From positions 160,001 through 224,000 of the forward strand of contig CAVVPN010000003.1 in the NCBI GenBank assembly GCA_963750165.1: DNA of 64,000 nt, written 5' to 3'. A program made the position numbers and the translations under genes. The stretch comes from an uncultured Gemmataceae bacterium. Lineage in GTDB: Bacteria > Planctomycetota > Planctomycetia > Gemmatales > Gemmataceae. Within the stretch, counting starts at the first letter, position 1; each line of letters starts with the position of its first letter. Below, piece after piece: positions 1 through 64,000 of the stretch. The notes below the pieces were generated by a model. That model had not been told where the DNA came from, ran no database searches, and was given only the letters and a program-made list of their open reading frames with translations.

Positions 1-2
1 CG

Positions 3-2730
3 GCCCGGCTGCACCACACCAACATTGTGCCGGTCTTCGGCGTCGGCGAGCACGACGGCACTCCCTACTACGCCATGCAGTTCATCCAGGGCCTCGGATT
101 GGACGCTGTCATCAACGAGGTGCGCCGCCTGCAACACCCCGGCACGACGGACCCGGCCGACCCGACACCGGCGCCCACTCTCTCGCGTCGAGACGTGTCG
201 GCCGCGGACATGGCCCGCTCGCTGTTCACCCGGACGTTCCAGCCCCCCCTACCCGAGAACGTCGCCACGGCCACCCATGACTTCGGCCCGCAGGCTGCGC
301 CGCCGCCCGCCGCGCAGGCAATGCCCACCGCCGCACTGCCGGACACATTCTCCCTCTCGACCTCGGTTATTCTGCCGGGCCAGAGCGAAGCCGGGCGGAG
401 CGGCCGGCACGGCTACTGGCAGAGTGTGGCCAGCATTGGCGTCCAGGTGGCCGACGCCCTGGAGTACGCCCACAAACAGGGCTTTCTGCATCGCGACATC
501 AAGCCGTCGAATCTGCTGCTGGACACCGCCGGCATCGTCTGGGTCACCGACTTCGGCCTGGCCAAGGCCACCGCGGACGACGCCAACTTGACCGGCACCG
601 GCGACATCGTCGGCACGCTGCGCTACCTGGCGCCGGAGCGGTTCAGCGGCCCAGGGGACGTGCGCAGCGATGTCTACGCCCTCGGCCTGACGCTGTACGA
701 ACTGCTGACGCTGCGACCAGCCTTCACCGGCGGCGAGCGCAACCAGCTCATCAAGCGCATCCTGCACGACGACCCGACGCCGCCGCGGAAGATCAACCCG
801 GCCATCCCGCGCGACCTGGAAACAGTGGTGCTCAAGGCCCTGGCTCGCGAGCCGGAGCGTCGCTACCAGACGCCGGGCGAACTGGCCGCCGACCTGAAGC
901 GTTTCCTGGACGACCGGCCGGTCAGCGCCCGACCGGTGGGGGAAGTGGAAAAGCTCTGGCGCTGGTGCCGGCGCAACTCGACGCTGACGGCGCTGGCGGC
1001 CTGCCTGCTGGCCACGCTGGTGCTGGGGCTGATCGGCGTTTGCTGGAAGTGGCTGGAGGCGGAGCAGCAGCGCGAGGAGGCTCACCGCTCCGAACTGGAG
1101 GCCCGGGCCGAGCGGCTCGAGGCGCAGGATGAGCGGAAGAAGGCGCAGGATGAGCGGAAGAAAGCCCTGGAGGCCCAGGCCCGCGCCGAAGCGGCGCTGA
1201 AGGAGCAGGAGCGGGCGGCGAAGACGGCGGACCAGGTGGCCGACTTCCTCGTCGGCCTGTTCGAGCCGCGGAACCGCATCGCCATCGGCGCCACCAGCCT
1301 GGGCTTCAGCGGCGAGGTGAAGGACACCCTGCGGGCCGGCGATTTGCTCAAGCGCGGCCTGGAGCGGCTGAACACGGCGGAGTTGAAGGAGCAACCGTTG
1401 GTGCGGGCGCGGCTGCTGCACGAGATCGGTACCATTTACTTCGGGCTGGGGCAGACCGATGCCGCCGCGCCGCTGCTGGAGGAGGCGCTGCGCCTGCGGC
1501 GGCAGCTGCGGCCGGGCCACCCGGACCTGGCCCGCAGCCTGCTCGGCGCCGCCCGGATGAGGCTGGTCCACGAGAACCCCACGGCCCCCGACCTGCTCCG
1601 CGAGGCCATCGCCATCCTGCGGAAACAGCCCGACCCGGAGTCGCTGGAACTGGCCGAGGCCGAAACGATCCTGGCCGTCTACCTGTTGCAGTACGGCACC
1701 GACGAGGCGCGGGAAATCATCCCCCTGATGGAGCGGGCGCGGGCCATCCGTGTGCGGCGCCTGGGGCCGTACGACCTGCAGACGATCTCGACCACCTGGT
1801 TGTTCGCCGACTTCTGCCTCAGGGTCGGGGACAAAACCCGGGCGCTGAAACTGCACGCCGAGGTGATGGAGGCGATCGAGAAGTGCCCGGACGACCCGGA
1901 GCTGATCGCCTGCATCCGGCTGAGCACGCGGGCGTTCCAGACGATGCTGGTGCTCGGGCCGCGGGCCGCCCTGCCGGGCTGGCGGCAGACGCTGGCGCAG
2001 GTGCGCAAGGTGTTCGGCGACGACCATTTCCTGACCGTCTGGGCCAAGCTCGAGTTCGGCAGGCAACTCTACGACGTCGGGGACCACGAACTCCTGGTCG
2101 AGGCGGTGCGGTCATACGAGGAGTGCGCGAAGTCCAGCGAACGCTGGGGCATCAGCCGGCGCTGGGTGCTGGGGAGTATCCATCATCAACTCGGCCGGAC
2201 CCTGATACGCCTGAGCCGCTTGTCGGAGGCCGAGAAGGAACTGCGCCAGGCCGTCGCCCAGTTCCGCAAGGCGCGCCCGGAACAGAACCACGACCTGCCG
2301 CACACCCTGCAGTTGCTGGCCTACGTGTGTGCCCATGCTGCCGAACCGGAGAAGCGGGCGGAGGTCGAGGGGTTGCTGAAGGAGGCCGTGGCCGTGAGCC
2401 GGACCAACCCGAACGTCCCCGCCTTCCGCCGGGCGCACGCGCTGATGGACTACGGCCGCTGCCGCCTGAGCCGCGGCGACGCCGCGGCGGTCGTGCCGCT
2501 GTTCACCGAGGCCCACGCGCTCCGCAGCCAGGAGGCAGACATTCCCCGGGTGGAGGTCGCCGAGGCCCTGGCCTTCCGCTCGGCGGCGCTGCGGAAACTA
2601 GGCCAGACGGAGGCGGCGGACGCGGACCAGCGCGCGGCGGAGCAACTGCTGACGGTGCCGGGCGGCGCCCCCTCGGTGGCGCATGCGCACCCTCGAAGCT
2701 CTCAAGGGGGATGTGGGCAGCTGGCCGTGA
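3..2730 (+). CDS. Hanks-type Ser/Thr protein kinase with TM helix, coiled coil and TPR-like C-terminus (5'-truncated by window edge)
   Basis: HRDIKPSN, DFGLAK and GTLRYLAPE motifs, a TM segment and helical repeats. The ORF track runs to 2870. Removing one C at ~2691 gives ...HLEALKGDVGSWP* ending at TGA 2728-2730, so the true end is probably 2730. Confidence 0.9.
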
Positions 2731-2872
2731 GCGGGCACGGGCACGCCGGCAGCGTTTCGCGGAAGGCGCTTGACAACCGCCCGCCAACGGGCGGAAATGG
2801 AAGCCAGCGAGCCGGACGCGCTCCGGCAGTCAACGGGCATCGGGGTGCCGACTTCAACCACGAGGAGTGAAC

Positions 2873-3388
2873 ATGTACCGCGTGATCGGGACGGTCCTGG
2901 TGCTGGCGGCGGCCGTCGGCGTGGTCCAGGGACAGGGGCAACCACAGCCGCAGCCCATGCCCAAGGATGTCACCAGGAACTTCGACATGGGCCCGCTGAG
3001 CAAGTATTTCAGACTGGTGAAGGCGCAGCACATCAAGCGCGAGGCAGGCGATCCTCCTATCGGGGGCTTCGGCGGGAAAAAGGGCAAAGGCGGGATGTCT
3101 GCGCTGGCCGCGGGTCGGGAAGCCATCATCCTGCGCTTGGAGGCGCTCAAGGATCTGAACCCGTCCAGCGTGTCGTTCAAGGCGGGCATTTTCGACAAGG
3201 ACCGGCTGTTGCTCGGTGCCGTGACGGTCTACCTGAGCCCGGATTTTCCGCTGAAGGGCGGCGAGTCCATCCAGGCCACCATTGCCCTGCCGACGACCTT
3301 GCCGGAGGGGCACCGGCTGGTCATTCGCCAGGTGACGCCCGACCCCGACAGCGGCATGGGGGGATTCAAGAAGAAGAAGGAATTTTAG
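2873..3388 (+). CDS. Secreted hypothetical protein (paralog 1)
   Basis: GAGGAG RBS at ~2862, signal peptide MYRVIGTVLVLAAAVG; shares blocks (KDVTR.F..G.L.KYF.LVKA, LEA.KD, FK.G.FDK, RLVIRQVT) with the next gene. Confidence 0.8.
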   Translation: MYRVIGTVLVLAAAVGVVQGQGQPQPQPMPKDVTRNFDMGPLSKYFRLVKAQHIKREAGDPPIGGFGGKKGKGGMSALAAGREAIILRLEALKDLNPSSVSFKAGIFDKDRLLLGAVTVYLSPDFPLKGGESIQATIALPTTLPEGHRLVIRQVTPDPDSGMGGFKKKKEF

Positions 3389-3440
3389 ACCGATCCGAGC
3401 TTTTCACACCGGAGTGCCGACTCCAACCACGGGAGGAACC

Positions 3441-3935
3441 ATGTATCGCATGATCGGGACGATCCTGGTGCTGGCGGCCGCCGCCGCGGCCAAGGGACAG
3501 CCGCAGCAAGCGGAAAAGAAAGACGTCACCCGGACGTTTGCACCGGGCCAGCTGGAAAAATACTTCAAGCTGGTGAAGGCCGAACTGGTCGTTGAGGAAA
3601 GTGGTCCGTCCAAGTCAGTAAAAGGTACCACCTCGGAGACTTACTCCCTGAAACTGGAGGCGATCAAGGACGTGGACCTGTCCGCGCTGCACTTCAAGGT
3701 GGGCCTGTTCGACAAGAACCGCGAGGCGCTGCGATCAACCTCCCTCCGCTTCCGGGCCCAACTGCCCTTGCTACGCGGGGAGTCCGTCACCGCCTCGTTT
3801 ATCCTGCCGAATGATCGTCAGGAGGGCAACCGGTTGGTGATTCGCCAGGTCACCGTCGCGAACACCGACTCCGCGTCGGGCCCTGGCTTTACGGGGAAGG
3901 GGAAGGGTGGGAAGGGCAAAGGCAAGGGACAATGA
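3441..3935 (+). CDS. Secreted hypothetical protein (paralog 2)
   Basis: GGAGG RBS, signal peptide MYRMIGTILVLAAAAA, clear tandem paralog of 2873..3388, G/K-rich tail. Confidence 0.8.
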   Translation: MYRMIGTILVLAAAAAAKGQPQQAEKKDVTRTFAPGQLEKYFKLVKAELVVEESGPSKSVKGTTSETYSLKLEAIKDVDLSALHFKVGLFDKNREALRSTSLRFRAQLPLLRGESVTASFILPNDRQEGNRLVIRQVTVANTDSASGPGFTGKGKGGKGKGKGQ

Positions 3936-3943
3936 GCCTCTCA

Positions 3944-3960
3944 TTTCTGCCGCTTGCGGC
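3944..3960. repeat. Short GCCGC-AA-GCGGC-AGAA(A) repeat ('KPQAA' family); other copies at 31558-31576, 33483-33500, 40759-40777
   Basis: Four near-identical copies of GCCGCAAGCGGCAGAA in either orientation. Confidence 0.8.
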
Positions 3961-3983
3961 CAAGCGCGTTCGGAAGCAATAAA

Positions 3984-4044
3984 CGTCTCCGAGCCGCGCA
4001 CGGAGCGTACTCGCGGCGTACGCTCCGTGCGCGGCTCGGAGACG
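3984..4044. repeat. Perfect 27-bp inverted repeat between convergent genes (REP-like or bidirectional terminator)
   Basis: cgtctccgagccgcgcacggagcgtac-7nt-gtacgctccgtgcgcggctcggagacg. Confidence 0.85.
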
Positions 4045-4045
4045 C

Positions 4046-7000
4046 TCACTGCATCTTGTTCCTGGCCTTCTGCAAGCCCGTCCGGGCCGGCACGCTGTTG
4101 GGCTCCAGGGCCAGGGCCGCCTCGAAGTCGCGCTGGGCCTCGATGAAACGCCGCGCCGCCAGATGTCGCTGGCCCTCCTGCATGTGCAGCGTGTACCCGA
4201 CCACACGGATGCGCTCCTTCGCCACTGCGTCCGTCGGCACGAACTTCAGCGCGTCCTGGTACGCCTTGATGGCGTCCGCCCACCGCTGCTGTCTCTCCAG
4301 CGTCAGCGCGTCCTGCATCTTCCGGTTGAACGCCGCGAGTACCTGCGGGTTCGGCTGCGCCGCCAGCGCCCGCTGGGCGTCGCGATAGCTCTGCTGGGCC
4401 TGGGTGCTGTTGGGGTACAGCTTCAGCGCGGCACCGAAGAGGTTCACGGCGTCCGCGTACTTCTTGACCCCCAGCGCCGATTTGCCCTGTTTCATCAAGC
4501 TGGTAAAGTCGGCGAGTTTCTTGGCCTCCGCCGCCTTCTGCTTCTGCGCCAGATCCCGGGCGAGGCGCTCGTCGTTGACAGCCTTCTGCGCCTGGGCCAG
4601 CAGCGGGCCGACGGTCGGGTTCGTCGGCAGCAGCTGCTTCGCCGCGCTGAAGGACTGTACGGCGTCGGCGTAGCGTTTGGCGGTCATCGCTTTCTGACCG
4701 CTCTGGATCAGGGCGTTGAAATCATTCAGTTTCTTGGCCGCCGCCGCCTTCTGCTTCTGCGCCAGGTCCTGGGCGGTGCGGTCATCCTCGACCCCCCGGG
4801 CCGCCTGAGCCAGCAACGGCGCCACGGCTGGGTTGTCGGGCGACAACTGCTTCGCGTCCTGGAACAGCTTCAGAGCCTCGGCGTATTTTTTCGCCGCCAG
4901 CGCGGCCTGCCCCTGCTTGAGCAGGGCGTTGTACGTCTCGAGCTTTTTCGCCGCGGCCGCCTGCTGCTTCAGTTTGGCGTCGGCCTCGGCGGCGTCCCGG
5001 CGGGCCTTCTCCTGCGCCAGCTGCTGCTGCAGCTTTTCATAAGCCGCCGGGTCCTTCGTTTTGGCCTGCCCGGCGACCGCCTGCGTCAGCAGCGCTTCCA
5101 CGGCGGCGGTCTTTTTGGCCTGCTTCGCCGCCTGCAGCGCGGCGATGGCGGCGTCGTACTTCTGCGACTTCAGCAACCGCTGGCCCTCAGCGAAATTGCT
5201 TTGATAGACCAGGTCGGCCTGCTTCTGTTGCTGCGCCAGCCGGGCCTTTTCCACACCGAGCCGCCGCTGCCGCTCCTGCTCCAGCTGGGCGCGAGCGGCC
5301 GTCAACTGAGCGTCGCGCGCCTTCAGCTCCGCCGCCAGCCGCAGGGACCGATCCGCATCCGCCTGCTGCCCCGCGGCTTGCCGTGCCTTCGCCAATTCGC
5401 GGGAAACGCCGTCGTCCTTGCGGAGAGCCAGCGCCGCCTCGAACGACTTCACCGACAGTGGGTAATTCTTGACCGTCAGAGCCCGCCGCGCCTGGTCGAG
5501 CAACTGCTGATACGCCAGGTTCTGTGCCTGCTGCCGTTGCTTCTCTGGCACCGTCTTCAACTGCGCGGCCCTGGTCTGCTGCGCCAGGTCCAGCTGCTGT
5601 TGCTGGAACGCGATGGCCTCCACCTGTTGCCGCTCGTACTCCTGCCGCCGGGCTTTCCGCCACGCCTCGCGGTGCGCCAGGTTGCCGTCGCGCTCGATGA
5701 AGTAGAGCAGTTCCACGTTCCCGGGCCGCAACTTCAGTGCGTCGCGGTAGAGTTCCAGGGCCAGCAGGAAATTGCCGCCCTGCCGCTGCTGCCCGGCCTG
5801 CGCCAGCAAGGCGTTGTACTGCTGCGCCTGGTTCTGGTACGCCAGCCGCTCCTCTGGCGACATCAGCGTCAACCGGGCCAACTCGAACAGCCGCCATTTC
5901 AACTCGTCGGGGTTGCGCACGTTGAGGCGCCCGGTGCCGCGCAGGAAACCGTACTCGGCGTCCACCAGGTACGTGGTCACGTGAATGCCGGCCGCCTCGC
6001 GGACATCTCCGAGCACGAAATACTGAATGTTCAGCGCCCGGCCAAGCCAGCGACGGGCGTAGGGGTTGGTGAGCAAGTCGCCGACGCTGATGCCGGCTCG
6101 ACCCATGTACCAGTACAGCACATCGGGGTCCACGACCTCCATCGGCGGCGAAAAATACGGAGCCAGCTGCCACGGCGTCCACAGCGACAGGCCGGGCGGC
6201 GTCGTGGCCGGGTTGCCGGAGACCACGAACGGCAGGAACGCGACGCGCGGTCGCGGCGGCGGCACATCGATCACGACTGTCGGGGCCGGCGGCAGCAGCG
6301 GCAACAGTCGGTCCATGCGCAGCCGCACATCGAGATTGGTCGGAGCCAGGCGCAGCGCGAATTCATAATGGGGCCGCGCCTCGGCGTAGCGGCCGCGCAG
6401 GAACAGGTTGTCGCCCATCTGCAGCGCGATCACCAGCAGACGCTGTTGCACGAGCACTTCCTGCTGGCCGCCCGGCACGATGGTCGGCAGCGGCTGGCCG
6501 GCCGGCGGCAGCACCAGCTGCTGGAAGTTCCCGGGCTGCAAGCCGACCAGCGTCGGCGGCCGATTGACGTTGACGAGGATCGGCGGCGGTGGCTGCTGCA
6601 CCTGCCGCGGCGGCAGCGGCGGCAGCGGCGCATCGACCGGCAGCGGCGGGTTGAAGTCTTTCTGCGGCTGCTGGGCGCGCTTCGTCTCGAGCGCGATACG
6701 ATCCGCGTCGCTCATCAGCAGCTGGTCGGCCAAATCGGGCAGGGCCAGCAGCGCCGCCTCGGGCGTGGCCGCGACCAGCTTGCCTGTCTGCACTACCAGG
6801 CCGGTCTTCACGTCCACCAACCGGGCGTCGATGGTGACGCCACCCAGCGGCGAGACGCTGCCGAGCACCAGATAACGGGCCTTCGTCAGCCGGCCGACCG
6901 CTTTCTGCTGGGCCGCGTCGTCGCCGAGCTGGCCCGCCTGCAATTTCAGCTCCTCGACCACCTTGGCCAGTTGGCCGCGCTCGACCAGATCGTAGCGCTT

Positions 7001-7945
7001 CTTGAACAGCGGCAGCAAATTGTCGGCGACCTCACGGCCGGCGGCGGGGAAGCCGACCTCGCCACGCACCTCAAAGTCCGCGACGGTCAGCAGGTCGCGG
7101 CGGTTCTCCAGGGCCAGCGCTACCTCGTCGATCTCCTGGCGGACCTGCGGCGTGTCCCACGCCCTGGCTGCGGTCTGCAACAGGGCCAGGGCGTCTTCCA
7201 GGCGGGCGGCGTCCTTGCGCAACTCCGCCGCCTGCTGACGGCTGTCGTCGTAGCTCTGAAGCGACGCGCGAACGGCAGCGAGACGGTCCTTGAGCTGATC
7301 GTCCTGGCCGAACTGCAGGGCCTGCTCCAGCGCCAGAGCCTCGGCGCGAAGGTTTTTGTCCTTCGCGGCGGCCGCGGCGTCGGCCTTGAAGCGGGCGAAT
7401 TTTTCGTCATCGTTCTTGAGCTGGGCGCCGACGAGAGCATCGGCCTGGAGCTTGAGCCGGGTGAGCTTCGCCGCGGCGTCGGTGCCGCCGTACAGCTGCA
7501 GCGCTGCCGTGATTAGCTCGGCCGCCTTCGCCGGGTCGCCCTGCGCGAGCACCTTCTCGATGTCCGCGATGATTCTGTCGGCGGCGGCCTGCCGGTCGAT
7601 GCGCATGCGCAACTTGGCGATTTCGATTTTCAGCGTGTCGGATGGCTTGAGGGCCTGGGCCGCCTCCAGCGCGGTGAGGGCGGCGCCGTACTCGCGCTCG
7701 GACAGCAGCCGCAGGCCGTCGGCCAGGGCGGCGTCGTACTTCTCCTGGTTCGTCAGCCCACGATCCTGGGGCTTGCGGTTGTCGGGCCGCGGTTTGGGCT
7801 TGGGGGCGGGCCGGACAGGCTTGCGGTCCTTCTTTTCCGGTACAACGGTGACTTCCGGATCGCTGGCGTTCTGGCCGGAGCAACCGGTCAGCAGGGCACC
7901 CGTTAAGAACAGCGCGAGCAGCAAGAACAGGCCTATCCTTCGCAT
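4046..7945 (-). CDS. Large lipoprotein with CsgG/FlgO-like domains and TPR repeats
   Basis: Lipobox LLTGC; LTVADF...YDLVERGQLAKVVEELKL...ARYLVLGSV (CsgG-like); a second similar domain at RVAFLPF; many TPR helices. Confidence 0.8.
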   Translation of the reverse strand: MRRIGLFLLLALFLTGALLTGCSGQNASDPEVTVVPEKKDRKPVRPAPKPKPRPDNRKPQDRGLTNQEKYDAALADGLRLLSEREYGAALTALEAAQALKPSDTLKIEIAKLRMRIDRQAAADRIIADIEKVLAQGDPAKAAELITAALQLYGGTDAAAKLTRLKLQADALVGAQLKNDDEKFARFKADAAAAAKDKNLRAEALALEQALQFGQDDQLKDRLAAVRASLQSYDDSRQQAAELRKDAARLEDALALLQTAARAWDTPQVRQEIDEVALALENRRDLLTVADFEVRGEVGFPAAGREVADNLLPLFKKRYDLVERGQLAKVVEELKLQAGQLGDDAAQQKAVGRLTKARYLVLGSVSPLGGVTIDARLVDVKTGLVVQTGKLVAATPEAALLALPDLADQLLMSDADRIALETKRAQQPQKDFNPPLPVDAPLPPLPPRQVQQPPPPILVNVNRPPTLVGLQPGNFQQLVLPPAGQPLPTIVPGGQQEVLVQQRLLVIALQMGDNLFLRGRYAEARPHYEFALRLAPTNLDVRLRMDRLLPLLPPAPTVVIDVPPPRPRVAFLPFVVSGNPATTPPGLSLWTPWQLAPYFSPPMEVVDPDVLYWYMGRAGISVGDLLTNPYARRWLGRALNIQYFVLGDVREAAGIHVTTYLVDAEYGFLRGTGRLNVRNPDELKWRLFELARLTLMSPEERLAYQNQAQQYNALLAQAGQQRQGGNFLLALELYRDALKLRPGNVELLYFIERDGNLAHREAWRKARRQEYERQQVEAIAFQQQQLDLAQQTRAAQLKTVPEKQRQQAQNLAYQQLLDQARRALTVKNYPLSVKSFEAALALRKDDGVSRELAKARQAAGQQADADRSLRLAAELKARDAQLTAARAQLEQERQRRLGVEKARLAQQQKQADLVYQSNFAEGQRLLKSQKYDAAIAALQAAKQAKKTAAVEALLTQAVAGQAKTKDPAAYEKLQQQLAQEKARRDAAEADAKLKQQAAAAKKLETYNALLKQGQAALAAKKYAEALKLFQDAKQLSPDNPAVAPLLAQAARGVEDDRTAQDLAQKQKAAAAKKLNDFNALIQSGQKAMTAKRYADAVQSFSAAKQLLPTNPTVGPLLAQAQKAVNDERLARDLAQKQKAAEAKKLADFTSLMKQGKSALGVKKYADAVNLFGAALKLYPNSTQAQQSYRDAQRALAAQPNPQVLAAFNRKMQDALTLERQQRWADAIKAYQDALKFVPTDAVAKERIRVVGYTLHMQEGQRHLAARRFIEAQRDFEAALALEPNSVPARTGLQKARNKMQ

Positions 7946-8239
7946 GAGGCGGTCTCCAGTCAGCAGTTGCGGGCGTCGGTCCCGGGCAGGCCGGCGTCGA
8001 ACATCAAAGTGCAGATGGGACGTTCAAGGGAAAACGCCGGACTCGGCCAAACTTGCGCCCGGCCGGCTCCGAATCGTCAGCAATGCGTGAATCGATCATA
8101 CTGGGCGCGCGGGAGGACGTACAAGTTTTTTATCGTCGTTGTTTTGCGGGAAGGGTTCCAGCCTGTCGAGAAGGACGACAGAGCCTGTGAAGCCTGGTAC
8201 AATCCCCGGAGCAAGGGCAGGGATTCAACCGAGGACGCC

Positions 8240-9430
8240 ATGGACGCTGAAGAATTGTTCCGCCGTTACCAGCAGCTGCAATCCTACGTCGGCTGGACCG
8301 ACGCCGACGCCCAGCGTGTCGCCGCCGTGCGGCCGTACCTCGAAGCGCTGCTGCCGCCGATGATCGACGACTTTTACGCCGAGATCGAGCGGCACACCGA
8401 GACGCGCCGCGTCATTACCGGCGGCGCCGAGCAGATCGCTCGCCTCAAGGGCACCCTGCTCAAGTGGATTCAGGAGTTGCTCTCGGGCCAGTACGACCGC
8501 GATTACGTTCACCGCCGCTGGCGCGTGGGCTGGCGGCACGTGGACATCGGCCTGGACCAGCGCTACACCAACGCCGCCCTGTCGCGGCTGCGCGGCGGCC
8601 TGGTGCTCGCCATCCAGAAGACCTGGACCGGCACCGTCGCGGACAAGCAGGAGACCGTGCGCTCGCTCAACCGCCTGCTCGACCTGGACCTGGCCATCAT
8701 CGAGGACGCTTATCAGGAGGAGTACGCCAACCGGCTGCAGCGCAGCGAACGCATGGCCACCATCGGCCAGGTCGCCGGCGGCGTCGCCCACGAGTTGCGC
8801 AATCCCCTCAACGTCGTCAAGACCTCCATCTATTACCTGCTCAACGCCCGCGCCGCCAACGAGGAAAAGAAGCTGGAACACCTGCAGCGCATCGAGCGGC
8901 AGGTGCTGCTGGCCGACTCGGTCATCACGGCGCTGACCAACTTCGCCAGGCTGCCGGTGCCGAACCTCAAGCCGGTGCCGCTGGCTGCCTGCGTGCGGCA
9001 AACGCTGGAGTTCACGCCGCTGCCGCCGCACGTCGAGGTGGTCCTCGACCTGCCCGACACCCTGCCAGCGGCCCTGGCCGATGGCGACCAGCTGCGGATC
9101 GTCCTGAGCAACCTGATCCGCAACGCCCGGGAGGCCATGCCGAAGGGCGGCAAGCTGACGCTGGCGGGCCAATCCGCGGACGGCAGCGTCGAATTGTTAG
9201 TCGGCGACACCGGCGTCGGCATCGCCGACGACGACCTGCACCGCGTCATGGAGCCGTTGTTTTCGACCAAGGCGCGCGGCCTGGGTTTGGGGCTGGCCAT
9301 TGCGCGCTCGATTCTGGAGAAAAACCAGGGAACTTTGCGCGTCCAGAGTATGCCGGGCCAGGGCAGCACGTTCACCGTCCGCCTGCCCGCAGCACCGGCC
9401 GCGGCCGCCGGGGAGGGTTCCGTACCATGA
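8240..9430 (+). CDS. Globin-coupled sensor histidine kinase (protoglobin + HisKA + HATPase)
   Basis: Globin motifs DDFYAEI and RVGWRHVDIGL (proximal His); H-box AHELRNPL; N box NLIRNA; G boxes DTGVGI and GLGLGLAI; GAGG RBS before ATG 8240. Confidence 0.92.
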   Translation: MDAEELFRRYQQLQSYVGWTDADAQRVAAVRPYLEALLPPMIDDFYAEIERHTETRRVITGGAEQIARLKGTLLKWIQELLSGQYDRDYVHRRWRVGWRHVDIGLDQRYTNAALSRLRGGLVLAIQKTWTGTVADKQETVRSLNRLLDLDLAIIEDAYQEEYANRLQRSERMATIGQVAGGVAHELRNPLNVVKTSIYYLLNARAANEEKKLEHLQRIERQVLLADSVITALTNFARLPVPNLKPVPLAACVRQTLEFTPLPPHVEVVLDLPDTLPAALADGDQLRIVLSNLIRNAREAMPKGGKLTLAGQSADGSVELLVGDTGVGIADDDLHRVMEPLFSTKARGLGLGLAIARSILEKNQGTLRVQSMPGQGSTFTVRLPAAPAAAAGEGSVP

Positions 9431-10173
9431 ACACCGCCTCCGTCCTCATCGTGGATGACGATGTGGACACCTGTAACAACCTCGCCGACATCCTGACCGA
9501 CCTGGGCTATGGTGTCACGACTGCCCACGACGGCTTCAGCGCCCTGGAACTGGTGCGGCAGCAGCCGTTCGACGTGGCCCTGCTCGACCTGAAGATGCCC
9601 GGCATGGACGGCCTGACGCTGTTCCGCGCCATCAAGGCCATCCGCGCCGGCACCGTGGCGCTGCTGGTCACGGCCTTCGCCGGCAGCACCACCGCCGAGG
9701 AAGCCCTGGCCGCGGGCGCCTGGAAGGTGCTCGCCAAACCGGTGGACATCCCGAAGTTGCTCGGCCTGGTGCAAACCGCTCTCGATCAGCCTCTGGTCAT
9801 GGTCGTGGACGACGACCAGGATTTGTGCGCTTCGCTGTGGGATGTGCTGCGCGATCAGGGCTACCGCGTCCACCTGGCCCACGAGGCCCACGACGCCGCC
9901 GACCGCCTGCGCGAGCGGACCTTCCATGTCGTGCTCATCGACATGAAGTTGCCCGACGGCGACGGCACCAGCGTCTTCCGCCTGGTGCGGCAGAACAACC
10001 CCGAGGCCCGCACTGTGGTCATCACCGGACTGCGCTCCGAGACGGAGCAGATGGTGCAGCAGGTGATGAAGGAAGGGGCCGACGCCGTGTGTTACAAGCC
10101 GTTCGACGTGGTTGGACTGCTCCAGACGCTGCGGCAATTGACGGAACGGCGCCGCGACGAGCGAGGATCGTGA
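9427..10173 (+). CDS. Response regulator with two tandem receiver domains and no output domain
   Basis: IVDDD...LLDLKMPGMDG...KP, then VVDDD...LIDMKLPDGDG...KP; ATGA overlap with the upstream kinase. Confidence 0.92.
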   Translation: MNTASVLIVDDDVDTCNNLADILTDLGYGVTTAHDGFSALELVRQQPFDVALLDLKMPGMDGLTLFRAIKAIRAGTVALLVTAFAGSTTAEEALAAGAWKVLAKPVDIPKLLGLVQTALDQPLVMVVDDDQDLCASLWDVLRDQGYRVHLAHEAHDAADRLRERTFHVVLIDMKLPDGDGTSVFRLVRQNNPEARTVVITGLRSETEQMVQQVMKEGADAVCYKPFDVVGLLQTLRQLTERRRDERGS

Positions 10174-10180
10174 TGTGGTG

Positions 10181-10229
10181 TCCGAGCCCGAGGGCCAGCG
10201 CTGGCCCCGCGCTGGCGCTCGGGCTCGGA
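10181..10229. repeat. Palindromic repeat family CCCGAGCGCCAGCG...CGCTGGCGCTCGGG; other copies at 13577-13638 and 44075-44135
   Basis: Three intergenic copies with similar arms and variable loops. Confidence 0.8.
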
Positions 10230-10249
10230 TTCAATGCCGGGGGAACCGC

Positions 10250-11704
10250 ATGAACGCCGCGCCGCTGTCGTTACGGGTGCTGGTGATCGATGACGACGCC
10301 GACACCCGCGATAACCTGTGCGACATCCTGGAACTGGATCGGCACCGCGTGGACACCGCCGGCAGCATTGCCGAGGCGCTGGCCCGCGACAACTGGTCCG
10401 ACTACGCCGCCATCCTGCTCGACCGCCGCCTGCCCGACGGCAGCGCCGAGGACTTGCTGCCGCAGTTGAAGCGGCTGGCGCCCGATGCCGCCATCCTCAT
10501 GGTGACCGGCTACGCCGATTTGCAGGGAGCCATCGCGGCGCTGCGCTCCGGCACGGCGGACTACATCCTCAAGCCGATCGACCCGGACGCCCTGCGTAGG
10601 AGCCTGCACCGCGTCGCGGAGCGGCAGCGGCTGCGCCTGGCCAAGGAGCGCAGCGAGGCAGCCTTCAGCGCCCTGGTTGAGGCGGCGCCGTGCCTGATCA
10701 TCATCCTGCGACCGGACGGCACCGTTGCCTACTTTAGTCGCTACGCCGAGGAGGTCACCGGCTACCGCAGCGCGGACGTGCTGGGCCGCGACTTCGTGAA
10801 ACTGCTGCCGCCGGAGAGCCAGGCCGCCGCCGCGGAGCGCCTCAGCGCGGCCGCCGCCGGCACCCCCGTGCGCGCTAGCGAGAGCCGGCTGCTGTGCAAG
10901 CACGGCGACGAACACTGGGTGCTGTGGAACGCGCAGCGGCTGCGTGACTATGAGGGCGAGTCGGCAGTGCTGGTGATCGGCCAGGACATCACCTCGCTCA
11001 AGCGCGCCCAGGAGCAGGCGCTGCAGTCGGAGCGGCTGGCGGCCATCGGCCAGATGATGGCCGGGCTGGCGCACGAAAGCGGCAACGCCCTGGCTCGCAG
11101 TCAGGCGTGCCTGGAGATGCTCGCCCTGGAGGTGCCGGATAAACCGGAGGTTGCGGAGCTGATCGGTCGTATTCAGCTGGCCCAGAACCATTTGCAGCAG
11201 CTGTACCAGGAGGTGCGCAACTACGCCGCGCCGCTGAAGCTGGAGCGCGAGCCGGTCAGCCTGGCCCTGGTCTGGCGCAGCGCCTGGAAGCACCTGACGC
11301 TGGCACAGCCAACGCGCCGGGCGGAGTTGCGCGAGCACACCGCCGGCGTCCGGCTGGAGTGCTTTGTGGACCCGTTTCGGCTGGAGCAGGTGTTCCGCAA
11401 CATCTTCGAGAACGCTTTGGCGGCGTGTACCGAGCCGGTGCGCATCGACATCCACTGTGCGGACGCGGCCCTGGAAGGGCAGCCGGCGCTGCGGGTGGCC
11501 GTGCGCGACAACGGCCCAGGGCTGTCCGGCGAGCAGTGCCGCCGCATTTTTGAGCCGTTTTTCACAACAAAAACCCGCGGCACCGGATTGGGTATGGCAA
11601 TTGCAAGGAGGATCGTCGAAAGCCACGGGGGTCGCATCGCCGTGGGCACGGCCGACGAGCCGGGCGCCGAAATCCTCATCACCTTGCCGCGGACTCCACC
11701 ATGA
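10250..11704 (+). CDS. Hybrid sensor kinase REC-PAS-HisKA-HATPase
   Basis: Receiver (IDDD, LLDRRLPDG, LKP), PAS (EEVTGYRSADVLGRD...GQDIT), H-box AHESGNAL, DNGPG, FFTTK, GTGLGMAI. Confidence 0.9.
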   Translation: MNAAPLSLRVLVIDDDADTRDNLCDILELDRHRVDTAGSIAEALARDNWSDYAAILLDRRLPDGSAEDLLPQLKRLAPDAAILMVTGYADLQGAIAALRSGTADYILKPIDPDALRRSLHRVAERQRLRLAKERSEAAFSALVEAAPCLIIILRPDGTVAYFSRYAEEVTGYRSADVLGRDFVKLLPPESQAAAAERLSAAAAGTPVRASESRLLCKHGDEHWVLWNAQRLRDYEGESAVLVIGQDITSLKRAQEQALQSERLAAIGQMMAGLAHESGNALARSQACLEMLALEVPDKPEVAELIGRIQLAQNHLQQLYQEVRNYAAPLKLEREPVSLALVWRSAWKHLTLAQPTRRAELREHTAGVRLECFVDPFRLEQVFRNIFENALAACTEPVRIDIHCADAALEGQPALRVAVRDNGPGLSGEQCRRIFEPFFTTKTRGTGLGMAIARRIVESHGGRIAVGTADEPGAEILITLPRTPP

Positions 11705-12300
11705 TTGCTTCCCTGCGCGTTGCCGTGGCTGATGATGAGCCGGACATCCGCGCCTACTTCCAACGCATCCTGACGCACCTGGGCCATCAGGTGGTGGCCG
11801 TGGCCGATAACGGCCGGACGCTGGTCGAGGAGTGCCGCCGCACGCAGCCCGACCTGGTCATCACCGACATCAAGATGCCGGAGCTGGACGGCATCGACGC
11901 GGCCCTGCAAATCTACCATGAGCGTCCGGTGCCGATCATCCTGGTGTCGGCTCACAACGAGCCGGAACTGATCGAGCGGGCCGAGGCGGACCACGTCATG
12001 GGCTATCTGGTCAAGCCGATCAAGCAGGCCGACCTGCCGCCGATGATGACGCTGGCGCTGCGGCGCATCGAGCAGTTCCAGGCGCTGCAGCACGAGACGA
12101 CGGACCTGCGGCAGGCGCTGCGCGAGCGGCGGTTGGTCGAGCGCGCCGTGGAAGTGGTGGTGCGGCGGGCGGGCGTCGCCGAGGCGGAAGCGCTGGCACG
12201 GCTGCGGCGGCTGGCCGCGGATCGGCAGCGCAAACTGGCCGAGGTGGCGGACGCGGTCCTGCTGGCCGCGGACGTACTGCCGCCGACCGAGCCGGCGTGA
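11701..12300 (+). CDS. REC-ANTAR response regulator (AmiR/NasT/PdtaR-like)
   Basis: Receiver (ADDE, ITDIKMP, LVKP), coiled coil, then ANTAR-like LRERRLVERA...EAEALARLRRLA...KLAEVADAVL; ATGA overlap. Confidence 0.88.
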   Translation: MIASLRVAVADDEPDIRAYFQRILTHLGHQVVAVADNGRTLVEECRRTQPDLVITDIKMPELDGIDAALQIYHERPVPIILVSAHNEPELIERAEADHVMGYLVKPIKQADLPPMMTLALRRIEQFQALQHETTDLRQALRERRLVERAVEVVVRRAGVAEAEALARLRRLAADRQRKLAEVADAVLLAADVLPPTEPA

Positions 12301-12464
12301 GCGGTTGTACCGCATCCGCCCAGCGCTGGGGCTGGCCCGCACAGGGCGGCGGCCCGGCGACCGTTCCCCCGGCGACTTCGCCCGCCGCGCATCTTCCCGC
12401 CTGCCCCGGCAGTCCTATACTGTTTCCGAACGGGTAACCCCCTTTACGACACCGGAGGAAGAAC

Positions 12465-12968
12465 ATGCGCAAGTTCGTGTGGATGGTTGCGGTGCTGACC
12501 ATGGTCGCGGTGATGGGCATGAGCAGCGGCTGCGGCGGCAAGGACAAGGAGAAGGAAGGCAAGCACGAAAAGACCGCGTCGGAGAAGGACAAGGAGAAGA
12601 TGGAGGGCACCTGGCAAGTGACCGCCATGGAGATGGGCGGGATCGAGGCGCCCAAGGATATGGTCGAGAAGGGGAAACCCTTGATGATCTTCTCGGGGGA
12701 TAAGGTGACGATGGACATGCCCGCAGGGCCCAAGGAGCGGAAAAAGGATGAGGGCACTTTCACCATTGACGCCAGCAAAGAACCCAAGACCATTACCATG
12801 ACGCCGACGAAGGAGAGCAAGGACCAGAAGGTCATGAAGGGCATCTACAAGTTCGACGGCGACACCCTGATCATCTGCGGCACTGAGGAAAAGGACGCCC
12901 CCAAGGAATTCAAGAGCCCCAAGGATTCCAAGGTGATGATGTTGACCCTCAAGAAAGAGAAGAAGTAA
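12465..12968 (+). CDS. Planctomycete TIGR03067-domain lipoprotein
   Basis: Lipobox-like SSGC, DKEKMEGTWQVTAME, IDASKEPKTI, GIYKFDGDTL.IC, PKEF. Confidence 0.88.
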   Translation: MRKFVWMVAVLTMVAVMGMSSGCGGKDKEKEGKHEKTASEKDKEKMEGTWQVTAMEMGGIEAPKDMVEKGKPLMIFSGDKVTMDMPAGPKERKKDEGTFTIDASKEPKTITMTPTKESKDQKVMKGIYKFDGDTLIICGTEEKDAPKEFKSPKDSKVMMLTLKKEKK

Positions 12969-13086
12969 CCCGTCGGAACATCCAGGCGGCAAGGACTTCA
13001 GGCCAGGGACGGGCGGGCGCTCGGCCCTGGCCTGTATCATTCGTGAGTTGAGTCGGCACCATTTACCATCTCGGATGGGACAACAC

Positions 13087-13548
13087 ATGCGCAAGTACAT
13101 TGGAACGGTGGCGGTGGTCGCGCTGGCGGCGCTGCTGGTCGGCGGCCCGCTCCAGGGCAACCAGGGCAAGAGCGACAAGGACAAGTTCCAGGGCACCTGG
13201 CACGTGATCAGTATGGAACGGGAAGGGGAGAAGGCGTCCGAGGACGTTATCAAGAAAGCGAACTTCACCATGACCGTCAGCGGCAACAAGGTGACGTTCA
13301 AATCCGCCTTCGACAAGAAGCCGGAAGAGGGCACCGTCGTCATCGACGCGAGCAAATCGCCCAGGACCATTACCATGACGCCGACGAAGGAGAGCAAGGA
13401 CCAGAAGGTCATGAAGGGCATTTACAAGTTCGACGGTGACGATACCCTGACGATCTGCGGTAACGACGCGGGCGAGGCCCCCAAGGAGTTCAAGACTGCG
13501 AAGGGGAGCAAGGCGGTGCTCTTGACCCTCAAGCGCGAGAAAAAGTAA
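13087..13548 (+). CDS. Planctomycete TIGR03067-domain protein
   Basis: Signal peptide, DKDKFQGTW, GIYKFDGDDTLTIC, LTLKREKK. Confidence 0.88.
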   Translation: MRKYIGTVAVVALAALLVGGPLQGNQGKSDKDKFQGTWHVISMEREGEKASEDVIKKANFTMTVSGNKVTFKSAFDKKPEEGTVVIDASKSPRTITMTPTKESKDQKVMKGIYKFDGDDTLTICGNDAGEAPKEFKTAKGSKAVLLTLKREKK

Positions 13549-13677
13549 ACCAGTAGCGCCCTGGATGTTTGTGGTGGGTCGGACCCGAGCGCCAGCGCGG
13601 GGCAGAATTGGCCCCTCGCTGGCGCTCGGGCTCCGACCAGAAACGAGCGGATTCATCCCCAACCCTGGAGGCAGGCC

Positions 13678-14130
13678 ATGCGCAAGTGCGTCGGACTGGT
13701 GGCAGCGGTGACGCTGGCGGGGCTACTGCACGGCAGCGAACCGTCGGGCGTCAAGCAGGGCAAGAGCGACCGGGACAAACTGCTGGGCACCTGGGTTATC
13801 ACCTCCATGGAGGTTGGCGGCAAACAATTCCCGGTGGAAATCTTCAAGGACCTGCGATTCACGTTTACTGCGGAGAAAGTGGCCATTGAGTTCGGCGGCC
13901 AGAAGAAGGCGGGGACTTACTTTCTGGACACGACCAAGAACCCCCGCAACATCACCCTGGTCCCGTCGCCGGACGAAAAAGACCAGAAGACCATGAAGGG
14001 CATTTACGTCTTTGAGGACGATAACACGGTAAAGATCTGCGGCTCCGATGGCGGCGACGCCCCCCGGGAATTCAAGACCGGGATGGACGCCAAGACGGCG
14101 TTAATCATTCTCAAGCGTGAAAAGAAGTAA
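13678..14130 (+). CDS. Planctomycete TIGR03067-domain protein
   Basis: GGAGG RBS, DRDKLLGTWVITSME, GIYVFEDDNTVKIC, ILKREKK. Confidence 0.88.
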   Translation: MRKCVGLVAAVTLAGLLHGSEPSGVKQGKSDRDKLLGTWVITSMEVGGKQFPVEIFKDLRFTFTAEKVAIEFGGQKKAGTYFLDTTKNPRNITLVPSPDEKDQKTMKGIYVFEDDNTVKICGSDGGDAPREFKTGMDAKTALIILKREKK

Positions 14131-15703
14131 CCGCGTCCGCCGCGAGCAATTCCAGCCGCCGCAGCACCACCAGCGCCTGCGCCAGTGTCTGCTCCGGGCT
14201 GCCGTTGGCGTCGAGGACGTGCAGCGCCGGCCGCGTCCGCTCGCCCGGCTCCTCCCAGCCGGCCCGCAGTCGCTGATACACTTCCCAGTCCGCATCCGAC
14301 GCATCGCCGCGCCGCTCCTGCAAGCGCTCGCGCACCACCGCCGCACCCGCCGCGCATACCAGCAGCACGCCCGGCACCGCCCGCCGCCCCGCCAGGTCGA
14401 GGAACCGCCGCCGTTGCGCCTCCGCCCGGAAGTTCGCATCCACCAGCACCCGGCCGCCCTGCCGCAGTCGCGCGTCGGCCCGCCGCAGACACTCCGCATA
14501 CGTGCGCTCGCCCCACGCCGGCGTGTAAATGTCCTGGTCCGCGGTGCCCGCCGCTAACTCCTTGCGCACCACGTCGGAGCGGATCACCTCCAGCCCCGCT
14601 CGCTCCGCCAATCCGCGGGCCAGCGTCGATTTGCCGGAGCCCGGCAGTCCCGCCGCCAGCACCAGACACGGCCGCCGCGCCGGGTCCTCCAGTTCGCCCA
14701 GTGCCAGCAGCCAGTGGGCCTGTGCTCGCTCCAGCGCCGCAGCCCGCTCGTCCGCCGGCACCTCCGCCTCCGCCGCCTCCATGCCCTCAACCTTGGCGCG
14801 GATCACGGCGCGGTAAGCCGCGTAGAACGGCAGCAGCGCCCGGCCCTCGGCGTCCGCGGCCGCGCTGAAGTAGGCGTCGGCGAACAGACGGGCCAGGTCG
14901 CGGCGGTCGTGGTACGCCAGGTCCATGACTAGAAACGCCAGGTCCGCGACCGGATCGGCGTAGCGGAAGCGTTCGTTGAACTCGATGCAATCGATGACGA
15001 CCAGGTCGTCCGGTGGCGGCCGGTCGGGGAACAGGTAGACGTGATCCAGGTGCAAATCGCCGTGCGTGTCGCGCGGCACGCCGTGCGCCGCCCGCGCCTC
15101 GATGAGTGGCCGCAGTCGCGCCAGGGCCAACTCGGTCAGGTCGCGCAGCCGATCATGCACCGCGGGCGTGACCGTCACGCCGACCTGGGCCGCCGTCTGC
15201 TGAAAATTCTCGCGGACGTTGCCGGCCACCACATCGAAGCGGCCGAACGCGCTGACCCGCTCGCCGCCCGCCGCGGCCGCGTGGAAGTCCGCCAGCTTCC
15301 GCGCCAGGGCCTGGAGTTGCTCGGCGCGAACCGCGCCGCGCTGCAGGCGCCGCTCCAGTGTCGCGTCCTCCGGCAGCCGCACCATCTTGACGGCGTACTC
15401 GACCGTTTCGCCTTCGCCCTCGAAGCGCAGTCGCTTGTCGTGGCGTGTCAGCGGCACGACGCCGACGTACACCGAAGGCGCCAGACGGCGGTTGAGGCGA
15501 ACTTCCTCTTCGCAGAAATGCCGGCGTCGTTCGAGGGTGCCGAAATCGAGAAAGCCGAGGCGCACGGGCTTTTTGAGCTTGTACACCCAGGGCCCCGCCA
15601 GTGCCACTACCGAGATGTGCGTCTGCCGAAGTTCCACTGCACCCACCGGGAAGGGGTAGGCGGCGGCCTGGCTGACGGCGTCAATCAGTTCGCTCACGTT
15701 CAT
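14111..15703 (-). CDS. Bifunctional aminoglycoside-phosphotransferase-like / AAA_33 P-loop kinase (Rv2004c-like)
   Basis: QTHISVV, YKLKKPV, HGDLHLDHV, DCIEFNERFRY, Walker A GLPGSGKST, SDVVRKEL, SDAD. Confidence 0.9.
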   Translation of the reverse strand: MNVSELIDAVSQAAAYPFPVGAVELRQTHISVVALAGPWVYKLKKPVRLGFLDFGTLERRRHFCEEEVRLNRRLAPSVYVGVVPLTRHDKRLRFEGEGETVEYAVKMVRLPEDATLERRLQRGAVRAEQLQALARKLADFHAAAAGGERVSAFGRFDVVAGNVRENFQQTAAQVGVTVTPAVHDRLRDLTELALARLRPLIEARAAHGVPRDTHGDLHLDHVYLFPDRPPPDDLVVIDCIEFNERFRYADPVADLAFLVMDLAYHDRRDLARLFADAYFSAAADAEGRALLPFYAAYRAVIRAKVEGMEAAEAEVPADERAAALERAQAHWLLALGELEDPARRPCLVLAAGLPGSGKSTLARGLAERAGLEVIRSDVVRKELAAGTADQDIYTPAWGERTYAECLRRADARLRQGGRVLVDANFRAEAQRRRFLDLAGRRAVPGVLLVCAAGAAVVRERLQERRGDASDADWEVYQRLRAGWEEPGERTRPALHVLDANGSPEQTLAQALVVLRRLELLAADAVTSFHA

Positions 15704-15886
15704 CGGGGTCGCACCTCCGACCCGGTCGGGTCGGAGATAGTTTACGGAAGGGACGCGTCTGCCGTAGCTCGAATGGCAGAAGGAATGTCTACCCCACGGA
15801 AATGCAAAAACGGCCAGGCAGTCTGGAAGACCAGACCGCCCAGCCGTCAGCAGGGTTGTGGGCTACGGGTCGCGGGAGCAGAGGAC

Positions 15887-16465
15887 TTACAGGTTATCGC
15901 GCTTCTCCTCGACGAGCGTGCGGATGCGCTCGCAGAGCAGGGCAACATCGAACGGTTTCTTGAACGCCTCGCTGAAGCCGTAGTTCACCAGCGTCTCGGG
16001 CGCCGCCTCGTCCTCGGCGGCCAGGGCGACAATCAGCGTCGCCTCGTAGGTCGAGTTGCGACGCAGGTTGGTCGCGATCTGCAGCGCCTCGCCGCGGCCC
16101 ATCGCCAGGTCGATGATGATGGTGTCGGGGTGGAAGCTCTCGGCCTGGATGCCGGCCTCGAAGCCGCTGCTGGCGAACTCGTACTTGAAGTCGTCGTCGA
16201 TCGGCAGCAATTCCTGCACCCGGTCGGAGAACAGCTTCTCAGCACCGATGATGAGGATCTTGTGCAGGCCCTCCTCCTCGAGTTCGCCCAGGGGCATGTT
16301 GTGCTCCTTGAGGAACCGAATGAGGTGTTCACGGGGGATGCGGCGGTCCTGGCTGCCGGGGATGCGGTAGCCACGTAACCGGCCGGAGTCGAACCATTTA
16401 CTGACCGTCCGCGGCGCGACCTTACAGATTTTCGCGACCTGGCCGGTAGTAAAAACCTTTTTCAT
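15887..16465 (-). CDS. Excisionase-like HTH_17 + receiver-like domain regulator
   Basis: MKKVFTTGQVAKICKVAPRTVSKWFDSGRLRGYRIPGSQDRRIP followed by a degenerate receiver fold ending in KKPF; GGAG RBS. Confidence 0.88.
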   Translation of the reverse strand: MKKVFTTGQVAKICKVAPRTVSKWFDSGRLRGYRIPGSQDRRIPREHLIRFLKEHNMPLGELEEEGLHKILIIGAEKLFSDRVQELLPIDDDFKYEFASSGFEAGIQAESFHPDTIIIDLAMGRGEALQIATNLRRNSTYEATLIVALAAEDEAAPETLVNYGFSEAFKKPFDVALLCERIRTLVEEKRDNL

Positions 16466-17090
16466 GGCAGGCACTCCATTCTTGGTAACGGCTGACATCA
16501 CTGCCCGGGGGGCGGCCGCGCGGGCGGCCGCCGTCCGGGTCCGGGGGGTGCGGGAACGCCCACCCGGGGCTCCTGCCAGGAGTCAGCGTCCGTCGGGGGG
16601 AAAACGGCGGGCGCAACCAACGGCTAAACCAGGCTTTCACACCGGCGGCCCGGGACACGGTCTCCGCCTCGGCCTCCGGAGGTTGTGGCCCCTCGGTTAG
16701 TTTGAATCATCGGCAAAACGGCTGACCAAGATGAGAGATAGCCCACACCTTGGGGAGGTTTTGCCAATTCGCCTTCTTGCGCTCATTCTTCCCCTTGGCT
16801 GTATTCCCATACCTGCGCTCGTCTGGCAGACACCCTGCCTTCGGCGCCCGGAGCGCAGACAGACGAACCGGCCCCCAGCGCGCGGCGCGGCGCGCACCAA
16901 TATAGGGGGGTGGGCTGGACGAGCCCGTTCACGGTTGGGGAAACCTGGGCAAACCAGAGAGGTTGCCGGCGGTTGGGCGGAAGTTGTTCAGGAGGTGTGA
17001 CTTCGGAGAGGTCGAGCGCTGCCCGCCGCCGTGAGGATTATACGCGGCGGACTAGTCCGAAAATTCTGAAAAAATGGTTGTAAGTTTCTG

Positions 17091-17118
17091 TTGACACCCA
17101 TCAAGGCTTGTTTATAAT
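17091..17118 (+). promoter_or_regulatory. Consensus sigma70 promoter
   Basis: TTGACA (17091-17096), 16 bp spacer, TATAAT (17113-17118); A-tracts upstream at 17060-17075 (UP-element-like). Confidence 0.85.
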
Positions 17119-17123
17119 TCAAT

Positions 17124-17189
17124 TGTCTCGCCGGTTGGTGGCTTCGGTGATGGGCGACGCCGAAGTTGCTGACGGCGAGACATTTTTTT
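17124..17189 (+). ncRNA. Candidate ~65-nt hairpin small RNA ending in U7
   Basis: Starts 5-6 nt after the -10 box; 10-bp outer stem plus 15-bp inner stem with 6 G.U pairs, then TTTTTTT. Confidence 0.6.
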
Positions 17190-18967
17190 CTAGGACAGCA
17201 AAGCCGGCTAGACAGCTAACCTGGGTTTGGGTTACGCTTTAGCGCCCCAACCCGGCTTTGATACGTAATGTAATTTCGTCCCGCGGTTGGTCCCGTTCGT
17301 CACGGAACGTTACCGAGGCGTACCGCGAAAAACGAGTTGCGTAGCAAAGCCCCCCAACCCAGGAGCTTGCCATGGCCAGGAAGGCGCCCCGCCCCGAACC
17401 CACCTTCACCCAACACCTGGACGCCTTGTACCAGGACTGCCCCGCCTGCCACCGACGGATGTGGTCCGACTACCGGAACGACCGCACCGTCGTCACCCTG
17501 CTGGGCCTGACACGGCTGGTGCTCCACATCCGCCGCTGCCACACCGCCGACTGCCCACGCCACCTGCAGCCCTACCGGCCCGAGGCCGAGGGCCGCCACG
17601 CCCTGCCCCAGCACGAGTTCGGCCTGGACGTCATCGCCCACCTCGGCGCCCTCCGCTACGCCGAGCACCGCTCCGTCCCCGAGATCCACCAGCACCTGGT
17701 CGCCCGGGGCCTGGCCATCGCCGAGCGGACGGTCACCAACCTCCTGGAGCGCTACGACGAACTGCTGGCCGTCACCCTGACCGACGCCGGCCGCCTGCGC
17801 GGGTTGCTGGCCGCGCAGGGCCGCGTCATCCTGGCCATCGACGGCCTGCAGCCCGACGTCGGCCACGAGGTGCTCTGGGTGTTGCGCGACTGCCTCTCCG
17901 GCACCGTCCTGCTGCGCGCAGCCTGTTGTCCAGCCGGCAGCAGGACCTGGCCGAACTCATCGGCCAGGTGCGCGACGGCCTGGCGGTGCCGATCACCGGG
18001 GTGGTCTCCGACGGCCAGCACTCCATCCGCAAGGCCGTGGCCGAAGCCTTGCCCGGCGTGCCGCACCAACTCTGCCACTTCCACTACCTCCGCGAAGCCG
18101 CCCGGCCCATCTACGAGGCCGACCGCCACGCCAAGAAGGAACTCAAGAAGCGCGTCCGCGGCGTGCGGCCCCTCGAGCGCCAGGTGGAGGGCCGCACCGA
18201 CCCCGAGGCCCAGGCCATCCAGGGGTACTGCGACGCGGTCCGCAGTGCCGTGACCGACGACGGCCGGCCGCCCCTGGAAGCGTCCGGGCTGAAACTCCAC
18301 GACCGCCTGAGCGCCGTGGTGGCCAGCCTGGACGGGGTGGCCGAAAAAGGGGCTCCCGAAAGAACTCGTCCGGCTGAGGCTGCTGCTCGTGGCGGCGTTG
18401 GCGGCCACGGCGCCGCTGTGGCCCCCGGTGCGCGTGGCCTTCGCCTGGGTCTGGCAGGCGGCGCACCTGCTGGGCGAACACGGCCCCGGGGTGGCCCCAG
18501 CCGTGCGGCAGCGCCTGGGTGGTCTGCTCGGGGCGATGACCCGCCACCGCGGGCTGGTCGGGGCGCTGGCGAGCGGGGTCGAGCACTTCGTGAAGGTCAC
18601 CCGGAGCTACTGGCCGGGGCTGTTCCACTGCTACGCCGTCGCGGACCTACCGCGGACGAACAACGACCTGGAGCAGTTCTTCGGCAGCCATCGCTACCAC
18701 GAGCGCCGGGCCAGCGGCCGCACGGGGGCGTCCCCGAGTCTGGTGCTCCGTGGGGAGGCCCGCGTGTTGGCGGCCGCGGCGACCCGGCAGCACGTCTACA
18801 CAGCGGAAGAGTTGGCGGAGGCAGACCCGGTCAGGCAGGCGGAACTCCGCCAACACCTGGAGTCCCGCCGCCGCCGCCGAGTCAACCGCACACGGTTCCG
18901 TCGCAATCCCCGGGCGTTCCTCCAACAGTTGGAGGAAAAACTGCTCCAGCCGGCTTTGCTGTCCTAG
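17190..18967 (+). mobile_element. Insertion sequence (~1.78 kb) with a DDE transposase of the MULE/IS256-like clan; family uncertain
   Basis: Terminal inverted repeats CTAGGACAGCAAAGCCGGCT (17190) and AGCCGGCTTTGCTGTCCTAG (ends 18967); the transposase stop lies in the right TIR. Confidence 0.9.
17372..18967 (+). CDS. Transposase in three reading frames (shifts at ~17915 and ~18350)
   Basis: N-terminal Cys pairs (CPAC, CHTADC), LAIDGLQP, VVSDGQ, HQLCHFHYL (CxxH), PRTNNDLEQFF; second shift at GAAAAAGGGG. Confidence 0.85.
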
Positions 18968-18973
18968 TTTTTT

Positions 18974-19342
18974 TTGGACGGCAAAGCCGGCTGGCGCAGT
19001 TCCACCTTCCTGACCACATTCTCTGTTACCAATTCCGCCGCAGTGTAGCTGTGCTGGCGTGTCGCTGCTGCCACCAACCAGTGGGCCTCCCCGCGCAGCA
19101 CCAGACCTGGCGACGCCTCTTTCCGGCCGCTGGCCCGACGCTCGTGCTAGCGCTGACTCTCGAAGAACTGCTCCAGGTCGTTGATGGTCCGCAGCATGCC
19201 GGCGATCTCGTAGCAGTGGAACAACCCCCAACCAGTAACTCCGCGTCCCGCGCACCGGCGGCCAGAGGGTCGCCGTGGCGGCCAGGGCCACCACCAGCAA
19301 CCGCCTCGGCCGGACGAGTTCTGTGGGGAGCCGCCGTCCTGG
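18974..19342 (-). mobile_element. Internally deleted, diverged relic of the same IS in inverted orientation
   Basis: End GGACGGCAAAGCCGGCTGG at 18976; minus strand matches 18351-18434 (LPTELVR...PPVR) and 18601-18967 (LFHCY...NDLEQFFES); other end CCAGGACGGC at 19342. Confidence 0.85.
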
Positions 19343-19383
19343 AAAAAAAACGCCGCGCCCCGGCGAGCGGCCGGAGCGCGGCG
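19343..19383 (-). terminator. Intrinsic terminator of the BON-domain gene
   Basis: GC-rich stem followed by T8 on the minus strand, 17 bp after the stop codon. Confidence 0.8.
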
Positions 19384-19400
19384 TGGGGAGTGACCGGGGC

Positions 19401-20249
19401 TCACCGCGGTCGCGCGGAATTGACCGCGATCCGGTTGTCAACGTCGTGAATGCCGGGCTGCAGACGCACCAGCGCCTCGGCCAGACGGCGTTCGCGCGGC
19501 GTGGACACGGTGCCTTGCAGGACAATGACGCCTTCGTTGAGGGAGACCTGGATGTTCTGCGGGGCCTTCAGGGAGGAGGAGCGGTCCAGGTGGCCGCGCA
19601 GGGTCGCGAGCATTTCCGTGGGCGGCGGCACCTGGCTGGAGAACGGCCCGGGCTTGAGGTCCTCGCTGACGACGGTGATGAAGGCGGGACTGCGGCGCAT
19701 GCCATAGGTGCTGAAGCCCATGACGGTGCGGCCAGCGGTGCCGCCCAGCGCGCCGCCGGTGGTGCCGAGGGTGCGGCCTCCCGCGCCGGTGGTGCCGTAC
19801 AGCGGCATACCGAAGGCCGGCGAGCCGATAGTCTTGGTCAGCGACTGCATCAGCTGGAAGTTGCTGACGCCATTGGTGCCGCCGGTGCTGCTGCTGCTGA
19901 GGTTGTTGTTGGGGCTCAGCGCGTTGTTCTGGCCGAGGCCCGCGGCGAACGGGCCGCCGTAGTAACTGTAGAGCGGGTTCATGGAAGTCGGCACGGTGGC
20001 GCTGCCGGAGCCGCCGGTTCGCGAACCGGTGGAACTGCTGCCCAGGCTGCCGCTGAAGGCGGTGCCGCTGCTGCTGCCGCCGCCGCCACCGCCACCACCA
20101 CCACCGGAGCCGCCGGAACTGCCGCCCAGGCCGCCGGCCAGGGAGGGCGTGAGCGCCTGCGCCGACACGGGGGTCACGCCCACGGCCCAGGCCAGGCCCG
20201 CCAGAAGTCCGAATCGCAGCCAGCGCGATCGCCGGTTTTGTGTGTTCAT
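19401..20249 (-). CDS. Secreted Gly/Ser-rich protein with C-terminal BON domain
   Basis: Signal peptide (VSAQ), G/S low-complexity tract, IQVSLNEGVIVLQGTV...PGIHDVDNRI. Confidence 0.85.
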   Translation of the reverse strand: MNTQNRRSRWLRFGLLAGLAWAVGVTPVSAQALTPSLAGGLGGSSGGSGGGGGGGGGGSSSGTAFSGSLGSSSTGSRTGGSGSATVPTSMNPLYSYYGGPFAAGLGQNNALSPNNNLSSSSTGGTNGVSNFQLMQSLTKTIGSPAFGMPLYGTTGAGGRTLGTTGGALGGTAGRTVMGFSTYGMRRSPAFITVVSEDLKPGPFSSQVPPPTEMLATLRGHLDRSSSLKAPQNIQVSLNEGVIVLQGTVSTPRERRLAEALVRLQPGIHDVDNRIAVNSARPR

Positions 20250-20340
20250 ATGTGCGTCCCTTTTTCCTGTAGGACCAAGGTTAGAGGTTGTATCGGCCAG
20301 TGCCCGGAGGCGCCGTGAAAGTTTGCCGGTTACCCCGTTT

Positions 20341-20369
20341 ATTATTGACGACGGCGGGGCCTATTGCAA
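20341..20369 (-). promoter_or_regulatory. Probable sigma70 promoter for the BON gene
   Basis: Minus strand reads TTGCAA-17bp-AATAAT. Confidence 0.5.
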
Positions 20370-20440
20370 TGACAAGTAAAGGCATTCTGTTGAAATGAAC
20401 CCGTGCCGCCGGCTACGGTCTCGCGCGGCGGCGATTTTTT

Positions 20441-20567
20441 CTAGAGCGGTTCCCAGTCGCGTGGACTACAAGTCGTGGGACGGCTCTCCAGAGCCGTCGG
20501 GAGAACGCTGACGGCTCTGGAGAGCCGTCCCACGACTTGTGCGCTACCCAAACGCGAACCGCTCTAG
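20441..20567. mobile_element. CTAG-flanked MITE carrying a REP-like palindrome
   Basis: CTAGAGCGGTTC...GAACCGCTCTAG ends; internal 31-bp inverted repeat at 20468-20540. Confidence 0.8.
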
Positions 20568-20618
20568 GACAGCAAAGTCGGCTGGACAGCTAACCTGGCT
20601 TTTGGACACGCTTTAGCG
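20564..20618 (+). mobile_element. Left-end remnant (~55 bp) of the IS at 17190
   Basis: ctaggacagcaaagtcggctggacagctaacctgg...acgctttagcgc matches 17190-17245 with few differences. Confidence 0.85.
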
Positions 20619-20650
20619 CGGTTCGCAGACGACTGTAGCGATCGTGTCTC

Positions 20651-20860
20651 TCGCCCCGAAGGGGCGGGACAACTTAGCCCCGGGCAACGCCCTGGGAACC
20701 AGGGAGGCGACTGTTACCCTGCTTTCTTCCGTGCCCTGAAGGGGCACCACAACAACGCTTGGGGTGCCCCTTCAGGGCACGGAAGAGAGAAGCGGGTGGG
20801 CTCGCATCGGCGTCCCCAGGGCGTTGCCCTGGGCTAAGTTGTTCCGCCCCTTCGGGGCGA
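20651..20860. repeat. REPIN-like nested palindrome (GCCCCGAAGGGGC family)
   Basis: Outer arms 20651-20700 / 20814-20860 enclose an inner hairpin at 20726-20785; a separate GTAG palindrome follows at 20935-20962. Confidence 0.8.
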
Positions 20861-20991
20861 AGAACCCGCCACACCCGAACGCAACGCGCTCCAAGCAGCC
20901 GGACCGGGTTGCTTATCAGGTCGGGCCAACGATTGTAGCCGCAGGCTGAAGCCTGCGGCTACGGACATTACACGAACCCCGATCCGGCTGC

Positions 20992-21570
20992 TTAGAACTG
21001 GATGCCCAGCAGGTACAGGAAGCCGAACACGACGCTGCCGCCCAGACACCAGATCGAGCGCGTGACGTAGCGGTACTTTGCGCCGGAAAGGTGCGAATCG
21101 ATCAGGATGGCGGCCTGGATCTCGCGCTTGAAGCCGTCAATGCCGATCTTCGCGCAATCGGCGGCAAAGTGATCGACATCGGCCAGGGGAAATTGTCGTG
21201 TCACGGCGATGGGATGAAAGTGGGTGGTGTGGGTCAGGGCCAGCGCCCGATTCAGGCCGCGGATCGGCAGGATACAGAGGAACGAATTGATGGCCGACAG
21301 CACGAGCAGCAGCAGCCAACCGATGAACAGAGCCACCACTGCGGCGGCCCACCAGTCCGCCGGATGCGTCATGTCTTTATCGGTCAGGTAGGTTCGCAGC
21401 GTCGGGATGAGCAGCCCGAGCAGGACGCCGTTGACAGTGAGCGTGGCCGCCGCCTTGGTGTCCGCGAAGCGAATCCACTCCGCGATGACCTTGTAGGTTT
21501 CAATGAACGCTTCCGCTTCCAGCACTGCTTCCTCACTGGGTACGGAGGAAGGTTCATTCGCCTGGGCCAC
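20992..21570 (-). CDS. Pycsar-effector-like (DUF5706/PycTM) membrane protein
   Basis: WIRFADTKAA motif, two TM helices, soluble loop, KYRYVTRSI plus C-terminal TM; AGGAG RBS before GTG 21570. Confidence 0.75.
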   Translation of the reverse strand: MAQANEPSSVPSEEAVLEAEAFIETYKVIAEWIRFADTKAAATLTVNGVLLGLLIPTLRTYLTDKDMTHPADWWAAAVVALFIGWLLLLVLSAINSFLCILPIRGLNRALALTHTTHFHPIAVTRQFPLADVDHFAADCAKIGIDGFKREIQAAILIDSHLSGAKYRYVTRSIWCLGGSVVFGFLYLLGIQF

Positions 21571-21617
21571 GGTCAACACTCCTGAGGGGGGTTGTTCTAA
21601 CGGGATACAGCGTTCGC

Positions 21618-22322
21618 TCAGGCCAGGATCAAATCGTTCTCCGCGGCCTCGATGACCTGGTGCGCCTGTGCCGGCGTTTCCGCCGCCCGCAATTCGTCGC
21701 TGAACCCGGGCCGCAGCAGCAGCCGTGACAGCCGGGCCAGCACGCGCAGATGCAGGCTCTGGTCGGCACACAGCACCAGGAAGAACAGGTCCGTCAGGCC
21801 GCGGTTGGGCGCCCCGAACGGAATGCCGGACGCGGTGCGACCAAACGCCACGACCGGTTCGCCAAGCGTGTTGGACGGCAGCCGCCGCGGGTGCGGGATG
21901 GCGATGCCGCCTTCCAGGGCCGTGCTCGCCAGTTCCTCGCGCTCGCGCACCGCCGTCAGGACCGCCTCGGGATCGTACACCTGCCAGGACTGCTCCGCCA
22001 GGTTGACGAGTTCCTTGAGCACCGAGGCGCGCGTGCTGGCCGGCAGCGGCACGGCGAGGGTCGCCTCCGTCAGCAGCGTGGCCAGCAGCGGCTGCTGGTC
22101 GGCACCGCGGCCCGGCCCCGCCTCGACCGCGGCCAGCTCCTGCTCGGTGTAGGCGTGCATCTGCGATTCGATCCACTGGTTGATTTCAGCGCGATGAAAG
22201 CGCCAGTTGCCGGCGACTTTCTGGCCCGGCAGCCAACCGCGGCTGGCCATCTTGCTCACCTCGCGCACGTTGCGCTGCAGGTAGCTGGCCAGCTGCTCCA
22301 GGTCCATGACTTCGTTGCCCAT
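21618..22322 (-). CDS. PTS EIIA(Ntr)-like protein with N-terminal HTH_17
   Basis: LPGQKVAGNWRF (HTH_17); REELASTALEGGIAIPHPR with the phospho-His; HLRVLARLSR. Confidence 0.9.
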   Translation of the reverse strand: MGNEVMDLEQLASYLQRNVREVSKMASRGWLPGQKVAGNWRFHRAEINQWIESQMHAYTEQELAAVEAGPGRGADQQPLLATLLTEATLAVPLPASTRASVLKELVNLAEQSWQVYDPEAVLTAVREREELASTALEGGIAIPHPRRLPSNTLGEPVVAFGRTASGIPFGAPNRGLTDLFFLVLCADQSLHLRVLARLSRLLLRPGFSDELRAAETPAQAHQVIEAAENDLILA

Positions 22323-22334
22323 GACACCCCCCTG

Positions 22335-22407
22335 AAAGGATGAAGGATGAAGGATGAATAAAGGCAGAATCATTCCGGATTGATTCATCCTTCATCCTTC
22401 ATCCTTT
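22335..22407. repeat. Palindrome of tandem heptamers (AGGATGA)3
   Basis: 25-bp perfect arms; contains the argG stop codon. Confidence 0.9.
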
Positions 22408-23667
22408 GTTTTCCAGCAGTCCGCCGAGGTCGAAGCCCTTGCCGCCCTTGAGCAGTTGCTGTCGCGCCTGCGTCTGCTGGCTGAGGCCGTGCAGACGGAT
22501 GAAGCCCTGGGCGGCCTCGTGGTCGAACTGGTCGCCGGTTTCGTAGGTGGCCAGCTTTTTGCTGTAGAGACTGTGCTCGCTCTTGCGGCCGACCACCGTG
22601 GCCTTGCCCTTGTAGAGCTTGACCCGCGCCACGCCGCCGACGAACCGCTGGTTGCTCAGGACGAATTGAAACAGGTCCTGGTGAAAGGCGTTGAACCAGA
22701 GTCCATTATAGATTATATCCGCGTACTCCTGCGCCACCAACGTCTTGAACCGCGCCGCCTGCTTGCTCAGACACAGCGACTCCAGTTCGCGGTGCGCTTC
22801 GTGCAAGATCACCGCCGCCGGTGCCTCGTACAGCTCGCGCGACTTGATGCCCACCAGGCGGTTCTCCACATGGTCAATGCGGCCGACGCCGTGCTCGCCC
22901 CCCAGCCGATTCAACTGCTCGATCAGCGGCACGCCGTCCAGGCGCTTGCCGTTCAGCGCCACCGGCCGGCCCTGCTCGAACTCGATCTCCACGTACACCG
23001 GCTCGTTGGGGGCCTGGCGCGGGTCCGTCGTCCAGGCAAACGCCCCCGCCGGCGGTTCGTCCCACGGGTCCTCCAGCACGCCCGCCTCACAGCTGCGGCC
23101 CCACAGGTTCTGGTCGATGCTGTACGGGTTCTCCGTGGTCGCCTCGACGGGAATGCCGTGCTTTGCCGCGAACTTGATCTCCTCGTCGCGCGTCCACTTC
23201 CACTCGCGCACCGGGGCGATGATCTTCAGGCTCGGATCCAGCGTTTGAAAGGTCACGTCGAAACGCACCTGATCGTTGCCCTTGCCGGTGCAGCCGTGAG
23301 CCACGGCGCGAGCGTTGAAACGATGGGCGGTGTCCACCATCAGCTTCGCGATCAGCGGCCGGCCCAGCGCCGTGGCCAGCGGATATTTCCACTCGTAGAG
23401 TGCGCCCGCCATCAGCGCCGGCCAGACGAAGCCGTCCACGAACAGGTTGCGGGCGTCGAGGGCCACGGCATCGACGGCGCCGGTGCGCAGCGCCTTTTGC
23501 CGGATTTTCTCGATGTCCTCACCCTGGCCGAGGTCCACGGTGAAGGTGACCACGTCGAGGTTGTACTTCTCGCGGATCCACGGCACCATGACGGAGGTGT
23601 CGAGACCGCCGCTGTAGGCCAGGATGACTTTGTCACGTTGTTGCGCAGCGCCGGAGGCCATGCCCAT
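22399..23667 (-). CDS. argG: Argininosuccinate synthase
   Basis: LAYSGGLDTS, AHGCTGKGNDQVRF, SIDQNLWGRS, ENRLVGIKSRELYEAP. Confidence 0.98.
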   Translation of the reverse strand: MGMASGAAQQRDKVILAYSGGLDTSVMVPWIREKYNLDVVTFTVDLGQGEDIEKIRQKALRTGAVDAVALDARNLFVDGFVWPALMAGALYEWKYPLATALGRPLIAKLMVDTAHRFNARAVAHGCTGKGNDQVRFDVTFQTLDPSLKIIAPVREWKWTRDEEIKFAAKHGIPVEATTENPYSIDQNLWGRSCEAGVLEDPWDEPPAGAFAWTTDPRQAPNEPVYVEIEFEQGRPVALNGKRLDGVPLIEQLNRLGGEHGVGRIDHVENRLVGIKSRELYEAPAAVILHEAHRELESLCLSKQAARFKTLVAQEYADIIYNGLWFNAFHQDLFQFVLSNQRFVGGVARVKLYKGKATVVGRKSEHSLYSKKLATYETGDQFDHEAAQGFIRLHGLSQQTQARQQLLKGGKGFDLGGLLENKG

Positions 23668-23781
23668 CTCGCTCAGTGCGGCCGACGATTTGCCGGCCCG
23701 GGGTCAAAATTGAAAAAGGAGGAGGGCTTTTCCCATCCTCCTTAACCAGAAAGCACCCTATCATTGAAAGGATGAGTCCCC

Positions 23782-24225
23782 TTGTCAACCTTATTTCGGC
23801 TGCTGCTCCCGACGCCCATTCTGGAGGCAGTCTATCGACACGCGCAGGACGAACTGCCGAACGAGTGCTGCGGACTGCTCGCCGGTAAAATCGGCACGGA
23901 TGGCACGGCCATCGTCGAGCGCTGCTTCCCGCTCGTCAACGCCGCGGCCAGTCCGGTCGAATATCTGTCAGATCCAGAGAGCATGTTCCGTGCCGAACGG
24001 GATCGACGCAAGGCGGGATTGGAGTTCGTGGCAGTCTACCACTCACACCCCACGTCGGAGTCGATCCCGAGCAAAACGGACCTGGCCCGCAACTACAGTG
24101 AGGAGGTGATGAACCTGATCGTGTCGCTGAAGACGGGTACGCCGGTGATGCGCGGCTGGTGGCTGGGGGAGACGGAGTATCGGGAGGGCGATTGGGAGGA
24201 AACGAAAACCCCCGAGCCGGCGTGA
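23782..24225 (+). CDS. JAB/MPN metallopeptidase (Mec/CysO-cysteine peptidase-like)
   Basis: PNECCGLL, YHSHP...PSKTD JAMM motif. Confidence 0.9.
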   Translation: MSTLFRLLLPTPILEAVYRHAQDELPNECCGLLAGKIGTDGTAIVERCFPLVNAAASPVEYLSDPESMFRAERDRRKAGLEFVAVYHSHPTSESIPSKTDLARNYSEEVMNLIVSLKTGTPVMRGWWLGETEYREGDWEETKTPEPA

Positions 24226-24239
24226 TGGGCTCAGGACAT

Positions 24240-24337
24240 TCGCACGACGACCCTATCCGCCTGCCGTGGTCGCCGGTGAAATCGTGAACTCCGAAAAGTC
24301 GTAGTGAGCACTGGTCAGGTGCGGCGCTTGGTACGGC
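24240..24337 (-). mobile_element. Degenerate integron attC-like site after the SMI1 gene
   Basis: Minus strand GCCGTACcaagcGCCGCACCTGACC...GGCAGGCG...GGTCGTCG resembles the intact attC at 39675. Confidence 0.45.
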
Positions 24338-24340
24338 GGC

Positions 24341-24925
24341 TCACGGGCCATGAGCTTTTCTCGTCCGACACGCGGGCCGAAACTCCTGTGGTGGACCACC
24401 TTCATCCCAGCCGTGGCCGCCTACAATCTTGACGAACTCGTTACCGAGACAGTGATTCTCGATGAACTCCATAAATGACCCGGCGGCCTCCTTGACTGTG
24501 GCATCATAGCTGTCGTGGGAAAGGACATAAATCCCGTACTCATGGGTTCTTGCAACGCGGAGATCCTTTGGGTCCCAGAAGCACGCATCCCCACCGATGG
24601 TATCTGAAAAACACACCAGGCGGGACACAAGTTCGGGCTGGGCCGTCGTCGCCCAGAAGCCTTCGGGGTCACGCCAACTCCGGTTCTGTTCGAGGATGTC
24701 GTTGCCGTAATCCCCGAAACCGGGGTTCACAGGGCCGTAGAAACGGAAGTAGCCGCCGAGTTCACCGGGACCGAATTGGTGGATGAACGCTCTGTATTGT
24801 GCCGGGAATCGAATTGCCAACTCCACCTCGGCATGATCCAGCGCGGCGTCGATCTTGTCTTCGGTTGGCCGGACAAGCTGACGCCCCTTGGCGGAAACCA
24901 GACGTTCGTAAAGCTGCTTCCACAT
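24341..24925 (-). CDS. SMI1/KNR4 (SUKH) family immunity protein
   Basis: LDHAEVELAIRFPAQYRAFIHQFG, LVCFSDTIGGDACFWD, AGSFMEFIE; GGAG RBS; lower GC than the flanks. Confidence 0.85.
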   Translation of the reverse strand: MWKQLYERLVSAKGRQLVRPTEDKIDAALDHAEVELAIRFPAQYRAFIHQFGPGELGGYFRFYGPVNPGFGDYGNDILEQNRSWRDPEGFWATTAQPELVSRLVCFSDTIGGDACFWDPKDLRVARTHEYGIYVLSHDSYDATVKEAAGSFMEFIENHCLGNEFVKIVGGHGWDEGGPPQEFRPACRTRKAHGP

Positions 24926-24981
24926 CTCCAAGTCTCCACCGCCGAACCTTGAGCCTACCTCGGGCGCAAGTGCAGGTGGCT

Positions 24982-25800
24982 TCAAGGAGCCGGGGGCTCG
25001 CTGCCGTTCGTGGTTGGCCTGGGCGGTTGCAGCTGCGCCCGCAGGCGTTCCAGTTCGGCTGTCAGTTCTGCCAACCGCTGTTCCGCCTGCTGCCGCTGGC
25101 GGTTTTCTTCTTCGCGACGACGCTTTTCTTCCTCCCGCTGACGTTGTTCTTCCTGAAGTCGGAGTTCGGCCAGGCGACGGTCCTCCTCCGCTTGTTCGGC
25201 CAACTCACGGTACTCGTCAGCGGCTTTCAGGCGTTCCCCGGTGCGGAAGTCGAAGACTTTCAGGTTGATGCCGTCCGGCACAAAGCGGAGTTGCAACTGG
25301 TTGCTAACCAGGCCACCGTCGGCGCTGGGGATGAGTGGGTCATACTTGCCCGCCATCAGGCGATACCCCATCAGCTGCTGCGGCAGGTATTCGTTCCACG
25401 GGTCGAACAGGAAATACTCGGGGACACCGATGTCCAGGTAGATTTGCTTCTTCTCTTCCTGGTCTTCCTGGGCGGTGCTTTTGGAAGTCAATTCCATGAC
25501 GAAACACGGAACGGTCTTCTCCACCCACGTTTTGATCGACTTTCGCGGCGGTAACTTGCTCACCCCCTTGAGGACGTAAACATCCGGCGCGGTGAACTTT
25601 TTCGAGTTCTCTTCCTCGTAGTAAAGGTACTGGTTGCCGCCCACGTTCACGTCCTCGCGATCTCTGAAGAATACGTCGAGCATAAAAACCAGTTGCAGCA
25701 TCAGGCGCAGGTGTTGTTGCGTCTCGGCCATGGGCTTCCCATCGGAATCGGGGTAATACACCTCTTCCGCCACCGCGGCGGGCGTGCCGTTCTGACTCAT
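24982..25800 (-). CDS. Uma2 family PD-(D/E)xK protein with C-terminal coiled coil
   Basis: YYPDSDGKPMAET, APDVYV, ELTSKST...D...K, GVPEYFLFDP. Confidence 0.92.
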   Translation of the reverse strand: MSQNGTPAAVAEEVYYPDSDGKPMAETQQHLRLMLQLVFMLDVFFRDREDVNVGGNQYLYYEEENSKKFTAPDVYVLKGVSKLPPRKSIKTWVEKTVPCFVMELTSKSTAQEDQEEKKQIYLDIGVPEYFLFDPWNEYLPQQLMGYRLMAGKYDPLIPSADGGLVSNQLQLRFVPDGINLKVFDFRTGERLKAADEYRELAEQAEEDRRLAELRLQEEQRQREEEKRRREEENRQRQQAEQRLAELTAELERLRAQLQPPRPTTNGSEPPAP

Positions 25801-25900
25801 GACTTCCTCCTCTTCCGAGGTCCGCAAACACCAACGGCCGCCCGCGCCCCACTCCGGAACGCGGGCGGCCGCTGATTCTACCCGAAACACCTCGATGTGC

Positions 25901-27214
25901 TTACACCAACTCGCGGATCGCCCGACCGCCATTGACCATCGACGTCGGCCGGCCAGTCGGGTCGTTGTAGTGCAGCCCCTGCGGCAGACCGAGCACATGG
26001 AACACGGTCGCCATCAGGTCCTGCGGCGTGATCGGCGTGGTCCGCGGCACTTCCGCCCGGGCCGACGACTCACCGACCACCTGGCCCATGCGCAGCCCGC
26101 CGCCGGACAGCGCCAGCGTGGACAGCGGCGCCCAGTGGTCGCGGCCGGCGCCGCCGTTGATGCGCGGCGTGCGGCCGAACTCGCCCGTCACCACCAGCAG
26201 GATGTCGTTCTGCAGGCCGCGCTGGTTCACGTCCTGCACGAACGCCGACACCGCCCGGTCCAGCACCGGCCCGATGTTGCGCATGGCGTTGGCGATCTGG
26301 CCGTGCATGTCCCAGCCGCCGAAGTTCAGCGTCACGAAGCCGACGCCCGCCTCGCACAGCCGCCGCGCCAGCAGCAGCTGCCGGCCCAGGTTGCTCGGCC
26401 CATACGCCTCACGCACCCGGGCGTCCTCGCGCGTGATGTCGAAGGTCTCGCGCGCCCGGCTCAGCAGCAGCTCGTAGGCCTGCCGCTCGAAGCTGTCCAG
26501 GCCGCTCATGACGCCGCTGCGGTCAATGTTGCGATCCACCGTGTCGAACGAGCGCAGCATGGCGCGACGCTCGGACAGGCGGTCCATCGTCATCCGCAGT
26601 TCCATGTTGGTGCGGGCGTTGCCGGCGGTATCGAACGGCGCGTACGCCGAGCCGAGCCACGCTGGGCCGTCGCCGAGAATGCCGTTCATGCGGACGTAGG
26701 TCGGCAGACCGGTGGCCGGGTTGTTGGCGCCGCGGTGCCGGGCCAGGATGGCGCCCATGCCGGGCTTGACCTGGCCCTGACCGTTGTCGGCCGGCGGGAA
26801 GTTGTAGCCGGTCATGACCCAGTGCGTGCCGCCGCCGTGGCCGCTGTTGGTGTGCGCGAACGAACGCACAAAGGCCATCTTGTCGGCGACGCCGGCGATG
26901 CGCGGCAGCACACCGCCCAGCTCGACGCCGGGGACGTTGGACTGCACGGCGCCGACGACGCTGCGGAACTCAGCAGGCGCCGTCATCTTGGGGTCAAACG
27001 TTTCCACGTGCGTGGGACCGCCGCCCAGCCAGAGCCAGACGACGGAGGTGTTGCGGGTCGGCTGCCCATGAGCCTGGGCCGCCGCGCAGGCGCGGAGGAG
27101 GTCTGGCAGCGTCAGGGCGCCAAGGCCCAGGGCGCCGACTTTGAGAAAGTCGCGGCGCGTGCTGCCGTCGCAGTTCTTCTGCAGGCGGGAACTGAACACG
27201 TTAAACATGAACAC
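25901..27214 (-). CDS. DUF1501 protein (Tat-exported)
   Basis: TRRDFLK, WLGGGPTHVETFDPK, LLARRLCEAGV, GWDMH, GEFGRTPRIN...GRDHW. Confidence 0.93.
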   Translation of the reverse strand: MFMFNVFSSRLQKNCDGSTRRDFLKVGALGLGALTLPDLLRACAAAQAHGQPTRNTSVVWLWLGGGPTHVETFDPKMTAPAEFRSVVGAVQSNVPGVELGGVLPRIAGVADKMAFVRSFAHTNSGHGGGTHWVMTGYNFPPADNGQGQVKPGMGAILARHRGANNPATGLPTYVRMNGILGDGPAWLGSAYAPFDTAGNARTNMELRMTMDRLSERRAMLRSFDTVDRNIDRSGVMSGLDSFERQAYELLLSRARETFDITREDARVREAYGPSNLGRQLLLARRLCEAGVGFVTLNFGGWDMHGQIANAMRNIGPVLDRAVSAFVQDVNQRGLQNDILLVVTGEFGRTPRINGGAGRDHWAPLSTLALSGGGLRMGQVVGESSARAEVPRTTPITPQDLMATVFHVLGLPQGLHYNDPTGRPTSMVNGGRAIRELV

Positions 27215-27388
27215 CGACTCCTTCAGATGTGCCGCGCGGCCGCGCTGCGAACGCCAGTCGGGTGGGAGTTGGCTGCAGCGAGGGGCGGCTACCCCCCAAA
27301 CGAGTAAAGTACTCTAAGGGAAAGCGTAATCGCATATTTTGTGCCTGTCAATTCAGAAGATGAGAAAACGATGAGCGAGAAGTCGGCG

Positions 27389-27477
27389 CAGGTGAGCGGC
27401 GCGGCGTCAGCCCGCCGGTCCTGCGAAGCGCTAGGAGCTTCGCAGGACCGGCGAGCTGACGCCGCGCCGCTCGCCTG
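27389..27477. repeat. REP-like palindrome family GCGCGGCGTCAGCCCGCCGGT...ACCGGCGGGCTGACGCCGCGC; other copies at 45616-45667, 50600-50662, 61507-61574
   Basis: Four intergenic copies with conserved arms and variable centres. Confidence 0.88.
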
Positions 27478-27580
27478 TTTCAGGAGGCACATCCAGAAAA
27501 AGTGCTTGCGTTCCTGCCCCGTCCCGGCTATGACGATGCCGGATCATCACCACATCACACGCCCGCGGGGGTTGGGGACC

Positions 27581-27760
27581 ATGTACCGTCTCGCCGTGCT
27601 CTGCTGCGCCCTGGCATTCCTCCTGTCCGGCTGCAAGGCCGAGGACTGGGCCGACTGCCTGAAGGATTTGCGCGGGGATAACCAAAAGATGCGCGGCTTC
27701 AGCGATTCTACGTCGAGCGATTCGGGCAGCTCGTCCCGGCGGATGTCTTCGCAGGATTGA
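27581..27760 (+). CDS. Small lipoprotein (59 aa)
   Basis: GGGGA RBS, MYRLAVLCCALAFLLSGC lipobox, Ser-rich tail. Confidence 0.65.
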   Translation: MYRLAVLCCALAFLLSGCKAEDWADCLKDLRGDNQKMRGFSDSTSSDSGSSSRRMSSQD

Positions 27761-27768
27761 CCGTTCTC

Positions 27769-28458
27769 ATGGAAACCACCACACCGCCAGCCGTCCGCGC
27801 CGCCGACCTGACCCGGGCCTACGGCACCGCCGCGGCGCCGGTGTACGCGCTGCGCGGCGTCGCGCTGGAGGTGGCCCGCGGCGAACGGGTGGCGCTGCTG
27901 GGCAAGTCCGGCTCCGGCAAGTCCACGCTGCTGAACCTGATCGGCGGCCTCGACCGGCCCAGCGGCGGCAGCCTGCACGTCGCCGGCCGCGACCTCGGTC
28001 TCCTGTCCGGCCGCGAACTGGCGCGCTTCCGCTCCGCCACGGTCGGCATGATCTTCCAGTCCTTCAACCTCATCCCGTCGCGCACCGCCCTGGAGAACGT
28101 CGAGCTGCCGATGGTCTTCGCCGGCCGGCCGCCGCGGCAGCGCCGCGCCGAGGCCCGGCAGGCGCTGGAGGCGGTCGGCCTGGGCGCCCGGTTGCAGCAC
28201 CGGCCGGCGCAGCTCAGCGGCGGCGAGCACCAGCGCGTCGCCGTCGCCCGCGCCCTGGTCAACCGCCCCGACATCCTCCTGGCCGACGAGCCGACCGGCA
28301 ACCTCGACAGCGCCACCGCCCGCGAGGTGATGGCGCTACTAATGGAACACGTCCGCGCCCGCGGCGCCACGCTCATCCTGGTCACCCACGACGAGGAACT
28401 GGCCGCGGCCAGCACCGACCGCGTGCTGCGCCTCCGCGACGGCCAACTCGTCCCTTGA
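27769..28458 (+). CDS. ABC transporter ATP-binding protein (LolD/MacB family)
   Basis: GKSGSGKST, LSGGEHQRVAVARAL, LADEPTGNLD, VTHD. Confidence 0.95.
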   Translation: METTTPPAVRAADLTRAYGTAAAPVYALRGVALEVARGERVALLGKSGSGKSTLLNLIGGLDRPSGGSLHVAGRDLGLLSGRELARFRSATVGMIFQSFNLIPSRTALENVELPMVFAGRPPRQRRAEARQALEAVGLGARLQHRPAQLSGGEHQRVAVARALVNRPDILLADEPTGNLDSATAREVMALLMEHVRARGATLILVTHDEELAAASTDRVLRLRDGQLVP

Positions 28459-28470
28459 TGGAGGTTTCCC

Positions 28471-30020
28471 GTGCGCGTCGCCGACATCCTCGGCCTGGCC
28501 CTCTCGGCCCTGCGGCAGCAGAAGGTGCGGACGCTGCTCACCACCCTGGGCGTGGTCTTCGGCAGCTTCGTGCTCGCCGCCAGCCTGTCGATCAACCAGG
28601 GCGTGCAGGACACCATTGAGCGCGAGTCGCGCCGCAGCGACTTCCTGCGCCGGATCGAACTGCGGCCGGGGTTCATGGCGTTCGGCCAGGCGAACGCGGA
28701 CGCGCCCGAAATCGAGGTGCGTGGCCGGATGTCCGACGCCCGCCGCCGGCGGTTGCGTGAGGCCCTGCAGGAGCGGCAGCATCGCTTCGGCTTCCGGCGG
28801 CCGCGCAGGCCCTGACGGCCGCGAAACTGCGGGCGCTGGCGGGCATGGAGCACGTCGAATCCGTGACGCCAATCCTCCACCTGTACGGTTTCGCGCAGCT
28901 CGGCGACCGGGCCGAGCCGGCGGAACTGACCGGGGTGCCGGCCAGCGACGACTACCACCGCCGCCGGCTCGTGGCCGGCCTCTTCTTCGACGGCCCCCGC
29001 GAGCGCTCGGCCGTGGCCAGCGAACTGCTGCTCTACCGCCTCGGCCTCACCGACGACGCGGACCTGGCGAAGGCGGTCGGTCAGAAATTGCGCTTCGAGG
29101 TGCGCGGCGAGTCGGCGCGGTCGGGCTTCGTCGTCTTCCTGGTGCGACCGAACGGCGGCGAGCAGAGCCGCGCGGAAACCGCCGCCCTCGACAAGGTCCG
29201 CGCCCGGCTGCCCGACCTGCTGGATCAGATGGACCTGACCGACGCGGAAAAGCAGCTGCTGCGGCAGGCAAACCGGCAGCCGGAGCAGCAACCGGCGCCG
29301 GTGTTCGGCGCGGAGTTCACCATCGTCGGCGTGGTGCGGCTGCCGACCGCCGAGGAGGTGAAGGGGCCGTGGAATCCGTTGCGCACGGACGCCGACGTGC
29401 TGCTGCCGCTGGAGACGGCCACGGATTTTTACTTCCGCGTGCCCAGCCAGGAGGAGCGCGGCATCGATTACGCGATCGTGACCGTGGACCGCGAGGAGCA
29501 CGTCAAGGAAGTGTCGGAGCGGATCAAGAGTGAGTTGGGGATCGAGAACCGGACGCTGCTGGAGTTCATCGAGCGGCAGCGGCTGCTGTATTTGCTGATC
29601 TTCGGGGCGATGACGGTGGTGGCGGCGGTGGCGCTGCTGGTGGCGGCGCTGGGCATCGCCAACACGATGCTGATGAGCGTGCTGGAGCGGACGCGCGAGA
29701 TCGGCGTCATGAAGGCGGTGGGCGCCGGCAGCGGCCAGCTGGTGAGCCTGTTCCTGGTGGAGGGCGGGCTGATCGGCCTGGTGGGCGGCGGCCTGGGGCT
29801 GCTGCTCGGCTGGGCGGCGTCGTTCCCGGGCGACGCCTGGGTGCGGTCGATGGTGTCGCGCGACCTGAAGTACGATTTGCAGGAATCGCTGTTCACGTTC
29901 CCGCCGTCGCTGGTGCTGACGGTGCTGGGCTTCGCGCTGCTGGTGACGACGCTGGCGGCGGTCTACCCGGCCCGGCGGGCGGCGCAGGTGGACCCCGTGG
30001 CGGCGCTGCGGCACGAATAG
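28471..30020 (+). CDS. ABC transporter permease (MacB/FtsX family), frameshift at ~28800
   Basis: N-part RTLLTTLGVVFG in 28471..28815; C-part GIANTMLMSVLERTREIGVMKAVGA...PARRAAQVDPVAALRHE in another frame. Confidence 0.9.
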
Positions 30021-30105
30021 TGCCCCAAAAAAAGTGAACATCTGGGTCGTCCGGGGCAGATAAGAGGAAGGGGTGATTCCCTGCGCCTCTTGCCGGAGAG
30101 ATCCG

Positions 30106-30870
30106 ATGGTGTCGGTCGTGTGCGCGCTGATGGCGACGGTCTGCCTGCAACCCCCGACCCAGGCCCCGGCGCTGGCCGCTTCGTTCCTTTACGAGCCTGC
30201 CTTCTGCATCGACGACGTGTGGATCGGCACGCCGACGCCCTACGTGCCGCAGCCCGGCGACATCATGCTGCGCCTGGACGGCAACAAGTTCTGGCGCGTC
30301 ACCCATTACATGGCGCTGGCGTTCGACCCGAACGGCTCCGCCATCGTCTACCAGCGGCCCGACGGCAGCATGGCCATCCTCGAAGCCGGCCCGAACGACT
30401 GCATGTCGATCAAGACAATGGAACTGCTGCCGCACCTGAAAGGCTACGCCAACATCGGCCGCGTCTGGATCCGCCGCCGGGCCGTGCCGCTGACCGCGGA
30501 ACAATCTGCCAAATTAACCGAGTTCGCGCTGCAACAGGAGAACAAGTGGTTCGCCCTGCAGCGGCTCGGCCTGCAGCTGACGCCGTTCCGTGCCCGCGGG
30601 CCGCTGCGCACCTACGTCCTGGGCAAGCCCAACTGCAACCGCATCAGCTATTACTGCTCCGAGCTGGTCTGCGAGGCGTGCTGCTACGCCGGCCTGCTCG
30701 ACCCGGAGCGCACCCGGCCGTCCGCAACCTACCCGTGCGACCTGTTCTACGGCCGCTCGTACAACCTGTTCATCAACCGCCACCTCGACGTCAACCACTG
30801 CTGGTATCCGCCGGCGCGCTGGATCGACGAGCCGGTCGTGCCGTGCCCCGCCCCGGTCATTCCACACTGA
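30106..30870 (+). CDS. Permuted papain-like (YiiX/NlpC-P60) hypothetical protein
   Basis: PQPGDIML, ILEA, VWIRR, YYCSELV pattern; hydrophobic N-terminus. Confidence 0.6.
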   Translation: MVSVVCALMATVCLQPPTQAPALAASFLYEPAFCIDDVWIGTPTPYVPQPGDIMLRLDGNKFWRVTHYMALAFDPNGSAIVYQRPDGSMAILEAGPNDCMSIKTMELLPHLKGYANIGRVWIRRRAVPLTAEQSAKLTEFALQQENKWFALQRLGLQLTPFRARGPLRTYVLGKPNCNRISYYCSELVCEACCYAGLLDPERTRPSATYPCDLFYGRSYNLFINRHLDVNHCWYPPARWIDEPVVPCPAPVIPH

Positions 30871-31546
30871 GCGATTTGCCGTTGTCCTTCGGCCCCAGCC
30901 GCAGCAGGAACGGCGCCGCCCGTTTTGCCCACGCCGCGGGCGCCGGGTAGCTGGCGGCGCCGCCGCCGAAGCTGCTGCGCAGCATGTCGGTGTCGATGAT
31001 GCCGGGGTTGAGCGGCACCGCGGCCATGCTCTGCGGCAGTTCCTGCGCCAGCGCCTTCGTCAGCCCCTCGATGGCGTACTTGCTGGCGCAGTACGGCGCC
31101 ACCTCCGGCGACGTGGACCGACCCCAGCCGGAGCTGAAATTCACGATGACGCCGCTCTTGCGTTCGACCAGCGCCGGTACGAACTGCCGCAGCACGTTGA
31201 CGGTGCCCTTGATGTTGATGTCGATGAGCCGGTCGAATTCCGCGGCGGGCACCTGCCAGAGCGGTGCATTGCGATTGATGACGGCGGCGTTGTTCAGCAG
31301 CAAATCCGGCACGCCGCGCTCCGCCAGCAGTCGCCGCGCCCAGGCGCCGACCTCCGCATCATTGGCCACGTCCACGGCGGCGAAGTCGTGCTCGGGGTAC
31401 TGCCGCCGAAGCTCGGCGACGGCCTCTTGCGACCGGCCGCAGCCACAAACGCGATGGCCCAGCTGGATGAACTTGTCGGTCAGCGCTCGGCCCAGGCCGC
31501 GCATGGCGCCGGTGATGACGATGAGGCGCGTCGATGGACGTGACAT
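30857..31546 (-). CDS. Short-chain dehydrogenase/reductase
   Basis: ITGAMRGLG, LLNNAA, NFSSGWG, YCASK. Confidence 0.95.
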   Translation of the reverse strand: MSRPSTRLIVITGAMRGLGRALTDKFIQLGHRVCGCGRSQEAVAELRRQYPEHDFAAVDVANDAEVGAWARRLLAERGVPDLLLNNAAVINRNAPLWQVPAAEFDRLIDINIKGTVNVLRQFVPALVERKSGVIVNFSSGWGRSTSPEVAPYCASKYAIEGLTKALAQELPQSMAAVPLNPGIIDTDMLRSSFGGGAASYPAPAAWAKRAAPFLLRLGPKDNGKSLSVE

Positions 31547-31584
31547 GGTGTAACCTCTTTCTGCCGCTTGCGGCTTCACGCGCT

Positions 31585-32180
31585 TCAGCCCACCAATCCC
31601 CTTCCAGCAAAAACTGCGACCAGCTCTCGAACTCCTGCCGCCGCCCCCGCAACTCCGCCAGCGGCGCGAAGCCCGCCTCCGTCAGCACCTCCTCGCGCCG
31701 CCGCACGCGCGGCTCGGCCAGTTCAAAGACATGGACGATCCCCAGATGCACCTGGCCGACGGGCGTGGCGTCGTCGTTAATCAGCCCGATGCAGCGCTCC
31801 TGAAAATCGCTCTGCACGTCCACTTCCTCCGCCAGTTCGCGCAGCAGCGCCTGGCGGTAGGACGCCGCCGATGGCTGGCCGTCCGCGCTGCTGATGTGGC
31901 CGCCGACGCCAATCGAGCGCAGCGCCCGCAGCCGCGCCTCACCGCCGCCGCGGCCGCGCAGGTAGTTGAACACCTGATCGCGCCACTTCAGCACCGCGTA
32001 GGGGATGAGCTGTTTGAACGCCGGGTTCTGCTCCATCAGGCTGCGCGGCCGATAACTCAACTGGTCGGCGGCGAGCACTCGCGGCAGGTAGTGGGCCACG
32101 TCCGGACTGAAGCCCTGGAACAGGCCCGCCGCGTGCAGCACCTGAGTCGGCACCACCAGCACCTGCTCTTCCTGGCTCAT
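31585..32180 (-). CDS. NUDIX-like phosphoesterase
   Basis: EQNPAFKQLIPY, SIGVGGHI, RELAEEV, GLINDD..PVGQVHLG, FESWSQ. The ORF track reads on to 31359; one more G at ~31600 gives a stop at 31585. Confidence 0.8.
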
Positions 32181-33280
32181 GGCACGTCCTTCCGGCCGCG
32201 GAACTTCTGCGAGGCGGCCCGCAGCATGGCCTCGGCCGTGATCGGGTCGCCCACGCCCACAATCCCGGCCACGGCGCTGGCCCGGTCCACACGCTGCTTA
32301 TCCGTCAGCTGTGGCAATTTGGGCTCGGGCTCTTCCTGCTTCCGCGGCGACGGGTTGAGCAGGTTCATGCCGACCGCCAGCACCCCGATGACCACCAGCA
32401 GCGTCACCGCCAGCCGCCAGGTGTCGTTCCAGCTGCGCCGCGCAAACAGCAGGTCCAGCTCCTGCTGGTCGCCCGCCTCGGCCGCGGTCTGCAACTGCAA
32501 TTCGTAGCGGCCCTGCGGATAGTCCGCCGCCTGCTCCTCGCTGGTGTAGCCCGAGAACTGGCCGCGGTCGTTGCGCTCCAACTTCGGCACCACCAGGGCG
32601 TCGAACTTCAGGGCGTTGCCGAACGCGAACGTCGCCGGCCACAGTTCGCCGCGCGTCGTGTTCGGCAGTAGCGTCCACAGCCCGCTGAGCAGGGCGTGGT
32701 CCGGCTCGGGCCGCTCGAACACCAGTTTGCCGCCGTCCACCAGCACCTGCACGCCGCCGAGCAGGGCCGGGCTCTCGGCGTTGGCGACGGCGTGCGCCGC
32801 CATCGCCGCCTCGTCCTCCGGGTCGATGCCCTCGGGCAGCGCCGCCGCCTTGACGCGCTGCAGCACGCGTTGCACCTGTGCCACCGTGCGCCGCGGCTGG
32901 GCGTCGGACGCCACCGCCAGGGCGGCCAGCTCGCCGGTCAGATGCCAGGCCGGCGGGAACTGCTCGGCGAGGAAGAATGGGTCGCCGAGGCAGCGGACGT
33001 ACTCGGCGCGCTGCAGCGTCAGGACGTGAAAGCCGAGCGCCGGGGTGCCGTCGCCGGGCTGGTCGCCGACCTGAACCACGGCGACATGCTCCTTGCCGAG
33101 CGGCTGCGCGAACACTGCCCGCGGACAGCGGACGCCGGCGGGCCGGTCGCCGAAATCGGTCGCCAACCGCTGCGCCTCGGGCAGCCAGGCGTCGAGGAAA
33201 CCGGGCGAGCGGGCGAGCACTTCCGGCTGGCCGGCGCCGGCGCGGCGGAGGACCGCTTGTTGAATAGGGATGTCGGGCAT
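32177..33280 (-). CDS. Hypothetical protein with C-terminal TM helix
   Basis: 367-aa ORF with high-GC codon usage and a 4-bp overlap with the downstream gene. Confidence 0.75.
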   Translation of the reverse strand: MPDIPIQQAVLRRAGAGQPEVLARSPGFLDAWLPEAQRLATDFGDRPAGVRCPRAVFAQPLGKEHVAVVQVGDQPGDGTPALGFHVLTLQRAEYVRCLGDPFFLAEQFPPAWHLTGELAALAVASDAQPRRTVAQVQRVLQRVKAAALPEGIDPEDEAAMAAHAVANAESPALLGGVQVLVDGGKLVFERPEPDHALLSGLWTLLPNTTRGELWPATFAFGNALKFDALVVPKLERNDRGQFSGYTSEEQAADYPQGRYELQLQTAAEAGDQQELDLLFARRSWNDTWRLAVTLLVVIGVLAVGMNLLNPSPRKQEEPEPKLPQLTDKQRVDRASAVAGIVGVGDPITAEAMLRAASQKFRGRKDVP

Positions 33281-33404
33281 GCGCTGCGTCCTGGGAGGGT
33301 GATCGGGCGTGGTCTCGTCTGTCCGCCTATTTTATTGCCTTTGACCAGGACGGACCGCATATTGACTGCATCGCATGAGACGCCCGAAACGCAGAGGAGC
33401 AGAA

Positions 33405-33707
33405 ATGCACGCGCAGACCACACCCTCCCTGTTGTGGCACGGTCTCCTGACCGTGCCACAACAGGGAGGGTCGCAGTGCGCCAAGCCGCAAGCGGCAGAA
33501 CGATGGGTATTGCGTCCTCTCGCCTGGCTGCTGCTGGCGGGCTGGCTGCTGTTCGCGCACGGCTGCCACGGCGACGAGGACAACGAACTGTTCGCGCGGC
33601 TCAGTGCGGCACCCGCATCGGCCGCGGCGCCGGACACAGCATCAGCCCCTCGCGCATCCGTTCGATGGTTGCCGGGTCCATCGGCTGCCGCATCACCAGT
33701 TCGTTGA
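33405..33707 (+). CDS. Small membrane protein with HGCHGDEDNEL motif; 3' end uncertain
   Basis: GAGGAG RBS, TM helix LAWLLLAGWLLFA followed by HGCHGDEDNELF; overlaps the convergent gene after 33601. Confidence 0.55.
   Translation: MHAQTTPSLLWHGLLTVPQQGGSQCAKPQAAERWVLRPLAWLLLAGWLLFAHGCHGDEDNELFARLSAAPASAAAPDTASAPRASVRWLPGPSAAASPVR
33422..33471. repeat. Perfect 23-bp palindrome (GTGGCACGGTCTCCTGACCGTGCCAC core) inside the small ORF
   Basis: accctccctgttgtggcacggtc-tcct-gaccgtgccacaacagggagggt. Confidence 0.85.
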
Positions 33708-34839
33708 TCCGAACCGCGGCGGTTTCATTGATCTTGCTCACGACTTCCCGATACGACTGCATGCGCGGGTCGGTGTCGCTGTCGAATCCCCCCAGGGTGA
33801 CAATGCTGCTGTACTGCGTGTGCAACACGAAAGCGTCCAGCGGGGGGGTCCGGCGCCGCAGGGCCTCCGCCAGCAGGTGTGCGTTCTGCGACGCGGCGTC
33901 CACGCGCAGCGACACTGCACCGATGCCGATGTTTTGCAGGAAGCCGCTGGTCTGCGCCCGCGACTGAATGACGCCCGGCATTGCGAAGGACTTGACCGCC
34001 AGGGTGAACGGCCGCGGGTTCTTGAACAGGCTGTACGGCTCGTCCTCGTTGAGCCGCCGCAGCAACGGCACGTCGAGCCGCTCCTGGTCGGATACGTGAT
34101 CCGCCGCCAGGGTGGGGTTGCGCACAAACATGGCGTTGGTGAACGGATCGACGTAGCCCTTGCACTCCCAGTCGCCCTTCTTCTTGTCCTGGACCACGAA
34201 CGCCTGAAAATACTTCGCCGGGCTCAACTGCTTGATCGCCGGCAGCGTCCGCAGCCGATCGCAAGCGCAAGGCGCCTCGTTGCGGCTGGCGTAGCCGCCG
34301 ATGAGTACGCCGTGCTCCACCTTGTAGCGTGTCATGCTGACGCGCACCGGCGGCTTGTGGATTTCCCCAGGCAGATTGTGTTCCTGCTTCAGTTTCTCGT
34401 ATTTGGCGTGCTCCGCCTCGATCACCCCGCGCACCCGCTCCAGTTCCTTGCGGCGTTCGTCCAGGCCGTAGTTGAAGGTGTAGGCGTTGGGCACGCCGCA
34501 CTTGTTGCGCAGGTCCAGAATCAGATCGCGGGCCAACTGGGCCATGTTGCGGTTTTCATCCTCCATGTAGCTGATGAGCAGGATCATCCACGGCCCCTGC
34601 TGGGGCGTCACCACGAGGTCGCGGTTGGGCTCCTCGGTCGGCACCTGCATCCAGGGGGCGATGTAACTCGGCCCCGGTTGCCGCTGCGTAATTTGCCCCC
34701 AGAGTTGTTGCTGCACCGAGCGCTGCGGCGTCCCGCTGCCGGGGGCCGTCGGCAGTTGGGCGCGCCCGTCGTCGGCGCTCAGGGCCAGGACCAGGCCGAC
34801 GCTCAGCAGACCGGCGGCCGTTACCAGCAGTTTGTTCAT
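33601..34839 (-). CDS. Secreted hypothetical protein, possibly two SPOR-like domains
   Basis: Signal peptide, GGAGG RBS; two similar units (WMILLISY...VLIGGY; FTLAVKSF...VTLGGF). Confidence 0.7.
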   Translation of the reverse strand: MNKLLVTAAGLLSVGLVLALSADDGRAQLPTAPGSGTPQRSVQQQLWGQITQRQPGPSYIAPWMQVPTEEPNRDLVVTPQQGPWMILLISYMEDENRNMAQLARDLILDLRNKCGVPNAYTFNYGLDERRKELERVRGVIEAEHAKYEKLKQEHNLPGEIHKPPVRVSMTRYKVEHGVLIGGYASRNEAPCACDRLRTLPAIKQLSPAKYFQAFVVQDKKKGDWECKGYVDPFTNAMFVRNPTLAADHVSDQERLDVPLLRRLNEDEPYSLFKNPRPFTLAVKSFAMPGVIQSRAQTSGFLQNIGIGAVSLRVDAASQNAHLLAEALRRRTPPLDAFVLHTQYSSIVTLGGFDSDTDPRMQSYREVVSKINETAAVRINELVMRQPMDPATIERMREGLMLCPAPRPMRVPH

Positions 34840-34937
34840 GGCTTCCGTGCCTCCCGCGCTGCGGCGCCGCCCGCGCTGGGGCCGCCGCCTGGTTCCGTCG
34901 TTGATGGAGAAAGGGCCTCATAACAGAAGCGTGCGCG

Positions 34938-35680
<743 letters not shown>

Positions 35681-35926
35681 TGGCGGGGCCTCCGGGGGCG
35701 GCGTCGGGTTGGTCGTCCTGGCCAGTGTACGCGCAGCGTTCGCCGGAACGAGGGGTAAGATAATTCGCCTCGACAGGAACACATCAACAAACTATCATCC
35801 GACCTCTTTACCTGAGTGCGGGTCAGGTGTTGGTGTCATTTCACGGGTTTTCTCGGGTCGTTCGCTCTCCCAGATCCACCCAGAGTGCCCCGTTCGCCAG
35901 GCTGTCAAAACTTCGGGGAGGTCGTA

Positions 35927-37078
35927 ATGGACTCACACAAGGGCCCGCTCGCCGTGGTCGCGCACGCGCTGCACCGGCACTTCCTGTGGCTGCTGTTGAT
36001 CGCCTACGCCGTCGCGGCGCTGCTGCCGGAACCCGGCCTGTGGTTGCGCGGACTGAATTGCGGCGAGGTGGGGTTGTTCGGCGAAACAGTGCAGCTGTCG
36101 CTGCCGGTAGCGCTGCTGGCGTTTCTGCTGTTCAGCACCGGGCTGACGGTGCAGTCGGGTCGCATGACGAGCCTGGTGCGCCGGCCGGCCATCCTGGCCG
36201 TCGGCCTGGCCGCCAACCTGGTGGTGCCCCTCGGCTTCCTGTTCGCGCTGGGGGTGCTGCTGCGCCTGTGGCCCAGCCCGGACGAGGCCCAGCAACTGCT
36301 CATCGGCCTGGGACTGGTCGCGGCCATGCCCATCGCCGGCTCTTCCGCGGCCTGGTCGCAGAAAACCGAGGGCGACACGGCGCTGAGTCTGGGCCTGGTC
36401 GTGTGCTCGACGCTGTTCAGCCCGCTGACGACGCCGCTGGCCCTGCATACGGTCGGCTGGCTGCTCGACGGCACCTACGCCGACCTGCTGCACCACCTGG
36501 CGTACAACGGCGCCGGCATGTTCCTGCTGCTGTGCGTGGCGCTGCCGTCGATGCTGGGCCTGGTGGGGCACAAGCTGGTGGGCGAGCCGCGCGTGCGGCC
36601 GTGGAAGCCGCCGCTCCAACTGGCCAACAGCCTGGTGCTGCTGACGCTGGTTTACTCCAACGCCGCGGTGTCGCTGCCGCGGGTGTTCACGCACGCCGGC
36701 TGGAGCTTCCTGGTGGGCATGCTGGTGGTGGTGATGACGCTGTGCATGGTGTGCTTCACAGCGGGCTGGTGGCTGGCGGCGGCGCTGCGGGCGGATCGGC
36801 CCCGGCAGGCGGCACTGATGTTCGGCCTGGGCATGAACAACAACGGCACCGGCCTGGTGCTGGCCGCCTCGGCCCTGGGAGGGCACCCGGAGGTGATGCT
36901 GCCTGTCATCTTCTACAACCTGGCCCAGCACCTGGTGGCGGCCGTCGCCGTCCAGGTGACCGGCAAGCCGGACGCACAGACCGTCCGCATGGTGCCGGTG
37001 CTGGCGACCACCGAGGTCCACCCGGCCCACGCCACGCTGGCCGCGCCGCACCGCCGGCAAACGCGGCCGGCGGCGTGA
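35927..37078 (+). CDS. Bile acid:sodium symporter family transporter
   Basis: About 10 TM helices, AAMPIAGSSAAW, GLGMNNNGTG. Confidence 0.88.
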   Translation: MDSHKGPLAVVAHALHRHFLWLLLIAYAVAALLPEPGLWLRGLNCGEVGLFGETVQLSLPVALLAFLLFSTGLTVQSGRMTSLVRRPAILAVGLAANLVVPLGFLFALGVLLRLWPSPDEAQQLLIGLGLVAAMPIAGSSAAWSQKTEGDTALSLGLVVCSTLFSPLTTPLALHTVGWLLDGTYADLLHHLAYNGAGMFLLLCVALPSMLGLVGHKLVGEPRVRPWKPPLQLANSLVLLTLVYSNAAVSLPRVFTHAGWSFLVGMLVVVMTLCMVCFTAGWWLAAALRADRPRQAALMFGLGMNNNGTGLVLAASALGGHPEVMLPVIFYNLAQHLVAAVAVQVTGKPDAQTVRMVPVLATTEVHPAHATLAAPHRRQTRPAA

Positions 37079-37161
37079 GACCGCGGCGAAATCCGCTGGC
37101 CACGGCCCGGCGGGGCGGGTAAACTTGCGGCACCTCTTCGACCACCACCACCGAGGGCGCC

Positions 37162-39102
37162 ATGTTTACCGCACCGCATCCGCTCGAGCCGCTCTCTGCT
37201 GCGGAAGTCCGCCTCGCCGTTGCTATCCTCCGCGACGTTGGCCGGGTCACTCCGACCACACGCTTCGTCTCGGTCAGCCTCCGGGAACCGCCGAAGGCCG
37301 TCGTTCACGGCGGCACGGCGGCAGGCGAGCGCCGGGCGTTCGCCGTCCTCTTCGACAACGCCGCCAACGCCTGTTACGAGGCCACGCTGTCGCTCACCGA
37401 GCGCCGGCTGCTCGACTGGAAGCATGTTCCCGGCGTGCAGCCGACGATGACCATCGACGAACAGGTCGAGTGCGAGCAGGCGGTCCTCGCCAGCCCGGAG
37501 TTCAAGGCGGCGCTGAAGCGGCAGTACGGCGTCGAGGACACGGCGCTCGTCATGGTCGATATCTGGAGCGCTGGCAATTACGGTGAGGCCGAAGAGAGCG
37601 CCCGCCGACTGGCGCGGCCGCTGTGCTTCCTGCGCAGCGACCCGACCGACAACGGCTATGCCCGGCCCATCGAGGGCATCCGCCCGGTGGTGGACCTGAA
37701 CGCCATGCAGGTGCTCCGCGTCGAGGAGTACGGCCACTGGCCGCTGCCGCCGCTGCCGGGCAACTACGCCGCCGACCGCGTGCCGAACCAGCGCACCGAC
37801 ATCAAACCCCTGGAAATCACGCAGCCGGAGGGGCCGAGCTTCCAGGTCGAGGGCTATCAGGTCCAGTGGCAGAACTGGCGTTTCGTGATCGGCTTCAACG
37901 CCCGCGAGGGGCTGACGCTGCACCACCTCCGCTACCAGGACGGCAGCCGCGAACGGTCGGTCCTGCACCGGGCGGCGCTGACGGAAATGGTGGTGCCCTA
38001 CGGCGACCCGGCGCCGACGCAGTTTCGCAAGAACGCCTTCGACGTGGGCGAGTACGGCATGGGGATGTGCGCCAACAGCCTGGAGCTGGGCTGCGACTGC
38101 CTCGGCCTGATCCGCTACTTCGACGCCCATCTGGTCGATAGTCGCGGCAACCCGCTGACGATCAAGAACGCCGTCTGCATGCATGAGGAGGACTTTGGCA
38201 TCCTCTGGAAGCACACCGACCGGCGGTTGCCCGACCGGCCCGAGGTGCGGCGCTCGCGGCGGCTCGTGATCTCCAGCGTGTCCACCGTCGAGAATTACGA
38301 ATACGGTTTTTTCTGGTACCTCTACCAGGACGGCAACATTCAGCTGGAGGTGAAGCTGACCGGTGTGCTGTCGCTTGGGGCGGTACAGCCCGGCGAGCGG
38401 CCGCGGCACGGGGCGCTGATCGCGCCGCAGCTGTACGCCCCGGTGCATCAGCACTTCTTCAACGTCCGGCTCGACTTCGCCCTGGACGGGACCGCCAACA
38501 CGGTGCAGCGCGTGGACGTGCTGCCGGACGAACCCGGCCCGGCCAACCCGCACGGCAACGCCTTCGCGGCGCGGGCCACGTCGCTGCAGACCGAGAAGCA
38601 GGCCCGCGATCACGTCAAGTTGGAGACCGCCCGCACCTGGCGCGTGGTCAACCCAAACGTGCTGAACGCGGTCGGCGAACCGGTGGCGTACAGGTTCATG
38701 CCGATGGACAACTCGCTGCCGATGGCGAGCGCCGACGCCTGGTGGCGGCGGCGGGCCGGCTTCGTGAACTATCACGTGTGGGTGACGCCGTTCGCCGAGG
38801 CCGAGCGCTTCGCCGCCGGCGACTACCCGAACCAGAGCCGCGGCGGCGACGGGCTGGTGAAGTGGACCGAGCAGGACCGGCCGATTGAGAACACGGAAGT
38901 GGTGTTCTGGTACACCTTCGGCCACACGCACGTGCCGCGGCCGGAAGACTACCCGGTGATGCCGGCCGCGTACACCGGGTTTCTGCTGAAGCCGAATGGG
39001 TTCTTCGCCATGAACCCGGCGAACGACCTGCCGCCGGCGCCGCGCAAGGCCGCGCAGGGGCTGCCGGTCGTGGCGGAGGGCAAGGGCGGTTGTTGCCATT
39101 GA
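37162..39102 (+). CDS. tynA: Copper amine oxidase (primary amine oxidase)
   Basis: HPLEPLS, NAFDVGEYG, TPQ motif NYEY, Cu ligands HQH and HTHVPRPEDYPVMP. Confidence 0.95.
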   Translation: MFTAPHPLEPLSAAEVRLAVAILRDVGRVTPTTRFVSVSLREPPKAVVHGGTAAGERRAFAVLFDNAANACYEATLSLTERRLLDWKHVPGVQPTMTIDEQVECEQAVLASPEFKAALKRQYGVEDTALVMVDIWSAGNYGEAEESARRLARPLCFLRSDPTDNGYARPIEGIRPVVDLNAMQVLRVEEYGHWPLPPLPGNYAADRVPNQRTDIKPLEITQPEGPSFQVEGYQVQWQNWRFVIGFNAREGLTLHHLRYQDGSRERSVLHRAALTEMVVPYGDPAPTQFRKNAFDVGEYGMGMCANSLELGCDCLGLIRYFDAHLVDSRGNPLTIKNAVCMHEEDFGILWKHTDRRLPDRPEVRRSRRLVISSVSTVENYEYGFFWYLYQDGNIQLEVKLTGVLSLGAVQPGERPRHGALIAPQLYAPVHQHFFNVRLDFALDGTANTVQRVDVLPDEPGPANPHGNAFAARATSLQTEKQARDHVKLETARTWRVVNPNVLNAVGEPVAYRFMPMDNSLPMASADAWWRRRAGFVNYHVWVTPFAEAERFAAGDYPNQSRGGDGLVKWTEQDRPIENTEVVFWYTFGHTHVPRPEDYPVMPAAYTGFLLKPNGFFAMNPANDLPPAPRKAAQGLPVVAEGKGGCCH

Positions 39103-39213
39103 GCGGGCGGCGGGCCGGCCGTCTTCACACCCAGTAATCAAGTGACCGGCGCGGGGATTCAGGGGACTGGCGCCGGTCTACACAATCCCTTGTTTGGCGG
39201 CAAGGAGGCTTTC

Positions 39214-39672
39214 ATGAAGACAAGGAGCGTCTGTATCCAGCTGCTTTTCGGCGGCTTCGTCGTCCTTTGGATGGCCGGCTGTGTGTCCCAGGCGGATCGG
39301 GACGCGGCCGCGTCGGACGCTCTGATGAAGGAGCAACAACTCCGAGACAGCAGCCCCAAGACAACCGTGTGGATTCACAATCGCACTGGGGAACCGATCT
39401 GCGAAGTCGGTATGAGCTGCAAATCGGTCGAGCGCGCGGACAAATCCAGATCGTATAGTACGTCCTGGACTCGGGAGACCACTGTCGAAAGGGAGCCCAG
39501 GGAAATTTGGAGCGAGAAGTACCCGGAGCCGCTCGTGCTCGAAACGCTAAGGGTGCGATTCGATAAGGGCGCAAGCTCCGAATACCAACTGAACCACCCC
39601 TGCCTACCGGGGGACAATGTGGTGCTGGTAATTGAGGGCGGCGGACGGGTGACGGTCAAGGCGAAAGAATAG
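39214..39672 (+). CDS. Hypothetical lipoprotein (integron cassette gene)
   Basis: AAGGAGG RBS, lipobox MAGC, lower GC; GTTTGGC core site at 39192 and attC immediately after the stop. Confidence 0.75.
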   Translation: MKTRSVCIQLLFGGFVVLWMAGCVSQADRDAAASDALMKEQQLRDSSPKTTVWIHNRTGEPICEVGMSCKSVERADKSRSYSTSWTRETTVEREPREIWSEKYPEPLVLETLRVRFDKGASSEYQLNHPCLPGDNVVLVIEGGGRVTVKAKE

Positions 39673-39674
39673 CC

Positions 39675-39774
39675 GCCGAACTAGCAGCTTCAGCGCACCG
39701 GCCACGCGAATGACGCCTCCTTGGAGGATACGTCAGTTTCCGCGTGAGCCGGCTGCCGAGCTAGGTCGTTCGGC
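39675..39774 (+). mobile_element. Integron attC site (100 bp)
   Basis: GCCGAAC-tagca-GCTTCAGC...GCCGAGC-taggtc-GTTCGGC with complementary R boxes, L boxes and an imperfect central stem. Confidence 0.8.
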
Positions 39775-39795
39775 GACGGCGATCTGGTATGCGCG

Positions 39796-39927
39796 CCGTT
39801 GCCCGAGATGCCGGTCTTCCTCACGGGCGAGAGTTATGTGTTGTGCCCGCTGGAATCCACCTATCAGCTGGCCTGGGAGCAGTTCCCGGCGCCGCTCAAG
39901 CGGCCCCTGGAGGCACCAGCCCCGTGA
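39796..39927 (+). pseudogene. C-terminal remnant of a DUF4058 gene
   Basis: PLPEMPVFLTGESYVLCPLESTYQLAWEQFP aligns with ALPDMPLFLEPGLAVEVPLEATYNAAFAEVP of the next gene. Confidence 0.8.
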
Positions 39928-40007
39928 TTGTCAGGAGAGTCATGGAATGATCCGTCGGGTATCATCAACCAGGGTAATCTTTATCGGCCCATTCCGGGTG
40001 AATCGCC

Positions 40008-40760
40008 ATGCCTATCCAGGACTGGACGCGCGTCGGTGACGGCATCTTCCACGACTTTAACCACGCCTGGATTGAAGAACTGAAACGCACCTTGAACCGG
40101 GGCGGCTTGCCGCCTGACTACTACGCCCTGGCCGAACAATTCGCCGCCGGTTTCGGACCGGACGTGCTCACCCTTCAGGAAAACGACAACGGCACCCCCG
40201 CGGCCCCCGGCGGCCCTGGAAATGAGTCCGGCGGCAACCGCGTCCAGTTGGCCCCGCCGAAACTCCAACTCACCGGAGAGACGGAACGCGATCATCACCG
40301 CCGCAAGAAAAAGCATGTCGCCGTCCGCCACTCCAGCGGGGATAACATCATCGCCATCATCGAGGTGGTGTCGCCGGGCAACAAGGCCAGCCGTAATCCC
40401 CTGCGGGCGTTTGTCCAGAAGACGGCCGAGTTGCTTGAACAACACGTTCACCTGCTGATCCTCGACCTGTTGCCGCCTGGACGGCGCGACCCGCAGGGCA
40501 TCCACCGGGAAATCTGGGACGAGGTGGCCGGCGAGGAGTATGTGGCCCTCGCCGACAAGCCGTTGACCCTCGCCGCCTACGAGGCCAATCTCAGCGTGCG
40601 GGCTTACGTCGTCCACGTCGCGGTCGGGGACGCCCTGCCGGACATGCCGCTCTTTCTGGAACCGGGGCTGGCGGTTGAAGTGCCGCTGGAAGCGACCTAC
40701 AACGCCGCGTTCGCCGAGGTGCCGCAGCGCTGGCGGCGGGTGCTGGAAGGGCAGCGCTAA
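40008..40760 (+). CDS. DUF4058 family protein
   Basis: MPIQDWTRV..GIFHDF, IIEVVSPGNK, HLLILDL, LPDMPLFL. Confidence 0.88.
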   Translation: MPIQDWTRVGDGIFHDFNHAWIEELKRTLNRGGLPPDYYALAEQFAAGFGPDVLTLQENDNGTPAAPGGPGNESGGNRVQLAPPKLQLTGETERDHHRRKKKHVAVRHSSGDNIIAIIEVVSPGNKASRNPLRAFVQKTAELLEQHVHLLILDLLPPGRRDPQGIHREIWDEVAGEEYVALADKPLTLAAYEANLSVRAYVVHVAVGDALPDMPLFLEPGLAVEVPLEATYNAAFAEVPQRWRRVLEGQR

Positions 40761-40801
40761 GCCGCAAGCGGCAGAAAAGACGGGGTGAGGCGTCGAGCTG
40801 T

Positions 40802-41047
40802 TCATCCGCCGCTCACCGGCGGCAGCACCGCCACCTCTGCCCCAGCGCTCAGCGGCAGCGCGTCCGCCGCAAACTCGCCGTCCACCGCCAGCGCACAGCG
40901 CGGCAGCAGCGCCGCCAGCGCCGGGCACGCCTCCACCAGCCGCCGGCGCAGGTCCGCCACCGTCGCGCCGTCGGACAGTTCCAGCGCCACCGTCTCGGAC
41001 CCGGCCAGGTCCCGGGCGCGGGCGAACAGCCGCACCTGCAACGTCAT
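40802..41047 (-). CDS. moaD: Molybdopterin converting factor small subunit (MoaD/ThiS sulfur carrier)
   Basis: VRLFARARDLAG...EVAVLPPVSGG with C-terminal GG. Confidence 0.92.
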   Translation of the reverse strand: MTLQVRLFARARDLAGSETVALELSDGATVADLRRRLVEACPALAALLPRCALAVDGEFAADALPLSAGAEVAVLPPVSGG

Positions 41048-43968
41048 CACAACACCCACTCCCCCAGCGGCTCCTGCAACCGCCCGGCGAACTCCGGCAT
41101 CAGCCCGTACGCCAGCGCCAGGTACTGCACCGGATGCAGCGTCCGCTTGCCGCTGCCGTGCTCCATCTGCATCCGACAGGTGCTGCACTCGGTCGCCCCG
41201 AACAGCACGCGCGGCCGGTCCAGCTCCGCCAGCATCGGCCGTCCCGCCGCCATCGACGTGGCGTAGTTCGCCGCGCCTAGGCCGTAGGTGCCGGCCATGC
41301 CCGAGCAACCCACGTCCACCGGATGCACGCGCAGCCGCGGGATCAGCCCCAGCAGCGCCGGCCCCGCTGGCGGTCGCTGCGGTTGCAGCGCTTTCAGATG
41401 GCACGGCACATGATGCCCCACGGAAAAGTCCAGCGGCCGGAAGTCGGTGCGCAGCCGCCCCTGCTGGTGCAGGTCCCACAGGTACGCCGTCAGTTCGACG
41501 GTGCGGCCGGCCACCAGCCGGGCGTCCGGGTCGTCCAGCAGCTCCGGGTAGTCCTGCCGCAGCATCAGCGCCGCGGTCGGTTCCGAGCAGAGGATCAGGT
41601 CGCTCTCACGGGCGGCGTCGGCCAGGACGCGGACGTTCTGGGCGGCGACCTCGCGGGCCGTCTCCACATCGCCGTGCGCCAGCGCCGCCATGCCGCAGCC
41701 GCGCTGGCCGCGCGGCACGTACACGTCCACCTTGTTGTGCTTCAGCACCGCCACCACCGCCTCGGCCAGCGGCGGGTCGTTGTAGTTGGCGAACACGTCC
41801 ACGAAGTACGCCACGCGCGGCTTGCCTGGACGCGGCTTGCGCGTCCAGCCGCGGCGGCGGGCGCGGCGCATGAAACTGCGCTGGGCGAAGCGCGGCAGCC
41901 GTCGTGCCTGCGACAGGCCAACCACCCGCTCCAGCAGCCAGCGCACCGTGCCGCTCCGCAGCGCCAGATTGACCAGCAGCGCGAAGGCGCTGCCCAGACG
42001 CGCCCAGCTCTCGGCGCGCGACAAAAACCAGTCCTTCAGGTCCATGCCGTGCTCGGCCACGTTGGCGGCCTTGGCCTCCAGCATCAGCCGCGGCACATTG
42101 ACGTGGGCCGGGCACTCCTGGGCGCACATGCGGCAGTTGACGCACAGGTCCGCCACCGCCCGCACCTCATCGGCCGACAGTGGCGGCCCGGCGCCGCCGT
42201 CGCGCAGCAGGTGCCGCAGCAGGTTCGCCTTGGCCCGCGGTGCCGCCGCCTCGTCTCCCGTGGCCCGGAAGATCGGACACATGCGCTGCGCCGGCGCGTC
42301 CGTGCGGCACATACCGCAGCCGTTGCAGCCGGCCGCCTCGGCGCTGAACTCGCCCGGTTGCCAGCGCAGCAGCAGCGGCGCCGGCTCCGGGCCCGTCGGG
42401 CGGCGCAGCGGCCAGGCGGCCAGGCGCGGCTCGGGGTCCACGATCTTGCCGGGGTTGAAAATCCCCTGCGGGTCAAAGGCGGCCTTGAGCTGGCGGAACA
42501 CCGGGTACAGCGGCCCGTACTGCCGCGCCACCCACGGCGTCCGCGCCAGACCGGTGCCGTGCTGCGTGCTCACCGTGCCGCCCAGGTCCAGCGCCAGCGT
42601 ATGCACCTTCTCCGCGATGGCCGCCAGCTTCGACACGTCCTCGGGCTTCTGCAAATCCAGGAACGGCCGCGTATGCACCTGGCCAGCGCCGGCGTGGACC
42701 AGGAACGAGGCGGTTGTCTCATGCTCGCGCAGCACCTGCTGGACGCCGTGCAGGAACACCGGCAAATCCTCCGGCGGCACCGCCACGTCCTCGACGAACG
42801 CCAGCGGCTGGGCACCGCCGCGCAGGCTGTACAGCGCCGGCAGCGCCGCGTCGCGTACCTGCCACAGTCGCGCCACCTCCTCCGGCTCGGACGCCGTCTG
42901 CGCGGTCATCGCCAGGCGGTCAACGCGGTGCAGCTGCTCGGCCAGCTGCCGCGTCAGGGCGCGGGCCTCGGCGGGCGTGTCGGTCTCGTACGCCACCAGC
43001 AGTACCGCCTCGACCGCGGCCGGCACCAGCGCCGCGGCCGCGCCGTCGCCGCCGCGCGCCAGGCTCAGCAGCCGGCGGTCGATCAGCTCGCAGGCCGTCG
43101 GCCCGCTCGGCAGGGCGCGGCGGGCGGCCCGCAGCGCCGCCTCCAGGCTGGCGAAGCCGAGCAGCACCACGCCGCGTCCGCCCGGCAGCGGCGCCGTGCG
43201 CAGCGTTGCCTCGGTGACCAGCGCCAGCGTGCCCTCCGAGCCGGCCAGCAGCCGTGGCAGGTCGAGCCCGTCGGGGCCGAGCACGTCCTGCAACAGGTAG
43301 CCGCAACGGTTGAAGGTCGTCTTCGGCCGGCAGGTGCGGATCAGCTCGGCGTTCTGTTCCAGCAGCACTGCCACCGTGCTCACGATGTCCTGCAGGTGGC
43401 CGCCGGCGGGGGCGGCGCCCGGCGACAGCTCGCAGCTCGCCGCGGCGGCGTCGCCGTTGTCGAGCACCACGCGCAGGCCGGCGACGTGATCGCGGGTGTA
43501 GCCGTGCCGCAGAGCGTTGCCGCCGGAGGCGTTGCCGGCGACCAGGCCGCCGACCGTGCGGGCGTCACCGTCGTCCGGAGTGGGGGCGAAGCGGCGACCG
43601 ACCTCCGCCAGACGGGCGTTGAGCTGCCGGCAGGTGACGCCGGCCTGCACGCGCACCGTGTCGGCACCTACGTCGAGCACGGCGCGGAAGTGGCGGGAAA
43701 AGTCCACGATCAGACCGGGGCCGAGCGCCGCGCCCGCCAGACCAGTGCCGGCGCCGCGCGGCACCAGCGACAGGCGGTGCTCCGCGGCGTAACGGACCAG
43801 GCGGCGCACATCGTCCTCGTCGCGCGGCACCACCACGCCGGCCGGCCGCACCTGGAAAATGCTGGCGTCGGTGCTGTACAGGGCGCGCGACAACTCGTCG
43901 AAGAGCAGTTCGCCCTGAAAAAAGCCCTTCAAGTCGTCGCGCAAGCGCTCGCGTTGCTGGTCGTCCAC
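41047..43968 (-). CDS. FAD-binding and Fe-S oxidoreductase (GlcD/GlcF, YdiJ-like)
   Basis: LYSTDASIF, PRGAGTGLAG, GSEGTLA, CNGCGMC, CVNCRMCAQECP, CCG-type motifs. Confidence 0.93.
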   Translation of the reverse strand: MDDQQRERLRDDLKGFFQGELLFDELSRALYSTDASIFQVRPAGVVVPRDEDDVRRLVRYAAEHRLSLVPRGAGTGLAGAALGPGLIVDFSRHFRAVLDVGADTVRVQAGVTCRQLNARLAEVGRRFAPTPDDGDARTVGGLVAGNASGGNALRHGYTRDHVAGLRVVLDNGDAAAASCELSPGAAPAGGHLQDIVSTVAVLLEQNAELIRTCRPKTTFNRCGYLLQDVLGPDGLDLPRLLAGSEGTLALVTEATLRTAPLPGGRGVVLLGFASLEAALRAARRALPSGPTACELIDRRLLSLARGGDGAAAALVPAAVEAVLLVAYETDTPAEARALTRQLAEQLHRVDRLAMTAQTASEPEEVARLWQVRDAALPALYSLRGGAQPLAFVEDVAVPPEDLPVFLHGVQQVLREHETTASFLVHAGAGQVHTRPFLDLQKPEDVSKLAAIAEKVHTLALDLGGTVSTQHGTGLARTPWVARQYGPLYPVFRQLKAAFDPQGIFNPGKIVDPEPRLAAWPLRRPTGPEPAPLLLRWQPGEFSAEAAGCNGCGMCRTDAPAQRMCPIFRATGDEAAAPRAKANLLRHLLRDGGAGPPLSADEVRAVADLCVNCRMCAQECPAHVNVPRLMLEAKAANVAEHGMDLKDWFLSRAESWARLGSAFALLVNLALRSGTVRWLLERVVGLSQARRLPRFAQRSFMRRARRRGWTRKPRPGKPRVAYFVDVFANYNDPPLAEAVVAVLKHNKVDVYVPRGQRGCGMAALAHGDVETAREVAAQNVRVLADAARESDLILCSEPTAALMLRQDYPELLDDPDARLVAGRTVELTAYLWDLHQQGRLRTDFRPLDFSVGHHVPCHLKALQPQRPPAGPALLGLIPRLRVHPVDVGCSGMAGTYGLGAANYATSMAAGRPMLAELDRPRVLFGATECSTCRMQMEHGSGKRTLHPVQYLALAYGLMPEFAGRLQEPLGEWVL

Positions 43969-44229
43969 CGTGCGTCGTACCTCGGAGCGGGCCGCTGCCG
44001 GCGGCAAGGGCCCTGCGCGTTCATGATACGGACTGCCGCGGCGAACTGAAGGCCAACGCCGGGCAGCGCGGTGAGTCGGAGCCCGAGCGCCAGCGCGGGG
44101 CAGCGCTGCCTCCACGCTGGCGCTCGGGCGCGGACGCGAAACAAGAACGAGCAAGGCGATTCGGTATCAGAGGCGCGGCCGCATAATCTCACCAATTGGA
44201 GGGTGCGCATAGGGAAATGCCTGACGAAT

Positions 44230-44258
44230 TTGACTGCCCAGACATCCCGACCTAGAAA
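44230..44258 (+). promoter_or_regulatory. Possible sigma70 promoter for the riboswitch-pilin transcript
   Basis: TTGACT-17bp-TAGAAA. Confidence 0.45.
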
Positions 44259-44387
44259 TGTGCGTCCACCTCTCAGGTCTGGCATGCCCGCGGCTCCCCC
44301 GTGCCGCCTCGGAGGTCGATTGCGGTTTCGACCGTATCAGGTTGAAACGCAGGACGATTGTCAGGGTAACAAGCGCCGCCGGGTTCC

Positions 44388-44466
44388 ACGAAAGGGCAAA
44401 CCATCCGCAAGGGTGGGACGCAAAGCCATGGATCCCTCACCCCAGGGGGATCGCCAGGCCGCCGAA
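44388..44466 (+). promoter_or_regulatory. c-di-GMP-I (GEMM) riboswitch
   Basis: GGGCAAACCATCC-GCAA-GGGTGGGACGCAAAGCC...GCCGCCGA consensus with GNRA tetraloop. Confidence 0.92.
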
Positions 44467-44661
44467 CGGAAGTGGTCCACTCGGTTTGAGCCGCCGCCGG
44501 ACGCCCATTGCGCGCCGGTCGGGCAAGTGCTGCTTGCCATGCTGTCCCCCTGGTTTCTTTGTCCGACACGCAGCGCGGCCGTGCTCACGGTGGGCCGGCC
44601 GGCGGTGTCTTGCTGCCCCCGCGCGGAGCAGCCTTTCCCGGACCTGAAAGGATCGACTCAG

Positions 44662-44853
44662 ATGATTTCGCAACTTACCCGAAGTGTCGTGAACTTCCTG
44701 CAGCGTGAAGATGGCCCGACGGCCGTCGAGTACGCGGTCATGCTGGCCCTGATTATCGTGGTGTGCATCGTCGCCATCACCGCCCTGGGCAGCAACGCCA
44801 ACGCCACCTTCTCCAGCGTCAGCAACACCATCGGCTCCACCACCGGCAGCTGA
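44662..44853 (+). CDS. flp: Flp family type IVc pilin
   Basis: FLQREDGPTAVEYAVMLALIIVVCIVAITALG. Confidence 0.95.
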   Translation: MISQLTRSVVNFLQREDGPTAVEYAVMLALIIVVCIVAITALGSNANATFSSVSNTIGSTTGS

Positions 44854-44909
44854 CCGAACTGGCTCATTGCTGCGGCCGGCCCACAGCCTCTCCCGGGCCC
44901 GCCGTTTCC

Positions 44910-44973
44910 CCTCCGAAGCAGACAAACCCCTGGCGCGCCAGCCGGCACGCCAGGGGTTTGTCTGCTTCGGAGG
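44910..44973. repeat. 26-bp perfect inverted repeat after flp (possible terminator or stabiliser)
   Basis: cctccgaagcagacaaacccctggcg-12nt-cgccaggggtttgtctgcttcggagg. Confidence 0.75.
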
Positions 44974-45118
44974 TGCCCAAATGATCCCGCCTATCGCCAA
45001 CCAGGTCAGGACGGAAAACACCCCGGGCCCGCAGCACAAGCAAGGGTGGAGGTTGCTCCTTGCGCTGCGAGCCCGGGGTTTGTCGCTTGCTATCGGCCAT
45101 CCCTGGTGCCGCAGGACA

Positions 45119-45412
45119 TCAACGTCGGCCGTGGCGGGCACCCTGGTTGTGTCGCCCGAAGTTGGCATGGTTGTTCCCGCGGGTGTTGCGGTTGTTCCCG
45201 CGGATGTTGCGGTGGTTCCAGTGGGTGTTGCGATTGATGTGGTTCCACCGCATCACCGGCGTCTGGTGGCGGGCCTGCCGCCCCTGCCGGGAAACGTTGT
45301 TCAAGCGGAAGTGGTTCATCTGGCGGCCGCGGGGAGGAGCGGCGGAGAGGTCGGCGGTGACGACGGTCAGAGCGAAGAGAGCGACCGCGCCACAAATCAA
45401 CGTGCGGAACAT
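45119..45412 (-). CDS. Small secreted Asn/Arg/His-rich basic protein
   Basis: GGAG RBS, signal peptide ending LSA-AP, NHRNIRGNNRNTRGNNH repeats. Confidence 0.7.
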   Translation of the reverse strand: MFRTLICGAVALFALTVVTADLSAAPPRGRQMNHFRLNNVSRQGRQARHQTPVMRWNHINRNTHWNHRNIRGNNRNTRGNNHANFGRHNQGARHGRR

Positions 45413-45706
45413 GAGGAGGACTCCAAAGACGGCACCGGAAGGTGGGGCGCCGCACTGTGCCGAGGGTGCGGCGTCTCGTAAGAATTGCCTCCACCTAAGT
45501 CATTGTAGGCGTATGGATTTCAAGAAAAAAAGTGCTGGTCGAACTTCGATCAGGCTGCTTGCGAAACGCGCAGGGTTCGCACGCCGCCAGTTCTGTAGAA
45601 GCTCTGGATTTGGGCGCGCGGCGTCAGCCCGCCGGTACTCGGAAGTACCGGCGGGCTGACGCCGCGCCGTGCGCCATGGTTGGCGGGTTGTGAAACGGGC
45701 TGATCG

Positions 45707-46117
45707 TCACTTCGCCAGCAAATCAATCAGGGTGCGCAGCGCGGCCGCCCCGTAGCGCTCCACCAGCTCCTTCGTCGTCCGCACGTCGCTCAGGCTGATG
45801 CCGCTCGGCATTGCCGCCTTTGCCGCCGCGGACTTCGGCGCCGCCGGTTTGGCGGCCGCCGGCTTTTTCGCGGCCGTCAGACCGACGCTCACCGGGGCGC
45901 CTTCCTTGCGCAGAATGTCGCCCTTGCACGTCGAAACGTGATCGGTCGTCATCTCGATGCCGAAAGCCTTCTTGATGTGAGCCTGCAGTTCCGCCGGTTT
46001 CGCCTGGGGGCCGAGCTTGGCCAGCGCCCGACGCACCGCCTCCTTTTTCGTCAAGCCGTTCGCCTTCGCGGCCGCCTTCGCCGGGCCGCCGGTCGTCTCA
46101 TGAGTCGCGTTCGCCAT
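45707..46117 (-). CDS. Small basic Ala/Lys-rich protein (possible nucleoid-associated protein)
   Basis: TKKEAVRRALAKLG...HVSTCKG, AAKPAAPK linker, KELVERYGAAALRTLIDLL; GGAG RBS. Confidence 0.75.
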   Translation of the reverse strand: MANATHETTGGPAKAAAKANGLTKKEAVRRALAKLGPQAKPAELQAHIKKAFGIEMTTDHVSTCKGDILRKEGAPVSVGLTAAKKPAAAKPAAPKSAAAKAAMPSGISLSDVRTTKELVERYGAAALRTLIDLLAK

Positions 46118-46309
46118 CATATGTTCTCCCGATGGGTGGACGTTCGCAGATCAAGTATCTGAATTGTTACCGCAGATTGCCCAGCCGTCCACTTATCAGG
46201 GGGGTGGGCCACCGCTCCGCCCCGGGGTGGCGCCCGCTTATCTCGCCCCAACGGCCCAACCCGACCGAGGTGGCAGGCGGCCCGGCGGTTTTGCGATATA
46301 ATGCACCAC

Positions 46310-47545
46310 ATGAAATACGCCATCATCATCCCTGACGGTTGCGCCGATGAGCCCCAGGAAGCGCTCGCCGGCCACACGCCGCTGCAGGCCGCCTACACGC
46401 CGCACATGACCCGGCTGACCCGCCAGGGGCTGGTCGGCCGCAGCAACAACGTGCCGCCGACGCTGACGCCGGCCAGCGACGTGGCCACGCTCAGCCTGTT
46501 TGGCTACGACCCACTGCTCGTCTACACCGGCAGGGCTCCGCTGGAGTGTGCCGCGATGGGCCTGTCTCTCGGCCCCGACGATTGGGCGGTGCGCTGCAAT
46601 CTGGTGAACGTCGAGGACGGCCGCATGCGCGACTTCACCGCCGGCCACATCAGCAGCGCCGACGGCCGGGCGTTGATCGAAGCCGTCCACCGGGAGCTGG
46701 GCGGCACCTTTCCGTTGAGGGGCCCCGGCCCCGCCGCCCAGGTCGATTTCGCGTTTCATCCCGGCGTCAGTTATCGCAATATATTTCTGGTGCGTCCGCA
46801 GGGAGTGCCGGCACCGTTCAGCGAGCAGACCAAAACGCAGCCGCCGCACGACATCCCTGACCGACCCATTGCGGATCACCTGCCGACTGGCCCCGGCTCA
46901 GAACTGCTGCGCGACCTGATGGAGCGGAGTCGGGCGGTGCTGGCCGGGCACCCGGTCAACCGGGCACGGCAGTCCCGCGGCGAACGGCCGGCGACGCAAA
47001 TCTGGCTGTGGGGCCAGGGGCGAGCGCCGCAACTGCGGCCGTTCCGGGAGGTGTACGGCAAGCGCGGCGCCATTCTGAGTGCAGTGGACCTGGTGCGCGG
47101 CGTCGGCGTACTGCTGGGCTGGACGCGCATCGACGTGCCGGGCGCCACCGGCTACCTGGACACGGACTACGCCGCCAAGGGCCGCTACGGTGTGGCGGCG
47201 CTGCAGGATCACGATCTGGTGTGTGTGCATGTCGAGGCGCCGGACGAGGCGTCGCACGAGGGCCGGGCGGACGCCAAGGTGAAGGCGCTCGAAGAAATCG
47301 ACCGGCACATTGTGGGGCCGCTGCTGGAGGCGTTGCCGGCGTATGGCGACTGGCGGATGCTGGTGTCGCCGGACCATCGCACGCCGCTGCGGACGCGGGC
47401 GCACGCCCACGGTGAGGTGCCGTTCGTGGTCGCCGGCACCGGTGTGGAGTCGCGCGGTCAGGCCAGCTATGATGAAGTGGTCGCCGCCGCCAGCGACCAG
47501 GTGTTTGAGCGCGGCCATCATTTGATGCGATGGTTTTTGGAATAG
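46310..47545 (+). CDS. apgM: Cofactor-independent phosphoglycerate mutase (ApgM family)
   Basis: IIPDGCADEP, SDVATLSL, YTGRAPLE, HVEAPDEASH, SPDHRTP. Confidence 0.93.
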   Translation: MKYAIIIPDGCADEPQEALAGHTPLQAAYTPHMTRLTRQGLVGRSNNVPPTLTPASDVATLSLFGYDPLLVYTGRAPLECAAMGLSLGPDDWAVRCNLVNVEDGRMRDFTAGHISSADGRALIEAVHRELGGTFPLRGPGPAAQVDFAFHPGVSYRNIFLVRPQGVPAPFSEQTKTQPPHDIPDRPIADHLPTGPGSELLRDLMERSRAVLAGHPVNRARQSRGERPATQIWLWGQGRAPQLRPFREVYGKRGAILSAVDLVRGVGVLLGWTRIDVPGATGYLDTDYAAKGRYGVAALQDHDLVCVHVEAPDEASHEGRADAKVKALEEIDRHIVGPLLEALPAYGDWRMLVSPDHRTPLRTRAHAHGEVPFVVAGTGVESRGQASYDEVVAAASDQVFERGHHLMRWFLE

Positions 47546-47628
47546 TCATTAGTCATTGGTCATTAGTCATTAGTTATCTTGGGCTGCGGCCCAGATAACT
47601 AATGACTAATGACCAATGACTAATGACT
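47544..47628. repeat. Palindrome of tandem heptamers (AGTCATT)n
   Basis: 36-bp perfect arms including a mirrored variant unit GGTCATT; starts in the apgM stop codon. Confidence 0.92.
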
Positions 47629-47645
47629 CTTGAGGAGTATGATTC

Positions 47646-48473
47646 ATGAAGCGATTCGTCACGGCCCTGCTGTTGCTGGGCCTGCTGCACCTCGGCGTGG
47701 CGCCGGCGCAGGACAAGGATAAAGACAAGGATAAGGACAAGGACAAGGGCAAGATCCGGATTACCTGGCACGGCCAGTCCTTCTTCCGCATCCTGACGCC
47801 GCAGGGTACGCGCGTGTTGATCGATCCGCACGACATCCCCGGCTACGGCCGCGTCATCGGCATGAAAGCAGACCTGGTGCTGATGTCACATAACCATAAC
47901 GACCACACCCAGCTGGTCGTCATCGACAACATCAAGGACAAGAAAAACCCGCCGCTGGTCATTCCGGGCTGGGTCAAGAAGGGCAAGAAGGAAGACTGGA
48001 ACCTGCTCACCACGACCGTCAAGGATGTGAAGTTGCGCACCGTCGGCGTCTATCACGACAACATGGAGGGGTTCAAGTACGGCAAAAATACCGCCTTCGT
48101 TCTGGACATCGACGGTTGGCGCATTGTCCATTTGGGCGACCTGGGGCACCTGCTGTCGGACGAGCAGATCAAGCAGATCAAGAAGGACGGGCCGATTGAC
48201 GTGTTGATGATCCCGGTCGGCGGCATCTACAGCCTGAACGGCCGCGAGGCGAAGAAGGTGGTCAAGCAATTGCAGCCGCGCGAATATATCCTGCCGATGC
48301 ACTACGGCACACCGGTTTTCGACGACCTGTTGCCGGTCACCGAATTTCTGGAGGGTCAGCCGCGCGAAAGCATCCTGCGCATGAAGGACAACCGCCTGGT
48401 GCTCGATCGCGACGACAAGCGCGCCCGGCCGCAGATCACCTTGCTGCACTGGTGGTCTAAAGGGAAACAATAG
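47646..48473 (+). CDS. Secreted MBL-fold metallo-hydrolase
   Basis: Signal peptide, DK repeat, ITWHGQS, SHNHNDH, HLGDLGH, PMHY. Confidence 0.92.
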   Translation: MKRFVTALLLLGLLHLGVAPAQDKDKDKDKDKDKGKIRITWHGQSFFRILTPQGTRVLIDPHDIPGYGRVIGMKADLVLMSHNHNDHTQLVVIDNIKDKKNPPLVIPGWVKKGKKEDWNLLTTTVKDVKLRTVGVYHDNMEGFKYGKNTAFVLDIDGWRIVHLGDLGHLLSDEQIKQIKKDGPIDVLMIPVGGIYSLNGREAKKVVKQLQPREYILPMHYGTPVFDDLLPVTEFLEGQPRESILRMKDNRLVLDRDDKRARPQITLLHWWSKGKQ

Positions 48474-48611
48474 TCAATAGTCAATAGTCAATAGTCAATA
48501 GTCATTAGTCATTAGTCATTAGTTCACTGGGTTGAGGCGCAGGGAGAAACGCCCGTCGCTCGGATCCTGTTAACTAATGACTAATGACTATTGACTATTG
48601 ACTATTGACTA
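48468..48611. repeat. Palindrome of tandem heptamers (CAATAGT/CATTAGT)n between convergent genes
   Basis: Arms 48468-48524 and 48572-48611; each outer end contains a TAG stop of a flanking gene. Confidence 0.92.
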
Positions 48612-49328
48612 CTGCTGCCGCAGGCGGCTGTGGATGATCTCGACTGTGAACTGGGAAGTGCGGCGCACGTCGCGGTCGGTGTCCACCTGCGAGGCGCGGA
48701 TCAGCGCCGGCAGCGCCCGCGGCGCGCAGAGCAGACCCAGCGAACGCGCGGCCGCCTCGCGCACCATCGGACTGCGGTCGCCGGCCAGCACCGCCGTCAA
48801 CGGGTCCACCGCCCGATCCGCGTTCAACCGGCCCAGCTGCTCCACCGCGTCGCAGCGCACCTGCTCGTCCGGACTGGTCAACTTCTGCAAATAACCACTG
48901 ACGGCCGCTTCATGATTGCCTGCCGCGGGCGCCGCGGCCGTCATCACCGGCGCCGGGGCGGGACTGGGCGAGTTCATCACCGGCACCGACTGCAGGGGCG
49001 GCTGCAACATCTGTGGGGCGGACTGCGGCGCCACCGGGGCGGGCGGCGCCGAGTACACCGGCGGCTGCGGCGCCACCGGGGGAGCCTGCATCACCACGGG
49101 CGGCGGTTGCACATACACCGGCGCGGGCTGCACGTACACCGGCGCCGGTGCGACGTACACCCCGCCATAGGGCCGGTAATATCCGTAGGGATAGTAACCG
49201 TAGGGCCGGTAGTACGGCCCCGGGAGACCAACGCCGATGGCGACGCCCCAGGCTTGCGCCGGGACGGCACTCGCGCAGCAGCCCAGCACCGCCAGCACGG
49301 CAGCGCCCAGCAGACGTAGTTTGCTCAT
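48609..49328 (-). CDS. Secreted Pro/Tyr-rich protein with C-terminal HEAT repeats
   Basis: Signal peptide, YYRPYG and PAPVYVQ repeats, VRCDAVEQLG and VREAAARSLG. Confidence 0.85.
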   Translation of the reverse strand: MSKLRLLGAAVLAVLGCCASAVPAQAWGVAIGVGLPGPYYRPYGYYPYGYYRPYGGVYVAPAPVYVQPAPVYVQPPPVVMQAPPVAPQPPVYSAPPAPVAPQSAPQMLQPPLQSVPVMNSPSPAPAPVMTAAAPAAGNHEAAVSGYLQKLTSPDEQVRCDAVEQLGRLNADRAVDPLTAVLAGDRSPMVREAAARSLGLLCAPRALPALIRASQVDTDRDVRRTSQFTVEIIHSRLRQQ

Positions 49329-49570
49329 GTGCGGAACCCTCCTTATCTGTTCGGGCGACAAAAGCCGCGGAATTATGTCACCGCCGCCGCCGCCGTCAAG
49401 GCCAAGCACCTTCCGGGGTGATGTCGGTGGGCTGGCTGCGGAGGAAAGCGCCATCGATTACCATCGGCACGCTGGCCCGCCGCCCATAACTTCGGCTTGG
49501 CGCTGATTCCCGTGCGCTGTACAAGCCGCCGCTGATCGGATCGACCCAGCCCGGAAGGAGGAAATAGATC

Positions 49571-50593
49571 ATGCACTCAGCGCGCGGAATCGCCCTGGTC
49601 GTCCTGCTCGGCGTTGCCGGTGGCGGCTCGGCCCAGCAGCCGGCACCGACGCCCGCCCCGCCCGGCCCGCCGGCGCCGGCGGCCAGCGTCATCGCCGTCA
49701 CCGTCAACGGCCAGAACATCCCCGAACTCGCCATCTACCGCGCCCTGCAGCGCATCCCGCCCGCGCAGCGCGACGCCGCCCGCAAGGACGTGCTCAACTT
49801 CCTCATCGACACCGCCCTCATCGACCAGTACCTCGACCAGCTCAAGGTCGCCATCGACGGCAAGGAAGTGGACGCCGCCATGCAGCAGATGAAGGACGAG
49901 TGCGCCAAGCTCAAGAAATCGTGGGAGGACGTGCTCAAGATCACCTTCGTGACCGAGCCGGAACTGCGTGTGCAAATCACCAACCAGCTGCGCTGGGAAA
50001 AGTTCGTGGCCCAGTACGCCACGGACAAGGCGCTCAAGGATTACTTTGAGCAGAACCGCGCCATGTTCGATGGCAGTCAGGTCCGCGCTCGCCATGTGCT
50101 GCTGAGCCCGCCCGCCGACAACGCCCAGGCCGTTGAACAGGCGAAAGCCAAGCTACTGGCGCTGAAAAAGCAGATTCAGGAGAAGGTCGCCCAGGAGCTG
50201 GCCAAGGCACCGGCCACGGACAAGCTGGCGCAGGAGAAGGCACGCATGAAACTGCTCGACGACACCTTCGCGGAGGTGGCGACGAAGGAGTCGGCCTGCG
50301 GCACGAGCAAGAACGGCGGCGATCTGGGCTGGTTCACTCGTGCCGGGCCGAACGGTGTCGAACCGTTCGCCCGCGCCGCGTTCGCGCTGAAGCCGTATGA
50401 GATGACCGACGTGGTGCAGACGGACTTCGGCTATCACCTTATCCTGGTTGTGGACCAGAAGGCCGGCCGGGAGGTGAAGTTCGAGGAGGTGCGCGAGATG
50501 GCCAAGGAGGTGTACGCGGAACGGCTGCGCGAGGCGGTCATCAGCCGGGCGCGGCCGGCGGCGCGCGTCGTGGTCAACCCGCAGCCGAAATGA
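49571..50593 (+). CDS. Parvulin-type peptidylprolyl isomerase (PrsA/SurA-like)
   Basis: VTVNGQNI, VRARHVL, NGGDLGWF, VQTDFGYHLI. Confidence 0.93.
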   Translation: MHSARGIALVVLLGVAGGGSAQQPAPTPAPPGPPAPAASVIAVTVNGQNIPELAIYRALQRIPPAQRDAARKDVLNFLIDTALIDQYLDQLKVAIDGKEVDAAMQQMKDECAKLKKSWEDVLKITFVTEPELRVQITNQLRWEKFVAQYATDKALKDYFEQNRAMFDGSQVRARHVLLSPPADNAQAVEQAKAKLLALKKQIQEKVAQELAKAPATDKLAQEKARMKLLDDTFAEVATKESACGTSKNGGDLGWFTRAGPNGVEPFARAAFALKPYEMTDVVQTDFGYHLILVVDQKAGREVKFEEVREMAKEVYAERLREAVISRARPAARVVVNPQPK

Positions 50594-50669
50594 GATCGGG
50601 GCGAGCGGCTTCAGGCCGCCGGTTCTTCGAGTTACCGGCGGGCTGACGCCGCGCCGCTCGCCTGCGTTA

Positions 50670-52418
50670 TTACTTCTGCAGCCAGCGCGCGAACCACGCC
50701 AGCATTTCGCGGCGCATCTCCGGCGTGACCAGGTGCCCCGTGTCCGGATAGAGCACGTTGCGGAAGCGCTCCGGCGCCCCGAGCGTCCCATAAACCTTCG
50801 TCAACTTCTCTTCGATGGCGCGAATGCCGTCGGCCGGCGAGCCCGCGTCGAGGTCGCCGGTCAGCGCCAGGTACGGCCGCGGTGCGATCAGCGCCAGCAC
50901 GCCCTCGGTGTCGAATTGCCGCAGCAGGCCGTCCACGAAATAATAGACGCCGTGCGCCTTGAGCTGGCCGTGCTTGATGAGGTTCTCGTAGCGCGTAAGA
51001 CAGGCGATGCCGACGGTGCAGGCGACACGCTCGTCCACCGCCGCCAGCCACCACGCGCGTGTGCTGCCCATGCTCATGCCGGTGGCGCCGATGCGCTTCG
51101 CGTCCACCTCGGGCCGGCCGCACAGGTAATCCAGGGCGATCTGGTCATCGCGGACGAACATGCCCCAGAGCGTGCGGCCCATCCACAGATGATACTTGTG
51201 CAGGCTCTCCTGCTCGGCGCGGCCCGTCTCTGCGCGGCCGGCCGGCCCGGTGCCGACGCGGTCGCCGTGCCAGTACGCATCCGGCGCCAGCACCACATAA
51301 CCCGCCTTGATGAACGTCTCGCCCAGCGGCTCGGCGCCGCCGTTGGTGTTGGCGACGAGAATCTGCGTCTTGTCCGGCGTCGAGGAGTGCAGCCACAAGA
51401 TCGCCGGCGCCGGCTTCTTCAACCCGGTCGGCACCAGCAACAGACAGCTGACTTCGTTGTCCAGGCCGTTGTCGATGGCGATGCGCTCCAGCGTGTAGCC
51501 GTGGCGCAGCTCGCGCGACACCACGCGCACCTTCTGCGGTGACGGCCGCGGCGGCAGATCGCCGAGTGACTGCAGAACCTTTTTCAGCACGTCGGGCCGC
51601 TGCTTCTGCCAGGCCGCGGCGCTGTCTGGGAGCTGGAACTTGCCGACCGGCAACTTCTGGAACGCTGGCGGCACCAGGGCGTCAAGTTCTTTCTCCCGTT
51701 TGCGATACTCCTCGCCCGCCTTTGGATTGACGACCGCCTTGACCGGCGGCTTCTCGGTAGCGCGAATCGTCAACTGCCGCTGGATCACGTCGGCCACCGC
51801 GTCGGCCAGAATCTCATTCGCTTCCTTCGTGTAGTGCGTGCCGTCGCCGCCGAGCATCTTCGCAGGGCCGTGCTTCGTCACCAACCAGTGCAGGTCATGC
51901 ACGGGGACGCCGTAGTCGTTCATCGCGGCAATGGCTCGGTCGTTGTAGAGGCGCACATCGGCCTCTCGGCGGTCGAAGCCGCCGCCGCGTTTGGCGTGCC
52001 GCTCGTCATGGATCGGCGTCGTGTTGGCGAACACCAGCCGCGCGGTCGTGTCGCGCTTCAGTCGCCGTACGATCTCCTGCAGGTTCTTGTCGTACCGGTC
52101 CGGATCGACCTGATACGTCTTCTGTTTGCGGTCCAGTTTGAGGTCGTGCAAACCACAGTTGAAGTGGATGACGGCGGCCTGGGGCTTGGTGGCCCACTCG
52201 TCGAGGTGCTTCAGGACGTTGCCGCTGTCGCCGCCGTTCTCCTTCGCGCTAATCACGACGGCCTTGCCGGCGAGGCGTTTGGCCACGAGCGGTGCATAAC
52301 CCAGGCGGATGGAATCGCCGATGAGCACGACCTTCGGCAACTCGCCTTTCGGTTGCGCCGCGGCCCAGGACGTCGCGGTCAACAGCAGGGCCAGCGCGAA
52401 CAGAGCACGGAGGAGCAT
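50670..52418 (-). CDS. SGNH/GDSL hydrolase fused to an alpha/beta hydrolase
   Basis: LIGDSI, FNCGLHD, DGTHY, then GMSMG nucleophile elbow and GH near the C-terminus. Confidence 0.9.
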   Translation of the reverse strand: MLLRALFALALLLTATSWAAAQPKGELPKVVLIGDSIRLGYAPLVAKRLAGKAVVISAKENGGDSGNVLKHLDEWATKPQAAVIHFNCGLHDLKLDRKQKTYQVDPDRYDKNLQEIVRRLKRDTTARLVFANTTPIHDERHAKRGGGFDRREADVRLYNDRAIAAMNDYGVPVHDLHWLVTKHGPAKMLGGDGTHYTKEANEILADAVADVIQRQLTIRATEKPPVKAVVNPKAGEEYRKREKELDALVPPAFQKLPVGKFQLPDSAAAWQKQRPDVLKKVLQSLGDLPPRPSPQKVRVVSRELRHGYTLERIAIDNGLDNEVSCLLLVPTGLKKPAPAILWLHSSTPDKTQILVANTNGGAEPLGETFIKAGYVVLAPDAYWHGDRVGTGPAGRAETGRAEQESLHKYHLWMGRTLWGMFVRDDQIALDYLCGRPEVDAKRIGATGMSMGSTRAWWLAAVDERVACTVGIACLTRYENLIKHGQLKAHGVYYFVDGLLRQFDTEGVLALIAPRPYLALTGDLDAGSPADGIRAIEEKLTKVYGTLGAPERFRNVLYPDTGHLVTPEMRREMLAWFARWLQK

Positions 52419-52594
52419 GGTGCGGTCCTTTCCAGGGTTCGGGCGACAGCGCTTTCCGGATTCATCGTTTCGCGCGGCGTGCCCACCGCGAAACGATAAA
52501 TCGAAAAGGCCGTCGCCGATGAGTTTATCCCCCCGCGGGTTGACAAGCAACCGCCCCATCGCCACCATGAACCACACCACGCAGGAGACTTGCC

Positions 52595-55500
52595 ATGCCA
52601 TCCCGCCGCTGTCTGTTCGTCCTCACGACCGTGCTGTTCAGTGCCGCCCCCGCTGCGGCGCAACCGCCCGCCGCGAAGGGCCTGAATGTACCGCCCGGCT
52701 TCGAGGTCACGGAGTTCGCCGACGCCAAACTGGCCAACGACATCTACTGCATGACGCTGGACCCGAAGGGCCGCGTGGTGGTGTCGGGCCGCGGCTACAT
52801 CCGCATCCTGGTCGATGACGACGGCGACGGCCGCGCCGACCGGGCCATTGAGTTCGCCAACGGCCCGAAGGACGGCGCGATGGGCCTGTTGTGGGAGGGC
52901 GACACGCTGTACATCACCGGCGACGGCGGCCTGCGCCGCTACCGCACGAAGGACGGCGACCACGCGGCCGGCCCGTCGGAGCTGATCCGCAAGTTGGTGA
53001 CCGGTGCCGAGCACGGCGCCCACGCCATCCGCCGCGGCCCGGACGGCTGGCTGTACGTGCTGTGCGGCAATAACACCGGCATCGATAAATCGTTCGCTCA
53101 GCTGCCGACGTCGCCGATCAAGGAGCCGGTTGCGGGCTGTGTGCTGCGCTTCACGCCTGACCTGAAAAAGAGCGAGATCGTCGCGGACGGCTTCCGCAAC
53201 CCCTACGGCATGGACTTCAACACGGACGGCGAACTCTTCACCTACGACTCGGACAACGAGCGCTGCGTGTCGCTGCCGTGGTATGAGGGGACGCGGTTCT
53301 ATCATGTGATTCCGGGCGGGAATTATGGATGGATCAATCCGCAGCGGGGCAATTTCTGGCGGAAGCCTCCGTACTTTCTCGATGTGGTCCGTCCCGTAGC
53401 CGATCTGGGGCGAGGTTCACCGACGGGGGTGGCGTGTTATCGGCACGTCCAATTCCCCGAGAAATATCGTGGCGGCTTCTTCGCCCTGGATTGGACGTTT
53501 GGAAAAGTTTGGTTTCTTCAGCCGATTCGTGGTCTGCGCGGTTTTTACAGTTGTAATCATCTGGCTGCTCCAGGCATTAAGGAGATTTTTCTGGAATCAC
53601 TGGGCGAAAATGGTTTCGCCCCGACGGCGTGCGTCGTACACCCCGAGACCGGCGATCTTTACATTTCCATTGGTGGGCGAGGCACGCGCGGGGCAGTTTA
53701 TCGCGTGCGCTATCCCAAAGGGCTCAAAGGGGCCAGTGCCGTTGCTGCTGCCCAGTTGCAACCGGCACCACAGTCCCTGGACTGGAAGCCTGATCTCGGC
53801 CCCGCCTTGATGAAGCAGGCGACCGTGCAAGATAATTGGACGCTATTAAAGACATTGCTTGCCTTGCGGCGGCACCGATCTCATTTCGATCAGGATGCGA
53901 TTCTAAACGCGATCCGCCCACATTTTGAAAACGTGTCCAACGGGCTGCTTCAAAAAGCATTTGCCGACCTCGTTAAAACACTGGACGCCGACGCACGTCA
54001 GACTCTTTACAAGGACGTTCACCAACTCCTGGCCAAGCAGAAACATGCGTATCGGATGCTATTCGCGCTACTTTACGCGGACCTTGATACTGATCCGGGC
54101 AGGGTGGTGGACGAACTAAATAGCCTGTGGAAGCAACCACCTTTCGTTCACAGCCCGGATGCCTTTAGGTTATTACAACTTGCACTGGGAGACTTGACCG
54201 CCCCCGGAGCCCGCGGCACAGTTTGGGAAGGCTACACTGCCCGGTTGGATTTGGCTTCTCTGGAAAAGCGCATCGGCAAGACTAACCTGGATAGGGCGCG
54301 GAAATGTTTGAAGGAATTGTTAGTCAAAGCGGGGCCGGGGTGGGCAGATGACGAGCGAGCTTTCTACAGCTTTGAACCTGTGCGAACTCTTGCCATGCTC
54401 GGGCTGGATGACTCAGAAGTGCGTCAACAAATCGTTAAGTGTTTGGACGCCGCCGAAGAAGTACCAAATCAACTGCACTACCTGATTGCGTTTGCCCGCC
54501 TGGGCGGTTCCGCCAAGGAAAAGTTGACCCAGAAAGTGGCGACTGTGTTGGTTTCCCTCGACCGCAAACTGGCGGACCAAAAAGCCAACCGCGACAGCCA
54601 CTGGCCGCTGCGCCTCAGCGAACTCTACACCGAACTGGGCCGCCTCGACCCCGCCCTGAACGCCGCGCTGCTGAAGCACTCCGAGTTCGGCCGTCCCGAT
54701 CACGCCCTGTTCGCCCGCACCCCCGGCTTCGACCGCAAGCAGGCCTCCGTCCGCTTCCTCAAAAAAGCCCAGGCCGACCCCGATTATCGCTGGAACGCTG
54801 GCGTCGTCGAACTGGTCGGCGAGCTGCCCGAAGCGCTGCCGGTGCTGCGCAAACTGTGGGGCAAGGCGGGCGTGGACGGCGCCCTCCTGCCAGTCCTGGC
54901 CCGCAGTCCGCAGGTGGCCGACCACGGCAAATTCGTCAACGGCCTGGAGTCACCCCAGACTGCCACCGTGCGCCTGTGCCTGGACGCGCTGAACCAACTG
55001 CCGCCGCAGGAAAGCCCCAATGAGACGTTGGCCCTGATTCAGGCGCTGGGCCGTGTGCCGGAGGGCAAGTCCGGCGACACGCTGCGCTCCGCGCTGGCGG
55101 CGCGGCTGACGAAGACGACGGGCCAGAAGTTCGGCACCGACCGCAAACAGTGGGCGGCGTGGTTCAGCAAGGAGCAGCCGTTGCGGGCGCGCCGGCTGAA
55201 CAACCCCGACGGCGTGGATGTGGCCGCGTGGCGGAAGCGCCTGGCCCAGGTCGATTGGAACAAGGGCGACGTCCAGCGCGGCAAGGCGGTGTTCGTCAAG
55301 GCCCGCTGTGCCGCGTGCCACGGCGGCAACCAGGCCATCGGTCCGGACCTCGTGGGCGTCACCGGTCGCTTCTCGCGCGACGACCTGTTCACCGCGATCC
55401 TGCAGCCGAGCAAGGACGTGCCGGCGCGCTACCAGACGACCGTGCTGGAGACGGAATCGGGCAAGATTTACCAGGGCCTGATCGTCTACGAGGCGGTGGA

Positions 55501-55687
55501 CGGCGTCATCCTGCAGACGGCCGACGAGACGGTGCGCATCGGCGGCGGTCAGATCGCGGCGCGGCGTGTCAGTCCGCTGTCGCTGATGCCGGCGGGCCTG
55601 CTCGACCCAGGTACGGCCGCGGACCTGGCCGACCTGTACGCCTACCTGCGCAGCCTCGGCCAGCCGGGCAAAGCGAAAGAAAAATGA
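52595..55687 (+). CDS. PVC-type heme-binding CxxCH / membrane-bound dehydrogenase-domain protein
   Basis: VPPGFEVTEFA, GPDGWLY, GFRNPYG, CAACH, IGPDL, ILQPS, SLMPAGL. Confidence 0.92.
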   Translation: MPSRRCLFVLTTVLFSAAPAAAQPPAAKGLNVPPGFEVTEFADAKLANDIYCMTLDPKGRVVVSGRGYIRILVDDDGDGRADRAIEFANGPKDGAMGLLWEGDTLYITGDGGLRRYRTKDGDHAAGPSELIRKLVTGAEHGAHAIRRGPDGWLYVLCGNNTGIDKSFAQLPTSPIKEPVAGCVLRFTPDLKKSEIVADGFRNPYGMDFNTDGELFTYDSDNERCVSLPWYEGTRFYHVIPGGNYGWINPQRGNFWRKPPYFLDVVRPVADLGRGSPTGVACYRHVQFPEKYRGGFFALDWTFGKVWFLQPIRGLRGFYSCNHLAAPGIKEIFLESLGENGFAPTACVVHPETGDLYISIGGRGTRGAVYRVRYPKGLKGASAVAAAQLQPAPQSLDWKPDLGPALMKQATVQDNWTLLKTLLALRRHRSHFDQDAILNAIRPHFENVSNGLLQKAFADLVKTLDADARQTLYKDVHQLLAKQKHAYRMLFALLYADLDTDPGRVVDELNSLWKQPPFVHSPDAFRLLQLALGDLTAPGARGTVWEGYTARLDLASLEKRIGKTNLDRARKCLKELLVKAGPGWADDERAFYSFEPVRTLAMLGLDDSEVRQQIVKCLDAAEEVPNQLHYLIAFARLGGSAKEKLTQKVATVLVSLDRKLADQKANRDSHWPLRLSELYTELGRLDPALNAALLKHSEFGRPDHALFARTPGFDRKQASVRFLKKAQADPDYRWNAGVVELVGELPEALPVLRKLWGKAGVDGALLPVLARSPQVADHGKFVNGLESPQTATVRLCLDALNQLPPQESPNETLALIQALGRVPEGKSGDTLRSALAARLTKTTGQKFGTDRKQWAAWFSKEQPLRARRLNNPDGVDVAAWRKRLAQVDWNKGDVQRGKAVFVKARCAACHGGNQAIGPDLVGVTGRFSRDDLFTAILQPSKDVPARYQTTVLETESGKIYQGLIVYEAVDGVILQTADETVRIGGGQIAARRVSPLSLMPAGLLDPGTAADLADLYAYLRSLGQPGKAKEK

Positions 55688-55783
55688 TTCACCACAAAGA
55701 CACAAAGAGCACAAAGAGAAGGCAATGAATAAATAAATGTTCTTTGCCTTCTCTTTGTGCTCTTTGTGTCTTTGTGGTGAATC
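55686..55783. repeat. Palindrome with CACAAAGA-type 8-9-mer tandem units
   Basis: 40-bp perfect arms with an AT-rich loop; overlaps the stop codon at 55685-55687. Confidence 0.9.
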
Positions 55784-55804
55784 TCTCTTTGGAGAGGCGT
55801 TCCG

Positions 55805-57382
55805 TTGCAGCGTAACCTCGACGCCCTGGCCGACGGCGTGTTTGATGTGCTCATCCTCGGCGGCGGCATCACCGGCGCCGGCGTCGCCCTGGACGCGACC
55901 CTGCGCGGCTATCGCGTGGCCCTCGTCGATCAGGGCGACTTCGCCAGCGGCACCAGCAGCGCCTCGTCCAAGCTGATTCACGGCGGCCTGCGCTACCTCG
56001 AACAGGCGGACTTCGCCCTCGTCTACGAGGCGCTGCGCGAGCGCGCCCTGCTGCTGCGGAACGCTCCGCACCTGGTACGGCCGCTGCTCTTCGGGCTGCC
56101 GTTCTACCATGGCATGCGGCGGCCGCCGTGGCAGTGGCGGCTCGGCCTGACTTTTTATGACCTGCTCGCCGGCCGCGGCAACCTGGGTCGCAGCCGGCCG
56201 CTTTCCGCCCGGCAACTCCTGAACCGCTGCCCCAACCTCCGCCGCCAGGGTTTGCTCGGCGGCGCCGCGTATTTCGACGCCCAGATGGACGACGCCCGGC
56301 TGTGCCTGGAGGTCATCCGCGCCGCCGCGGAGCAGGGGGCGGTCGTGGCCAACTACGTGGCGGCCCTCGGCTTCGAGTTCCAGAACGGTCGTGTCGCCGG
56401 CGCCCGCCTGAGCGACCGCGTCGCCGGCAGGACACTGACGGTGCGGGCGCGGCAGGTGCTGAACGCCACGGGGCCGTGGGTCGATCGCGTGCGGCGGCTG
56501 GCCGGTGAGGACGCGCCGCTACTGCGGCCGACCAAGGGCGTCCATCTGCTGCTGCCGGACTCGGGACACCACGACGCCTTGCTGCTGTTGCACCCGCGCG
56601 ACGGCCGGGTGTTCTTCGTGCTGCCCTGGCACGGGACGTTGCTCGGCACCACCGATACGCTCTGCGACGAGGCTCCCGACGCCCTGACGGTGACCGCGGC
56701 GGACGTGGCGTATTTGCTGGAGGGCTACAACCACTACTTTAACGATTCGTTTTCGGAACGGGAGGTGCTGAGTAGCTTCGCGGGACTGCGGCCGCTGCTG
56801 GCGGCGCGGGCGGGCGCGCCGTCGGCGCTGTCGCGCGAGTTTCGCGTCTTCGTCGGGCCGTCGGGGCTGCTGTCGGTCGCGGGCGGCAAGTACACCACCT
56901 ACCGCCACATGGCCGAGGTCGTCACGGACGAGCTGGGCCGCCACCTCGGCCGCCGCGGCTGGTGCCGGACACACCAATTTCGACTGGGAGCGCCGGCCGA
57001 ACCGTGGCCCGCGTTTCTCCAGCGCACGCAGGCGGAACTGTGCGACCGCCTCGGCCTGGACGTTCCCACGGCGGCGCACCTGGTGGAGCGCTACGGGCGG
57101 CGCGTCGGGGAAGTGGTGGCGTATTTGCGGCGGCCGGGTGGCCTGGAACCGGTGGCGGCCGGCGAACCGGAATTGCGCGGCGAGTGGGAGTATCAGCGGG
57201 CGCACGAGATGGCGCTGTTCCCGGCGGATCACCTGTTGCGACGGACGCGGCTCGGGCTGCTACGGCCGGAGTTATTGCCCGGCACCGGATCGCCTACTTC
57301 GTCAGGTTCAGCTTCGGCGGCGGCGCGTGGCGATACTTCTCCAGCACCTTCGGGAACACGCCCGGTAGGTTGGTGTGGTTGA
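55805..57382 (+). CDS. glpD: FAD-dependent glycerol-3-phosphate dehydrogenase
   Basis: ILGGGITGAG, GTSSASSKLIHGGLRYLE, NATGPW, FAGLRPL, GGKYTTYR; 3' end uncertain (89-bp overlap with the convergent kinase). Confidence 0.92.
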   Translation: MQRNLDALADGVFDVLILGGGITGAGVALDATLRGYRVALVDQGDFASGTSSASSKLIHGGLRYLEQADFALVYEALRERALLLRNAPHLVRPLLFGLPFYHGMRRPPWQWRLGLTFYDLLAGRGNLGRSRPLSARQLLNRCPNLRRQGLLGGAAYFDAQMDDARLCLEVIRAAAEQGAVVANYVAALGFEFQNGRVAGARLSDRVAGRTLTVRARQVLNATGPWVDRVRRLAGEDAPLLRPTKGVHLLLPDSGHHDALLLLHPRDGRVFFVLPWHGTLLGTTDTLCDEAPDALTVTAADVAYLLEGYNHYFNDSFSEREVLSSFAGLRPLLAARAGAPSALSREFRVFVGPSGLLSVAGGKYTTYRHMAEVVTDELGRHLGRRGWCRTHQFRLGAPAEPWPAFLQRTQAELCDRLGLDVPTAAHLVERYGRRVGEVVAYLRRPGGLEPVAAGEPELRGEWEYQRAHEMALFPADHLLRRTRLGLLRPELLPGTGSPTSSGSASAAARGDTSPAPSGTRPVGWCG

Positions 57383-58925
57383 AGTGCAGCGCCTCCGCCA
57401 GGATCTCGCGCAGCGGTTCACTGCGCAGCCAGAGCAGTTGCATCTCTGGCGAGCCCTTCTCCGCCACCCGCTCTTTGTGGAGTCGCATCAACAGGAAGTT
57501 CGACTTCTTCGGCTCATTGCGGAAGGCCAGCACCAGGGCGTGGCCCATGTCGCCCAGCATCCGATAGCTCTTCACGTTTTCCTGGGCCGCCAGCTGAGTG
57601 AAGAACGCCTCTGCCTCGTCCAGCCGGCGTTCCTTGAGGTACAGCACGGCCAGGTCGATGCGGTCTTCCAGGCCGCGGCGCGTCTCCTGGGTGCTGCGCG
57701 GCTGGGCGTGCAGCTTGACCGCTTCCTGCAGGGCCTTCTCGCGCTCGCGGTTCGAGAACAGCGACTTGACCGCCGGCGCGTCCTCCACCCCCGCAGCAGG
57801 CGGCGGCGCGGGCGGCGCCGCCGGCGCCTGTCCGCGGTTCTGCCACCAGCCGTAGCCCAGGCCGCCGCCCAGCGCCAGCACGATGCTCAGCAGCGCCGCC
57901 GCCGGCCGCCACGACCGCCGCCGCAGCGCCGGCACCGGCTGCGTCGTCGCCGCGTCCAGCGCCTCGGTCGGGTTGCCCGGGCCCAGCGGCATGACGATCG
58001 GCGGTGCGCCGCCGGTGACGCCGACCAGCGCATCGCGCAGCCGGCCCACCTCGCGAACGATCTCGCGGCCGGTCTGGAAGCGGTCCTCCGGCTTCTTGGC
58101 CATCATCTTGTGGACGAGGGCGCACAACTCCGGCGGCAGGTCGGGGCGGACCTGGACCAGCGCCGGCGGGTTGCTCTGCACGTGCTGCACCGCCACCTCG
58201 AAAGCGCTCTTGCCGCGGTACGGCGGCTGGCCGGCCAGCATGTGATAGCAAGTGACGCCGAACGAATAAATGTCGGTGCGCGGATCGACCGCCTTGCCCT
58301 CGACCTGTTCAGGGCTCATGTACAGCGGCGTGCCCATGGTGACGCCGCTCTGCGTGATGTGGAGCGGCTGGTCGGTGTCGGCGAAGCAGCGTGACAGGCC
58401 GAAGTCGGCGACCTTGACCTCGGTCTTGCGCGTCAGCAGGATGTTTTCCGGTTTGATGTCGCGGTGGATGATGCCCAGCTCGCTGGCGCGCTGCAGCGCC
58501 GCGGCCACCTGGCGGATGATGCTCAGCGCCACCAGCACTTCCGGCGGCCCCTTGCGTTCGAGGTATTGACGGAGGTTGCGGCCCTCGACGTACTCCAGGG
58601 CCATGAAGTGAATGTCGCCAACGTGATCGATGGCGTACACCTGGACGATGTTAGCGTGCGTGGCGCGGGCGACGGCCTCGGCCTCGAGTTTGAAGCGGGC
58701 CAGGGCGGTGGCGTTGGCGGCCAGTTCAGGCTTGAGCACCTTGAGGGCGACCTTGCGCTTCAGCGAGATTTGCTCGGCGACGTAGACCTGGCCCATGCCG
58801 CCCTGGCCGAGGCGGCGCAGGATTTTGAAGTCGCCGAGGGTCTGGCCGGACAGGTCGGCGGAGCCGGCGTCGCTGGCCGCCGGCACGGCGGGGCTGGTCG
58901 AGTTAGGGTTGCCGGCGGGGGTCAT
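57294..58925 (-). CDS. Membrane Ser/Thr protein kinase
   Basis: LGQGGMG, VALK, HRDIKPEN, DFGLS, GTPLYMSPE, TM helix. Confidence 0.95.
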   Translation of the reverse strand: MTPAGNPNSTSPAVPAASDAGSADLSGQTLGDFKILRRLGQGGMGQVYVAEQISLKRKVALKVLKPELAANATALARFKLEAEAVARATHANIVQVYAIDHVGDIHFMALEYVEGRNLRQYLERKGPPEVLVALSIIRQVAAALQRASELGIIHRDIKPENILLTRKTEVKVADFGLSRCFADTDQPLHITQSGVTMGTPLYMSPEQVEGKAVDPRTDIYSFGVTCYHMLAGQPPYRGKSAFEVAVQHVQSNPPALVQVRPDLPPELCALVHKMMAKKPEDRFQTGREIVREVGRLRDALVGVTGGAPPIVMPLGPGNPTEALDAATTQPVPALRRRSWRPAAALLSIVLALGGGLGYGWWQNRGQAPAAPPAPPPAAGVEDAPAVKSLFSNREREKALQEAVKLHAQPRSTQETRRGLEDRIDLAVLYLKERRLDEAEAFFTQLAAQENVKSYRMLGDMGHALVLAFRNEPKKSNFLLMRLHKERVAEKGSPEMQLLWLRSEPLREILAEALHFNHTNLPGVFPKVLEKYRHAPPPKLNLTK

Positions 58926-59099
58926 GGCGGATATTCCCAGGCGTCGCGGTCGGGACTGCACCGGCGCGGCTAATTGTTAAACCCCGCCGGCCGGGGACGG
59001 TCCTTGCGTCTCATCCCTTTTTCATCTTAGCCGACGCGGGTGGGGGATGCAAAGGGAGTGAAGGGTTGGGATGCACTTCGGCGGCAGAAAGGAGGGACC

Positions 59100-59175
59100 A
59101 TGAGCACTGTGAAAGCGACGTGGCAAAACGGACAGGTTATATTGGAGGGAAAAGCGGATTGGCCCGAAGGCCACC
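59100..59175 (+). pseudogene. N-terminal fragment of an AF2212/DUF104-like antitoxin
   Basis: AAAGGAGG RBS plus MSTVKATWQNGQVILEGKADWPEG, after which the resemblance ends. Confidence 0.5.
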
Positions 59176-59328
59176 CGCTCCGCCGCGGTGGGGAACAGGC
59201 GCGCGAACGGACCCCCAGGGCCGTGGACCGCGTTGTTCGCTTCCACCCAGGTCAGGCCCGGCGTTTCCGCCAGTTTGCGCGCGCGTCAGTAACTCTTGTG
59301 CGCGGCTCTTGATGGTTCGTTTCGACAT
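59163..59328 (-). pseudogene. Truncated, frameshifted small gene, possibly a HicB-like antitoxin N-terminus
   Basis: MSKRTIKSRAQELLTRA / KLAETPGLTWVEANNAVHGPGGPFARLFPTAAERVAF across two frames; GGAAGG RBS. Confidence 0.4.
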
Positions 59329-59465
59329 AACGCCTTCCGATAGGGCAGATCAATGGAGCCGCTGTGATGGTACCAGATTTGGTACTGAATGCGAACCGGA
59401 AAAGCTGCGCGGATGGGTAGGTTAATTGAGCGGAATGGGGGTCAGAACTACCGGGCATCACGTGT

Positions 59466-59513
59466 CCCGTTTACGTTTCGCGCGGGTGGAAGGTCGCGCG
59501 AAACGTAAACGGG
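59466..59513. repeat. 19-bp inverted repeat downstream of the WD40 gene
   Basis: cccgtttacgtttcgcgcg-10nt-cgcgcgaaacgtaaacggg. Confidence 0.75.
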
Positions 59514-59528
59514 GTTCATCTGATGAAG

Positions 59529-61355
59529 TCAATCACGTCCCCCCTGGAGCAGCCGCGCCAGCGGCAGCCGATAGCACGTCGTGTTGCCGTTGCCCGTGAA
59601 CAGCTCCCGCCCGTCCGGCGCGAACGCCAGCGCCCGCACCTGCGTGTCCAGCTCGCGCACCGCCACCTCGGCGCCCGTGGCCGCGTCCCACAGCCGCACC
59701 GTCCGGTCCTCACCGCCGGACGCCAGCCATTTGCCGTCCGGGCTGAACGCCACGCACAGCACCTGACCGTCGTGCCCCGTCAGCTCGCAGAGCAATTCCT
59801 GCGTCCGCACGTCCCACACGCTGATCGACTCCAGCAGCGATGTGCTCGCCAACCGGTCGCCCGTCGGATCGAAGGCCACCGAGGTGGTGCCGCCCAGGAA
59901 CGTCGCCACCTCGCAGCGCTCCGCCAGGTCCCACAGGCTGATGGCTCCATCCGAGCCGCCCGTCGCCAGCCAGTCGATGCCGCCGACCGCCAGCAGCCGG
60001 CCCGCCGGATGGAACGCCAGCGCCTCGACCGTGCAGCCTTGCAGCGGGTCCGGGATAATCAGCATCGGTTCGCCGTCGCCCACGCGCCACAGCCACACCT
60101 CCATCGCCGACGCGCTCGCCGAGGCCAGCGCCCGGCCGTCCGGGCTGAACGCCAGGACCGTGCTCGGCTCCTCCGGGCCCTCCAGCGTCCAGTGCGGCCG
60201 GCCGGTGGCGGCTTCCCACAACTGCACGTGCGTGTCGGCACCGCCGGCCACCCAGCGGCCGTCCGGACTGAACGCCAGCGCATGGATCGGCTCCTCGTCC
60301 GGCAGCGCCACCAGCGCTTTCGCCTGGGCCACGTCCCAGACCTGCGCGGCGCTGCCGCCGTGGTTCAGCGCCAGCCGCCGGCCGTCGGCGCTCAGCGCCA
60401 CCGCCGGCCGCGTCTGCCGCCGACGGGTGCCGGCCGACAGCGACACGCCGACCACCGGATCCCACAGCCGAATGATGCGGTCGCCGCCGCCGCACGCCAG
60501 CCGCCGATTGTCCGGGCTGAACGCCAGGCAGCGCGCCTCCACGTCCGCGCCGCGCAGCACGTATCGGCAGCGCCGCGTCGGCAGGTCCCAGATGTGGACC
60601 GCGTTGGCCGAGTCGGCGCAGGCCAGCAGGGCGCCGTCGTGGCTCAGCGCCAGGCAGTAGACCTGCTGGGCGTGGCTGTTGAGCAGGATGACCGGCGCGC
60701 CGCTGGCGGTGTCCCACAGTCGGGCGGTGGTGTCCCAGCCGGCGGAGATCAGATGGCGGTTGTCTGGCAGCCACACCAGCGCCGGGATACGGTCGGTATG
60801 ACCGGTCAGGGTCATCACGTACCGGCCATCGGCCAGGTCCCAGACGTGGATGATCCGGTCCTCACCGGCAGCGGCCAGCAGGCGGCCGTCCGGGCTGACA
60901 GCGACGGCGCTGACCTCGCGGTCGTGCCGGCAGAACTCGTGCAACAGTTGATGGCCGGACACGTCCCAGAAGCGCACCGCCCCGTCGTCGTGGCCGGTGG
61001 CTACCAGGGTCGGGTCCGGGGCGAACGCCAGGGCCGTCACCCAGGCGGGCTGCGGCAGCACCGTCAGCAGGTGGCCCGAGGCCGGGTCCCAGATCGACAG
61101 GTCGTTGCTCGCCGAGGCCAGCACACGGGCGTTGTCGCTGAAGCACCACAGCGACTCCAGATCGCTGGCCTGGTGCCAGGACAGCGCCTGACCGGTGACC
61201 GCGTGCCACTGCCGCACCACCCCGGGCTCCTCCACCGACCACAGCGACCCGTCCGCGGCGAACGCCAGGGCCACCAGTTCGCCATCGGTCTGCAATTGCG
61301 GGTCGCCGTAGACCACGGCGTCGGGCACGACACGTGATATCAGGGTGGGGGTCAT
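59529..61355 (-). CDS. WD40 repeat protein
   Basis: Many AFSPDG / GH...WD repeats, enough for about two propellers. Confidence 0.93.
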   Translation of the reverse strand: MTPTLISRVVPDAVVYGDPQLQTDGELVALAFAADGSLWSVEEPGVVRQWHAVTGQALSWHQASDLESLWCFSDNARVLASASNDLSIWDPASGHLLTVLPQPAWVTALAFAPDPTLVATGHDDGAVRFWDVSGHQLLHEFCRHDREVSAVAVSPDGRLLAAAGEDRIIHVWDLADGRYVMTLTGHTDRIPALVWLPDNRHLISAGWDTTARLWDTASGAPVILLNSHAQQVYCLALSHDGALLACADSANAVHIWDLPTRRCRYVLRGADVEARCLAFSPDNRRLACGGGDRIIRLWDPVVGVSLSAGTRRRQTRPAVALSADGRRLALNHGGSAAQVWDVAQAKALVALPDEEPIHALAFSPDGRWVAGGADTHVQLWEAATGRPHWTLEGPEEPSTVLAFSPDGRALASASASAMEVWLWRVGDGEPMLIIPDPLQGCTVEALAFHPAGRLLAVGGIDWLATGGSDGAISLWDLAERCEVATFLGGTTSVAFDPTGDRLASTSLLESISVWDVRTQELLCELTGHDGQVLCVAFSPDGKWLASGGEDRTVRLWDAATGAEVAVRELDTQVRALAFAPDGRELFTGNGNTTCYRLPLARLLQGGRD

Positions 61356-61594
61356 GGTTGTTCTCACGGACCTGCGGCGCGGAGCGTCGCCGCGACCATT
61401 GCGGTTGACGGGAAAGTTTACCACAATTTCAGTAAAGGATAGTCCGGGACGCCGCCGGACGGGGAAAAATCCGCAGATCCTGCGCTGCCCCGCTCGGAAA
61501 AAAAGGGGCGAGCGGCGCGGCGTCAGCCCGCCGGTGCTGCAAAGTACCGGCGGCCTGACGCCGCGCCGCTCGCCTGGAGCGCGGGGTACGACCC

Positions 61595-64000
61595 CTACCG
61601 CGACGGAGCGTCGGTGTCGAACTGCTTGCTGACGTTGGGGTTGAGGATCTTGCGGTTGTAGCTCTCGCCCAGGCCCTCCAGGAAGGTCACGCGAAAGTCC
61701 TTGGCCAGCTCCATCTGGCAGTATTCCACGAACCGATCCATGTTGGTCGCGCCCATCCAGCTGGCCATGAAGGACTCGGGCCGCGGATTGTCCTGCAGTC
61801 GCCGGGCCAGCTGGGCGAACTGGATTTGCCGGTGCAACTCGGCACTGGTGTTCGGGGCCGCGAGGATGTAAAAGATGGTCTGCGGCTTGTTGGCGATCAC
61901 CTGCAGTACGTGGCCAGTGCCGCGCTTGTTGAACAGCTCCTTGTTCAGCTCGTCCAGCCACGGAATGGCGGGCGCGTTCTTCTCGCCGTACTTCTCCTTG
62001 CCCCGGGCCGTGCTGAGCGGCTCCTTCAGGTGGGCCATCGCCAGGACGCTATCCCGCGTGTCTTTGCGCGGGAACTCGATGCGGTGCCGTGGCAGTTCGT
62101 AGGGCACGTAATCAATGGTTACCCCGAGCGGGTTGTTCACGTTGCGGATCTCGTGCCGCTCCAGCATCGCCACCTTGGGGAACTGAATCGGCGGCTGATC
62201 GACCTTCTTGCCCTCGCGGTCCAGCGCTCCCTCGAAGCTCCGGCCAGCTGTCTCGGCCGCGCAGCGCGGCGGTCATCGCCTTGAGGTTCTCGGCCACCTT
62301 CTTGCGGGCCTCCTGCCGCTTCCACGCCTTGATCACCTCGGGGCGGAGTTCCGGCGTCAGGGTGGTCGGCGTCTGCTCCGCCTGTTCGCTGATCTTCCAG
62401 AACAGCATGGGCCGTTCAGCCTTGCGGAACAGATCCACGCGCTTTTCCGTCTCGCCGGGCTTCAGCGTTTCAAACGCCTGCCGTTTCGCCGTGATGCGCG
62501 GCGGCCACTCGCGCGGGATGTACGGGGCCACGTTGCCGACCGAGAACGCCTCATCAGCGAAGAACAGTTTGTAGAAATCAACGTCGCGCAGCTGGCGTGG
62601 CGTGCCGGCGCGGCCCTCGGTCAGATTGATGGTGTCCAGGCTCCTGTCGAACTCGTCGCGCAGCGGCAGCAGGGCCGGCACCTTGGTGGCCTGATACTGG
62701 TCGAACAACAAGGTCGTCTTGTAGTCCAGCGGGTACTTCAGCACCAGCGCCGGGACCACATCGCGGTTGAACTTGAAGTTGTCGCCCTTGACGGTCGGGT
62801 CCGTCAGCTGCTTCTCGACGGCCAGCATGGTGTTGGTGATCCACTTCTGGGCCAGCTTCTTCACAATCTGGTCCTGGATCAGCCGCTCCCGCACGGGGCC
62901 GGTCAGGGCCACGCGCCGCAGGGGCTGACCGGGCTGGCCAGGCATCGGGTGAGTGGTAACTTCCCCCTGCACGGAATAGACCATCGTGGCTTTGGGATCG
63001 ACCAGACCGCTCAGGCCGTTGGGCAGAGGGCCGGTGGTCGGAGCGCTCAGGCCCACCAGGCGAGCCGTCAGCTCCGCCCGCCCCTGCTCTTCCTTCTTCA
63101 GGACCGGCGCCCACTGCTTCTCCAGGCCCGAGATGACGTCGTCGAAGTAGGCCCGCTTCATGAACTGCCCGGCCGGCATCGGCCCGAGCGTCGATATGCC
63201 CCCGGCCACCCCCACGATGCTCGCCACGGTGGTCGGCTTGAGCTTCGGCTGCTCCTTGCCCAGGTCCGGGTAGGTCCCGAACGGATTGTTGAGCAGCTTG
63301 TTTTTGAACGCCAGCATGGCCAGAGCCTCGCGGTCGCTCACGGCCGGCAGGAAGAAATACAGGCGGTAACGGGCGTCCGTGAAGTTCACGCCTTTACTGG
63401 CCTCCGTCTTGCGATGGCCCTGGAACGTCCAGTTCTGGAAATAGTAGCGCTCCCAGCCGGGCCGGCCGGGCTTGCTCAGGTTCTCCAGGTCGCGCTGCAG
63501 CGACGTGTCGAAGGCTTCGGTGCGCAGGTCGCGTCCCAGGCGGGTGTAGGCGAGCGCCAGCACTGGCTGGCCGAGCGTGAGCGTCGGCACCGGTGCCGCC
63601 ATCAGGGCGGTGACCGCCTCGGCGCTGCGCTGGAACGCCGGCTCCTTCGGCATCAGCACGCCCACCTGGATTTTCTTGGGCATCGTGAAGCCGGGCTGCT
63701 CCGAATTGGGATCGTACTTCTTCTTGGCGTGCGCCTTGAAGAACGCCTGCACCTGGGCCTCGGTCGGCTCGGGGACGGATTTGGCCAGGGCGTCGAGCGC
63801 CACCGGCAGCACGTCAAGGGTTGCCTCGCTGCGGGTTTTAACGTGGTAGGCGAACAGCTGCTCGGGTGTCAGCGGGAAGCGGGTCTGCTTGGGGAAGGAG
63901 TCGAGCAGCAACTTGTCTGGGTTGCGCTGGCCGAACATCAGGAGGGCGGTGCGGCACTCCAGGCCGGCCAGCTTGGCGATCTGCACGCGGAATTCATCGG
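61595..64000 (-). CDS. Large hypothetical protein (5' end outside window), frameshift at ~62258
   Basis: Frame of 62112..63986 continues into AETAGRSFEGALDREGKK...VAMLER in the frame of 61595..62173; PEPTEAQVQAFF resembles SurA/PpiD-type helical segments. Confidence 0.7.

Follow-up and report, generated by a model that had tools for sequence, protein, structure and literature searches.

An apparently undescribed family of multicopy hairpin RNAs with a conserved apical loop in the order Gemmatales

The stretch of DNA analysed here (64,000 nucleotides from an uncultured Gemmataceae bacterium, hereafter the window) contains a consensus promoter that leads to no host gene, and the question raised by this locus is what that promoter serves. 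The initial annotation had proposed a stand-alone small RNA (sRNA) gene in which A-tracts and the promoter are followed at once by a G.U-rich hairpin and a run of seven T residues. All of these elements were found, and their positions in the window, together with those of the neighbouring features, are as follows.

17060..17090, + strand: A/T-rich UP-like element (family promoters are 57% AT across the 30 bases 5' of the -35 hexamer)
17091..17096, + strand: -35 hexamer TTGACA, from a promoter scan
17113..17118, + strand: -10 hexamer TATAAT, after a spacer of 16 bp, the length most often seen in the family (78 of 127)
17124..17189, + strand: predicted sRNA of about 65 nt, its 5' end paired with its 3' end
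17124..17133, + strand: basal helix, 5' strand, paired with 17173-17182; GC-rich, and also the terminator stem
17135..17149, + strand: upper helix, 5' strand, paired with 17158-17172; six G.U pairs
17150..17157, + strand: apical loop AUGGGCGA, containing the near-invariant core UGGGCGA
17158..17182, + strand: 3' strands of both helices, from the pairing
17183..17189, + strand: intrinsic-terminator U-tract, also present in paralogues
17190..18967, + strand: multi-copy IS (context only), with terminal inverted repeats, CTAG at both ends and a transposase in more than one frame
15887..16465, - strand: divergent HTH_17 and receiver regulator (context)

The promoter (17091-17118) is the single promoter-like site between positions 16400 and 19500, where shuffled sequences gave 0.1 +/- 0.4, and it is one of seven perfect TTGACA-N15-19-TATAAT sites in the 9.6-Mb source genome. 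The A-tracts occupy 17060-17075; across the family promoters no motif was found beyond the -35, the -10 and the A/T tracts. The hairpin closes on the loop ATGGGCGA at 17150-17157, which is presumed to be the functional site, and six of the 15 inner pairs are G.U on the + strand. The + strand fold reaches -40.3 kcal/mol (z -5.73, equalled by 0 of 200 shuffles), compared with -27.1 kcal/mol for the - strand. Judged from its sequence, the sRNA probably starts at 17124-17125, 6-7 nt 3' of the -10 hexamer. In other copies the upper helix is variable and often contains an internal loop. A simple terminator scan of the locus did not list the hairpin and U-tract as a terminator. The U-tract is common to the paralogues and hence native to the RNA, not derived from the IS. 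The initial annotation had not recognised the element as a tRNA, SRP RNA, 6S RNA or riboswitch; Rfam gave no match overlapping the hairpin at E<=10, and ARAGORN gave none at the hairpin for tRNA or tmRNA. Seven other member loci had no Rfam match at E<=1, and the source genome has separate 6S and tmRNA genes.

Downstream of the hairpin lie only the IS, an inverted remnant of a related IS (approximately 18968-19340) and a convergent BON gene, as the initial annotation had stated. The transposase gives a weak NCBIfam match to an IS66 model, far under the cut-off, and near-identical IS copies lie elsewhere in the source genome. Five other copies that were checked likewise begin at CTAG after a run of T or A, so the IS of the window landed at the terminator end. 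The inverted remnant 3' of the IS creates a chance long hairpin (18940-19001) and, with it, spurious miRNA matches. The divergent orientation relative to the HTH_17-receiver regulator, to which the initial annotation had drawn attention, is correct for the window but incidental: the RNA was found within 1.5 kb of the regulator in none of the loci of 29 relatives, and one further relative (G062) has it beside the regulator in the same divergent layout. The same annotation had considered that the hairpin might be the leader or attenuator of a gene deleted here. By crude gene calls, however, the next downstream gene lies on the opposite strand in six of the 13 copies in the source genome and on the same strand in seven, and across 97 representative proteins the neighbours are unrelated apart from clade-level synteny, including an orthologous site 5' of truD that is common to both families of the order. 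The mixed downstream strand and the unrelated neighbours argue that the RNA is neither a leader nor part of the IS.

Several observations were made on the surroundings in their own right. The regulator leader (16466-16480 in the window, and L002-L030 in relatives) contains a conserved GGAGTGCCTGCC-like stretch 5' of the ATG and a recurrent CCCGC further upstream, and may be a conserved leader element. The regulator match contains an in-frame TAG in five of five genomes from a single genus of the sister family (L020-L024). In the source genome (G000), a perfect TTGACA-16-TATAAT site lies about 240 bases 5' of an HTH_17-receiver paralogue of 35% identity (G000:C3:83544). Positions 11701-12300 of the window encode a receiver-domain protein with a C-terminus that we take, from its pattern by eye, to resemble an ANTAR RNA-binding domain. 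Elsewhere in the source genome, the 16S rRNA gene at G000:C11:1138278-1139109 (L340) is interrupted close to its decoding region by roughly 820 inserted bases with a LAGLIDADG-like reading frame.

The hairpin had been taken for a lone sRNA gene. The gene itself stands, but it belongs to a large family of paralogues with approximately 13 copies in the source genome. A BLAST search of that genome with the element returned three more full-length matches, and motif and profile scans raised the number to about eleven. A covariance model built on 11 of these copies (R1) found 12 places in the source genome and, at E<=0.001, matched 68 of 80 Gemmataceae genomes; at E<=0.05 it matched 24 of 27 family genomes and eight of 13 genomes of the sister family. 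A broader model (R2), built on 80 diverse members, was run on 30 chosen genomes, mostly R1-negatives and large assemblies. At E<=0.05 it matched 22 of 22 family and five of six sister-family genomes, two of these matches (in G126 and G036) being short and terminator-sized, and thus it finds the RNA in almost all R1-negative genomes of both families. In the source genome R2 gave 14 matches, from which a perfect palindrome without the conserved loop was removed to leave 13. The copies there are 29-75% identical to that of the window.

Genomes contain between one and about 15 copies, and larger genomes tend to have more (rho 0.89 across 23 related genomes; the best 122-150 candidates were scored per genome and short or weak matches were removed by hand), and at least one copy is kept in small genomes. 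The record of Limnoglobus roseus PX52 (Gemmataceae, Gemmatales) contains eight copies and a Gemmataceae MAG two, while two other planctomycete MAGs contain none. Outside the order, R1 matched none of 149 genomes of the phylum under strict filters with 32 candidates scored in each. A loop-plus-T pattern matched 37 of 152 genomes of the class, but the 30 loci fetched scored at most 16.3 bits. R2 gave weak matches in 13 of 31 genomes outside the order (the best at 29.8 bits), and the eight inspected were terminator-like, seven of them without the loop; one locus outside the order (L591) has the core, a weak hairpin and no promoter. These negatives cover versions with a UGGGCGA-type loop, and a version with another loop would escape them. 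A short core pattern run over genome contigs returned mostly chance matches; the full-length hits among the 80 loci listed were L100 (26.3 bits) and L104 (51.9 bits), the latter with a title that names a betaproteobacterial family, a label judged unreliable and not counted as an occurrence outside the order.

The members have a common anatomy. A promoter core (TTG..TA...T) lies 5' of 85 of 119 distinct hairpins, as against three, three and two in downstream, far-upstream and reverse-strand controls, and the misses include inner array units, which have no promoter of their own; in 62 of the 85 the core ends 32-34 nt before the loop. At metagenome loci it was found in 41 of 69 cases, compared with three in the control. 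The predicted start is the first paired base of the hairpin, the stem is 22.5 +/- 1.9 pairs long with a mean of 3.5 G.U pairs, and the + strand folds better than the - strand in 76 of 82 rows. Compensatory double-change cells number 198 against 43.1 in shuffled data in one alignment (A2) and 437 against 142.5 in another (A3), both alignments being fitted to the covariance model with rows related by descent. Moreover, 93% of stem cells are paired, compared with 37-57% in slid controls, and none of 500 shuffles matches the covariation score. The GC-rich basal helix and U-rich tail of an intrinsic terminator are present throughout A2. Tandem arrays of two to four hairpins behind one promoter occur in four assemblies and one metagenome contig. 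Among four public RNA runs, all from relatives, available as contigs and with shares of <=0.08, one has an uninformative depth of about 4 across the hairpin. The proposal of a stand-alone gene with selection on the structure of the + strand RNA gains support from paralogues and orthologues that have promoters, compensatory changes and U-tails; the strong expression that the initial annotation had also proposed is a prediction.

The loop is the most constant part of the element. All 83 rows of A2 contain the core UGGGCGA; 5' of it stand UGA and a single base that is free or missing (C in 57 rows, A in 11, U in four, G in one and a gap in ten), and the U and G that close the loop are fixed (82 and 83 of 83 rows, respectively). 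The most divergent in-order set was obtained from 37 rows by removing eight from outside the order, one short match and one palindrome; in the remaining 27 full-length rows the core is intact in 24 and changed by one base in three, and the 5' half of the loop is variable. These loop variants suggest that non-canonical pairs may extend the stem as far as a UGGGC pentaloop. A loop-blind scan of the source genome for a promoter, a long single hairpin and a T-tract returned 39 modules, eight with this loop, so its conservation is not purely an artefact of the search. The scan also picked out a further promoter-hairpin-T module, whose loop differs (G000:C12:580217, + strand), possibly another small RNA. 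Taken together, the elements very probably constitute a real family of RNA genes: a multicopy, order-wide and apparently undescribed hairpin sRNA of the Gemmatales.

The gene is also carried by phage. A pattern scan of viral sequences gave three members among 38 loci, and a looser pattern gave none among the 80 loci listed. Complete genes, with promoter and tail, are present on three viral contigs, beside a portal gene (on a contig where this neighbourhood could be host flank), a clamp-loader-like gene and an integrase. Several chromosomal copies lie within islands or prophage-like regions. In one genome (G003), a prophage-like control region (L360:1619-2796) comprises a repressor, a copy of the RNA, a small reading frame and a divergent csrA-like gene. 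All three RNA-bearing phage-like elements with enough sequence have a csrA-like gene; a fourth, a 7.9-kb fragment, has none, and the RNA was found within 10 kb of none of 80 viral csrA genes. That phage contigs have the gene suggests a role in taking over the host. As a separate observation, one copy in the source genome (L538:9300-17000, G000:C11) lies in an island beside genes that, by eye from their translations, look like a DISARM-type system (phospholipase D-like, DUF1998-like and helicase).

What could such an RNA do? A rod of fixed length and free sequence that shows one conserved loop, multiplied by duplication and in arrays, has the anatomy of a dose-dependent, trans-acting RNA. The leading explanation, put forward tentatively and at something short of an even chance, is that the family consists of sibling sRNAs that titrate an RNA-binding protein, the predicted partner, through the loop. 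RNA polymerase would start 6-7 nt after the -10 hexamer, make one rod-like hairpin of about 22 pairs and stop at the U-tract, and this one hairpin would act as terminator, end protection and display scaffold. Many copies, and arrays of two to four hairpins, would raise the dose of the loop in trans. The displayed loop would then bind and titrate the protein as Csr/Rsm RNAs do CsrA, with another motif. Transcription, the RNA ends, action in trans and the protein partner are all predicted here from comparative sequence data. Four properties favour titration of a protein: the free, apparently looped-out position, the fixed closing bases, the deep divergence of the paralogues, and the lack of enrichment of the loop complement near starts. 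By analogy, the single free position 5' of the core would resemble the looped-out base of a protein site. According to one review, sibling RNAs that sequester a protein diverge further than those that act by pairing (PMC4211561). Against titration, the 5' half of the loop changes in divergent copies while a contiguous block of 7-8 nt stays, as a pairing seed might. Furthermore, leaders of the source genome show no enrichment of the sense loop motif, and in all 31 regulator orthologues of the order the 170 nt next to the start lack it, so that the analysis yielded no mRNA targets for the supposed protein. In a loose-end consensus from two RNA runs (X3 and X14) the sense motif had stood directly 5' of the SD in relatives of the regulator gene, and this candidate was dropped on the 0 of 31 orthologues.

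The candidate partners in the source genome are seven CsrA and five RRM homologues; no match to FliW was found in this 93%-complete genome. All 41 genomes searched within the order encode CsrA homologues. CsrA itself gains no direct support as the partner: the loop lacks GGA, none of the 80 viral csrA loci has the RNA, and the correlation between the two counts is gone once genome size is held (partial rho -0.09 across 23 related genomes). A crude scan of the source genome for CsrB-like GGA clusters gave no convincing candidate among the matches listed. A more specific version of protein titration, which we consider a conjecture and doubtful as it stands, is that the Gemmatales have a Csr-like circuit with its own code, in which a regulator would read GGGCG-type loops, a one-hairpin RNA scaling with genome size would titrate it, and phages would carry the gene in order to set its free level. 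Such loops could be read by an RRM protein, by a CsrA paralogue whose specificity has changed or by a protein of unknown fold.

The serious rival is that these are sibling base-pairing sRNAs, in which the G-rich loop is a seed for a C-rich, GUCGCCCA-like site that lies either in a few mRNAs or in a second small RNA, much as in FopS or the cuckoo RNAs but with the opposite base bias. We regard this as possible, if on the unlikely side. It draws its strength from the contiguous core of 7-8 bases, which is kept although the bases 5' of it vary, and enrichment tests would miss a small set of targets. There is also a precedent in FopS, described in the available portion of the report as a pairing family of 12-15 copies that occurs on a phage as well (PMC11697453). 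Between -45 and -16 of 2565 SD-bearing genes, TCGCCCA occurs 15 times where 8-11 are expected and GTCGCCC 26 times where 11-15 are expected. However, these excesses rank 919 and 190, respectively, of 16384 7-mers and are mild and unconvincing, and in five windows near the start the 8-mer complement takes ranks between 371 and 677 among 752 permutations. In the source genome TCGCCCA lies at -6 in one of 5876 predicted starts, and no exact complement is present in its 16S (first 1451 nt), 23S, 6S or tmRNA. The seed would, moreover, be short and constrained in a tight loop.

A connection to the translation machinery is highly improbable. Here the loop would mimic or bind that machinery, either by imitating the 23S P-loop and so acting as a decoy for a ribosome factor or by pairing with tRNA 3' ends or fragments. 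A region of the 23S rRNA of the source genome, which we take to be the P-loop, resembles the loop plus one extra G; the 5' end of its tmRNA contains GGGCGA; four of its tRNA genes (three Val and one Ile) end in CGCCCA; and one copy of the RNA, orthologous in both families, lies just 5' of truD. By our estimate, however, a ten-base match with one edit is expected by chance somewhere in rRNA at approximately 0.15-0.2, which places the likenesses to 23S, the tmRNA 5' end and the tRNA ends within chance. The pairing register is unlike that of the rRNA helix, and the CGCCCA tRNAs, whose acceptor stems are already paired, offer no complement to the invariant A of the core.

Equally hard to sustain is a cis-acting element. 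On this view the hairpin would be a leader or conditional terminator, and an antiterminator recruited by its loop would serve the gene that follows (the IS at this locus, or a gene since lost). The anatomy of the hairpin is that of a terminator, and some copies are closely followed by a gene on the same strand, such as truD (58 nt) and asd (142 nt). The six convergent downstream genes in the source genome, the unrelated neighbours and the existence of tandem arrays all speak against it; in addition, the hairpin begins at the predicted +1, which leaves no room for an alternative structure. Least credible of all is a selfish or neutral dispersed repeat of the REP or MITE kind, spread by mobile elements and without cellular function: copy number does follow genome size and some copies do lie in islands or prophage-like regions, but pairing, promoter spacing and loop are kept at 29-75% identity, the + strand is the better fold, the element is retained even in small genomes and, in both families, at an orthologous site, and no shared terminal repeats or transposase link was seen.

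This variant design of sRNA family in the Gemmatales appears to be new. A search of the open literature on sRNAs of Planctomycetes, Gemmata and Gemmataceae, and on the loop letters, found no description of the family, subscription papers being outside its scope. The main text of PMC5737381 and of bioRxiv 10.64898/2026.09.15.751765 contains no planctomycete term, and in the accessible text of three Breaker-type genome screens there were no occurrences of 'planctomycet'. CsrA is widespread in Planctomycetota and variable in activity, according to part of one account (PMC13443453), and a passage in a survey suggests that Planctomycetes may control CsrA via FliW rather than RNA (PMC4682653); the Gemmatales are rich in CsrA paralogues, and the source genome gave no FliW match. 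An order-wide RNA with up to about 15 copies and a single conserved loop could serve as bait for finding the missing post-transcriptional regulator. The eight copies in the cultured L. roseus PX52 make the family amenable to culture work, and its design is unusually minimal, one hairpin being transcript, terminator and display site at once.

Among known systems, the cuckoo RNAs of Alphaproteobacteria (CcsR1-4, Rfam ar14) are also modular hairpins; their loop is invariant, and they occur singly or in tandem at several loci per genome. Their loops are C/U-rich anti-Shine-Dalgarno seeds on short stems, whereas the Gemmatales loop is G-rich on a rod of about 22 bp and has no Rfam match. The Rhodopirellula-1 motif is likewise a planctomycete-derived hairpin motif outside Rfam; as far as the accessible material goes, its conserved bases flank a variable loop of 1-71 nt, it is classed as cis-regulatory, and the rows and consensus of its supplementary alignment, compared by eye, share no sequence with the Gemmatales RNA (PMC2864571). 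FopS of Bacteroides, in the part of its description already cited, is similarly lineage-restricted, with 12-15 dispersed paralogues, an occurrence on phage and a host with RRM proteins, but it has a single-stranded 5' seed and a terminator and pairs with mRNAs, whereas in the Gemmatales RNA the 5' end is paired and the apical loop is conserved (PMC11697453). The Csr/Rsm RNAs (CsrB/C and RsmX/Y/Z, which sequester CsrA/RsmE) are stand-alone and often multiple genes of divergent sequence with a conserved hairpin-loop motif; the two groups also have in common an optional looped-out base after an A, hairpin arrays and CsrA in the host (41 of 41 genomes). They differ in that the Gemmatales core is UGGGCGA in 83 of 83 rows, without GGA, the motif that, in the accessible text of PMC4005645, defines CsrA binding. 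Furthermore, most Gemmatales genes are a single hairpin that is also the terminator, with no csrA linkage and no Rfam match. Overall, although it fails the GGA test by which they are defined, the Gemmatales family would, by analogy, work most like the Csr/Rsm RNAs.
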